Assembly: GCA_944323635.1 (NCBI GenBank)
Contig: CALUTH010000001.1
Location: forward strand, 1-39,869
DNA from: Candidatus Gastranaerophilales bacterium
GTDB lineage: Bacteria; Cyanobacteriota; Vampirovibrionia; Gastranaerophilales; Gastranaerophilaceae
Length of the DNA stretch: 39,869 bases
Reading direction: 5' to 3'
In this document: in pieces, positions 1 through 39,869 of the stretch
Layout: every line of letters starts with the position of its first letter
How positions within the stretch are numbered: position 1 is the stretch's first letter
Notes under the pieces: model-generated
Databases searched by the model: none
What the model was told of the DNA's origin: nothing
Seen by the model: only the letters and a program-made list of their open reading frames with translations
Translations under genes and position numbers: made by a program

Positions 1-209
1 AAAGCCTCGAAACCCGCTAAACCCTTTATACACACTAAAATCTCGAAACCCGCGAAACATACCTCACCTAAAGGTAAATCAATATTTAAAAGTCGATACT
101 GAATAGCATTTTATCTCTTAAATTCTTATGGTTTAAAATACTAAATAGTAGTTGTCTCTTTAAATATACGGTTTGCGGTGTTAGTTAATATGTCAAAAGG
201 AGAAAAATT

Positions 210-749
210 ATGTCACGTATAGGAAAGAAACCTATTGAAATCCCATCAGGCGTAGAAGTTAAGATTGAAGACCATACTGTAACCGCAAAAGGTTCTCTTG
301 GTACTGAAGTTGTTACCGTTCGTCCTGAAATCTCAGTAAAAATTGAAGACAACCATGTTGTTTTAACAAGAAATGTTGATACACGTGAAGCTGATGCTTT
401 ATACGGTTTATCAAGAACCCTTGTTGCTAACGCAATCAACGGTGTACACAAAGGTTTTGAAAAGAAACTTGAAATCGTTGGTGTAGGTTATCGTGCCAAT
501 ATGGAAGGTACAAAACTCAACATGCAATTAGGATACTCTCATCCGGTTATTATTGAACCGCCTGCAGGTATCACTATTTCTGTTGACCAAAATACCAAAA
601 TTACTGTTAAAGGCAGCAACAAACAAACAGTTGGTGATGTTGCAGCGTTTATCAGAAGCAAACGTCCGCCGGAAGTATACAAAGGCAAAGGTGTTAAGTA
701 CGAAGGCGAATACATCAGACGTAAAGCCGGTAAGGCAGGTAAAAAATAG
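210..749 (+). CDS. rplF: 50S ribosomal protein L6
   Basis: 179-aa ORF. The N-terminus MSRIGKKPIEIPSGVEVKIED... and the length are textbook bacterial L6. An aaggag SD lies just upstream of the ATG. Confidence 0.95.
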   Translation: MSRIGKKPIEIPSGVEVKIEDHTVTAKGSLGTEVVTVRPEISVKIEDNHVVLTRNVDTREADALYGLSRTLVANAINGVHKGFEKKLEIVGVGYRANMEGTKLNMQLGYSHPVIIEPPAGITISVDQNTKITVKGSNKQTVGDVAAFIRSKRPPEVYKGKGVKYEGEYIRRKAGKAGKK

Positions 750-908
750 GGAACAGGATAAGTTAGGAACGTATCTCCGGTTATTACCGTTATACATTCT
801 TAACAGGTGTATTACTTCCCTAAAAAGTGTACGATTACAATACAAGGTGCCCGCATAAACCCTTGAAAATCTGTTCTTCAAGAAGGTTTGGGTGAAAGGA
901 AAAGAAAA

Positions 909-1277
909 ATGATTAAATCAGAAAACAGAAAAGCAAAAGTACAAAAAAGACATAAATCACTTCGTGTTAAATTATCAGGTACAGGTGAATTCCCCCGTCT
1001 TGCAGTATATAGAAGTACTAAACACATTTATGCACAATTAATCGATGATGAAAAAGGTGTTACTTTAGCATCTGCATCTTCTGTAGATAAAGATCTTAAA
1101 GAAAAACTTTCTCACGGCGGTAATATTGATGCAGCCAAAGTTGTTGGTGAAGCAATTGCTAAGAAGGCAAAGGCAGCAGGTATCGAATGTGTAGTATTTG
1201 ACAGAGGCGGCTTCTTGTATCACGGTAGAATTGCAGCACTTGCTGATGCTGCCCGTGAAGCAGGTTTGATGTTCTAA
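909..1277 (+). CDS. rplR: 50S ribosomal protein L18
   Basis: The ORF is open from 888 (TTG), but the ATG at 909 follows an aaagga [21 protein letters not shown]...[25 protein letters not shown] is typical L18. Confidence 0.93.
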
Positions 1278-1299
1278 TATATAGCTTTTAAAATCTTAA

Positions 1300-1329
1300 C
1301 TGCCGTAGAAAACTTCTACGGCAGTTTTT
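1300..1329 (+). terminator. Rho-independent terminator after rplR
   Basis: Hairpin ctgccgtaga/tctacggcag with a 5-nt loop, followed by ttttt. Confidence 0.8.
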
Positions 1330-1383
1330 GTATTTACACAAATTCTAAAATCCGTTAGAATAGTTGTATTAAATGGAGCAAGA

Positions 1384-2850
1384 ATGATACCGGTAGTTTT
1401 TATTTGTGACAATAATTATGCGATGCCGACAGCGGTTGCAATTACTTCTCTGCTTGAGAACAAAGCGCATACTACCGAATATGATATTGTTGTAATTTGT
1501 AATGAGTTGTCTCAGGGCGCGGAAGAAAAGCTTAAACAAGCCGGCGGGGAGGCTTTACGTTTTTTTAAATTATCAAATCAATTTATTGATTCTATTACCT
1601 CTGCCACTTATGTTTCACCTGTTGCTATTTACAAGTTTGAGATCCCGAATGCTTTACCTGAGTATAATAAAGCAATTTATCTGGATTCGGATGTTATAAT
1701 AAATTCTGATTTAACAGAACTTTTCAATATTGACACCGGTAAAAATTATGCGGGGGTTGTTAAAGATTTGTATTCGTATATATCAGAGCATGATAATATC
1801 CGGTTGAATAAAGAAATTTATTTTAACACCGGAGTTTTGCTGCTGAATTTGAAAAAAATGAGGGAAGATAATATTCCGCAAAAACTTTTTGATGAGAAAA
1901 AGGTAAATTTATACGCTAAATACATGGATCAGGATATTTTTAATATTGTTATGGGGGATAATATTAAGCTTTTATCCCCTGCTTATAATTTTATGCTTAG
2001 AAATAAGAAAGATTTGGATCTTTTTTCTGATATTTATTCGGAACAAGTGCCGTCAAGACCGGCTATAATTCATTGTACTCCCTCAAAACCATGGCTGGAT
2101 AACGCCTCAATACATTTTAAACTCTGGTATAAGTATTATAAAAAATCGCCTTATAAAAGAGAGAAACTGCCGGCGTTTAGGAATGCCAAAATTAAGTTCC
2201 GACAAAGGCTTATAAACGGGATTTTTCAAAAATTCGGTTATAAAATTTTAAGAGTTATTCCACCAGCTGATAATTATAAAATTTTATTGAATCAGAAGGG
2301 GGCAAATGTTGATTTGGAAAGTTCCGTTGTCTCTTTTCCTGTTTTGGATTTAAAATTAAGGTTTAATTCGGAAACGGAATTAAAAGAAATTTATGAGATT
2401 TTTGTACAGGAAAGATTTGGTTTTAAGCCAAACAAATCAGGATGGACAGTTGTGGATGCTGCCTCTGGTGTTATATCACCCTTTTATTTTGCATGTTTGC
2501 CGGAGGTTAGAGCGGTCGTTACTCTTTTACCGGAGGATAAAGATGATTTAGCGTGTAATCTTAAACTAAATCCCGCACTGAGCAGTAAAATAAAAATGGT
2601 TAATTTTAGTCAGTTTGATACCTGTCCTGATAATCCTGATATACTGTGTAAATTTTCGATTAATGAAAGTAATTTAAAATTGTTGGACAAATTGTGCAGC
2701 GCGGGTTTAATCGGGCAGGCAAATATTATTGTTTGTGAATGGAGCGGGTTTGGTTCGGAAATGATAAAAAAGAAACTGTTGGATTACGGTTATAGGTTAT
2801 TATTTAATAAAACAGGCAAATATAAAGGTATTATAACTGCCGTAAAATAA
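1384..2850 (+). CDS. Glycosyltransferase family 8 protein fused to an FkbM-like (possibly degenerate) methyltransferase-type C-terminal domain
   Basis: The N-terminal ~270 aa (MIPVVFICDNNYAMPTAVAITS..., YLDSDVII DxD motif, NTGVLLLNL) are GT8-like. The C-terminal ~200 aa (IYEIFVQERF...VVDAASGV...IIVCEW...LLDYGYRL) follow the FkbM-methyltransferase pattern, but the Gly-rich SAM motif is weak. Confidence 0.8.
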   Translation: MIPVVFICDNNYAMPTAVAITSLLENKAHTTEYDIVVICNELSQGAEEKLKQAGGEALRFFKLSNQFIDSITSATYVSPVAIYKFEIPNALPEYNKAIYLDSDVIINSDLTELFNIDTGKNYAGVVKDLYSYISEHDNIRLNKEIYFNTGVLLLNLKKMREDNIPQKLFDEKKVNLYAKYMDQDIFNIVMGDNIKLLSPAYNFMLRNKKDLDLFSDIYSEQVPSRPAIIHCTPSKPWLDNASIHFKLWYKYYKKSPYKREKLPAFRNAKIKFRQRLINGIFQKFGYKILRVIPPADNYKILLNQKGANVDLESSVVSFPVLDLKLRFNSETELKEIYEIFVQERFGFKPNKSGWTVVDAASGVISPFYFACLPEVRAVVTLLPEDKDDLACNLKLNPALSSKIKMVNFSQFDTCPDNPDILCKFSINESNLKLLDKLCSAGLIGQANIIVCEWSGFGSEMIKKKLLDYGYRLLFNKTGKYKGIITAVK

Positions 2851-2901
2851 TGTTGTGTCATTTAGATAAATTATGTATAATTAATTCAAAAGAAAGAGAG
2901 G

Positions 2902-3849
2902 TTGAAGTTGAAGAAGAGATATATATTAACATTTTTAATTCCGGTTATTCTTGCGGCGTTGATCGCTTATATTATGACCCCGAGTCCGCAAAAATCATTT
3001 ATGACAAAACTCTCTAGCTTTGAAAAAAAAGATAATATTTATTATGAAGTCGAAGTCTCGTATCCGCAGGAAGGCAGAAGTGCCTCACAAAAAATTGAGC
3101 AGTACAAATCCGGCGGCAAATATTATGCAAAATATTACCAGAATGAATTTGTTCCGGTCATTGTTAATTTATCCGGCAGTGATGTAAAATTTGGTACAGA
3201 AGATGTTTCTTCGTCTGTCTCTGTTCAAAAATTACTGGAAGAAAATAATGTTTTTATGATGGATAAGCTCTCTTTAGCAGAGGTTAAAAAAGATTCTATA
3301 AGACGTGATAAGGAGGCAAATGCGGACAAGTATTTTGCAACCCTTAATAACGGTACGGAAGTGGAAGTATATTTTGACAAAAATGGTAATCTTAATAAAG
3401 TAGAATATAAAAATATTTTGTATACACCATCTATAATGAATATGGGAAGCAAGTCCGGAGATGTCAGTATTAATATTGTAGGTTTAAGGGATGTTACAGA
3501 AGTTGCAAGAGATTTTATTGTTTCTGCTAAAACAATAAATGTTCCGTTGGAAGAGTTACAATCTGCTATTGTTAATAACAATTTTGAATATGATGGTGGA
3601 GAAGAGGTTTTTGCAAAATTGAAACAGGTGTTTAATATTAAAGAGGAAGAGTTTTTGCCGGAAGATGAATTTACCGAAGAAGAAAACCCTGCCCCAGAAA
3701 TAGAGGAGCCTGTTGAAGGTGCTGTTAATCATGAAGGAGAGGATTTCCACGGTGTTGAAGAAACTGAAGAACCTCAAATAGATTTAGAGAGTTTGAATGA
3801 CCATGATCAATCCGGTGCAGAGCCGGAAATGCCGCCAGATTTTGAATAA
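2902..3849 (+). CDS. Hypothetical membrane-anchored protein with strongly acidic C-terminal tail
   Basis: 315-aa ORF with a TTG start after an agagagg SD. It has a single N-terminal TM (YILTFLIPVILAALIAYIM) and a Glu/Asp/Pro-rich C-terminus. No family was recognised. Confidence 0.65.
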   Translation: MKLKKRYILTFLIPVILAALIAYIMTPSPQKSFMTKLSSFEKKDNIYYEVEVSYPQEGRSASQKIEQYKSGGKYYAKYYQNEFVPVIVNLSGSDVKFGTEDVSSSVSVQKLLEENNVFMMDKLSLAEVKKDSIRRDKEANADKYFATLNNGTEVEVYFDKNGNLNKVEYKNILYTPSIMNMGSKSGDVSINIVGLRDVTEVARDFIVSAKTINVPLEELQSAIVNNNFEYDGGEEVFAKLKQVFNIKEEEFLPEDEFTEEENPAPEIEEPVEGAVNHEGEDFHGVEETEEPQIDLESLNDHDQSGAEPEMPPDFE

Positions 3850-3862
3850 TAATATTATGGTA

Positions 3863-3890
3863 AAAACGCCGGTTTACGACCGGCGTTTTT
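3863..3890 (+). terminator. Rho-independent terminator
   Basis: Hairpin aaaacgccggt/accggcgtttt with loop ttacg and a T-run. Confidence 0.8.
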
Positions 3891-3960
3891 CTTGAACAAA
3901 ATTTGTGTCTGTCATATACTGAGTTTAGGTATTATACAGCAGGAATAATGAGGAGGCAGT

Positions 3961-5010
3961 ATGTCAGAGATTGATGTTGTAACAATAGGAAGTGCTACAA
4001 TGGACGTATTCGTAGAAAGTGATGAAGCAAATATTGTTTCTGTTTGTTCTAAGAATAAAAACTCTGATTTTATGAGTTATCCTTATGGTTCTAAAATTGA
4101 TATGACAAGTTTTGCTACTAATATTGGGGGCGGTGGACTAAATACTGCGATGAATCTTGCCAATCTTGGACTTAAGACATCTGCTATTTTCAAAGTCGGT
4201 AATGACATTTATTCTGCGGGTATCTTTGACGCACTGAAAAAGACAAATGTTGATTTATCAGGTGTAGTCCAAAACCCCGAGGTTTCGACCGGTTTTTCAA
4301 TTATTCTTGTAAGTTTTCAAGGAGACAGAACTGTTCTGGCGCACCGCGGGGCAAATTCACTTATAAATATTAACGATATTAATTTTGACCTGATTAAAAA
4401 AGCAAGACTTCTCTATATTGCACCGTTAAACGGTGAGTCTAATAAAGTTCTTGAACCGTTGGTCAAGTTCGCTCATGAACACGGCGTAAAAGTTTGTTTT
4501 AACGCAGGTACTACAAGTTTAAAGAAGGGTTTTGAAGAAATTAAAAAGCTTTTAGAGGTTGCCAATATCGTTGTGATGAACAGAGAAGAGGCGTCAATGT
4601 GCAGCGGTATAGTTGTAAGACCGGATACAAAGACAGAAAAATTTTCTCAGGAATTAATCCATCCCGATGTTAAAAAGATGCTCGAAAAACTTAAAGTTCA
4701 AGAATATCAGGTAATTGTAATTACAGACGGTTCAAAAGGTGCGTATGCTTTTGACGGGATGAAATACTACTATTGTCCGACATATCCGTCCCCTGTTGTT
4801 TCTACTCTGGGAGCGGGGGATGCTTTTGCATCTACTTTTTGCGCCGCATTAGGAAGAACAAAACTAAATATTGGCAAGGCGTTGATGTACGCTTCAGTAA
4901 ACTCTGCGGCTGTTGTTTCTGTATTTGGCGCATCAGAGGGGTTCCTTAATTTTGAACAAATAGAGGCTAAATTGGGGGCTTCTCCGGATTATACTTACCT
5001 TCTTGCCTAG
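3961..5010 (+). CDS. PfkB-family carbohydrate kinase (ribokinase-like)
   Basis: NIGGGGLNTA (di-Gly motif) and TLGAGDAFASTF (PfkB signature 2). A gaggagg SD lies upstream. Confidence 0.85.
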   Translation: MSEIDVVTIGSATMDVFVESDEANIVSVCSKNKNSDFMSYPYGSKIDMTSFATNIGGGGLNTAMNLANLGLKTSAIFKVGNDIYSAGIFDALKKTNVDLSGVVQNPEVSTGFSIILVSFQGDRTVLAHRGANSLININDINFDLIKKARLLYIAPLNGESNKVLEPLVKFAHEHGVKVCFNAGTTSLKKGFEEIKKLLEVANIVVMNREEASMCSGIVVRPDTKTEKFSQELIHPDVKKMLEKLKVQEYQVIVITDGSKGAYAFDGMKYYYCPTYPSPVVSTLGAGDAFASTFCAALGRTKLNIGKALMYASVNSAAVVSVFGASEGFLNFEQIEAKLGASPDYTYLLA

Positions 5011-5098
5011 TTACCTGTTGGTAAAAGGTTATATACCCTGCAGGAACTAAATGCTGTCGGCAGTGTAGGGTGACGGCATGAGGGTAAATTTATAAATT

Positions 5099-5824
5099 AT
5101 GAATATTAAAACAATTTATCTTGAAGAAGTTAATTCGACAAATCTCTATGCAAAAGAGCATCTGGATGAAATTGCTGACCGTACGGTAGTGTATACATAC
5201 AAACAGACGGCAGGGCGTGGACGTTTTGACAGGCGGTGGAAATTTATCGGTGCGGATAATATTTATATGTCCTTCGTTTTAAAACCTTCCAAACAGCTTT
5301 TGCCCTGCTATTCGAACCTTACCCAGTATTTGTCTGTCATTTTAGTACGTTTAATTGAAGAATACGAATTAACGCCTAAAATTAAATGGCCCAATGATGT
5401 TCTAATAAACGGGAAAAAAGTTGCGGGGATTTTGTCGGAGAGTACGATACGCGGAAATGAACTTTCCGGAATTGTGCTCGGTGTAGGTGTGAATTTAAAC
5501 GGCTGCAAGGATGTTTTTCAAGATATTGAAAAACCTGCGACATCAATAGCCTTAGAATTAGGGCATCAGGTAGATAAAGATGTCTTTTTAAAAAAACTTT
5601 CTTCAAACTTTTTTTTGTATTATGATAAATTCTTAAGTGAAGGTTTTACCTTAATAAGAGAAGAATATTTATCAAAATCTTCATTTATTAACCAAACTAT
5701 CAGGGTTTCAGGGATTGACCGCATAACAGAAGGGCTCGCGGTTGATGTTACGGTAGAAGGTGCTCTGGTTTTGAAAGAGAATAATGAACAATTTACAACT
5801 TTGTGGATAGGAGACATTTTATGA
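5099..5824 (+). CDS. birA: Biotin--[acetyl-CoA-carboxylase] ligase, class I (no DNA-binding domain)
   Basis: KQTAGRGRFDRRW (GRGRxxRxW motif), KWPNDVLINGKKVAGILSE. At 241 aa it lacks an N-terminal HTH. Confidence 0.9.
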   Translation: MNIKTIYLEEVNSTNLYAKEHLDEIADRTVVYTYKQTAGRGRFDRRWKFIGADNIYMSFVLKPSKQLLPCYSNLTQYLSVILVRLIEEYELTPKIKWPNDVLINGKKVAGILSESTIRGNELSGIVLGVGVNLNGCKDVFQDIEKPATSIALELGHQVDKDVFLKKLSSNFFLYYDKFLSEGFTLIREEYLSKSSFINQTIRVSGIDRITEGLAVDVTVEGALVLKENNEQFTTLWIGDIL

Positions 5825-6084
5825 ATGAACTGCTGTGCAAACTGTGCGAGACATTTACTGCTAATATTGCAGATGCTTTAAACTTAATGGTTATAGGTAT
5901 GGGCACGGTATTAGTGTTTCTGTGTATTATGATTTTAGTAATGTATATGATGTCTAAATCTGTAATTTTCTTAAATAAATATTTCCCTGAAGAAATCCCT
6001 GAAGTTGTGAAGAAAACTTCTAAAAAGGTAACAGATGATGCGGATATAGCGGTTGCTCTGCTGGCTGCTATGCTTAAAAAATAA
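5821..6084 (+). CDS. oadG: Oxaloacetate decarboxylase gamma subunit
   Basis: Small single-TM protein (LNLMVIGMGTVLVFLCIMILVMYMM) directly upstream of oadA/oadB. Its ATG at 5821 overlaps the birA stop (ATGA) and follows a ggaga SD. Confidence 0.75.
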   Translation: MNELLCKLCETFTANIADALNLMVIGMGTVLVFLCIMILVMYMMSKSVIFLNKYFPEEIPEVVKKTSKKVTDDADIAVALLAAMLKK

Positions 6085-6113
6085 TTATTACAAGTCAAGA
6101 GAGGATATATAAA

Positions 6114-7904
6114 ATGACAAAACAGATTAAGGTTATGGATACATCTTTCCGTGACGGGTTTCAGTCGGTGTACGGGGCAAGGGTATTTGTTGATGACTTT
6201 TTGCCTGCATTGAAATCGGCAGTAGACGCGGGTATTAAACATTTTGAAGTTGCGGGCGGCGCCAGATTTCAGTCTCCGATTTTCTACTGTAATGAAAATG
6301 CTTTTGAAACAATGGATAAAATAAGAGCAGCGGTCGGACCGGATATTAACCTTCAATCGCTTGCAAGAGGGGTAAATGTTGTCGGGCTTGATTCTCAGCC
6401 GCGTGATATGATTAATCTTCATGCAAAGATGTTTAAAAAACACGGTGTTACGACTATTAGAAACTTTGATGCATTGAATGATGTAAATAACCTTATTTAT
6501 TCAGGGCAATGTATTGTGGATAATGGCTTGAACCACGAAGTTACAATTACAATGATGGAGCTTCCTATCGGATGTACTGGTGCACATGACCCTGATTTTT
6601 ATGAAAGAGTTTTACGTTCTATACTTGATGCTGGTATACCGTTTACATCATTAGCATTTAAAGATGCATCCGGAACATCGGCGCCAAGAAAAGTTTATGA
6701 GACAATCAGGCGAACAAGAGAAATTTTAGGGGCGGATGCACATATAAGGTTCCATTCGCATGAAACGGCAGGAACCGGTCTTGCCGCGTATCTTGCAGCA
6801 TTAGAAGGCGGCGCTGATGGTATTGACCTTGCGATGAAACCTGTATCAGGCGGTACAGCGCAGCCGGATATTGTTTCTATGTGGCATGCCCTAAAAGGTA
6901 CCGAATACGATTTAGGAATTGATATTAAGAAGATTCTAGAAACGGAAGAAATCTTCAAAGAATGTATGAAAGATTATTTCCTTCCGCCCGAGGCGCTTGC
7001 CGTAAATCCTATGATTATTCAATCACCTCTTCCCGGCGGGGCGTTGACGGCTAATACGCAGATGTTAAGAGATAATGGTATCATGGATAAATATCCGCAA
7101 ATTGTTGCGGCGATGGAAGAAGTCGTTGAAAAAGGCGGTTTTGGAACATCTGTTACACCTGTTTCTCAATTCTATTTCCAACAAGCGTTTAATAATGTAA
7201 TGTTCGGTTCATGGAAGAAGATTGCTGAAGGGTACGGGAAAATGGTTCTCGGATATTTTGGCAAAACTCCCTGCGAACCTGATGCGGAAGTCGTTAAAAT
7301 TGCATCAGAACAGTTGGGTTTGGCTCCTACAACTGAAAAAGTTGTTGATATTAATGACAGAGATCCTGAAAAGGGTATTGAAGCTGCAAAGAAAATGCTT
7401 GCTGATGCCGGATTGGAGCAATCGGAAGAGAACATTTTTATTGCAGGTGCTTGCAAAGAAAAAGGTATTATGTTCCTTCAGGGCAAAGGACAAATTGGCG
7501 TTCGTAAAAATTGTCCGCAGGCAGAATGTGCGCCGGTTTCTAAATCCGGTTCAGAGTATACGGTTTCTGTTAACGGTAAAAAGTATGCTATTAAACTTGA
7601 AGGTGACGGCAAAGCAACGGTTAACGGCAAAGAATACTCTGTTAACGTAAAAGAAGGTATTGAGTCCGCTGCATCATCTTCAAGCGGTGAAGGTACACCT
7701 GTTAATGCCGCACTTCCTGGTGTTATATTAAGAACCTGTGTCAGCGAAGGCGATGAAATCGCAGAAGGTGATGTAATCCTTGTTCTTGAAGCTATGAAGA
7801 TGGAAACAGAAGTAAAATCACCTGTTTCCGGCGTTGTAAAATCTATAGAGGTTGAACAGGGCGATAAAGTAATAACCGGTCAGTTACTGGCAACTGTGGG
7901 TTAG
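6114..7904 (+). CDS. oadA: Oxaloacetate decarboxylase alpha subunit (carboxyltransferase plus biotinyl carrier domain)
   Basis: N-terminal HMGL-like carboxyltransferase (VMDTSFRDGFQS..., HSHETAG) and a C-terminal biotinyl domain with EAMKMETE. Confidence 0.92.
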   Translation: MTKQIKVMDTSFRDGFQSVYGARVFVDDFLPALKSAVDAGIKHFEVAGGARFQSPIFYCNENAFETMDKIRAAVGPDINLQSLARGVNVVGLDSQPRDMINLHAKMFKKHGVTTIRNFDALNDVNNLIYSGQCIVDNGLNHEVTITMMELPIGCTGAHDPDFYERVLRSILDAGIPFTSLAFKDASGTSAPRKVYETIRRTREILGADAHIRFHSHETAGTGLAAYLAALEGGADGIDLAMKPVSGGTAQPDIVSMWHALKGTEYDLGIDIKKILETEEIFKECMKDYFLPPEALAVNPMIIQSPLPGGALTANTQMLRDNGIMDKYPQIVAAMEEVVEKGGFGTSVTPVSQFYFQQAFNNVMFGSWKKIAEGYGKMVLGYFGKTPCEPDAEVVKIASEQLGLAPTTEKVVDINDRDPEKGIEAAKKMLADAGLEQSEENIFIAGACKEKGIMFLQGKGQIGVRKNCPQAECAPVSKSGSEYTVSVNGKKYAIKLEGDGKATVNGKEYSVNVKEGIESAASSSSGEGTPVNAALPGVILRTCVSEGDEIAEGDVILVLEAMKMETEVKSPVSGVVKSIEVEQGDKVITGQLLATVG

Positions 7905-7919
7905 GAAAGGGAAAGAAAA

Positions 7920-9095
7920 ATGAATTTGTTAGAAGGATTTAAAAGTCTCTGGGATTCGACAGGTATAGCAAATTTTGTTCTTGCTCCTGATCCTTGTATT
8001 ACATCTGCTGCAGAGCAGTTTATGCATCAATACGGACAAATTATTATGATATTTGTTTGTTTGTTTCTTTTGTGGCTTGGTATTAAAAAACAATTTGAGC
8101 CGCTGCTTCTTGTGCCTATTGCATTTGGCGGATTGCTGTCCAATATCCCGGTGTGCGATATTGCAGGGACTCACGGCTTTTTGGGTATTATTTATGAGGC
8201 TGGTATTCATAAAGGACTTTTCCCGTTGATTATATTTATGGGGGTAGGTGCGATGACGGACTTCGGGCCGCTGATTGCCAATCCTAAAACAGCACTGCTC
8301 GGCGGCGCTGCGCAGTTTGGTATCTTTGGTGCTTTGCTTTTAGCATTGTGTATCTTTGGATTTACATTACCGCAATCCGGTGCTATAGGTATTATTGGAG
8401 GGGCGGATGGTCCTACATCAATATTTGTTACAAGTAAACTGGCGCCCGAGCTTTTAGGAGCAATTGCGGTTGCTGCATATTCCTATATGGCTCTTGTTCC
8501 TGTTATTCAGCCGCCAATTATGAAGATGCTTACAACAGAAGAAGAGAGAAAAATTCAGATGACACAGTTAAGAGAAGTCTCAAAACGTGAGAAAATTGTT
8601 TTCCCGCTTGCGGTGCTTCTTTTGTGTGTAATTCTTCTCCCTGATGCTTGCCCGCTTGTCGGTGCTTTGACCTTTGGTAATCTTTGTAAAGAGTGCGGTG
8701 TTGTAGAAAGGCTTTCGGATACAATGCAGAACGCTTTAATCAATATTGTGACTATTTTCCTGGGGCTTTCTGTAGGTTCTAAACTCTCCGCCGAACAGTT
8801 TTTAACGGTACAAACACTGTTTATCCTGTTCCTCGGTATTATGGCGTTCTCGCTTGCAACTGCCGGTGGTGTTATTATGGCAAAGATTATGAACCTGTTT
8901 TCTAAAGAAAAAATCAATCCGCTTATCGGGTCTGCAGGCGTTTCAGCCGTACCTATGGCGGCAAGAGTATCTAATAAAGTAGGCTTGGAATACAACAGCC
9001 AGAATTATCTCTTGATGCACGCAATGGGACCGAATGTTGCGGGTGTAATCGGTTCTGCGGTTGCTGCGGGTGTTTTGCTTGCGCTGTGTAAGTAA
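7920..9095 (+). CDS. oadB: Na+-translocating decarboxylase beta subunit
   Basis: 391-aa polytopic membrane protein immediately after oad[14 protein letters not shown] and [13 protein letters not shown] are typical of the OadB/GcdB/MmdB family. Confidence 0.9.
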
Positions 9096-9121
9096 GTTTT
9101 TATCAGTGTTTAATAATATAT

Positions 9122-9150
9122 AGCGGCGGATTTTATCCGCCGCTTTGTTT
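9122..9150. terminator. Hairpin terminator shared by convergent oadB and rubrerythrin genes
   Basis: Stem agcggcgga/tccgccgct with loop tttta. The downstream tail is T-rich on the + strand and A/T-rich on the - strand. Confidence 0.7.
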
Positions 9151-9198
9151 GAGTATCCGAGGAGAAAGGATAGTCATTAGAATATTATAAGTTTATTA

Positions 9199-9747
9199 TT
9201 AGTAATTTTCTGCCTTTACAAAGAAGTAAGCTTTCGGGTGTTTGCATACAGGGCAGAGTTCAGGTGCGTTTTCCCCTTCAAAAACGTGTCCGCAGTTTGC
9301 GCACTCCCATCTTACTTTTTCGGGCTGCTTGTCAAATACTTTTCCTGTTTTAACATTTTCTAAAAGTTTTCTGTACCTGTCCTCGTGCTCTTTTTCAATC
9401 TTTGCTACAAGTTCAAACAGTACTGCAATTCTTGTAAAACCTTCTTCCCTTGCCTCTTTTGCAAATCTTGCGTACATATCTGTCCATTCATAGTTTTCGC
9501 CATTTGCAGCGTCTTCAAGATTTATAAGAGTTTCCGGTACAGAATCACCGTGTAAAAGTTTGAACCAGATTTTTGCGTGTTCTTTTTCGTTGTTTGCGGT
9601 TTCTTCAAATAATTTGCTTATTTGCACATAACCCTCTTTTTTGGCCTGTGATGCATAATAAGTATATTTGTTTCTAGCCTGCGATTCACCGGCAAATGCT
9701 TCCATCAGGTTTTTTTCAGTTTTTGTTCCTTTTAAGTTTTCATTCAT
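9199..9747 (-). CDS. rbr: Rubrerythrin
   Basis: Ferritin-like di-iron motifs ([16 protein letters not shown]) plus a C-terminal rubredoxin-like CANCGH...CPVCKH. Confidence 0.93.
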
Positions 9748-9769
9748 ATTTGTTTTCCTTTCATTTAGT

Positions 9770-10144
9770 TTAAATTTTTTTCTGACAGTCTTTGCAAATT
9801 CCTTTAAAAATTATATCGTGATTGGTGATTATAAATTCATCATTTTGTTTTATTTCCGGAATTTTAACATCTTCTTTTTCAATATCATAAATTTTTTTAC
9901 ATTTATTACATATAAAATGATAATGTTCGTGCGTGTTGTGGTCAAAATGCGCGGCAGTGTCCAGTCCGTCAATCTTTTTGATGATTCCGCTTTCTGCAAG
10001 CAGATTTAAATTCCTGTAAAGTGTACCTTTACTGATGGTTTTGTCTTTCACATGCACCTTCTCAAAAAGTTGTTCTGCCGACGGATGTACTGCGTATTCT
10101 CTCAGTGTGTCTAAAATTGTTTCTCTTTGTTTCGAATAATTCAT
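9770..10144 (-). CDS. Fur-family transcriptional repressor (PerR-like by context)
   Basis: Winged-helix [20 protein letters not shown], metal sites [19 protein letters not shown]...CKDCQ. It sits directly upstream of rbr on the same strand. The ATG is at 10144; a TTG at 10156 is an alternative start. Confidence 0.88.
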
Positions 10145-10158
10145 ACTTTTAACCAAAA

Positions 10159-10175
10159 TTAGTAATAATTCCTAA
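10159..10175. promoter_or_regulatory. Candidate Fur/PerR operator (8-1-8 inverted repeat)
   Basis: TTAGTAAT-A-ATTCCTAA: the half-sites match in 7 of 8 positions as an inverted repeat with a TAAT-N-ATT core, like Fur/PerR 7-1-7 boxes. It lies 15-31 nt upstream of the repressor start codon. Confidence 0.4.
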
Positions 10176-10216
10176 TTTTTATTTTAAACTATTCCGGAAT
10201 TTTGTCAAGTGGGTAG

Positions 10217-10320
10217 GGGTAAATGTATTTCGGATTGATAGAAAAACTACCGGCTGGACGTAATGTGGGAGGGATGTATTTTCGAATTAAAAGAGGTGCT
10301 ACCGGCTGGACGTATTTTGG
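10217..10320. repeat. Imperfect ~52-bp tandem repeat (2 units plus the start of a third) containing a perfect 16-bp direct repeat
   Basis: ctaccggctggacgta occurs at 10247-10262 and 10299-10314. Flanking sequence also aligns (ggggtaaatgtatttcggattga... versus gggagggatgtattttcgaatta...). Confidence 0.8.
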
Positions 10321-10467
10321 GGGATAGGGCTGTCCAAAACCGTTTTTGTTGATTTGGTAAAACCTACCTACTTTCCTGCGCTGTTCCCCTCATCCGCATG
10401 GAAATTTACACCCGTGCACCTTCTCTCCATCAAGGGGAAGGTAAATATTATATTATATATTTTATTT

Positions 10468-10479
10468 CCCCCCCCCCCC
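10468..10479. repeat. Homopolymeric C12 tract, 76 nt upstream of the secA start
   Basis: Twelve consecutive C in an otherwise very AT-rich spacer. Confidence 0.95.
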
Positions 10480-10555
10480 TAATTATTAATAAATCATTAA
10501 TTAATTATGTTTCTTCAAGGTTTGTGTTATGATGTTTTTAACATGAGGAGTACAC

Positions 10556-13192
10556 ATGATTGGATTTTTATTAAAGTTACTTGGGGATCCCAATGAAAAG
10601 AAGATAAAACACATGATGGGCGTGGTTGAACGTATTAACGCGCTTGAACCGGAGTTTGAAAAGCTTACCGATGACGAACTGCGTGCCAAAACAGATGAGT
10701 TTAAGGCGATACTTGCAAAACGCCCGACATCAGATAACGAAAAAGCCGACAGGATTCTTGAAAAAGAGGCGCTTGATGCCATTCTTCCGGAGGCTTTTGC
10801 AACTGTAAGAGAGGCAGGAAAACGAGTTCTTAATATGCGCCACTTTGATGTACAGCTTATCGGCGGGTATTTTCTCCATAATGCACATATTGCGGAGATG
10901 AGAACCGGTGAAGGTAAAACCCTTGTAGCGACTCTTCCTGCATACTTAAATGCTCTTACCGGTAAAGGTGTTCACGTTATTACAGTTAATGATTACCTTG
11001 CAAAGCGTGACAGCGAGTGGATGGGTAAGATTTATAAGTTTTTGGGGCTTTCTGTTGGTGTAATACTTTCCAATCATCATTCGCCGACAGAGTTTGAAGA
11101 CAAACGCGCCGCTTATGCCTGTGATATTACCTACGGTACAAACAATGAATTCGGGTTTGACTACCTTCGGGATAATATGGCGGCGAGCGAAGATATGCTT
11201 GTTCAAAGACCGTTCAATTATGCGATTATTGATGAAGTCGACAGTATTTTGATTGACGAGGCGCGTACTCCGTTAATCATAAGCGGACGCGTCGAACAGT
11301 CTGCCGATACGTATACTTTAATGGCGAAAATTGCGCCGCAGTTGACCAAAGATGTTGACTATGAAGTGGATGAAAAAAATAAAAACGTAATCTTAACAGA
11401 GGATGGTATTGATAAAGCACAAGAATTAATAGGTTGCAATGACCTGTTTGATATTAATACTCAGTACGCTCATAACCTTTTACAGGCACTTAAGGCAAAA
11501 GAACTGTTTATAAGGGATACAGACTATGTTGTAAAAGATAATCAGGTAGTAATTGTTGACGAGTTTACCGGACGTTTAATGCAGGGCAGACGCTGGTCTG
11601 ACGGGCTGCATCAGGCAATTGAAGCTAAAGAAGGGGTTGAAATTCAGGACGAAACGCAAACGTTAGCAAGTATAACTTTCCAAAATCTGTTCAGGTTATA
11701 TCCGAAACTCTCCGGTATGACCGGTACTGCGATGACGGAAGAAGCGGAATTCGGTAAGATTTATAACCTTGAAGTTACTTCAATTCCCACAAATAAACCT
11801 GATATTAGAATTAATTATCCTGATGTTATTTTTAAAACAGAGGTTGTTAAATATAACAAGGTTGTGGACGACATTATAAAACAGCATGAACTCGGGCGTC
11901 CGGTTCTTGTCGGGACAATCAGTATTGAAAAATCGGAATACCTTTCTTCATTGTTGAAAAAGCGCGGGATTAAACACAATGTTTTAAACGCTAAGCAGCA
12001 CGAACGGGAAGCATATATTATCGCGCAGGCGGGGCGTTACGGGGCTGTGACTATCGCTACCAATATGGCGGGACGCGGTACGGATATTCTCCTCGGTGGT
12101 AATGCGGAGTATCTTGCAAAAGAAAAACTTGAATCAATGAAGGTATCACCGGATGATCCCGATTATGAAAATATCAAGCAAAGAGTTTTTGAAGAAACTA
12201 AAAAAATTACGGAAGAAGAACATAAGAAGGTTGTAGAGGCAGGCGGACTTCACGTAATCGGTACGGAACGCCACGAATCACGCCGTATTGATAACCAGTT
12301 AAGAGGTCGTGCGGCACGTCAGGGCGACCCGGGGTCTACAAGGTTCTTCTTATCATTGCAGGATAACCTGATGAGAATTTTTGGCGGTGACAAGATGACT
12401 GCTATTATGAATATGATGAACGCTGATGAAGATATGGAAATTGAGTCTTCAATTATTACCCGTCAAATTCAGGCAGCGCAAAAGAAAGTTGAAACTTATC
12501 ACTTTGATATTAGAAAAAGCGTCCTTGAATACGACGATGTTATGAATATTCAGAGAGAAAAATTCTACGCACAGCGCCGCAAAGTACTTAAGGGCAAGGG
12601 CTTAAGAGAAGATGTTAAATATATGATTGAGCGCGAAATAGACCGCCTCTTAAAATCATATATCACTCCTGAAATGAGTCCGGAAGAGTATGTTAAAGAA
12701 GATATTGAAACCCTTATCAAAGAACTTCATTCAACAATACCGCAGCTTTCGTATATCGGGTTTGATGATATTAAAAATTATAAATATCAAAGGATTTACG
12801 ATAATTTAATAGATGCGGCGCTTAAGGCGTATGATGACCACGAAGAAGAAATCATCAATTTTTATAACGATATTATGAAACAGTACAACCCTGACGGTTA
12901 TGTCGAACAGGTGCCGTTCAGCGATGATAATCTTGTACGTTCTCTGGAGCGTGATATACTCCTCAGAGTTGTTGACAACCGCTGGATTGATCACCTTCAT
13001 AATATCGATATGTTAAGAGAAGGCATTGGTTTAAGGGCTTACGGGCAAAAAGATCCGCTTATTGAATATAAAAAAGAGGCGTATGATTTGTTTAACAATA
13101 TGATGCACGAAATTCAAAGCAATACGGTTAAGCACCTCTTTAGAGCCAAATTTGGTATTCAGTTTGTTGACGGAACCGAACAGACCGTGTAA
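10556..13192 (+). CDS. secA: Preprotein translocase ATPase SecA
   Basis: 878 aa. [22 protein letters not shown] (Walker A), [62 protein letters not shown] gaggag SD lies upstream. Confidence 0.97.
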
Positions 13193-13250
13193 ATGTTCGG
13201 GAATGAACTATACGGGGCAAAATACCGGCAGCAGTTTATAGGATAGCATA

Positions 13251-13835
13251 ATGTTTAGCGAAGAAGAAAAGAAAAAGATTTTATCGGTACTGGAAAATGA
13301 CGGCGTAATTGCTTTCGTTACGGATACTGTCTGGGGGCTGGGCTGCCTGCCTGACAGGGAAAAAGCAGTTAAAAAAATATATGAAATTAAAAACAGAGAG
13401 GCTGCAAAGCCATTGATATTGATGTCTAACGAAGTATATAATTTATTCCAGTTTGTTAAGCCCATCCCTATGTCCGCGCAGCGGCTTATAAAACAACACT
13501 TTCCGGGGGCACTTACGGTTGTGCTTGATAAGACGGCAAAAACTCCCGATTTTGTAACTTCCGGCATGAATACTGTCGGAATAAGAGTTCCTGACTGTCC
13601 TGTGTTTGCAGAAATCTGTAAAATTATCCCCGATCATGTCCTTGCCACAACAAGCGCCAATATATCGCACGAGCCTCCCGCTTTAAGTTATCAGGAGGCT
13701 GTGGATTGTGTAGGAAGTAAGGTTGGTTATATTGTTAAGGACTATGGTTTTAAATCTCTGGGGACTGTTTCAACCGTAATCGGTTTCCCCGAAGGTGAGA
13801 TTAAGGTTTACCGGCAGGGAGTTATTGAGGTTTAG
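13251..13835 (+). CDS. tsaC: L-threonylcarbamoyladenylate synthase (YrdC/TsaC type)
   Basis: YrdC-fold motifs VIAFVTDTVWGLGC, KNREAAKPLILM, TVGIRVP, TSANISHEP. Confidence 0.88.
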   Translation: MFSEEEKKKILSVLENDGVIAFVTDTVWGLGCLPDREKAVKKIYEIKNREAAKPLILMSNEVYNLFQFVKPIPMSAQRLIKQHFPGALTVVLDKTAKTPDFVTSGMNTVGIRVPDCPVFAEICKIIPDHVLATTSANISHEPPALSYQEAVDCVGSKVGYIVKDYGFKSLGTVSTVIGFPEGEIKVYRQGVIEV

Positions 13836-13844
13836 ACGCATTTA

Positions 13845-15323
13845 TTATGGATTCATCCACTTATCATTGTTGTTAAGTAAAACATCCAATTTTCGTTTAG
13901 CCTCCTTTAATTCTTCCGGCGTGAGTTCTCGTACCACTTGCTTTTCACCTTCTGCAAGGCTTTCCATATTTATCATATCTTCCAGAATGGTTTCATCTAA
14001 TTCCATATTTCTGGGATTTCTAGGTACTGCAACTTGGTCGGAAGCCCCGCCTAACTTTTTATTGGTTCTTTCAAAATCCCTTATTGCTTCCATAAATGTT
14101 TCTTTAGTCAGAACTGTATTTTTAGGATTCTTTCCTTTTATCACCGCATTGATTTTTTGTTTCATAGTCTTGTTGACAGCATTTTTTATAATATTATTAA
14201 GTTCTCTGTAAGAGGAATTTAATAGGGAGGCTGCAATTTCCGCTATATCTTCTTTGTTTTCAAGGAGTTTTTTCGCCATCGGGTGTTCTCCCAAATATAA
14301 TTTTAAGGCGCTTTCAATTGCTTCAATATCCGGGTTCCCAACGTATATTTTGGTTCCAAACCTATTCATTGCAGCAGGGTTCATATTGCCGATGTTTCCG
14401 GTGTTACTGTTGCGTGTCATATTAGTTGTTGCAAATACTTTTATATTTTTGTACGGTAAAAAGTCATCCATTATTTGCAGGAATGTTTTAATTGTGATGG
14501 CTCTTTCATGGTCTGCGCCTGATGTCGGATTTTTTATTTCCGACAGGATTGACTCAACTTCGTCAAAGAGTACGAAATATTCCTGATCCGGGTTTTTCTT
14601 TGCATGAGCAATTATTGCATCGGCTTTTGCCTGCAAGTTGTTAGCTGTTTCATTTATAATCCCGGAACCTTCTTTACCGAGTTTAAATTCCGCTACTTTT
14701 GCATTGAGTTTTTTTGCTGCAGAGTATACAAAATTTGTTTTACCCGTTCCCGGCGGTCCGTATAAAATACAGAATAAGTTTAAATCAAGATTTTCACTTT
14801 CATATAAATCCTTGTATTTAATCGGATTGATTACTTTATCTATAAGTTCCTGCTTAGGTTCTTTCATACCGGGGAGTTTGTCAAAATCAATTACATTTTT
14901 GTTAAGGTCTATAAACAAATCACTTGAATTTTTCTTGAAATATCTTCCAATCATTGGTTTTAAACTCAGCGCAATAAGAATCGTAAGGACAACTGATGTT
15001 GCAAGCCCTGCGATTCTGTAAAAATTATCCCAGTCAAATTTCTTCTGCGGCTGGCGCTGTACCATCGGGAAATAATAAGGTGTACGCTGCGGAGTATTTG
15101 GGGTTTGTGTGCGCGGCGCTGCTGCCTCTGCTGGGCTGAAAGTATCCCGTTCTACGGCGGGCATTGTATTTCTTCCCTGTTGATTTTGTACAGGTTGATT
15201 ATTATTTGGAATAACAATAATTCGCGGTTGTGTTTGTGTTGTTGGAGATGACTGTGCCGGTGTTTCTTTGTTATAATTGTTCATTACCGGCTGCTGTTCC
15301 GTGCCAAAGTTTACATTATACAT
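13845..15323 (-). CDS. Membrane-anchored classical AAA+ ATPase with a Q/N/P/T-rich N-terminal region and no protease domain
   Basis: Walker A ILYGPPGTGKTN, Walker B YFVLFDEVES, ATTNM sensor region and NRFGTKIYVGNPD. One TM (IAGLATSVVLTILIALSL) follows ~95 low-complexity residues. The ATG at 15323 has an aaggaag SD; the ORF is open to a GTG at 15332. Confidence 0.85.
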   Translation of the reverse strand: MYNVNFGTEQQPVMNNYNKETPAQSSPTTQTQPRIIVIPNNNQPVQNQQGRNTMPAVERDTFSPAEAAAPRTQTPNTPQRTPYYFPMVQRQPQKKFDWDNFYRIAGLATSVVLTILIALSLKPMIGRYFKKNSSDLFIDLNKNVIDFDKLPGMKEPKQELIDKVINPIKYKDLYESENLDLNLFCILYGPPGTGKTNFVYSAAKKLNAKVAEFKLGKEGSGIINETANNLQAKADAIIAHAKKNPDQEYFVLFDEVESILSEIKNPTSGADHERAITIKTFLQIMDDFLPYKNIKVFATTNMTRNSNTGNIGNMNPAAMNRFGTKIYVGNPDIEAIESALKLYLGEHPMAKKLLENKEDIAEIAASLLNSSYRELNNIIKNAVNKTMKQKINAVIKGKNPKNTVLTKETFMEAIRDFERTNKKLGGASDQVAVPRNPRNMELDETILEDMINMESLAEGEKQVVRELTPEELKEAKRKLDVLLNNNDKWMNP

Positions 15324-15393
15324 AATAAACACTTCCTTAAAGACTTCTACACATATATACTAAAACCGGAAAATCGTAAAAATTGACAAAACT

Positions 15394-15442
15394 GTTTAAT
15401 CGGGTTTACAAAAATTTACAATTGGGTTTATTTGTTTAGAAT
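15394..15442 (+). promoter_or_regulatory. Candidate promoter with HLR1-like phased TTTAC(A) direct repeats upstream of glyQ
   Basis: GTTTAAT (15394), GTTTACA (15404) and ATTTACA (15414) sit at exact 10-nt spacing. TTTACAAA-AA-TTTACAAT (15405-15422) fits the HLR1 consensus. The last TTTACA serves as a -35, with a 16-nt spacer and then TAGAAT (15437-15442). Confidence 0.4.
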
Positions 15443-15595
15443 ACATAAAAGATAAGAAAATTTTGCTAAAATTTTACTCTTGGAAAACTTATACAGTCTG
15501 AATTTAGCACGGAAATAAGATTAAAATTTGATTTTTAATTTTTTTAACTATATAATTAACAAGTGTAAAAAATACAATGTATAGTTGGTAGACGA

Positions 15596-16477
15596 ATGGC
15601 GCTTAATTTTCAGGATTTAATACTTAATTTATCAAGATTTTGGTCGGATTACGGATGTATAATCCAGCAGCCTTACGATATAGAAAAAGGGGCATCGACT
15701 ATGAATCCTGCAACTTTTTTGCGCTCATTGGGTCCTGAACCGTGGTCAACGGCTATGGTTGAACCTTGCAGACGCCCGACGGATGCAAGATATGGCGAAA
15801 ATCCTAACAGGCTCGGGCATTATTTTCAATATCAGGTTATATTAAAACCATCGCCGGATAATGCGCAGGAGCTTTATTTACAGAGTTTAGAGGCTATGGG
15901 TATTGATTTATCCAGGCACGATGTAAGATTTGTTGAAGATAACTGGGAATCCCCTACTCTCGGTGCTGCCGGCGTTGGCTGGGAAGTTTGGCTTGACGGG
16001 ATGGAAATTACCCAGTTTACTTATTTTCAACAGGTCGGCGGGCTTGAAGTTAAGCCTGTTGCATTGGAGCTTACTTACGGGTTAGAGAGAATTGCAATGT
16101 ACCTTCAAAACAAAGAATCTGTTTATGATGTTATGTGGAATAATGAATTGAAGTACGGCGATATTTATCTTCAAAACGAAATTGAGCAATCCAAGTATAA
16201 TTTTGAATATTCCAATCCTGATTTGTTATTTAAATTATTTGATTTATATCAGCAGGAAGTTGATAACTGTGTAAAAACGGAACTGGTGTTTCCCGCTTAC
16301 GATTATGTGCTAAAATGTTCTCATAATTTTAATTTACTTGATGCACGCGGTGTTATATCTAAGGATGAAAGAATTAATTTTATAAACAGAGTAAGGACTA
16401 TGGCATCGGCTGTAGCTAATTTATATGTAGAACAAAGACGGAAACTGGGATTTCCGTTGTGTAAGGAAAATCATTAA
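15596..16477 (+). CDS. glyQ: Glycine--tRNA ligase alpha subunit
   Basis: 293 aa. [46 protein letters not shown]... is highly characteristic of GlyQ. Confidence 0.96.
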
Positions 16478-18069
16478 TGACAGAAAAAAACAACTATCAT
16501 TCACAATCTTCTCTTATGAGAAGTCTTCTCAAACGTAAAAATCCCGATGAGATGATGGCGGATGCCGAAAAAGGCGGGTTGGAAAAGACTTTAGGTGTTT
16601 GGGATTTGATTATTCTCGGCGTGGGTGCGATTATCGGCTCCGGTATTTTTGCAATTGTCGGTGTCGCTGCTGCTACTCCGGGAACCGGTGCAGGGCCGGC
16701 TCTTATGGTATCAATGGTTATTGCTGCTATTGCTTGCGTGTTTTCAGCGCTTTGCTACTCAGAATTTTCATCAATGATACCGGTTGCGGGCGGAGCATAT
16801 ATTTATACCTTTGCTACACTTGGTGAATTTGCGGCGTGGATGGTAGGCTGGATTTTGATGCTTGAGTACGCTATAGGATATATTGCGGTTGCGTGCGCGT
16901 GGTCAAATCACTTTATGCAGTTTTTAAGCGGATTTAAAGCTGTTTTACCTGCGTGTATTACTAATCCGCCGATTTGGCTTGTGTCTGATTTCCGTTCGGC
17001 AGGGGAATATTTAACTTCGCAGGGTATCAGTCCGGAGAGTGTAATTCCGCATTTTGCGGGTATTCCGATATGTATTAATTTACCGGCATTTGTTATTGTT
17101 GCTATTATTACAATGATTCTTATAAAGGGAACAAAGGATTCTACCAAAATGGCTGCCATAATGGTTGTCGTTAAACTTGGCGTGATTGCTCTGTTTGTAA
17201 TAGCCGGAGCTTTTTATGTTAAGCCTGAAAACTGGGTTCCGTTTGCGCCAAATGGGCTTCAGGGACTGTTTATGGGCGCATTTATAATTTTCTTTGCGTA
17301 TATCGGGTTTGATGCGCTTGCCACGGCTGCTGAAGAGTGCAAAAATCCTCAGAAAGATTTACCGATAGGGATTATAGGGTCACTCCTCGTAACGACTGTT
17401 GTTTATGTGCTTGTTGCCCTTGTTTTGACAGGGGTGATGAAAACGAATGGTGCACCTGTTCCGCAGGAGTTTTTAAAAGCGCCTATGGCATATATTATGG
17501 AAATGGTCGGGCAAAACTGGGTTGCAGGATTAATTTCTGTCGGTTCGCTTGCAGGCGTAGCGTGCGTTTTGCTGGTTTTGCAGCTCGCTGCAACGCGTAT
17601 TCTTTACGCAATGAGCCGTGATAATTTCCTGCCGAGTATATTTCAGAAACTGCATCCCAAGTTTAATACTCCGCATATTCTTACGTGGGTTGTCGGTATA
17701 ATCTGTATGGTAGGAACACTTACGCTGGATTTGAATGTTGCTTCGGAGTTGTGTAATTTTGGTACATTTACATCATTTATAATTGTTTGTGTTGCTGTTC
17801 TTATATTAAGAAAAATTGATCCGGACAGACCAAGACCTTTCAAGGTTCCGTTCTCTCCGTGGTTCCCGCTTGCCGGAATAGTTTTATGTACAGGTTTGAT
17901 GATATTTTCAATGGTTATCAAACACTCGCTGTCCGCACTTCTTTTCCCTGTATGGGTAATAGTCGGTATTGCTATTTACGCCTGCTACGGGTATAAGAAA
18001 AACAGACTTGTTGAACAAAATAATACACTGGAAGAAATAGAAAAAGATGAACATAAAATCACTACTTAA
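16477..18069 (+). CDS. APC-superfamily amino-acid permease (CAT-like), paralogue 1
   Basis: 530-aa polytopic protein. Contains the blocks WDLIILGVGAIIGSGIF, MLEYAIG, FFAYIGFDA, ELCNFGTFTSFII and DPDRPRPFKVPFSP. Its ATG overlaps the glyQ stop (TAATG). Confidence 0.9.
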   Translation: MTEKNNYHSQSSLMRSLLKRKNPDEMMADAEKGGLEKTLGVWDLIILGVGAIIGSGIFAIVGVAAATPGTGAGPALMVSMVIAAIACVFSALCYSEFSSMIPVAGGAYIYTFATLGEFAAWMVGWILMLEYAIGYIAVACAWSNHFMQFLSGFKAVLPACITNPPIWLVSDFRSAGEYLTSQGISPESVIPHFAGIPICINLPAFVIVAIITMILIKGTKDSTKMAAIMVVVKLGVIALFVIAGAFYVKPENWVPFAPNGLQGLFMGAFIIFFAYIGFDALATAAEECKNPQKDLPIGIIGSLLVTTVVYVLVALVLTGVMKTNGAPVPQEFLKAPMAYIMEMVGQNWVAGLISVGSLAGVACVLLVLQLAATRILYAMSRDNFLPSIFQKLHPKFNTPHILTWVVGIICMVGTLTLDLNVASELCNFGTFTSFIIVCVAVLILRKIDPDRPRPFKVPFSPWFPLAGIVLCTGLMIFSMVIKHSLSALLFPVWVIVGIAIYACYGYKKNRLVEQNNTLEEIEKDEHKITT

Positions 18070-19579
18070 CAATCTGCTCAAGAAAAAAAGCACTGATGAG
18101 TTGATTGAAGCGACAAAAAAGTCTGAATTAAAAAAGACATTAAATATTTTTGACTTAATAATAATCGGTATTGGCGCGGTTGTCGGAACGGGTATATTTA
18201 CTATTATCGGTACGGCAATTGTAGGAACACCGGATTCGGCGGGTGCGGGACCTGCAATAATTCTTTCTATGGTTCTTGCGGCTATTGCCTGCGTATTCAC
18301 TGCACTCTGTTATTCAGAAATCGCCTCAATGATACCGGTAGCTGGCAGCGCTTATACTTATACATATGCTACAATGGGCGAGTTTATGGCGTGGATGGTC
18401 GGCTGGATTTTGATGCTTGAGTACGCTATCGGAAATATTACTGTTGCGAGCGCTTGGACAGGGTATCTTGTGCAGTTATTGAGAGGGTTTAAGCAGTATT
18501 TACCTGATTTTGTTGTACATTTCCCGTTGTGGCTCAGAAATGACTATATTTCAATGTTAAGGATGTGCAAGATTTACGGATGGGATATTCATGATAAAGT
18601 TCCTCATTTGTTCGGGGTAATCCCTGTTTCTGTTAATCTCCCTTCTGTGTTTATAGTTCTTGCGCTTACTCTGCTTTTGATTAAAGGTGTTAAAGAATCT
18701 ACGCGTGTTGCGGGTATTATGGTCGGCTTAAACTTATTTATGATAATAAGTTTTGTCCTTGTAGGCGCTTTTTATGTCAAGCCTGAAAACTGGACACCGT
18801 TTATGACTAACGGGTTTGAAGGTGTGTTTATGGGGGCTTTTCTGATTTTCTTTGCGTATATCGGGTTTGACGCTATTTCGACTACTGCGGAGGAAACCGA
18901 AAACCCGCAGAGAGATTTGCCGATTGCGATACTCGGAACACTTGTTATATGTACAATTTTATATGTGTGTGTGGCGCTTGTGCTTACGGGAATTGTGCCG
19001 ATTTCTCAGATTGATACCGGCGCGCCGATTGCGCACGCAATGAGTTTTATTAAAAAAGACTGGTTTGCAGGATTTATTTCTGTGGGTGCGCTTGCGGCAC
19101 TGACTTCGGTACTTTTGATTTATCAGCTGGGAACTACCAGAATTCTTTATGCAATGAGCCGCGACAGATTTTTACCGAAGGGGTGGAGATTGATACATAA
19201 AAAATTCAAAACTCCTTATGTTATGACCTGGTTTGCCGGTATTGCTGTTATTGTATTTTCACTGTTTATGGATTTGAGGATTTCTGCCGAGTTATGTAAC
19301 TTCGGTACGTTTACATCATTTATAATTATCTGTATTGCAGTTTTGATTCTTAGAAAAACGGATCCCGACAGAAAAAGACCGTTCAAGGTTCCGTTTTCCC
19401 CGCTCTTTCCGATACTTGGAATTGTTGTGTGCGGCGGGTTGATGGTGTATTCGCTTAAATCGCTGCATGAGTCATCAATATATTTCCCGCTCTGGCTGCT
19501 TGCGGGGGTTCTGATATACGTATTTTACGGATACAGACAAAAACGTATTGAGGACGCACAGCGCAACCGTAACAATTAA
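18047..19579 (+). CDS. APC-superfamily amino-acid permease (CAT-like), paralogue 2
   Basis: 510 aa with the same conserved blocks as the upstream gene (tandem paralogue). It overlaps the upstream gene by 23 nt. Confidence 0.9.
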   Translation: MNIKSLLNNLLKKKSTDELIEATKKSELKKTLNIFDLIIIGIGAVVGTGIFTIIGTAIVGTPDSAGAGPAIILSMVLAAIACVFTALCYSEIASMIPVAGSAYTYTYATMGEFMAWMVGWILMLEYAIGNITVASAWTGYLVQLLRGFKQYLPDFVVHFPLWLRNDYISMLRMCKIYGWDIHDKVPHLFGVIPVSVNLPSVFIVLALTLLLIKGVKESTRVAGIMVGLNLFMIISFVLVGAFYVKPENWTPFMTNGFEGVFMGAFLIFFAYIGFDAISTTAEETENPQRDLPIAILGTLVICTILYVCVALVLTGIVPISQIDTGAPIAHAMSFIKKDWFAGFISVGALAALTSVLLIYQLGTTRILYAMSRDRFLPKGWRLIHKKFKTPYVMTWFAGIAVIVFSLFMDLRISAELCNFGTFTSFIIICIAVLILRKTDPDRKRPFKVPFSPLFPILGIVVCGGLMVYSLKSLHESSIYFPLWLLAGVLIYVFYGYRQKRIEDAQRNRNN

Positions 19580-19581
19580 GT

Positions 19582-20223
19582 ATGAAGAGATTTTTCTTAT
19601 CGTTATTAGACCTTATTTATAAACAAAAATGCTATTGCTGCGGCTCGTCTGCGGAGAATTGCAAGATTTGTTCAAAGTGTTATGAGGCGCTTGAAACCTG
19701 TCCGCCCTCTCCGAGTAAGTTTGTTGCGGGAGTGAACGTATATTGCGCGGGGAGGTATAATAAGAATTTGCAAAAAATGATACGCGGTTTGAAGTATCAC
19801 AGGCAAAAGGAAATGGCTGCGTATATTGCTAAATTTATGTATGAGTACTGGAAGGATTTGGGGATAAACGGGAATTTTACGATAGTTCCCGTGCCGCTGC
19901 ATCCAAAAAGGTTGAAAAAAAGAAAATATAACCAGATGGAACTGGTAGCTGATGAGTTTTCAAAACTCAGCGGGTACCCTGTTAATACAAAACTTATCAG
20001 ACGGGTAAAGGAAACACAGCCACAGTATAAATTAAGCAGGATTGAGCGTCTTGAAAATTTGAAAAAAGCATTTGAAGTTAATAAAAACGAATACACGGGT
20101 GGCGGAATTTTGATACTTGATGATATTTCAACAACCGGCTCTACGTTTGAAGTAATGGTTAATGAATTGAAATTTAACGGGATTAATAATATTGTTTGTT
20201 TTGCTGCCGCAACCCCGTTTTGA
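19582..20223 (+). CDS. comF: ComF-family phosphoribosyltransferase-like protein
   Basis: N-terminal Cys cluster (CYCCGS...CKICSKC) and a C-terminal PRTase motif ILILDDISTTGSTF. Confidence 0.85.
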   Translation: MKRFFLSLLDLIYKQKCYCCGSSAENCKICSKCYEALETCPPSPSKFVAGVNVYCAGRYNKNLQKMIRGLKYHRQKEMAAYIAKFMYEYWKDLGINGNFTIVPVPLHPKRLKKRKYNQMELVADEFSKLSGYPVNTKLIRRVKETQPQYKLSRIERLENLKKAFEVNKNEYTGGGILILDDISTTGSTFEVMVNELKFNGINNIVCFAAATPF

Positions 20224-20310
20224 TATGTTAAAAAATTTGGTAGTATTGTTTCATAGATTTTTGGATGTTGCAACAATTAAAAATCGGGATTACTTAATCT
20301 GGAACATACC

Positions 20311-20895
20311 CTATAGTATGAAAAAAATCGAAGCAATGTATACCAGACAAGTTAAGATGAATAATCCTGCCCCGAATAATTTAATGTATAATCTGAGCCG
20401 GTCTCTACCAGGTAAAGGAGGTGAGTCTGATGACGGCTTTAATATAAAATCGAATATTAATAATATCAAGTATGGAAACAATACTAAGGTTGGAAAATTA
20501 AAGGAAAAACTTTTGATAGAATAGCTGAAAATAACTCCTAACCAAAAGAGAGGAGAAACATCGCTTTTTATTCCCATCAATGTATATGTAGAAAAAATAA
20601 ATATACAAATTACAAAAGTTATAAATATAACCGGTAAACTAAAAAGCCATTTATCTTTTTTTATGATTAACGAAATCAAAAATCCAATAAAGGCATAAAT
20701 CATACTATAAGGAAACATAAATATCCAAGCAGTGAAAAAACAAATTGAAATATCTCCTACAGTTGTATTCAGAAATGACATAAAAAATAAAAAAGATAGG
20801 ATTCCAGATACTATAGTAGTTAAAAAGACCATACCTTGTAAAATAAAATATTTAAAGCTTAGTTTATTAGTAAGTTTACTTAAACTAATATTCAT
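20311..20895 (-). CDS. Hypothetical polytopic membrane protein
   Basis: 194 aa, very hydrophobic with ~5-6 TM helices. It is divergent from the lipase-like gene and lies in the most AT-rich part of the window. No family was recognised. Confidence 0.6.
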   Translation of the reverse strand: MNISLSKLTNKLSFKYFILQGMVFLTTIVSGILSFLFFMSFLNTTVGDISICFFTAWIFMFPYSMIYAFIGFLISLIIKKDKWLFSLPVIFITFVICIFIFSTYTLMGIKSDVSPLFWLGVIFSYSIKSFSFNFPTLVLFPYLILLIFDFILKPSSDSPPLPGRDRLRLYIKLFGAGLFILTCLVYIASIFFIL

Positions 20896-20957
20896 AACAA
20901 AAGAATACCATTATCTTGTAGATTTTACAATTAATTAAACGAAAGGAACAAATAAAT

Positions 20958-21974
20958 ATGTATAATTTTAAAACAGATATAAAATTTCACAATGAATTAA
21001 TGGAATGCGCAGCAAGCGCATATCAAGGAGTATATAAGCCCCCAATAGGATATAATCTAAAAGAAAAACATCATGATAAAGAAACGGGTCTTGACATTTT
21101 TATATTACAAAAAGGGAATAAAATTGTATTTGTTTATGGTGGAACACATGATAAAAAAGATATTGAAAGTGATAAAAATTTATATGACGGAGTAAAGCCA
21201 AGACAATTAGATAAGGCTTTTAGAAATGTATGATAAGTGTTCATTAAAATATAAAGGCTACGATATTTATATAACCGGGGATTCACTTGGTGGAAGTGAT
21301 GCGCAATATGTAGGTGCGCTAAGAGATGTCCCAACAGTTACTTTTAATCCTTGTGGTATTGGACATTTTATAGAAAGAAAAGATATAAGAGCAAAAACCG
21401 ATAAAATTATAAATTATTGTAATACAGAAGATGTTGTTCCAAGCTATAATACATCCCATCAACTTGGGGGTTGTTATAAGTTAGAGACAAAAAATAAGGC
21501 TCTTGGGGCTACAGTGATTGGTAACCATATGATTAAAAATCAAAAGCCAATAACAAAACAAGAAGAGATACCAAAAGAAAATTTAGGACTAAAATGGAAT
21601 GAAATAAAACCTCATATAGAAAAAGGAGTAAATACGTATAATCAAATAAAATCCTTACCAGAAACGGCAAAAAATAATATTAATCATGCTATTAATATAT
21701 ATTTGCAAAATGCTCTTGAACATACACCTCAATTTATGATGCAATTATTTAATAATTATTTGGATTCTTTTAATCAAACGCCTCCTGAGGCTAAGCCTGT
21801 ATCTTACGGCGGTAAGATTTATATCAAAGAATACCGCAGGATGGACGGAACGCGTGTTGAGGGGCACTGGCGCTCGCTGCCTGATGATGCGGTGACCCCA
21901 ATAAAAAACTTACTGATATGGATAAAGACGAATTGGATAAAGCATTGGATTTTTATATGGATGTGTATAAATAG
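20958..21974 (+). pseudogene. Class-3 lipase / alpha-beta hydrolase-like gene interrupted by two frameshifts
   Basis: IVFVYGGTHDKKD (ORF 20958..21233) and YDIYITGDSLGGSDAQYVG (nucleophile elbow GxSxG, ORF from 21226) are consecutive lipase_3-type blocks in frames offset by +1. The second ORF then runs through a terminator hairpin. The original frame reopens at 21888 and reads ...KKLTDMDKDELDKALDFYMDVYK-stop (TAG 21972-21974). Confidence 0.6.
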
Positions 21975-22009
21975 GTCCATACTCCTTTTATTTGTTTTAT
22001 GTAATAGTT

Positions 22010-22035
22010 GCCGGAGATTTCTCCGGCTTTTTTTT
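22010..22035 (+). terminator. Rho-independent terminator after the lipase-like gene
   Basis: Stem gccggag/ctccggc with loop attt, followed by T8. Confidence 0.85.
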
Positions 22036-22134
22036 AGAATAGCGGGTGGAGTAAAATTGCACTGCATACATACAGAAATCTTATTCAGGAATTATATGTT
22101 TCCTGCGTTTCTATTTATCCTAATATTTCCCCCT

Positions 22135-22193
22135 GCATTTACCCATACATTTACCCATACATTTACCCCCCCCCCCTTCCTACATTTACCCCC
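22135..22193 (+). repeat. CATTTACCC repeats (three at 12-bp period, a fourth 23 bp later) with an embedded C11 tract
   Basis: catttaccc occurs at 22136, 22148, 22160 and 22183. The C11 tract is at 22166-22176. Confidence 0.9.
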
Positions 22194-22245
22194 AGGTAGA
22201 CAAAAAAAATTTACTTGTTAAAATAGAATGTAAAAGAGGTTTATA

Positions 22246-22485
22246 ATGGATAAAATTGTTAAAATAGCTTGGGATTTGAATGAAAAATCCGAAAACAGAT
22301 ATGAATTAGTGTATGAAATTGCCGAATTAGCGAAAAAACTTGTTGACGAAGCACAGATGAAAAAAGAACGTGAAGATTTCGGGTATGAAGAAGTTTCTGA
22401 CAGTTCTTACAAAAAAGAAAATCCGATTGAACACGCTATTATGGTAAAAGCATCCGAATCGGATGATGAAGGGCTTATCGGCTAA
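22246..22485 (+). CDS. Small acidic protein, possibly RNA polymerase omega subunit-like
   Basis: 79 aa with an aagagg SD. ENRYELVYEIAELAKKL...EDF...NPIEHAI loosely matches the RpoZ N-terminal helix pattern (NRY..., cyanobacterial type). The assignment is weak. Confidence 0.45.
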   Translation: MDKIVKIAWDLNEKSENRYELVYEIAELAKKLVDEAQMKKEREDFGYEEVSDSSYKKENPIEHAIMVKASESDDEGLIG

Positions 22486-22660
22486 TTGACCGTTAGATGC
22501 GGGTTTTCAATCCCGATTGGATTATTGTAGCTGTCTGCGCATCGTGGTTTTACTGTGGGGCTGCGACAGTTTCATCAGGGGAAAATTTAAAGGGTTTATT
22601 AGTGTTTATACGGAAATTTCCCCGCGGGTAAGTTAGATTACAGGAGAGTACAGTTAAAAT

Positions 22661-23464
22661 ATGCAGGATGCCGTATCATTTATAAAGGATAAAATCGGTA
22701 GTTTTTCACCTGAAATCGGTATAATTCTGGGTTCAGGGCTGGGGTCGCTTGCGGACGATTATTGTGAAATTGCTGTTCCATATTCTGAAATCCCAGGGTT
22801 TAAGGCTTCAACCGTTGCGGGGCACAAAGGACGGCTTGTTTTTGCGGAAATCTGCGGTAAAAAAGTTGTTATGATGCAGGGACGGTTCCATTTTTACGAA
22901 GGTCACTCAATGGAAACAGTTGTGTATCCTGTGAAAGTTATGAAGCAGCTCGGTGTAAAGACATTAATTATAACAAATGCTGCAGGCGGGGTGAATTTTG
23001 ATTTTAAACCGGCTGATTTGATGATTATTACAGATCATATCAATTTTATGGGGACAAATCCGCTTATCGGCAAAAACGATGATACACTTGGCGTACGCTT
23101 CCCTGATATGAGTGAGGTGTATTCCAAAGAACTTATTGCAGTAGCGGATGAGTGTGCGGCAAAACTCGGTATAGAACTTAAAAAAGGTGTTTATATGGCG
23201 CTCACAGGACCGTCTTATGAAACACCTGCAGAGGTTAGAATGGCACGTGCCCTGGGGGCGGATGCTGTTGGTATGTCTACCGTGCCGGAGGCAATCACCG
23301 GACATTACTGTTCTATGAAAATACTCGGTATAAGCTGTATTTGTAATCAGGCTGCGGGTGTCAGCACTGTGGGACTTACGCATTCGGAAGTTATTGCCGC
23401 TGCCGATGCTGCAAAGAATAAATTTATAACTCTTGTGCTTGCGATTTTAAAAAGTTTAAATTAA
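22661..23464 (+). CDS. punA: Purine nucleoside phosphorylase (PunA/trimeric type)
   Basis: GIILGSGLGSLAD, GHKGRLVFAEICGKKVVMMQGRFHFYEGH, ITNAAGGVN, GPSYETPAEVRMARALGADAVGMSTVPE. Confidence 0.93.
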   Translation: MQDAVSFIKDKIGSFSPEIGIILGSGLGSLADDYCEIAVPYSEIPGFKASTVAGHKGRLVFAEICGKKVVMMQGRFHFYEGHSMETVVYPVKVMKQLGVKTLIITNAAGGVNFDFKPADLMIITDHINFMGTNPLIGKNDDTLGVRFPDMSEVYSKELIAVADECAAKLGIELKKGVYMALTGPSYETPAEVRMARALGADAVGMSTVPEAITGHYCSMKILGISCICNQAAGVSTVGLTHSEVIAAADAAKNKFITLVLAILKSLN

Positions 23465-23474
23465 AGGAGGGTGT

Positions 23475-26281
<2,807 letters not shown>

Positions 26282-26282
26282 T

Positions 26283-26732
26283 ATGAAACCAAAAAATAAA
26301 TTAAAACCTGAAAAAAAAGTAAAAATGATAGAAATAAGAGGTATTGGCGGGCTTTTAAAGCTGGGTTTTATCGGTATTTGTCTGGCTGCGGGTTTCGGCG
26401 TATTTCCCGGTTTTGCGCTTATGTACCTCTGGAATATTCTTCTTGCTGCAAATACACAGGTTCCTCCTATCGGCATTGTTCAGGGGTTGCTTTTGTACGG
26501 TATTTGTGTGGTTATATATATGCTCCGCAATCGTCCGAAGTTTTCTATTTCGTGCGGTTCGTTCAGCGAATTGTCGGATGAAGAATTGGAACATATTATT
26601 GCTAAGGCTAAACTTGATGCAGAGAAAAGAATGACAATGTCAAGTTTTGATATTTTTCAAAGTAAGCTTGAAGAGCTTGAAAAAACACAAAAAGAAGAAA
26701 AACAAGAAGATAAAGATAAAAAAGAAGTTTAA
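26283..26732 (+). CDS. Hypothetical membrane protein with charged C-terminal helix
   Basis: The ATG at 26283 follows an aggtgga SD; a GTG at 26274 is also in frame. It has two or three TM segments and then a K/E-rich tail. It lies immediately upstream of the sigma-factor gene. Confidence 0.65.
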   Translation: MKPKNKLKPEKKVKMIEIRGIGGLLKLGFIGICLAAGFGVFPGFALMYLWNILLAANTQVPPIGIVQGLLLYGICVVIYMLRNRPKFSISCGSFSELSDEELEHIIAKAKLDAEKRMTMSSFDIFQSKLEELEKTQKEEKQEDKDKKEV

Positions 26733-26737
26733 AAGGA

Positions 26738-27541
26738 ATGATTTTGAGTACTAAAAAAGTTCAGGAAAAAAATATAGATGAGACTTTAGAACAGTGGCTT
26801 GTGAGTTATCAGCAAAGCAGTAATGATAATGAACGTGCTAAATTAAAAACGCTGATTGTTACTGCAATGATGTCAAAAGTTAGAAAAATTGCGAAGACAA
26901 TCGCCCGACGGGATTACGACCCTGTCGATGATTTGGTACAGGCGGGCGCAATAGGGCTTATTAAGGCGATTGATAATTTTAAACCCGAACTGAGCAAGAG
27001 TTTCAGAATCTATGCAGGTTATTTAATTATCGGTGAAATGCGCCACTATATCAGAGATAAGATGTCTTTAATTCGTGTCCCGCGTGAAATTCAGGAATTG
27101 GCATATCGTATTAACAGTTTTGTAACGGATGTTTCCGATGATTATATTGACAATTTGACCCAGCAGGATATTGCGGAGGCGCTCAATGTTCCCGTAAAAA
27201 AAGTCGGTTATGCCATGGAAATGGACAGAAGAAAGAAAACAGTTTCTCTCGACCATATTTATGATAAACATAATCAAAATATTCCGTTCGAGGAAATTAT
27301 CGGGACTGATGACTACAAGTTTACGGCAGAAACGTACGACCAGAAAATAATTTTGAACGAAGTAATCGAAAAACTGCCGGAGGATTTGAAAGAACTTATT
27401 TATCTATATTATCACGAAGATTTGTCGCAAAAACAAATAGCTGAGCGGCTAAATCTTTCTCCGATGATGGTTTCCAGAAAACTCAAAAAAGCTTTTGATA
27501 TACTTTATTCATTAATTACTACAGAAAAAAGGAAAGTGTAA
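26738..27541 (+). CDS. RNA polymerase sigma factor, group 3 (SigB/SigF-like)
   Basis: Region 2 DDLVQAGAIGLIKAIDNFKPE...GYLIIGEMRHYIRD, region 4 HTH LSQKQIAERLNLSPMMVSRKLKKA. There is no region 1.1. Confidence 0.9.
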   Translation: MILSTKKVQEKNIDETLEQWLVSYQQSSNDNERAKLKTLIVTAMMSKVRKIAKTIARRDYDPVDDLVQAGAIGLIKAIDNFKPELSKSFRIYAGYLIIGEMRHYIRDKMSLIRVPREIQELAYRINSFVTDVSDDYIDNLTQQDIAEALNVPVKKVGYAMEMDRRKKTVSLDHIYDKHNQNIPFEEIIGTDDYKFTAETYDQKIILNEVIEKLPEDLKELIYLYYHEDLSQKQIAERLNLSPMMVSRKLKKAFDILYSLITTEKRKV

Positions 27542-28497
27542 TGATTAATTCCGATATACCGGTTGTATTATTTGTAGCCGTTGTCGGGTTATGTTTCGGC
27601 AGTTTTTATAATGTTGTAATCTTAAGAGGTTTAAGCGGCGAAAGTATTGCTTTCCCCGGTTCTAAGTGCCCCAAGTGCAACACTCCGCTAAAATGGTGGC
27701 ATAATATTCCTGTTTTATCTTATTTGATGCTCGGCGGCAAGTGCGCTTTCTGTAAGTGTAAAATCAGTGTTCAATATCCGCTTGTGGAGTTGATTACAAT
27801 GCTTTTGTTTATTGCCGCTTATCTCAAGTGGGGATTAACTGTTAAAACATTATTTGCACTCCTGTTTTTTTCACTATTTTTGATAACTACCGTTACGGAT
27901 ATTTTAGAAAGAGTAATTTTAACCCGTCACGCATATATTCTTGGCGGAGCGGGGGGTGTATACGCAATTCTTGCGATGTTTTATCCGCAATTAAACGGTG
28001 AAGTTTATCTCGGGCAAAATCCTCTCCTTGTTTCTATACTGGGGATTGCCGCGGGCGTGTGTGTTATGGAACTTCTTGCACGAAGCGGGTATTTGATTGC
28101 CGGAACACGCGCTTTTGGAGAAGGTGATTCTTATATTGCAGGTGCTCTGGGGGCGATATTCGGATGGAAATATATTTTAATTGTTCTCGCTGCAGGGTTT
28201 GTTGTACAGTTTGTTTTTTCTCTGCCGTTGTTTTTGATAAATACGTTTAAGTCCGGCGAAAAACTTACTGTAATTGAATTTTTATTGTTTATGATACTTG
28301 CTGCGGTTATGTGGTTTTTAGGTAACAGGGTTGAACAGGTTATTTATATAAGCGGGCTTGTTTTGCTTGCGCTTATTGCGCTGCATTTAATAAGAAATAT
28401 TGTCCGCGATATTAAAACCCCGTCAGGATGTACGTATTTGCCGTATGTTCCCGCGATGATACTGGCGGCATTTGCCGGCATGTTCCTCTGGTGGTGA
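27541..28497 (+). CDS. pilD: Prepilin (type IV leader) peptidase, A24 family
   Basis: N-terminal CPKCNTPL...CAFCKCKI with YPLVEL, and a polytopic core with GEGDSYIAGALGAIFGW. Its ATG overlaps the sigma-factor stop. Confidence 0.9.
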   Translation: MINSDIPVVLFVAVVGLCFGSFYNVVILRGLSGESIAFPGSKCPKCNTPLKWWHNIPVLSYLMLGGKCAFCKCKISVQYPLVELITMLLFIAAYLKWGLTVKTLFALLFFSLFLITTVTDILERVILTRHAYILGGAGGVYAILAMFYPQLNGEVYLGQNPLLVSILGIAAGVCVMELLARSGYLIAGTRAFGEGDSYIAGALGAIFGWKYILIVLAAGFVVQFVFSLPLFLINTFKSGEKLTVIEFLLFMILAAVMWFLGNRVEQVIYISGLVLLALIALHLIRNIVRDIKTPSGCTYLPYVPAMILAAFAGMFLWW

Positions 28498-28500
28498 TGC

Positions 28501-28742
28501 TGCCGCCTCGCGCTGTCTTGCTCGGCGGCGTTAAACGAGTCTACGGGCAAAGGCTCTCGTTTTGCCCTCCGCTCTCTGCCTCCTCGCGCTGTCTTGCTCG
28601 GCGGCGTTAAACGAGTCTACGGGCAAAGGCTCTCGCTTTGCCCTCCGCTCTCTGCCTCCTCGCGCTGTCTTGCTCGGCGGCGTTAAACGAGTCTACGGGC
28701 AAAGGCTCTCGCTTTGCCCTCCGCTCTCTGCCTCCTCGCGCT
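28501..28742. repeat. 76-bp GC-rich tandem repeat, 3 full copies plus a 14-bp partial copy
   Basis: Units start at 28501, 28577, 28653 and (partial) 28729. Copies 2 and 3 are identical, and copy 1 differs at 28505 and 28560. Each unit contains the hairpin gggcaaag-N7-ctttgccc. Confidence 0.97.
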
Positions 28743-28785
28743 CGAACCCGGGGCAATGCTGCGCATTGCGGGGTTCTCGTCCCAT

Positions 28786-28807
28786 AAAAAAAGACGCGTT
28801 TGCGTCT
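28786..28807 (-). terminator. Rho-independent terminator of tRNA-Gly
   Basis: On the - strand, the stem agacgc/gcgtct with loop aaac is followed by T7. Confidence 0.8.
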
Positions 28808-28816
28808 CAATTAATT

Positions 28817-28888
28817 AGCGGGAGACGGGACTCGAACCCGCGGCATTTTGCTTGGGAAGCAAACATTCTACCACTGAATTACTCCCGC
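28817..28888 (-). tRNA. tRNA-Gly (anticodon CCC)
   Basis: The reverse complement GCGGGAG-TA-ATTC-AGTGGTA-GAAT-G-TTTGC-TTCCCAA-GCAAA-ATGCC-GCGGG-TTCGAGT-CCCGT-CTCCCGC-T folds as a canonical cloverleaf. No CCA is encoded. Confidence 0.93.
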
Positions 28889-29015
28889 AGTGTATACTCT
28901 AATTCTATCACAAAAAACTAAAAATAAAACAGCATAGAATTGTTAGTTTATAAGTTGTGAATTAGATATGATTTTTACAATTGACTTCTAAACAGTGAAA
29001 GGTATTTTTAACCGC

Positions 29016-29525
29016 TTAGAATGCAGGAGGGATTGGAGAAGTAAAATATTTTCTTACAAAGTTTTCCGCCCATGGGATAAGTTTGGGGTATAAGCTGGTA
29101 TTGTGACCTCGCTTTATCCATTCCTGTTTATTCTCAATAAAATTGCCGATTCCCATTTTCATTTTATAAATAAATGCGTATAATCCTGTTCTGTCGGCAC
29201 CAGCTAAACAATGAATATGCGCTTTTCCGTTATTTTTAGATATTTGATCTATTAAATTTAGAAATTCCTGTACTTTTGCGGTGGTTGGGTGTTCTGATAC
29301 AGTTGGAATGTTGTGGTATTTCATCCCCAACTTTTCAACGACATCTTTTTCATTAAATGTTATTCTTTTGGCATACATGGTTCTGAAATTAATAATATCA
29401 GTTACACCTTGTTCTTTAAGCCATTTAAAATCGGCTATTTGCGGTTGCGCGGAGCGAGAAACAAACTTGTCTATTGTAGCATAGTTTGCGGGCATACCTT
29501 TAAATGTTATGGGTGATAGTTTCAT
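29016..29525 (-). CDS. Cys-based protein (tyrosine/dual-specificity) phosphatase
   Basis: P-loop HCLAGADRTG (CX5R) in a 169-aa protein. Confidence 0.85.
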   Translation of the reverse strand: MKLSPITFKGMPANYATIDKFVSRSAQPQIADFKWLKEQGVTDIINFRTMYAKRITFNEKDVVEKLGMKYHNIPTVSEHPTTAKVQEFLNLIDQISKNNGKAHIHCLAGADRTGLYAFIYKMKMGIGNFIENKQEWIKRGHNTSLYPKLIPWAENFVRKYFTSPIPPAF

Positions 29526-29799
29526 ATAAACTATGATTGTATTAAAAGTGTAATTATTTCAATATATATATTAAGTTTTGTTAAAACGGATATTTTTAAA
29601 ATATTGACAATCCAGTATTGATAAATAATTTTTGGCTTCAGGAAATAGATACTCGCACAAATGGTAGTATAATTCAGTAATCGCCTTTATTTTCCAGCTG
29701 TAAGAGGAAAAAGTACTTGCAATTTTCTTTAAGTTCTATTAAGATATTTATATAAATATTAAGAACAAAAAGTTGGCACATTGTTGGCTATAAGGAAAG

Positions 29800-30570
29800 A
29801 TGAGGATGACTACAAACGAAGAAGTACAGGATTTAAATTCAGGAGAAGCGGTTCGTCAAAAAATATTAGTAGCAGATGATGAAGCGAGTATCAGAAGAAT
29901 TTTGGAAACGCGTCTAAAAATGGTTGGTTATGACGTTGTAGTAGCTGAAGATGGAGAAGAAGCATTAGAATTATTTAACAAGACAAATCCCGATTTAGTA
30001 GTGCTTGATGTTATGATGCCTAAAATGGATGGTTATGGTGTTACAAGAGAGATTAGAAGAACATCGGATATCCCGATTATAATTTTAACAGCACTCGGCG
30101 ACGTATCAGAAAGAATAACAGGATTAGAGCTAGGTGCGGATGATTACGTAATTAAACCGTTTTCACCAAAAGAATTGGAAGCTCGTGTAAAAGCAGTTTT
30201 AAGAAGAAGCGGTGTTAAGGATGTTGTTATTCCTGCGGCAGGCGGCAAGGTTGCGAAGAATGTAATTACAACCGGCTGCATTAAGATAGATACTGCAAGA
30301 CGTCAGGTTTACCGTAAAAATGAGAGAATTCGTTTAACCGGTATGGAATTTAGTTTATTGGAGCTTCTTGTAAACAATTCCGGTCAAGCGTTTTCAAGAA
30401 ATGAAATATTGCAGCATGTATGGTCATATCCTGCTGATCATAGAATTGATACAAGGGTTGTTGACGTTCACATATCAAGGCTGCGTTCTAAACTGGAAGC
30501 AGACCCTGCAAATCCGGAGTTGATATTAACGGCTCGTGGTATCGGGTATATGTTCCAGAGAATAAATTAG
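29800..30570 (+). CDS. rpaB: OmpR-family response regulator, RpaB/Ycf27-like
   Basis: ILVADDEASIRRILETRL...PDLVVLDVMMPKMDGYGV...PIIILTALGDVSERITGLELGADDYVIKPFSPKELEARVKAVLRR closely follows the cyanobacterial/plastid RpaB (Ycf27) receiver. There is a C-terminal winged helix (VDVHISRLRSKLE...RGIGY). Confidence 0.88.
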   Translation: MRMTTNEEVQDLNSGEAVRQKILVADDEASIRRILETRLKMVGYDVVVAEDGEEALELFNKTNPDLVVLDVMMPKMDGYGVTREIRRTSDIPIIILTALGDVSERITGLELGADDYVIKPFSPKELEARVKAVLRRSGVKDVVIPAAGGKVAKNVITTGCIKIDTARRQVYRKNERIRLTGMEFSLLELLVNNSGQAFSRNEILQHVWSYPADHRIDTRVVDVHISRLRSKLEADPANPELILTARGIGYMFQRIN

Positions 30571-30597
30571 TAACGAAATAAATAGAGAAAAACAGAG

Positions 30598-30629
30598 CGT
30601 CATTCTATAATCAGGGTGGCGTTTTTTTT
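30598..30629 (+). terminator. Probable intrinsic terminator after the response regulator
   Basis: 8-bp stem cgtcattc/gggtggcg (5 Watson-Crick plus 3 G:U pairs) followed by T8. Confidence 0.55.
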
Positions 30630-30697
30630 AATTTATTCATATTAAAAAACTACTTGTAAGATAAAATTTATTTGATATACTAGAATTAGCTTGATAT

Positions 30698-30774
30698 GGC
30701 GGGATTCGCCAAGTGGTTAAGGCCCCGGATTGTGGTTCCGGTATACATGGGTTCGAATCCCATATCCCGCCCCA
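30698..30774 (+). tRNA. tRNA-His (anticodon GTG) with encoded G-1 and CCA
   Basis: G-GCGGGAT...CCGGA-TTGTGGT-TCCGG...ATGGG-TTCGAAT-CCCAT-ATCCCGC-C-CCA. The extra 5' G pairing with C73 is the His identity element. Confidence 0.93.
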
Positions 30775-30782
30775 TTAAATTC

Positions 30783-30810
30783 AAAACCCTCTTTATTAGA
30801 GGGTTTTGGT
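30783..30810 (+). terminator. Rho-independent terminator after tRNA-His
   Basis: Stem aaaaccctct/agagggtttt with loop ttatt. Confidence 0.7.
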
Positions 30811-30827
30811 CTATTTATTTGAATTAA

Positions 30828-31142
30828 TTATGCAACCTGTAATGTATAACCAAGTTCTTTTAATAACTTACCGATTGTATCTAATCTTGGCACACGTTCA
30901 CCTTTAAACATTTCGTATAATGCCGCTCTTGTTATACCTGTTTTTTGTGAAAATTCACTTATGCTCATACGTGCTTTTATTACTTGTTCCAAAGATTGAA
31001 AGAACAAATCATAATCACCATCTGTAATAAATTCTTGTATTGCAGCATTTAAATACATTTTTTGATACTCTTCATCCATAAGAACATTATTCAGATGTTC
31101 TTCATGTGTAATATTTTCAGATTTTATTTTATCAATATCCAT
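30828..31142 (-). CDS. higA: HigA-type antitoxin (addiction module antidote protein, XRE-HTH)
   Basis: ...MSISEFSQKTGITRAALYEMFKGERVPRLDTIGKLLKELGYTLQV matches the TIGR02684-type antidote pattern. The ATG at 31142 lies 1 nt after the toxin stop. The longer ORF-track start at 31220 overlaps the toxin gene. Confidence 0.85.
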   Translation of the reverse strand: MDIDKIKSENITHEEHLNNVLMDEEYQKMYLNAAIQEFITDGDYDLFFQSLEQVIKARMSISEFSQKTGITRAALYEMFKGERVPRLDTIGKLLKELGYTLQVA

Positions 31143-31143
31143 T

Positions 31144-31461
31144 TTATTTATACCTTTCTTTAAATTCTTGTAAATATGTCTTTGCCAGATTGATATCTTT
31201 CGATTGCTTTGATTTATCACCTGCAGATAATAAAACTATTATTACATCATCAAATTCATAAGCATATATTCTATAACCTGCACCTTCTGTGAATTTTATC
31301 TCTGTTAAATTATCAAATTTACGATATTTACCTAAATTTCCAAGTTTTATACGGTCAAGCCTTCTATCAACAATCAATCTAACACTTTTGTCTAAGGAGT
31401 TATACCACTCAAGATAAGGACACTTTCCATTGATTGTTTTGTAATAGATTATTTCCTTCAT
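31144..31461 (-). CDS. higB: HigB/RelE-family toxin (addiction module killer protein)
   Basis: 105 aa. INGKCPYLEWYNSLDKSVRLIVDRRLDRIKLGNLGKYRKF...GYRIYAYEFDDVIIVLLSAGDKSKQSKDI follows the TIGR02683 killer-protein pattern. Confidence 0.85.
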   Translation of the reverse strand: MKEIIYYKTINGKCPYLEWYNSLDKSVRLIVDRRLDRIKLGNLGKYRKFDNLTEIKFTEGAGYRIYAYEFDDVIIVLLSAGDKSKQSKDINLAKTYLQEFKERYK

Positions 31462-31501
31462 ATTAATATTGTATCGAAAAAGATACAGCGGGTCAAGTGG
31501 T

Positions 31502-31521
31502 AAATTATAACGTTATAATTT
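31502..31521. promoter_or_regulatory. Perfect 20-bp palindrome containing TATAAT on both strands, a likely higBA promoter/operator
   Basis: aaattataacgttataattt lies 41 nt upstream of the higB start. A second inverted repeat gtatc-N6-gatac is at 31471-31486. Confidence 0.5.
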
Positions 31522-31585
31522 TTACAATTTTTTCTGTTAATTGTATTGTTTCTTCTGTCTCAAGTCTTTGCAATATATTTATTTC

Positions 31586-31617
31586 GGGTTCGGAAATAGT
31601 CCCACTATCCGCCCCAT
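31586..31617 (+). repeat. Degenerate direct copy of the tRNA-His 3' end (att-like scar)
   Basis: gggttcg-gaaatag-tccca-c-tatcc-gccccatt versus the tRNA gggttcg-aa-tccca-tatccc-gccccatt. The last 14 nt differ by a single-base deletion. Confidence 0.6.
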
Positions 31618-31686
31618 TTTTAAAAGACGTTTCTAAAACTTCTTTAGGTTGTATTTATTAAGGTTAAGATGTAAGTAAAATAATTA

Positions 31687-31717
31687 GCCGCGAGAAAGTA
31701 GATTTCTCGCGGTATTT
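31687..31717. terminator. Hairpin terminator downstream of the 31746..32297 gene (possibly bidirectional)
   Basis: 9-bp stem ccgcgagaa/ttctcgcgg with T/A-rich tails on both strands. Confidence 0.65.
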
Positions 31718-31745
31718 TAACTTGTTATGTTTGCGTCTTGTCTAC

Positions 31746-32297
31746 TTAAACTACATCATATAAATCGATTTGGCGCCTGAAGTACACATTGAGTTCAGCG
31801 TCTTTCATATGCGGAAAAGGTTGACTTCTGTCTCTAAAGAACATATTTATACTATCCCAGATGGGGGAAATATGCTGTTTCCACCATCGCGGATAGATTT
31901 GGGCATATTCTTTTCCCATCAATGCATTGAACATATTTTTATTTTCAGGGGCAAGAATTTTTCTTATAATACCAAGTTCTGCGCTTACTGAATCTTTCTT
32001 ACATGGTTCAATATCTTTAAATGCTGCAAGACTTGTAGATATATAACCCCTTTCATCTAATGTGTATCCGGTTTTGTGAATTGTTGAAATATTAATTATT
32101 TCTTCAGAAGGATGCTGTTTTAGTGCTTTGTTTACTTTGTTTAGCAATGCTAATTCTTTTCTTGTTCCGCCGTATGGCTCCGTTGCATATTTATATTTTT
32201 CTAAATATGAATAAACATACTTCATTGCTTTTGTGTGTTTATTAATTTTTGCACCAAAAGATTGATTGGGATTTATTGTTATTGTACTTATATCCAT
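31746..32297 (-). CDS. Hypothetical protein (183 aa)
   Basis: Clean ORF with an aaggaga SD upstream, co-oriented with 32332..32817 and 34 nt downstream of it. No family was recognised. Confidence 0.65.
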   Translation of the reverse strand: MDISTITINPNQSFGAKINKHTKAMKYVYSYLEKYKYATEPYGGTRKELALLNKVNKALKQHPSEEIINISTIHKTGYTLDERGYISTSLAAFKDIEPCKKDSVSAELGIIRKILAPENKNMFNALMGKEYAQIYPRWWKQHISPIWDSINMFFRDRSQPFPHMKDAELNVYFRRQIDLYDVV

Positions 32298-32331
32298 TTG
32301 GGTTATGTATCTCCTTGCTGTAGTAATGTAG

Positions 32332-32817
32332 TTATATATTTTGAATCGGACCGCTGCTTATAATTTTTTCTTCATATTTAATTGGTTCCAGGGCTTCATA
32401 AATTTTATATTTATCATTGGTATTTTCACCGATTGGTTTTAACTTACTTGATACAGTTCGTTCACGAATTTCGCGTGTAAAATTACCGTTCTGATCCCGT
32501 ATAGTGAATTCTTTGTGTATTGCTTCCGGAATAAATTTGTCCTTTTCTCCATTTTTGCCGATGATTTTTGCATACTGAATGTAAAAATCACGTTGCTGTC
32601 CCATATTTCCTGTTTCGATATAATTTTGGTGGTATGCATGTCCTTTAATCCATTGGGTTGCACTTCTTCTGAGCGTGCCAATATAATTTCCGTCTTTGCC
32701 AATAAAGGCACATTCCTGCATCGGGCGCTGAAGTGTTCTGCTGAAATACTTGTTGTGATTTACGGCTTTAGCGCCCTTTTGCCTTAAAAAACTGGCAATT
32801 GGTGATATTGTGACCAT
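32332..32817 (-). CDS. Hypothetical protein (161 aa)
   Basis: Clean ORF with an aaggag SD 8 nt upstream of the ATG. No family was recognised. Confidence 0.65.
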   Translation of the reverse strand: MVTISPIASFLRQKGAKAVNHNKYFSRTLQRPMQECAFIGKDGNYIGTLRRSATQWIKGHAYHQNYIETGNMGQQRDFYIQYAKIIGKNGEKDKFIPEAIHKEFTIRDQNGNFTREIRERTVSSKLKPIGENTNDKYKIYEALEPIKYEEKIISSGPIQNI

Positions 32818-32886
32818 ATAAGATACTCCTTTTTTATTCCCTGTATAGACTAGTAAATCATAAAAAAAAAATTTTGCAATTATGGA

Positions 32887-34173
32887 TTGTTAAGAAAGTT
32901 AAGTTTTATAAATAGTTTCAAGCAAAATTTTTCATGTTCGGATTTTAATAGTAGTATGGGTTTGAAAATAGAAAATGTTAAACAAAGAACATATACGGCG
33001 CGTGAATTGCAGAATAAGGAGAAGAGCACTCCTGTAGAAAAAAAGCGAAAAGAAATTTCTAAACAGCTCTTACTCATGGGGACTCTTGCAGGATTAGCAA
33101 TTCTGGGCGGCGGGGTGCTGATTGTAAAGAATGTAAAAATAAAAGCCCGAAAAAGGGCTTATGAAGATGCGGTTTTAAAATTCAGAAATTGGTTTGAGGA
33201 GATAAAGAGTTTACAATCTTACATTTGGGATGGTGGTACAAACAAATGTATCCCGAATCCTGATGCAGCAGAGTGTCTGAAAAAGCTTGATAATTTAACG
33301 CCGGTTGAGAAAAAAGCGTTTGTTAATGAATATTGTAATATGACCGGTTTCCCTGATATTACAGCGGTCAGTAAAAATATTAATAATGAAATTATTGGCG
33401 CACTGAATAAAATTTCAGGAGATGGGAAAAACAAAATAGTTTTTGCTGCTTATGATTCAAACTGTTCTGTCGGCAGAAATGCGGCACTGCCGGGCAGCGA
33501 CTGCGACGGCTTATTTATTGCTTATGAAAAAATCAGTGAGGCACCGGAGTATTCTTCTGTTGAAGTGATGGCAGGGGACTTAATGAATCAGAGAATTATC
33601 AATTCTTCAGGGATGCATTATCCGGATGCTCTTAAACTGGATGATTTAATGTTCTGGATAGCAAAAGTTGATAATTTATTTGAAAAAATTGCAACACCTG
33701 AAAAAATTATTGAGTACAAAAACAATCTTCAATATGACGGCAAAAGTTACCTTAAGGCGGCGCAGTTTAATATTGATTTGGCACCGTTATTAAACGATAC
33801 GGAAAAAAATTTTGTATGCCGGGCAGGATTTTTTGTAGAAAATCTGAGGGCGGGGAAAGTGCTTGTCAATCATATTCCTCACCATATTTTGACATCTATA
33901 AAGGGTTCAGCCTTGTATATATATAGTAATATGATGAGACAAGAGGGGCTTGCAGGCAAGGTTAAGCCTAAAATTAAAAATCGTGCAGCGTTTTGTGAAA
34001 GGTTTTCTCAAGCAGATGATGAGGAAAAGTTTAATATTTGCCGCAATTTGTTGAAACATTCTCTCGGGCTAAAAACGGAAAACTATCCTAATGATCCTTT
34101 TGAAAAATTTGATATGGGTGATATTCTTGAAATGTACCGGAAAGTGTCTACTTTTCCCGCTGTAGGCAATTAA
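32887..34173 (+). CDS. Membrane-tethered protein with a putative Pol-beta-type nucleotidyltransferase fold
   Basis: TM segment LLLMGTLAGLAILGGGVLIV, then FAAYDSNCSVGRNAALPGSDCDGLFIAY, which resembles the hG[GS]-x(9-13)-[DE]h[DE]h minimal NTase motif. The start is uncertain (TTG 32887 or ATG 32956; neither has a clear SD). Confidence 0.6.
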   Translation: MLRKLSFINSFKQNFSCSDFNSSMGLKIENVKQRTYTARELQNKEKSTPVEKKRKEISKQLLLMGTLAGLAILGGGVLIVKNVKIKARKRAYEDAVLKFRNWFEEIKSLQSYIWDGGTNKCIPNPDAAECLKKLDNLTPVEKKAFVNEYCNMTGFPDITAVSKNINNEIIGALNKISGDGKNKIVFAAYDSNCSVGRNAALPGSDCDGLFIAYEKISEAPEYSSVEVMAGDLMNQRIINSSGMHYPDALKLDDLMFWIAKVDNLFEKIATPEKIIEYKNNLQYDGKSYLKAAQFNIDLAPLLNDTEKNFVCRAGFFVENLRAGKVLVNHIPHHILTSIKGSALYIYSNMMRQEGLAGKVKPKIKNRAAFCERFSQADDEEKFNICRNLLKHSLGLKTENYPNDPFEKFDMGDILEMYRKVSTFPAVGN

Positions 34174-35227
34174 TTTTTTTTGTGGTTTTAGCACGTAAAT
34201 ACTTTAGACCTACTCCTAAATATGTTGTTACAACGATTCCCGTTATAAAGTAGAAATATGTTGTTTTTAATGGGCAATAGAACCAGTATATGTCGGCGTT
34301 GTTTTTTATATCAAAAGGAATACCCTTCAACGCTAAAATTGTGTATGTAATAAAGTTAAATACAAGCAGATGGTTAGCCATTATGTGATAAGTATTTTGT
34401 CCGATTTGATGTATAAATCTCCAATTTTTGACTTTATCAAAAAATACTTCAACAACAAATAAACTCATCCAGATACCTGTAAGGCTGGTAATTATGGGAA
34501 CAACCCGGTTGTCAAAATCGCCCCATACAAGAATGTAGCTTAAGCCAATACCGTCTAGCGGGGTATAATCTGCGTTTGTTAGCCATAAGAATGCTTGTAC
34601 AAGGATGACAAGGAAAAAGATTTTTCCGGTAAATATATTGTACTTCCCTTCTATTTTGGTCGTGTAAATATGTCCCAAGTGGACAAATAGAAGAGAAAAC
34701 ATTGTTCTTAGAAGGTACAGGATATAAAAATTTCCTGCAAGCGGCTCCATTTGTATTGCAATCAGGGCAAGCAGTGTATAGGCAGCGGTTTTTATATGAT
34801 TATTGCAGGGGATTTTATACAAAACCCGATAGACAATAAGAGTTGTAAATAATTGCGGCACAAACCATAAAGGTGATGTTAAATCCAGCTGGTGTCCGGT
34901 TAAGAACGGGATAATTAATTCGTTGTACCAGTTTACCGGCATGCCCCAGAATTTCCCGACAATCGGGGTGATAGCAAATGTTATCCCTAAATACACTATT
35001 GTATACAAAATATATGGCAGCATCAGTGATTTTACACGGCGTTTGAAAAATTCGACAAATGAATATTTGCTGTTAAACAGCATTCCCGCAATAAAAAAGA
35101 ATAAAATTACTTGAAAAGAGTACGGCGGAAACATCGGTATAACAGAAAATTCCAGATGCCCCGCTACAACAATCATTATTGCAAGCGCTTTTAAAATATT
35201 GATTTTGTTATTAAAAATTTTATCCAT
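34148..35227 (-). CDS. Acyltransferase family 3 membrane protein (OafA/YrhL-like O-acyltransferase)
   Basis: N-terminal INILKALAIMIVVAGH... with ~10 TM helices. Its 5' end overlaps the stop of the ADH gene by 8 nt. Confidence 0.8.
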   Translation of the reverse strand: MDKIFNNKINILKALAIMIVVAGHLEFSVIPMFPPYSFQVILFFFIAGMLFNSKYSFVEFFKRRVKSLMLPYILYTIVYLGITFAITPIVGKFWGMPVNWYNELIIPFLTGHQLDLTSPLWFVPQLFTTLIVYRVLYKIPCNNHIKTAAYTLLALIAIQMEPLAGNFYILYLLRTMFSLLFVHLGHIYTTKIEGKYNIFTGKIFFLVILVQAFLWLTNADYTPLDGIGLSYILVWGDFDNRVVPIITSLTGIWMSLFVVEVFFDKVKNWRFIHQIGQNTYHIMANHLLVFNFITYTILALKGIPFDIKNNADIYWFYCPLKTTYFYFITGIVVTTYLGVGLKYLRAKTTKKINCLQREK

Positions 35228-36278
35228 TTTTTATTGCAACTTTAAAACAGTTGCCGCTCCTGTTATCAAAATACTGATAAGCTTCTATTATATTATCGAG
35301 AGTAAAAGTTTTGGAGATTAAAAATTCGGTTGTAATTTTACCCTTTGAAATCAATTCAAGAAGTTTTTTACAGTGTGTAGCATCCACGCCGCCGGTTTTG
35401 AATATCAAGTTTTTCCCGTATATGGCCGGCAGCGGCAGTGTGAGATTTTCTTCATACATCGCAACTATTGCAATAATTGAGTGATTTCTTGCAATCTCGT
35501 AGGAAATTTGAAATGACTCTTTTGTGCCGGCAGCTTCAATAACTTTGTCAACGCCGCGTTTATCCGTTATGTTGTTTATTCTCAGTTTAACAGCCTCCCG
35601 CAGAGGATTAATTGTGTAATCCGCAAGTCCTATGCGTTTTGCATAATCAAGTCTGTACTGGTCAATATCTATAGCAATAATTTTTTCGTCCGTAAACAGT
35701 TTAGCGCAGCTCATCGCGCTTAAACCTACTGGACCTGCGCCGATTACCGCAACAGTTTCGCCTTTTTCTATTTCGCATAATTCAGCGCCAAAATATCCTG
35801 TTGAGAGAATGTCACCGGTAAAGAGTGCTTCTTCATCGGTTACATTGTCAGGAATTTTTGTTAATCCCGTATCAGCGTACGGAACCCTGACATATTCGCT
35901 CTGGCATCCGTCTATGCGGCAGCCGAGTTCCCATCCTCCGTTTTCACAGTTGTTTATAAACCCTTTCCGGCAAAAGAAACATTCCCCGCAGAATGTAATA
36001 CAATTTGCGGCAACTCTGTCTCCTGCTTTTAAATCTCTTATTCCTGCGCCGGTTTCGACTATTTCACCGACAAATTCATGCCCTAAAATGATGTTGTTTG
36101 CCGCTCTCGGTACGAAGCCTTTTATTATATGTATATCACTTGTACAGATAGAAGATAAAGTAACTTTTACAATGGCGTCTCTTGTACCCTGAATTTGCGG
36201 CATCGGGCGCTCCGTAAGACGTATGACAGGCAGTCTGTCTTTGTTATAAACTAATGCTTTCATTGTCTCTTTCTCCAA
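35220..36278 (-). CDS. Zinc-dependent alcohol dehydrogenase (MDR superfamily)
   Basis: GHEFVGEIVETG (catalytic Zn), a structural-Zn Cys cluster CGECFFCRKGFINNC, and a Rossmann GAGPVGL. Confidence 0.9.
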   Translation of the reverse strand: MEKETMKALVYNKDRLPVIRLTERPMPQIQGTRDAIVKVTLSSICTSDIHIIKGFVPRAANNIILGHEFVGEIVETGAGIRDLKAGDRVAANCITFCGECFFCRKGFINNCENGGWELGCRIDGCQSEYVRVPYADTGLTKIPDNVTDEEALFTGDILSTGYFGAELCEIEKGETVAVIGAGPVGLSAMSCAKLFTDEKIIAIDIDQYRLDYAKRIGLADYTINPLREAVKLRINNITDKRGVDKVIEAAGTKESFQISYEIARNHSIIAIVAMYEENLTLPLPAIYGKNLIFKTGGVDATHCKKLLELISKGKITTEFLISKTFTLDNIIEAYQYFDNRSGNCFKVAIKNG

Positions 36279-36349
36279 CCGTGATATGTATAATTCCTTT
36301 GAGCATATAATACCACATTTCGGGGTTAATAAGAATACTGAATTTAATA

Positions 36350-37234
36350 CTATTTTTGAGTTTTATTTTTATTAAAATTCGTAAAATAATCTAATCCGAG
36401 TTTCGGAGCATGCTCCTTCCAGTATTTATTTAAGAGTTTATGCAGGTATACGGTTGTATCCTGAAGTATCAGCAGACTGTCAAATTTATGCGAAAAATTT
36501 GCTTTTTCCGCTGAATCTGCTGCATGTGTGTAGGCATTTATTACTGAATGATACAGCACGGGATTATTTTTCCTGAGCGAAGAGTCAAGCAAACCAATGA
36601 TGTCGCTGTTTACATTTTCTACTTTTTCATAAGATAAGGGGTTAAAAGTATTGTTTTTCCTCAGAAGTGAAACTTCTCCGCGGCGGTTAATTGCAGCAAC
36701 TGTTGTATTTTGATTATCTGCTGTCAGCGAAGAAAAATCGTTAAAGCCCAGCGGGTTTGTTTCGCCGTTTATATTCTCCGGATGACCGTGTAGAACGGTG
36801 TACCCTTCACCCTTGTATGCAAGTTTAATCTTGTCTGCCAGACTTAGACATCCTGTTACCTGTTTTTCATTCCCCTTAAATTCGGCAAGTATATCATTGT
36901 TTGCGTTATCTATGTAAACCATGTGTTCGTAAGGCGGGTCGTTATTCAGTGCAGCAATAATTCTTTCTTTAGCGTAATTTATTGCGTCTTCTCTTGTTTC
37001 AAACTTCTTTTGTGCCGGTTCAATATACGTAATATAACCGTCTTTGTCGAGTTTATAATAGGAATTTTCATAAAAAACACCTCCGATATAAACACCTAAG
37101 GCTGTTAAGGCTGCGCCAGCCGTGTTTAATATTCTGTTTTTTAGCGGATATTGTGTATATCTTTTTAAATACTTGTTTTGAAATTGTTGTGTATTATTTT
37201 TTGCAGATAAAAATGCACCAAGACCAATTTTCAT
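36350..37234 (-). CDS. Hypothetical single-TM protein; weak JAB/MPN-like HxH motif
   Basis: TM ILNTAGAALTALGVYIGGVF. YTVLHGHPENINGETNPLGFNDF loosely resembles the JAMM H-x-H-P...S-x-x-D motif but does not fit it exactly. Confidence 0.6.
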   Translation of the reverse strand: MKIGLGAFLSAKNNTQQFQNKYLKRYTQYPLKNRILNTAGAALTALGVYIGGVFYENSYYKLDKDGYITYIEPAQKKFETREDAINYAKERIIAALNNDPPYEHMVYIDNANNDILAEFKGNEKQVTGCLSLADKIKLAYKGEGYTVLHGHPENINGETNPLGFNDFSSLTADNQNTTVAAINRRGEVSLLRKNNTFNPLSYEKVENVNSDIIGLLDSSLRKNNPVLYHSVINAYTHAADSAEKANFSHKFDSLLILQDTTVYLHKLLNKYWKEHAPKLGLDYFTNFNKNKTQK

Positions 37235-37378
37235 ATTTTTGAACCCCGTGATTGAATATTTATGTCCATTATAGACTAAAAGTATTTGACCGCTCTGTAA
37301 ATTTTTGTAAACAACAGGTTTAAACCTAACAAAAAATTTTGTTTAGATGTTTTAATATAATCGTGAAGGAGGTCATAT

Positions 37379-37861
37379 ATGTCTGTAAATCCTGTATCTG
37401 TAACAAGTGTTACATCACCGGCTGTGCCAAATAGTGTTGAAAAAAATGCGAAACAAAACAAGGAAAAACAACCTGTTATGTCAAAATTATCGATAAGAGA
37501 CGGGGTTTTAATGGCGGCTATACCAACAGTACTGGGATCGGGGTATGCTGCAAAGACATATTTTGAAAGAAGGGGTAAATACTCAGTGTACAGCGATTTA
37601 ATCGGTAAATTTGCAGAAGGCACTGCAGAAAATTCCAATTTTAAAGATTGTGCCAAATTAATGAAAAAAGGAATGCGGGATGCAAAAGTCTGCGGTTTGC
37701 TTGTTGCTGCTGCCGGTGTTTTGGCTGCCGGAACTTTTGCGATAGTAAAAGCTTTTAAAAATGACAGTGATAAGGTTGATAACAAACCAAAGACTATTTC
37801 GGAGAAACCCAAAGAGATAAAACAGGATACTGCGGCTATGCAGCCGGTGAAGAATAATTAG
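37379..37861 (+). CDS. Hypothetical protein (160 aa) with a C-terminal TM segment
   Basis: A strong aaggagg SD lies 7 nt upstream of the ATG. TM VCGLLVAAAGVLAAGTFAIV. It is preferred over the antisense ORF 37276..37812. Confidence 0.65.
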   Translation: MSVNPVSVTSVTSPAVPNSVEKNAKQNKEKQPVMSKLSIRDGVLMAAIPTVLGSGYAAKTYFERRGKYSVYSDLIGKFAEGTAENSNFKDCAKLMKKGMRDAKVCGLLVAAAGVLAAGTFAIVKAFKNDSDKVDNKPKTISEKPKEIKQDTAAMQPVKNN

Positions 37862-39009
37862 AGTTCTTCGTTAAAATCGTGTTCTTTATAGAAATTCTTT
37901 TTAGGTTTTTTCATCTTGCTGTTTTTCTTCTTTGTTTCGTCAGAAACATGTTTGTATGCATTATCAAGAGACAGCCTTACAATAGTTTCTTTGCTTTTTT
38001 TGTCGTAAATACAAAGCCAGAATGAGTCTTTTACATTGTTTACGGCAAACGATATTTTTCCTGCAAATCTATCTCCGGGCTTGATTTGTGAAAATAAGAG
38101 TTTTGTATCACCAAAGACGGACGGGTTAAAACTTACGTTGTAATCGTTTACAAGAGTCATATCCATACCGGAAAATGTGTAGTCAGACATGTTAGCAATA
38201 CTCAGGGATAAGGTAAGCGTGTTTACTTCGCCGAACGGATCTTTTTCATAAAGAATATTTGCTATTCTTACTTTTATGTCGTCACAAACAATTTCGTCCT
38301 TTTTAAGCGCCTCTTCCTTGTAAACCGGTAGGGCAACATCAGTTGTTATCCTGACCTTGATTTCATCACCGGGGGCTATAAGAACATTCTTGCCTTTTCT
38401 ATATAGTGCCATACCTAATCCAACGGCACCGCCTAGAGCTGCCCCGCCTGCTACTGTATAACCTTGAGAAGCAATTGCAGCTTCAATCCCCAGCATTTGT
38501 GCGGCGTATAAACCTCCGATAACACCGCCTGCAGCGGTGTAGCCTATATCTGTTGCAACAATTTTAGTAGCGGCTTTCAGCGGGTGCAGTCTTGTAGACA
38601 TTTTACCTTCAATGGGAATTTCTCTGCCATCCGGCGTAATCAGGTAATCAAAGGATAAATCAATATAACCGTCCCGCCCGAGGCGTTTTGCTTCGCTGGC
38701 CTCTCTAATCATGCCGTGCGCGATTGTACCTTTGGGGATAATAACTCCGTTGTCGCCCATGACATCGGAGGTGACTTTTGCAAAAAACTCATCCCCTTCA
38801 AACGAGTAATTCCCGTCAAGCACCTGCGATACTGTCATGTTGATTACATCTTTTTTTTCTAAGTAATCAACCTCGCCGGTAAATAATTTGCTTTGTTGAT
38901 TTTGAAGCTCATCATCCTCGTTAACTCCGCCGCGCAGAGTATCTGCGGCACACGAAAGGGATGTGATTGAGTATATCAGGATAAAACATAGTGTAATAAA
39001 TCTTTTCAT
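37858..39009 (-). CDS. Secreted protein with a glycine-zipper segment and a C-terminal beta-sandwich (DUF4352-like pattern)
   Basis: Sec-type signal peptide MKRFITLCFILIYSITSLSCAAD, and a Gly/Ala zipper AAGGVIGGLYAAQMLGIEAAIASQGYTVAGGAALGGAVGLGMA. The C-terminal part is ...LSLSIANMSDYTF...IKPGDRFAGKISFAV. Confidence 0.7.
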   Translation of the reverse strand: MKRFITLCFILIYSITSLSCAADTLRGGVNEDDELQNQQSKLFTGEVDYLEKKDVINMTVSQVLDGNYSFEGDEFFAKVTSDVMGDNGVIIPKGTIAHGMIREASEAKRLGRDGYIDLSFDYLITPDGREIPIEGKMSTRLHPLKAATKIVATDIGYTAAGGVIGGLYAAQMLGIEAAIASQGYTVAGGAALGGAVGLGMALYRKGKNVLIAPGDEIKVRITTDVALPVYKEEALKKDEIVCDDIKVRIANILYEKDPFGEVNTLTLSLSIANMSDYTFSGMDMTLVNDYNVSFNPSVFGDTKLLFSQIKPGDRFAGKISFAVNNVKDSFWLCIYDKKSKETIVRLSLDNAYKHVSDETKKKNSKMKKPKKNFYKEHDFNEEL

Positions 39010-39200
39010 ACCACTATTATACTTTATAATTGCCGAGTGTACAAAAAAGTTAAATTATTTAACAAGAAAAAGGGGTTTACAAAAAAAAATTATTTGTTAA
39101 TATAATAAATGTATTCCCACCCGCGTTGGACAGTGCGGCGATGGATAAGACTTGGAACCTTGGGTTGTAAGGATTATCGGGAGGGCAATATAAACTACAT

Positions 39201-39275
39201 TCCTCAGTAGCTCCTAAGTGACGCGCAGCGGAACGGGAGGATAAAGAATCCGGAGCAATGCTCCGCCATTGAGGG
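39201..39275 (+). ncRNA. tRNA-Asn-derived, tRNA-shaped module (pseudo-tRNA or leader structure)
   Basis: It shares its first 13 nt plus 9 nt of upstream leader with the true tRNA-Asn. It closes by hand into a 7-bp acceptor-like stem tcctcag/ttgaggg around three hairpins, and it lacks a T-loop. Confidence 0.35.
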
Positions 39276-39303
39276 GTTGACAAAAGAATAAACCAAACTA
39301 CAT

Positions 39304-39375
39304 TCCTCAGTAGCTCAATGGCGGAGCATTCGACTGTTAATCGAAGGGTTGCTGGTTCGAGTCCAGCCTGGGGAG
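39304..39375 (+). tRNA. tRNA-Asn (anticodon GTT)
   Basis: TCCTCAG-TA-GCTC-AATGGCG-GAGC-A-TTCGA-CTGTTAA-TCGAA-GGGTT-GCTGG-TTCGAGT-CCAGC-CTGGGGA-G is a canonical cloverleaf. No CCA is encoded. Confidence 0.93.
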
Positions 39376-39386
39376 TTTTTTATTGC

Positions 39387-39424
39387 AAAACAAAAGCCGG
39401 CTTTATGCCGGTTTTTGTTTTGTT
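39387..39424 (+). terminator. Strong rho-independent terminator after tRNA-Asn
   Basis: 15-bp stem aaaacaaaagccggc/gccggtttttgtttt (one G:U pair) with loop tttat and a T-rich 3' arm. Confidence 0.85.
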
Positions 39425-39607
39425 AGGAAAATCACTGTTTGAGAACCAGCCGACCCAAAGGGGTTTTGGTGAGAGTCCAGCGGATTTGCGGACGGACGAC
39501 GCAGCAGATATGGTTGAACAGACATTGCAGGAATTTGATTTTGGGGAACTAATAGGGCTGTGTTTCAAATATATCTTGATTTTTTTAGTCGGAATTTGCT
39601 AAAAATA

Positions 39608-39752
39608 GAATTCCTGAACTGGCAAAAAAGTCCGATTACTGTCCGTCAATGTCTAAAACAAGACAGTGTCTCAAAACCTTAAATGGCGGGAATTTAGACA
39701 CAGTTCAGGAATTTTGGGACAGTTCAGGAATTTTGGGACAGGACAGTGTTAA
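39608..39752. repeat. Iteron-like cluster of direct and inverted repeats
   Basis: A perfect 19-bp tandem acagttcaggaattttggg occurs twice (39700-39718 and 39719-39737). There is an inverted copy gaattcctgaactgg at 39608-39622. gacagtgt recurs at 39662 and 39742, and a palindrome tgtct-N6-agaca is at 39650-39665. Confidence 0.85.
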
Positions 39753-39869
39753 AAATTTTTTCAAAATTTTAAATTTAGGTGGAAATTTATTCTAATTTAC
39801 TCGGAAGTACAAAAAGAATATGTAAATAAGGTTATAATTTTAAATTTTGTTGTGTGCAACTCAATAGAA

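Follow-up and report, generated by a model that had tools for sequence, protein, structure and literature searches.

The repeats of the tyrT tRNA locus in Escherichia coli have been known since the 1970s, and the RtT RNA has so far been an enterobacterial oddity. Downstream of tyrV in E. coli K-12, a 178-bp repeat is present in 3.0 copies that all close with the final 19 nt of tRNA-Tyr, and the Rfam RtT family (RF00391), used as a positive control, gave 4 matches of 133-138 bits in the tyrT/tyrV region. With T3 standing for the 3'-terminal stretch of a tRNA (14-18 nt in Gastranaerophilales, 19 nt in E. coli), the E. coli unit reads GGGGAAGGAT (anti-T3), GAGAAGCTTCGACC, AAGGTTCGA, a 67-nt GC-rich module and AATCCTTCCCCCACCACCA; GGGGAAGGAT is the complement of ATCCTTCCCC, and AAGGTTCGA corresponds to positions 50-58 of tRNA-Tyr. 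The product, the rtT/RttR RNA, is reportedly processed from the tyrT transcript and possibly takes part in the stringent or stress response (bioRxiv 10.1101/2024.07.17.603846).

Judged by sequence comparison, the array described here belongs to a family of tRNA-trailer repeats in Candidatus Gastranaerophilales that had not been described before and would be an architectural analogue of RtT. The array lies in a contig stretch of 39,869 nt, hereafter the window, and the original prediction of a 76-bp GC-rich tandem array just past the pilD stop codon was confirmed by both of the repeat searches applied. Tandem Repeats Finder reported positions 28500-28742 as an array with a period of 76, 3.2 copies, 98% matches, 0 indels and a score of 472, and a direct-repeat search returned three in-register copies of the 76-bp unit. 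The GC content of the array was 0.638 vs 0.38 across the whole window, and no further copy was found elsewhere in the window by direct-repeat, profile or covariance-model searches. The array starts 2 bases past the TGA (28495-28497) of pilD, which encodes a prepilin peptidase of 318 aa (27541-28497, + strand; Pfam PF01478 and PF06750), and ends 75 nt short of the 3' end of tRNA-Gly(CCC) (28817-28888, - strand), the gene that the repeat family flanks on the 3' side. The pilD gene is convergent with tRNA-Gly and is a neighbour of the element, not part of it.

The 76-nt module is referred to as M and is read on the strand of the tRNA (the - strand of the window), where it runs from CGCGAGG to CAAGACAG. 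In tRNA-sense order, tRNA-Gly is followed by a trailer with an intrinsic terminator (28784-28816; GAGACGC aaac GCGTCTC, then T7) and by a segment at 28741-28783 that consists of GGGACGA, a hairpin GAACCC...GGGTTC and GAG, and that has orthologous pieces in the related loci L010, L012, L038 and L044. GGGACGA is complementary to the start of T3, thus providing an anti-T3 stretch, and the hairpin is a T-mimic, since its 3' arm plus GAG (GGGTTCGAG) equals positions 51-59 of tRNA-Gly, i.e., the 5' half of the T-stem and the T-loop. The interrupted hairpin that had been drawn at 28744-28776 is present. Three M copies follow, at 28665-28740 (closest to the tRNA), 28589-28664 and 28513-28588, and the array closes distally with a truncated fourth copy, of which the first 13 nt are present (CGCGAGGCGGCAG; 28500-28512) and which runs into the pilD stop in antisense.

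The covariance model of M scored 101 bits on each of the two identical copies (units 2 and 3, counted from pilD) and 96.8 bits on the distal one (unit 1), which differs from them at a single base, 28560 C>T. Of the two substitutions originally assigned to copy 1, the change at 28560 thus stood, and the other, 28505 T>G, falls in the 13-nt partial unit. The near-identity of the three M copies indicates a recent amplification. No T3 copy was found within 900 nt downstream of tRNA-Gly in the window, where M alone is repeated, and the window unit cannot form the closing stem described below because T3 is missing. On these grounds the window array is read as a truncated derivative of the family unit, which appears to have lost its distal T3 and to have had M alone amplified.

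Short-read assemblers handle such arrays badly, N gaps were seen inside the arrays of sister scaffolds, and unitigs ended within arrays, all of which could suggest an assembly artefact. Two independent assemblies, L001 (with an identical PilD) and L007 (with a PilD of 97% identity), nevertheless enter the same array for 38-44 nt before they end, and the recurrence of the pilD-array junction in these other samples indicates that the array is real. With private substitutions in copy 1 and homologous arrays in at least 5 other species, an artefact is extremely improbable. The array is real, and the 3.2 copies are the count in a short-read assembly and not a secure number. The frame-shifting open reading frames over the array were artefacts, as had been proposed: in a search of 5.8 billion proteins, those crossing it retrieved no relative at E<=10, and six-frame translations of the unit, used as protein queries for spurious reading frames over other copies, gave no match.

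When 185,579 representative genomes were searched with a 24-mer taken from the unit, a single species was matched, the Candidatus Gastranaerophilales MAG BRZ_DT__bin31 (bin31), which harbors three dispersed single copies and a fourth, diverged copy, all of them intergenic. Related loci were fetched through orthologues of PilD and of the phosphatase adjoining the tRNA, and in these scattered loci, amounting to ~640 kb, a profile search followed by a covariance model identified ~24 copies of the module. Solo copies occurred in L002, L003 (two), L004, L012 (2751-2826), L016 (11846-11921) and L035. The last of these is a Mu-like phage contig, in which an M-like copy lies between the capsid and terminase operons; it was the one true copy returned by three pattern scans of viral sequences, the other two scans yielding matches that were coding or due to chance. 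BLAST searches of the array against phage and plasmid collections gave no match, a metagenome scan with a hairpin-based pattern gave chance matches only, in a DEAD-box helicase motif, and Rfam placed no family on the array at gathering or E-value thresholds. The suggestion that the 76-nt length reflects that of a tRNA did not hold: ARAGORN and the Rfam tRNA model found neither a tRNA nor a tRNA-like gene in 28500-28783 (the window contains only tRNA-Gly, tRNA-His and tRNA-Asn), and covariance-model matches among relatives ranged from 66 to 93 nt.

In the sister genomes, M was found behind tRNA-Gly(CCC), tRNA-Val(GAC) and tRNA-His(GUG), with 1-3 units at each, and the order of elements was T3, trailer/terminator, anti-T3 stretch, T-stem-copy hairpin, M and T3 again. 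Read in tRNA sense, a full unit repeats, in degenerate form, the 3' half of the adjoining tRNA, with M inserted at T-loop position 57-60 of this partial copy and T3 corresponding to positions ~59-73. Complete units measured 149-184 bp and contained no gene. The link to tRNA-Gly, proposed from adjacency in the window, was real, as the orthologous tRNA-Gly(CCC) carries the repeat family in L010, L012, L037-L040 and L044. The period of the tRNA-Gly arrays in L012 (3 units), L010 and L037-L039 was 149-162 nt, not 76, and takes in T3, the terminator and the hairpin. The Gly unit is made up of a 14-nt T3 (TCCCGTCTCCCGCT), the terminator trailer, GGGAnGA, GAACCC...GGGTTC, GAG, M and T3. Since GGGTTCGAG equals tRNA-Gly positions 51-59 and T3 starts at 60, M sits exactly inside the T-loop of the partial copy.

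Units behind tRNA-Val were identified in L008 (2 units), L012 and L037, and units behind tRNA-His in L044-L046 (2 units), and the tRNA-derived parts all switch to fit the local tRNA. The Val unit has hairpin arms GAACTTG and CAAGTTC, the T3 AGCCTTGTATCGCCCA and a 10-nt anti-T3 (GGCGATACAA) that pairs with TTGTATCGCC. The His unit shares the arms GAACCC and GGGTTC with the Gly unit and has the T3 ATCCCATCGGGCGCCCCA and the anti-T3 GATGGAGAT. No duplication of T3 was found at tRNA-Asn or tRNA-Glu, nor at tRNA-His in the window, L037 or L043. At tRNA-Gly and tRNA-His, every unit is separated from the tRNA by an intrinsic terminator, and the T3 copies farthest from the tRNA were decayed (L010, L044 His). 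The distal cut of the array also differs per species, falling 13 nt into M in the window, ~35 nt in L012 and 18 nt in L037, and the array of L040 is cut by an inserted element with Mu-transposase-like and TniB-like genes.

The gene downstream of pilD differed in every species examined (RNase H, speD, rplF and others), and no repeat was found there. In L012 and L037, ~8.4 kb separate pilD from the tRNA-Gly array, a stretch that includes RNase H, holA, holB, tRNA-Val, a helicase and bioG. Because the downstream neighbour of pilD changes from species to species, the window array marks a synteny breakpoint, read as a rearrangement junction at which the contact with pilD is accidental.

The prediction of a modular structured element was borne out. 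M folds as a three-helix rod (P1-P3-P2) with compensatory changes. Across 13 distinct short variants, 90% of the cells of the rod were paired vs 78% in shuffles, of which 0/500 reached 90%, and in this set P3 was 100% and P2 99% paired. When the 3' partner was slid by 1-3 columns, pairing dropped to 29-44%. In the same 13 variants, two-sided changes were seen at 8 of the 17 M pairs, a result reached in 4/500 shuffles. P3 occurs as GAG/CTC, GGG/CCC and GGC/GCC, and compensatory changes were found at three positions of P2, the window form of which is GGGCAAAG/CTTTGCCC. Of the two hairpins per unit that had been drawn by hand, gggcaaag/ctttgccc is real and conserved; cgctgtc/ggcggcg spans the junction between units and is private to the window array.

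The covariance model was built from short M variants only. In the Val, His, L044-Gly and phage copies, P2 is swapped for other hairpins of other lengths with the flanks kept, and these copies, which were left out of model building, were matched at E values of 1e-8 to 1e-14, on one strand only. The internal loops of M are purine-rich on the tRNA-sense strand (YGGA opposite GKARW), and P1 in one variant type has tandem G-A/A-G. In one variant type the two ends of M are direct repeats of each other, and in the other they form a stem (P1). MFE folds of complete Gly, Val and His units all contained the M domain and the T-mimic hairpin, along with a closing stem in which anti-T3 pairs with T3. The compensatory changes are of the A-T/G-C kind, which fits DNA hairpins as well as RNA.

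Several measurements bear on the strand. Each full unit folded more stably on the tRNA-sense strand than on the opposite one (for Val, -54.3 vs -41.8 kcal/mol), six of the seven solo copies are co-oriented with their neighbouring genes in tRNA sense, and in the window the covariance model matches the - strand only. The original argument for the + strand was based on G:U pairs. The 28560 change lies in helix P2, where it gives an A-C mismatch on the - strand and G:U on the + strand, and a variant in L010 is the opposite, giving G:U on the - strand only. With one variant each way, the G:U asymmetry was rejected as a test of strand.

These results weigh on the proposal of a structured + strand RNA read out of pilD, with CCUCC linkers acting as anti-Shine-Dalgarno sequences. 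There is no terminator between the pilD stop and the array, so that read-through would transcribe the + strand, and the + strand fold of the window array had a z of -2.0, in addition to the G:U pair gained at 28560. The CCUCC linker, however, is missing in most family members (L010 has CCGCC, and the L038, tRNA-Val and bin31 copies have GCTCGC), and the junction hairpin is found in the window array only. The family goes with tRNAs and not with pilD, the neighbours of which lack the repeat elsewhere, the - strand was more stable in every comparison, and L010 carries the opposite G:U variant. A pilD-derived RNA of this type is thus very unlikely.

The same motif read on the other strand, GGAGG, had suggested a - strand RNA resembling a CsrA sponge with repeated GGA/GGAGG, and there is indeed one GGAGG per unit on the - strand, along with the conserved YGGA of the internal loop. 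CsrA binds GGA in hairpin loops, though, and the conserved GGA of M is in an internal loop; moreover, no Csr family match was obtained on the array, even at E<=10, and the tRNA-Gly terminator precedes the array on the - strand. Because neither CCUCC nor GGAGG is conserved, both the anti-Shine-Dalgarno and the CsrA ideas lose their basis, and we regard the sponge as scarcely credible.

Our preferred explanation, to which we assign a probability of roughly 60%, is that the array arose by recent, lineage-specific tandem amplification of M from the tRNA-trailer repeat family of Candidatus Gastranaerophilales. A tRNA 3' end would have been duplicated and M inserted in the T-loop of the spare copy, giving the unit, and unequal crossing-over or replication slippage would then let units gain and lose copies and become homogeneous. 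In the lineage of the window, a rearrangement may have brought the array up against the pilD stop at the cost of the distal T3, after which M alone would have multiplied to 3.2 copies or more. If complete units behave like RtT, they might be transcribed as tRNA trailers via terminator read-through, with the T3/anti-T3 stem supplying a tRNA-like end for processing. The window array, which is unable to form this stem, most likely has no dedicated function beyond that of a GC-rich hairpin block between the convergent transcription of pilD and tRNA-Gly.

Parts of this account are demanding. To obtain the M-to-M junction, T3, terminator and hairpin must have been lost exactly, between microhomologies of 2 nt (AG), and plain unequal crossing-over between full units would not yield it. 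Any tRNA-sense transcription of the Gly and His units needs read-through of an intrinsic terminator. Solo copies away from tRNAs, including the one on the phage contig, call for a dispersal route. The recurrence of the truncated tRNA-copy design at 3-4 tRNAs and in E. coli makes independent decay seem hard to credit and hints at a directed mechanism, which the amplification account does not name. In view of the precise junction, the recurrent design and the solo copies, directed insertion was kept as a rival. In a broader reading, the layout would be the product of a directed process, not named further, that acts across distant phyla, in Enterobacteria (as RtT) and in Melainabacteria, the M-only array of the window being a by-product; we consider this an unlikely but serious alternative. 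Behind it might stand either a mobile or recombination module that targets T-loops or a family of processed, tRNA-like small RNAs under selection.

In its mobile form, the rival holds that M, as a small mobile or recombination module without autonomy, enters hairpin loops, chiefly the T-loop of spare tRNA 3'-half copies, and beside itself, so that the tRNA-linked units, the window array and the solo copies would all be repeated insertions rather than products of duplication and slippage. The ends of M are constant, with the T-stem/T-loop copy to the left and T3 to the right at three tRNAs, and in the window each M abuts the next at exactly those ends. Solo copies occupy unrelated intergenic sites and the Mu-like phage contig, and the bin31 copies have complementary flanks (CTGAA...TTCAG), as if M occupied a hairpin loop. 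The tRNA-His units are present in the L044 species and absent from the window, L037 and L043, and the M end types at one tRNA vary between species, suggesting exchange among copies.

Against this reading, no transposase or integrase was seen beside any copy (on L035, the neighbours are the capsid and terminase operons), M has no terminal inverted repeats, there is no target-site duplication beyond an ambiguous 1-2 nt, and no site was found in both a filled and an empty but otherwise identical state. To the left of the solo copies there is no fixed motif (TTCGAG, CTGAAG, ATGTAG, GACAG), which argues against a target of the IS200/IS605 type, and a double-stranded circle of 76 bp is too small for recombinase synapsis. 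Repeated insertion of M is accordingly judged rather improbable, about on a par with the broader directed process. A miniature derivative of IS200/IS605 was rejected separately, as there is no common left-flank target tetranucleotide and no pair of left-end and right-end hairpins. A tRNA-homing guide RNA of a Tn7-like system, with M as scaffold and T3 as guide, was also judged unlikely, given that T3 is sequestered by anti-T3, that the units are outside any transposon, and that E. coli RtT shares the design without such a system.

Direct repeats of a tRNA 3' end that start in the T-loop are the classic mark of tRNA-targeting integrases. The units might accordingly be integration scars at the T-loop (attL/attR remnants left by phages or islands), in which case M would once have been one arm of an attP. 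The sister loci, not the window, show such direct repeats from within the T-loop, sometimes in tandem, which resembles the tandem accretion of integrated elements; the decayed distal T3 copies are as expected of displaced original ends, and there is the M-like copy on the phage contig. Unlike att-site duplications, however, the repeats are only 105-170 bp apart and enclose neither integrase nor cargo, and the phage copy of M is not near an integrase. The duplication extends past T3 into the native trailer and terminator, which points to duplicated host sequence and not to foreign entry, and M separates the T-stem copy from T3, so that the would-be core site is not intact. As E. coli RtT shares the layout and no element is known there, an origin as att scars is quite unlikely, though less so than the RNA readings discussed above.

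Short interspersed repeats offer a further comparison for the amplified family. M is like REP elements and their mosaic clusters (BIME), ERIC, and miniature transposable elements such as Correia/NEMIS in being short, GC-rich relative to its surroundings, hairpin-forming, intergenic and multicopy per genome, and the likeness extends to the frequent location in 3' untranslated or convergent regions, to mosaics with other motifs and to an association with rearrangement hot spots. As with REP/BIME, there are dispersed intergenic copies. Unlike REP/BIME and miniature elements, M lacks terminal inverted repeats and overall palindromy, and its main context is an exact position within tRNA 3'-half copies. 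No link of M to a RAYT or other transposase was seen in the ~640 kb of scattered loci. Two other classes were rejected: a CRISPR array, as the copies are head to tail without spacers, and an integron attC site, considered for the sequence GTTTAAC, as there is a single box and no inverted pair.

The comparison with RtT remains the closest. An RtT-like layout is now present behind three tRNAs in a distant, uncultured gut lineage, with a shared covarying module that also occurs solo, which suggests that tRNA-trailer repeats of RtT-type design are a general bacterial phenomenon. The family gives a comparative handle on how tRNA-trailer repeats form and on possible functional tRNA-like RNAs. Additionally, in Gastranaerophilales genomes the arrays are points at which assemblies break, and they mark hot spots of rearrangement; the window array, through a variable copy number, could serve as a strain-typing marker.

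At the level of sequence, the Gastranaerophilales family and RtT are separate. The Rfam RtT model (gathering threshold 45 bits) had no match in the window at 28400-28900 or in L012 at 18700-19300, even at E<=10, and the covariance model of M had none in E. coli. There was no support for M being homologous to the RtT module of E. coli (z<=2, with no cross-match between models), and alignment of whole units to RtT gave z values of 4.7 (His) and 2.9 (Val) that rest largely on the tRNA-derived parts. The Gastranaerophilales M differs further from the RtT module in being common to three tRNAs and in occurring solo and in a phage, the Gly and His units differ in containing an intrinsic terminator, and the window copy in lacking T3 and repeating M alone.

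The likeness is one of design. In the sister loci, as in E. coli, tandem units lie directly 3' of a tRNA gene and on its strand, and the unit ends in a copy of the tRNA 3' end that begins in the T-loop (L010, L012, L037-L039, L008 and L044, not the window). In both, an anti-T3 stretch lies upstream (GGGGAAGGAT/ATCCTTCCCC in E. coli, GGCGATACAA/TTGTATCGCC in the Val units), a GAGAA motif precedes the T-stem copy, and the copy of the T-stem 5' half, with GTTCGA, is followed by a GC-rich module of ~70 nt placed within the T-loop. The Rfam consensus structure has a closing stem that corresponds to the one in the folds of the complete Gly, Val and His units, though not in the window unit, and the MFE fold of E. 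coli RtT contains the closing stem, the T-mimic hairpin and an M-type domain, as in the Gastranaerophilales units. Altogether, the layout of the family appears to be the same as that of E. coli RtT, built from a different sequence family.

Gene order on the upstream side of pilD was kept in the window and in the comparison loci L008, L010, L012, L016, L020 and L025, where a PNP_UDP_1-family gene, agmatinase, ligA, a hypothetical gene, a sigma factor and pilD follow one another. The gene downstream of pilD, on the far side of the window junction at 28497/28498 and in the same six loci, was a different one in each species sampled, and the 3' side of pilD is therefore a recurrent synteny breakpoint.

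Around solo copies of the 76-nt module M, i.e., those located away from a tRNA, G-rich tandem motifs were observed at 693-733 of locus L002, 7728-7771 of L004 and about 2440-2470 of the phage contig L035 (GAGGGGGGTAAAT in 3.2 copies, GGGGTAAA in 5.5 copies and GGGGTAAGGGGGTAAAT). Additionally, M is flanked in the Gastranaerophilales MAG BRZ_DT__bin31 by a second shared module of 58 nt (CCCCTCGCCCCACGCAC...GGTTAAACT), which can have either orientation. In these genomes, the intergenic repeats appear to be mosaics. In L016, a Gp49/HTH_3 pair adjoins a solo M copy.

In one strain (locus L040, 888-4044), the M copy trailing tRNA-Gly breaks off at ...CTGTAGA|, where an element has inserted. This element codes for a protein carrying rve and Mu-transpos_C domains and for a TniB/AAA_22-like ATPase (Tn7/Tn5053-like), and TTTTGCAC-type repeats are found close to its end.

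Within 39441-39481, the trailer of tRNA-Asn (39303-39376) contains two stretches: GAGAACCAGC, which consists of GAGAAC and the complement of the tRNA-Asn T-stem, and, 16 nt beyond it, TGGTGAGAGTCCAGC, a degenerate copy of the tRNA-Asn T-arm. Because this segment has the design of the tRNA-linked units but lacks the M module, it may represent an 'empty' unit. Direct and inverted motifs cluster further on, at 39588-39741 (230-370 nt 3' of tRNA-Asn), in a region extending to the window edge at 39869; amongst them are GGAATTTTGGGACAGTTCA (2.8 copies) and GTCGGAATTT, together with an inverted pair (39609-39633 and 39708-39732). Similar clusters of GACAGTTCA and GTCGGAA also trail the orthologous tRNA-Asn in locus L044. 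These clusters look like the transposase-binding repeats at the end of a transposon, possibly a Tn7-like one, any genes of which would lie beyond the window.

Elsewhere in the window, three blocks of 71-74% identity spaced about 1.55 kb apart were found at 16687-19452, where two diverged paralogous genes lie in tandem. Directly after tRNA-His, two small overlapping ORFs of 130 and 105 aa on the - strand (30828-31461) have a layout that resembles a toxin-antitoxin pair.

In E. coli K-12 (L059, 1286000-1288200), the annotated rttR/tpr repeats, members of the RtT family (Rfam RF00391) behind tyrT and tyrV, read as copies of the 3' half of tRNA-Tyr whose T-loop holds a 67-nt insert, and they also carry 10 nt that are complementary to the 3' end of the tRNA. 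Between tyrT and tyrV sits a fourth RtT copy.
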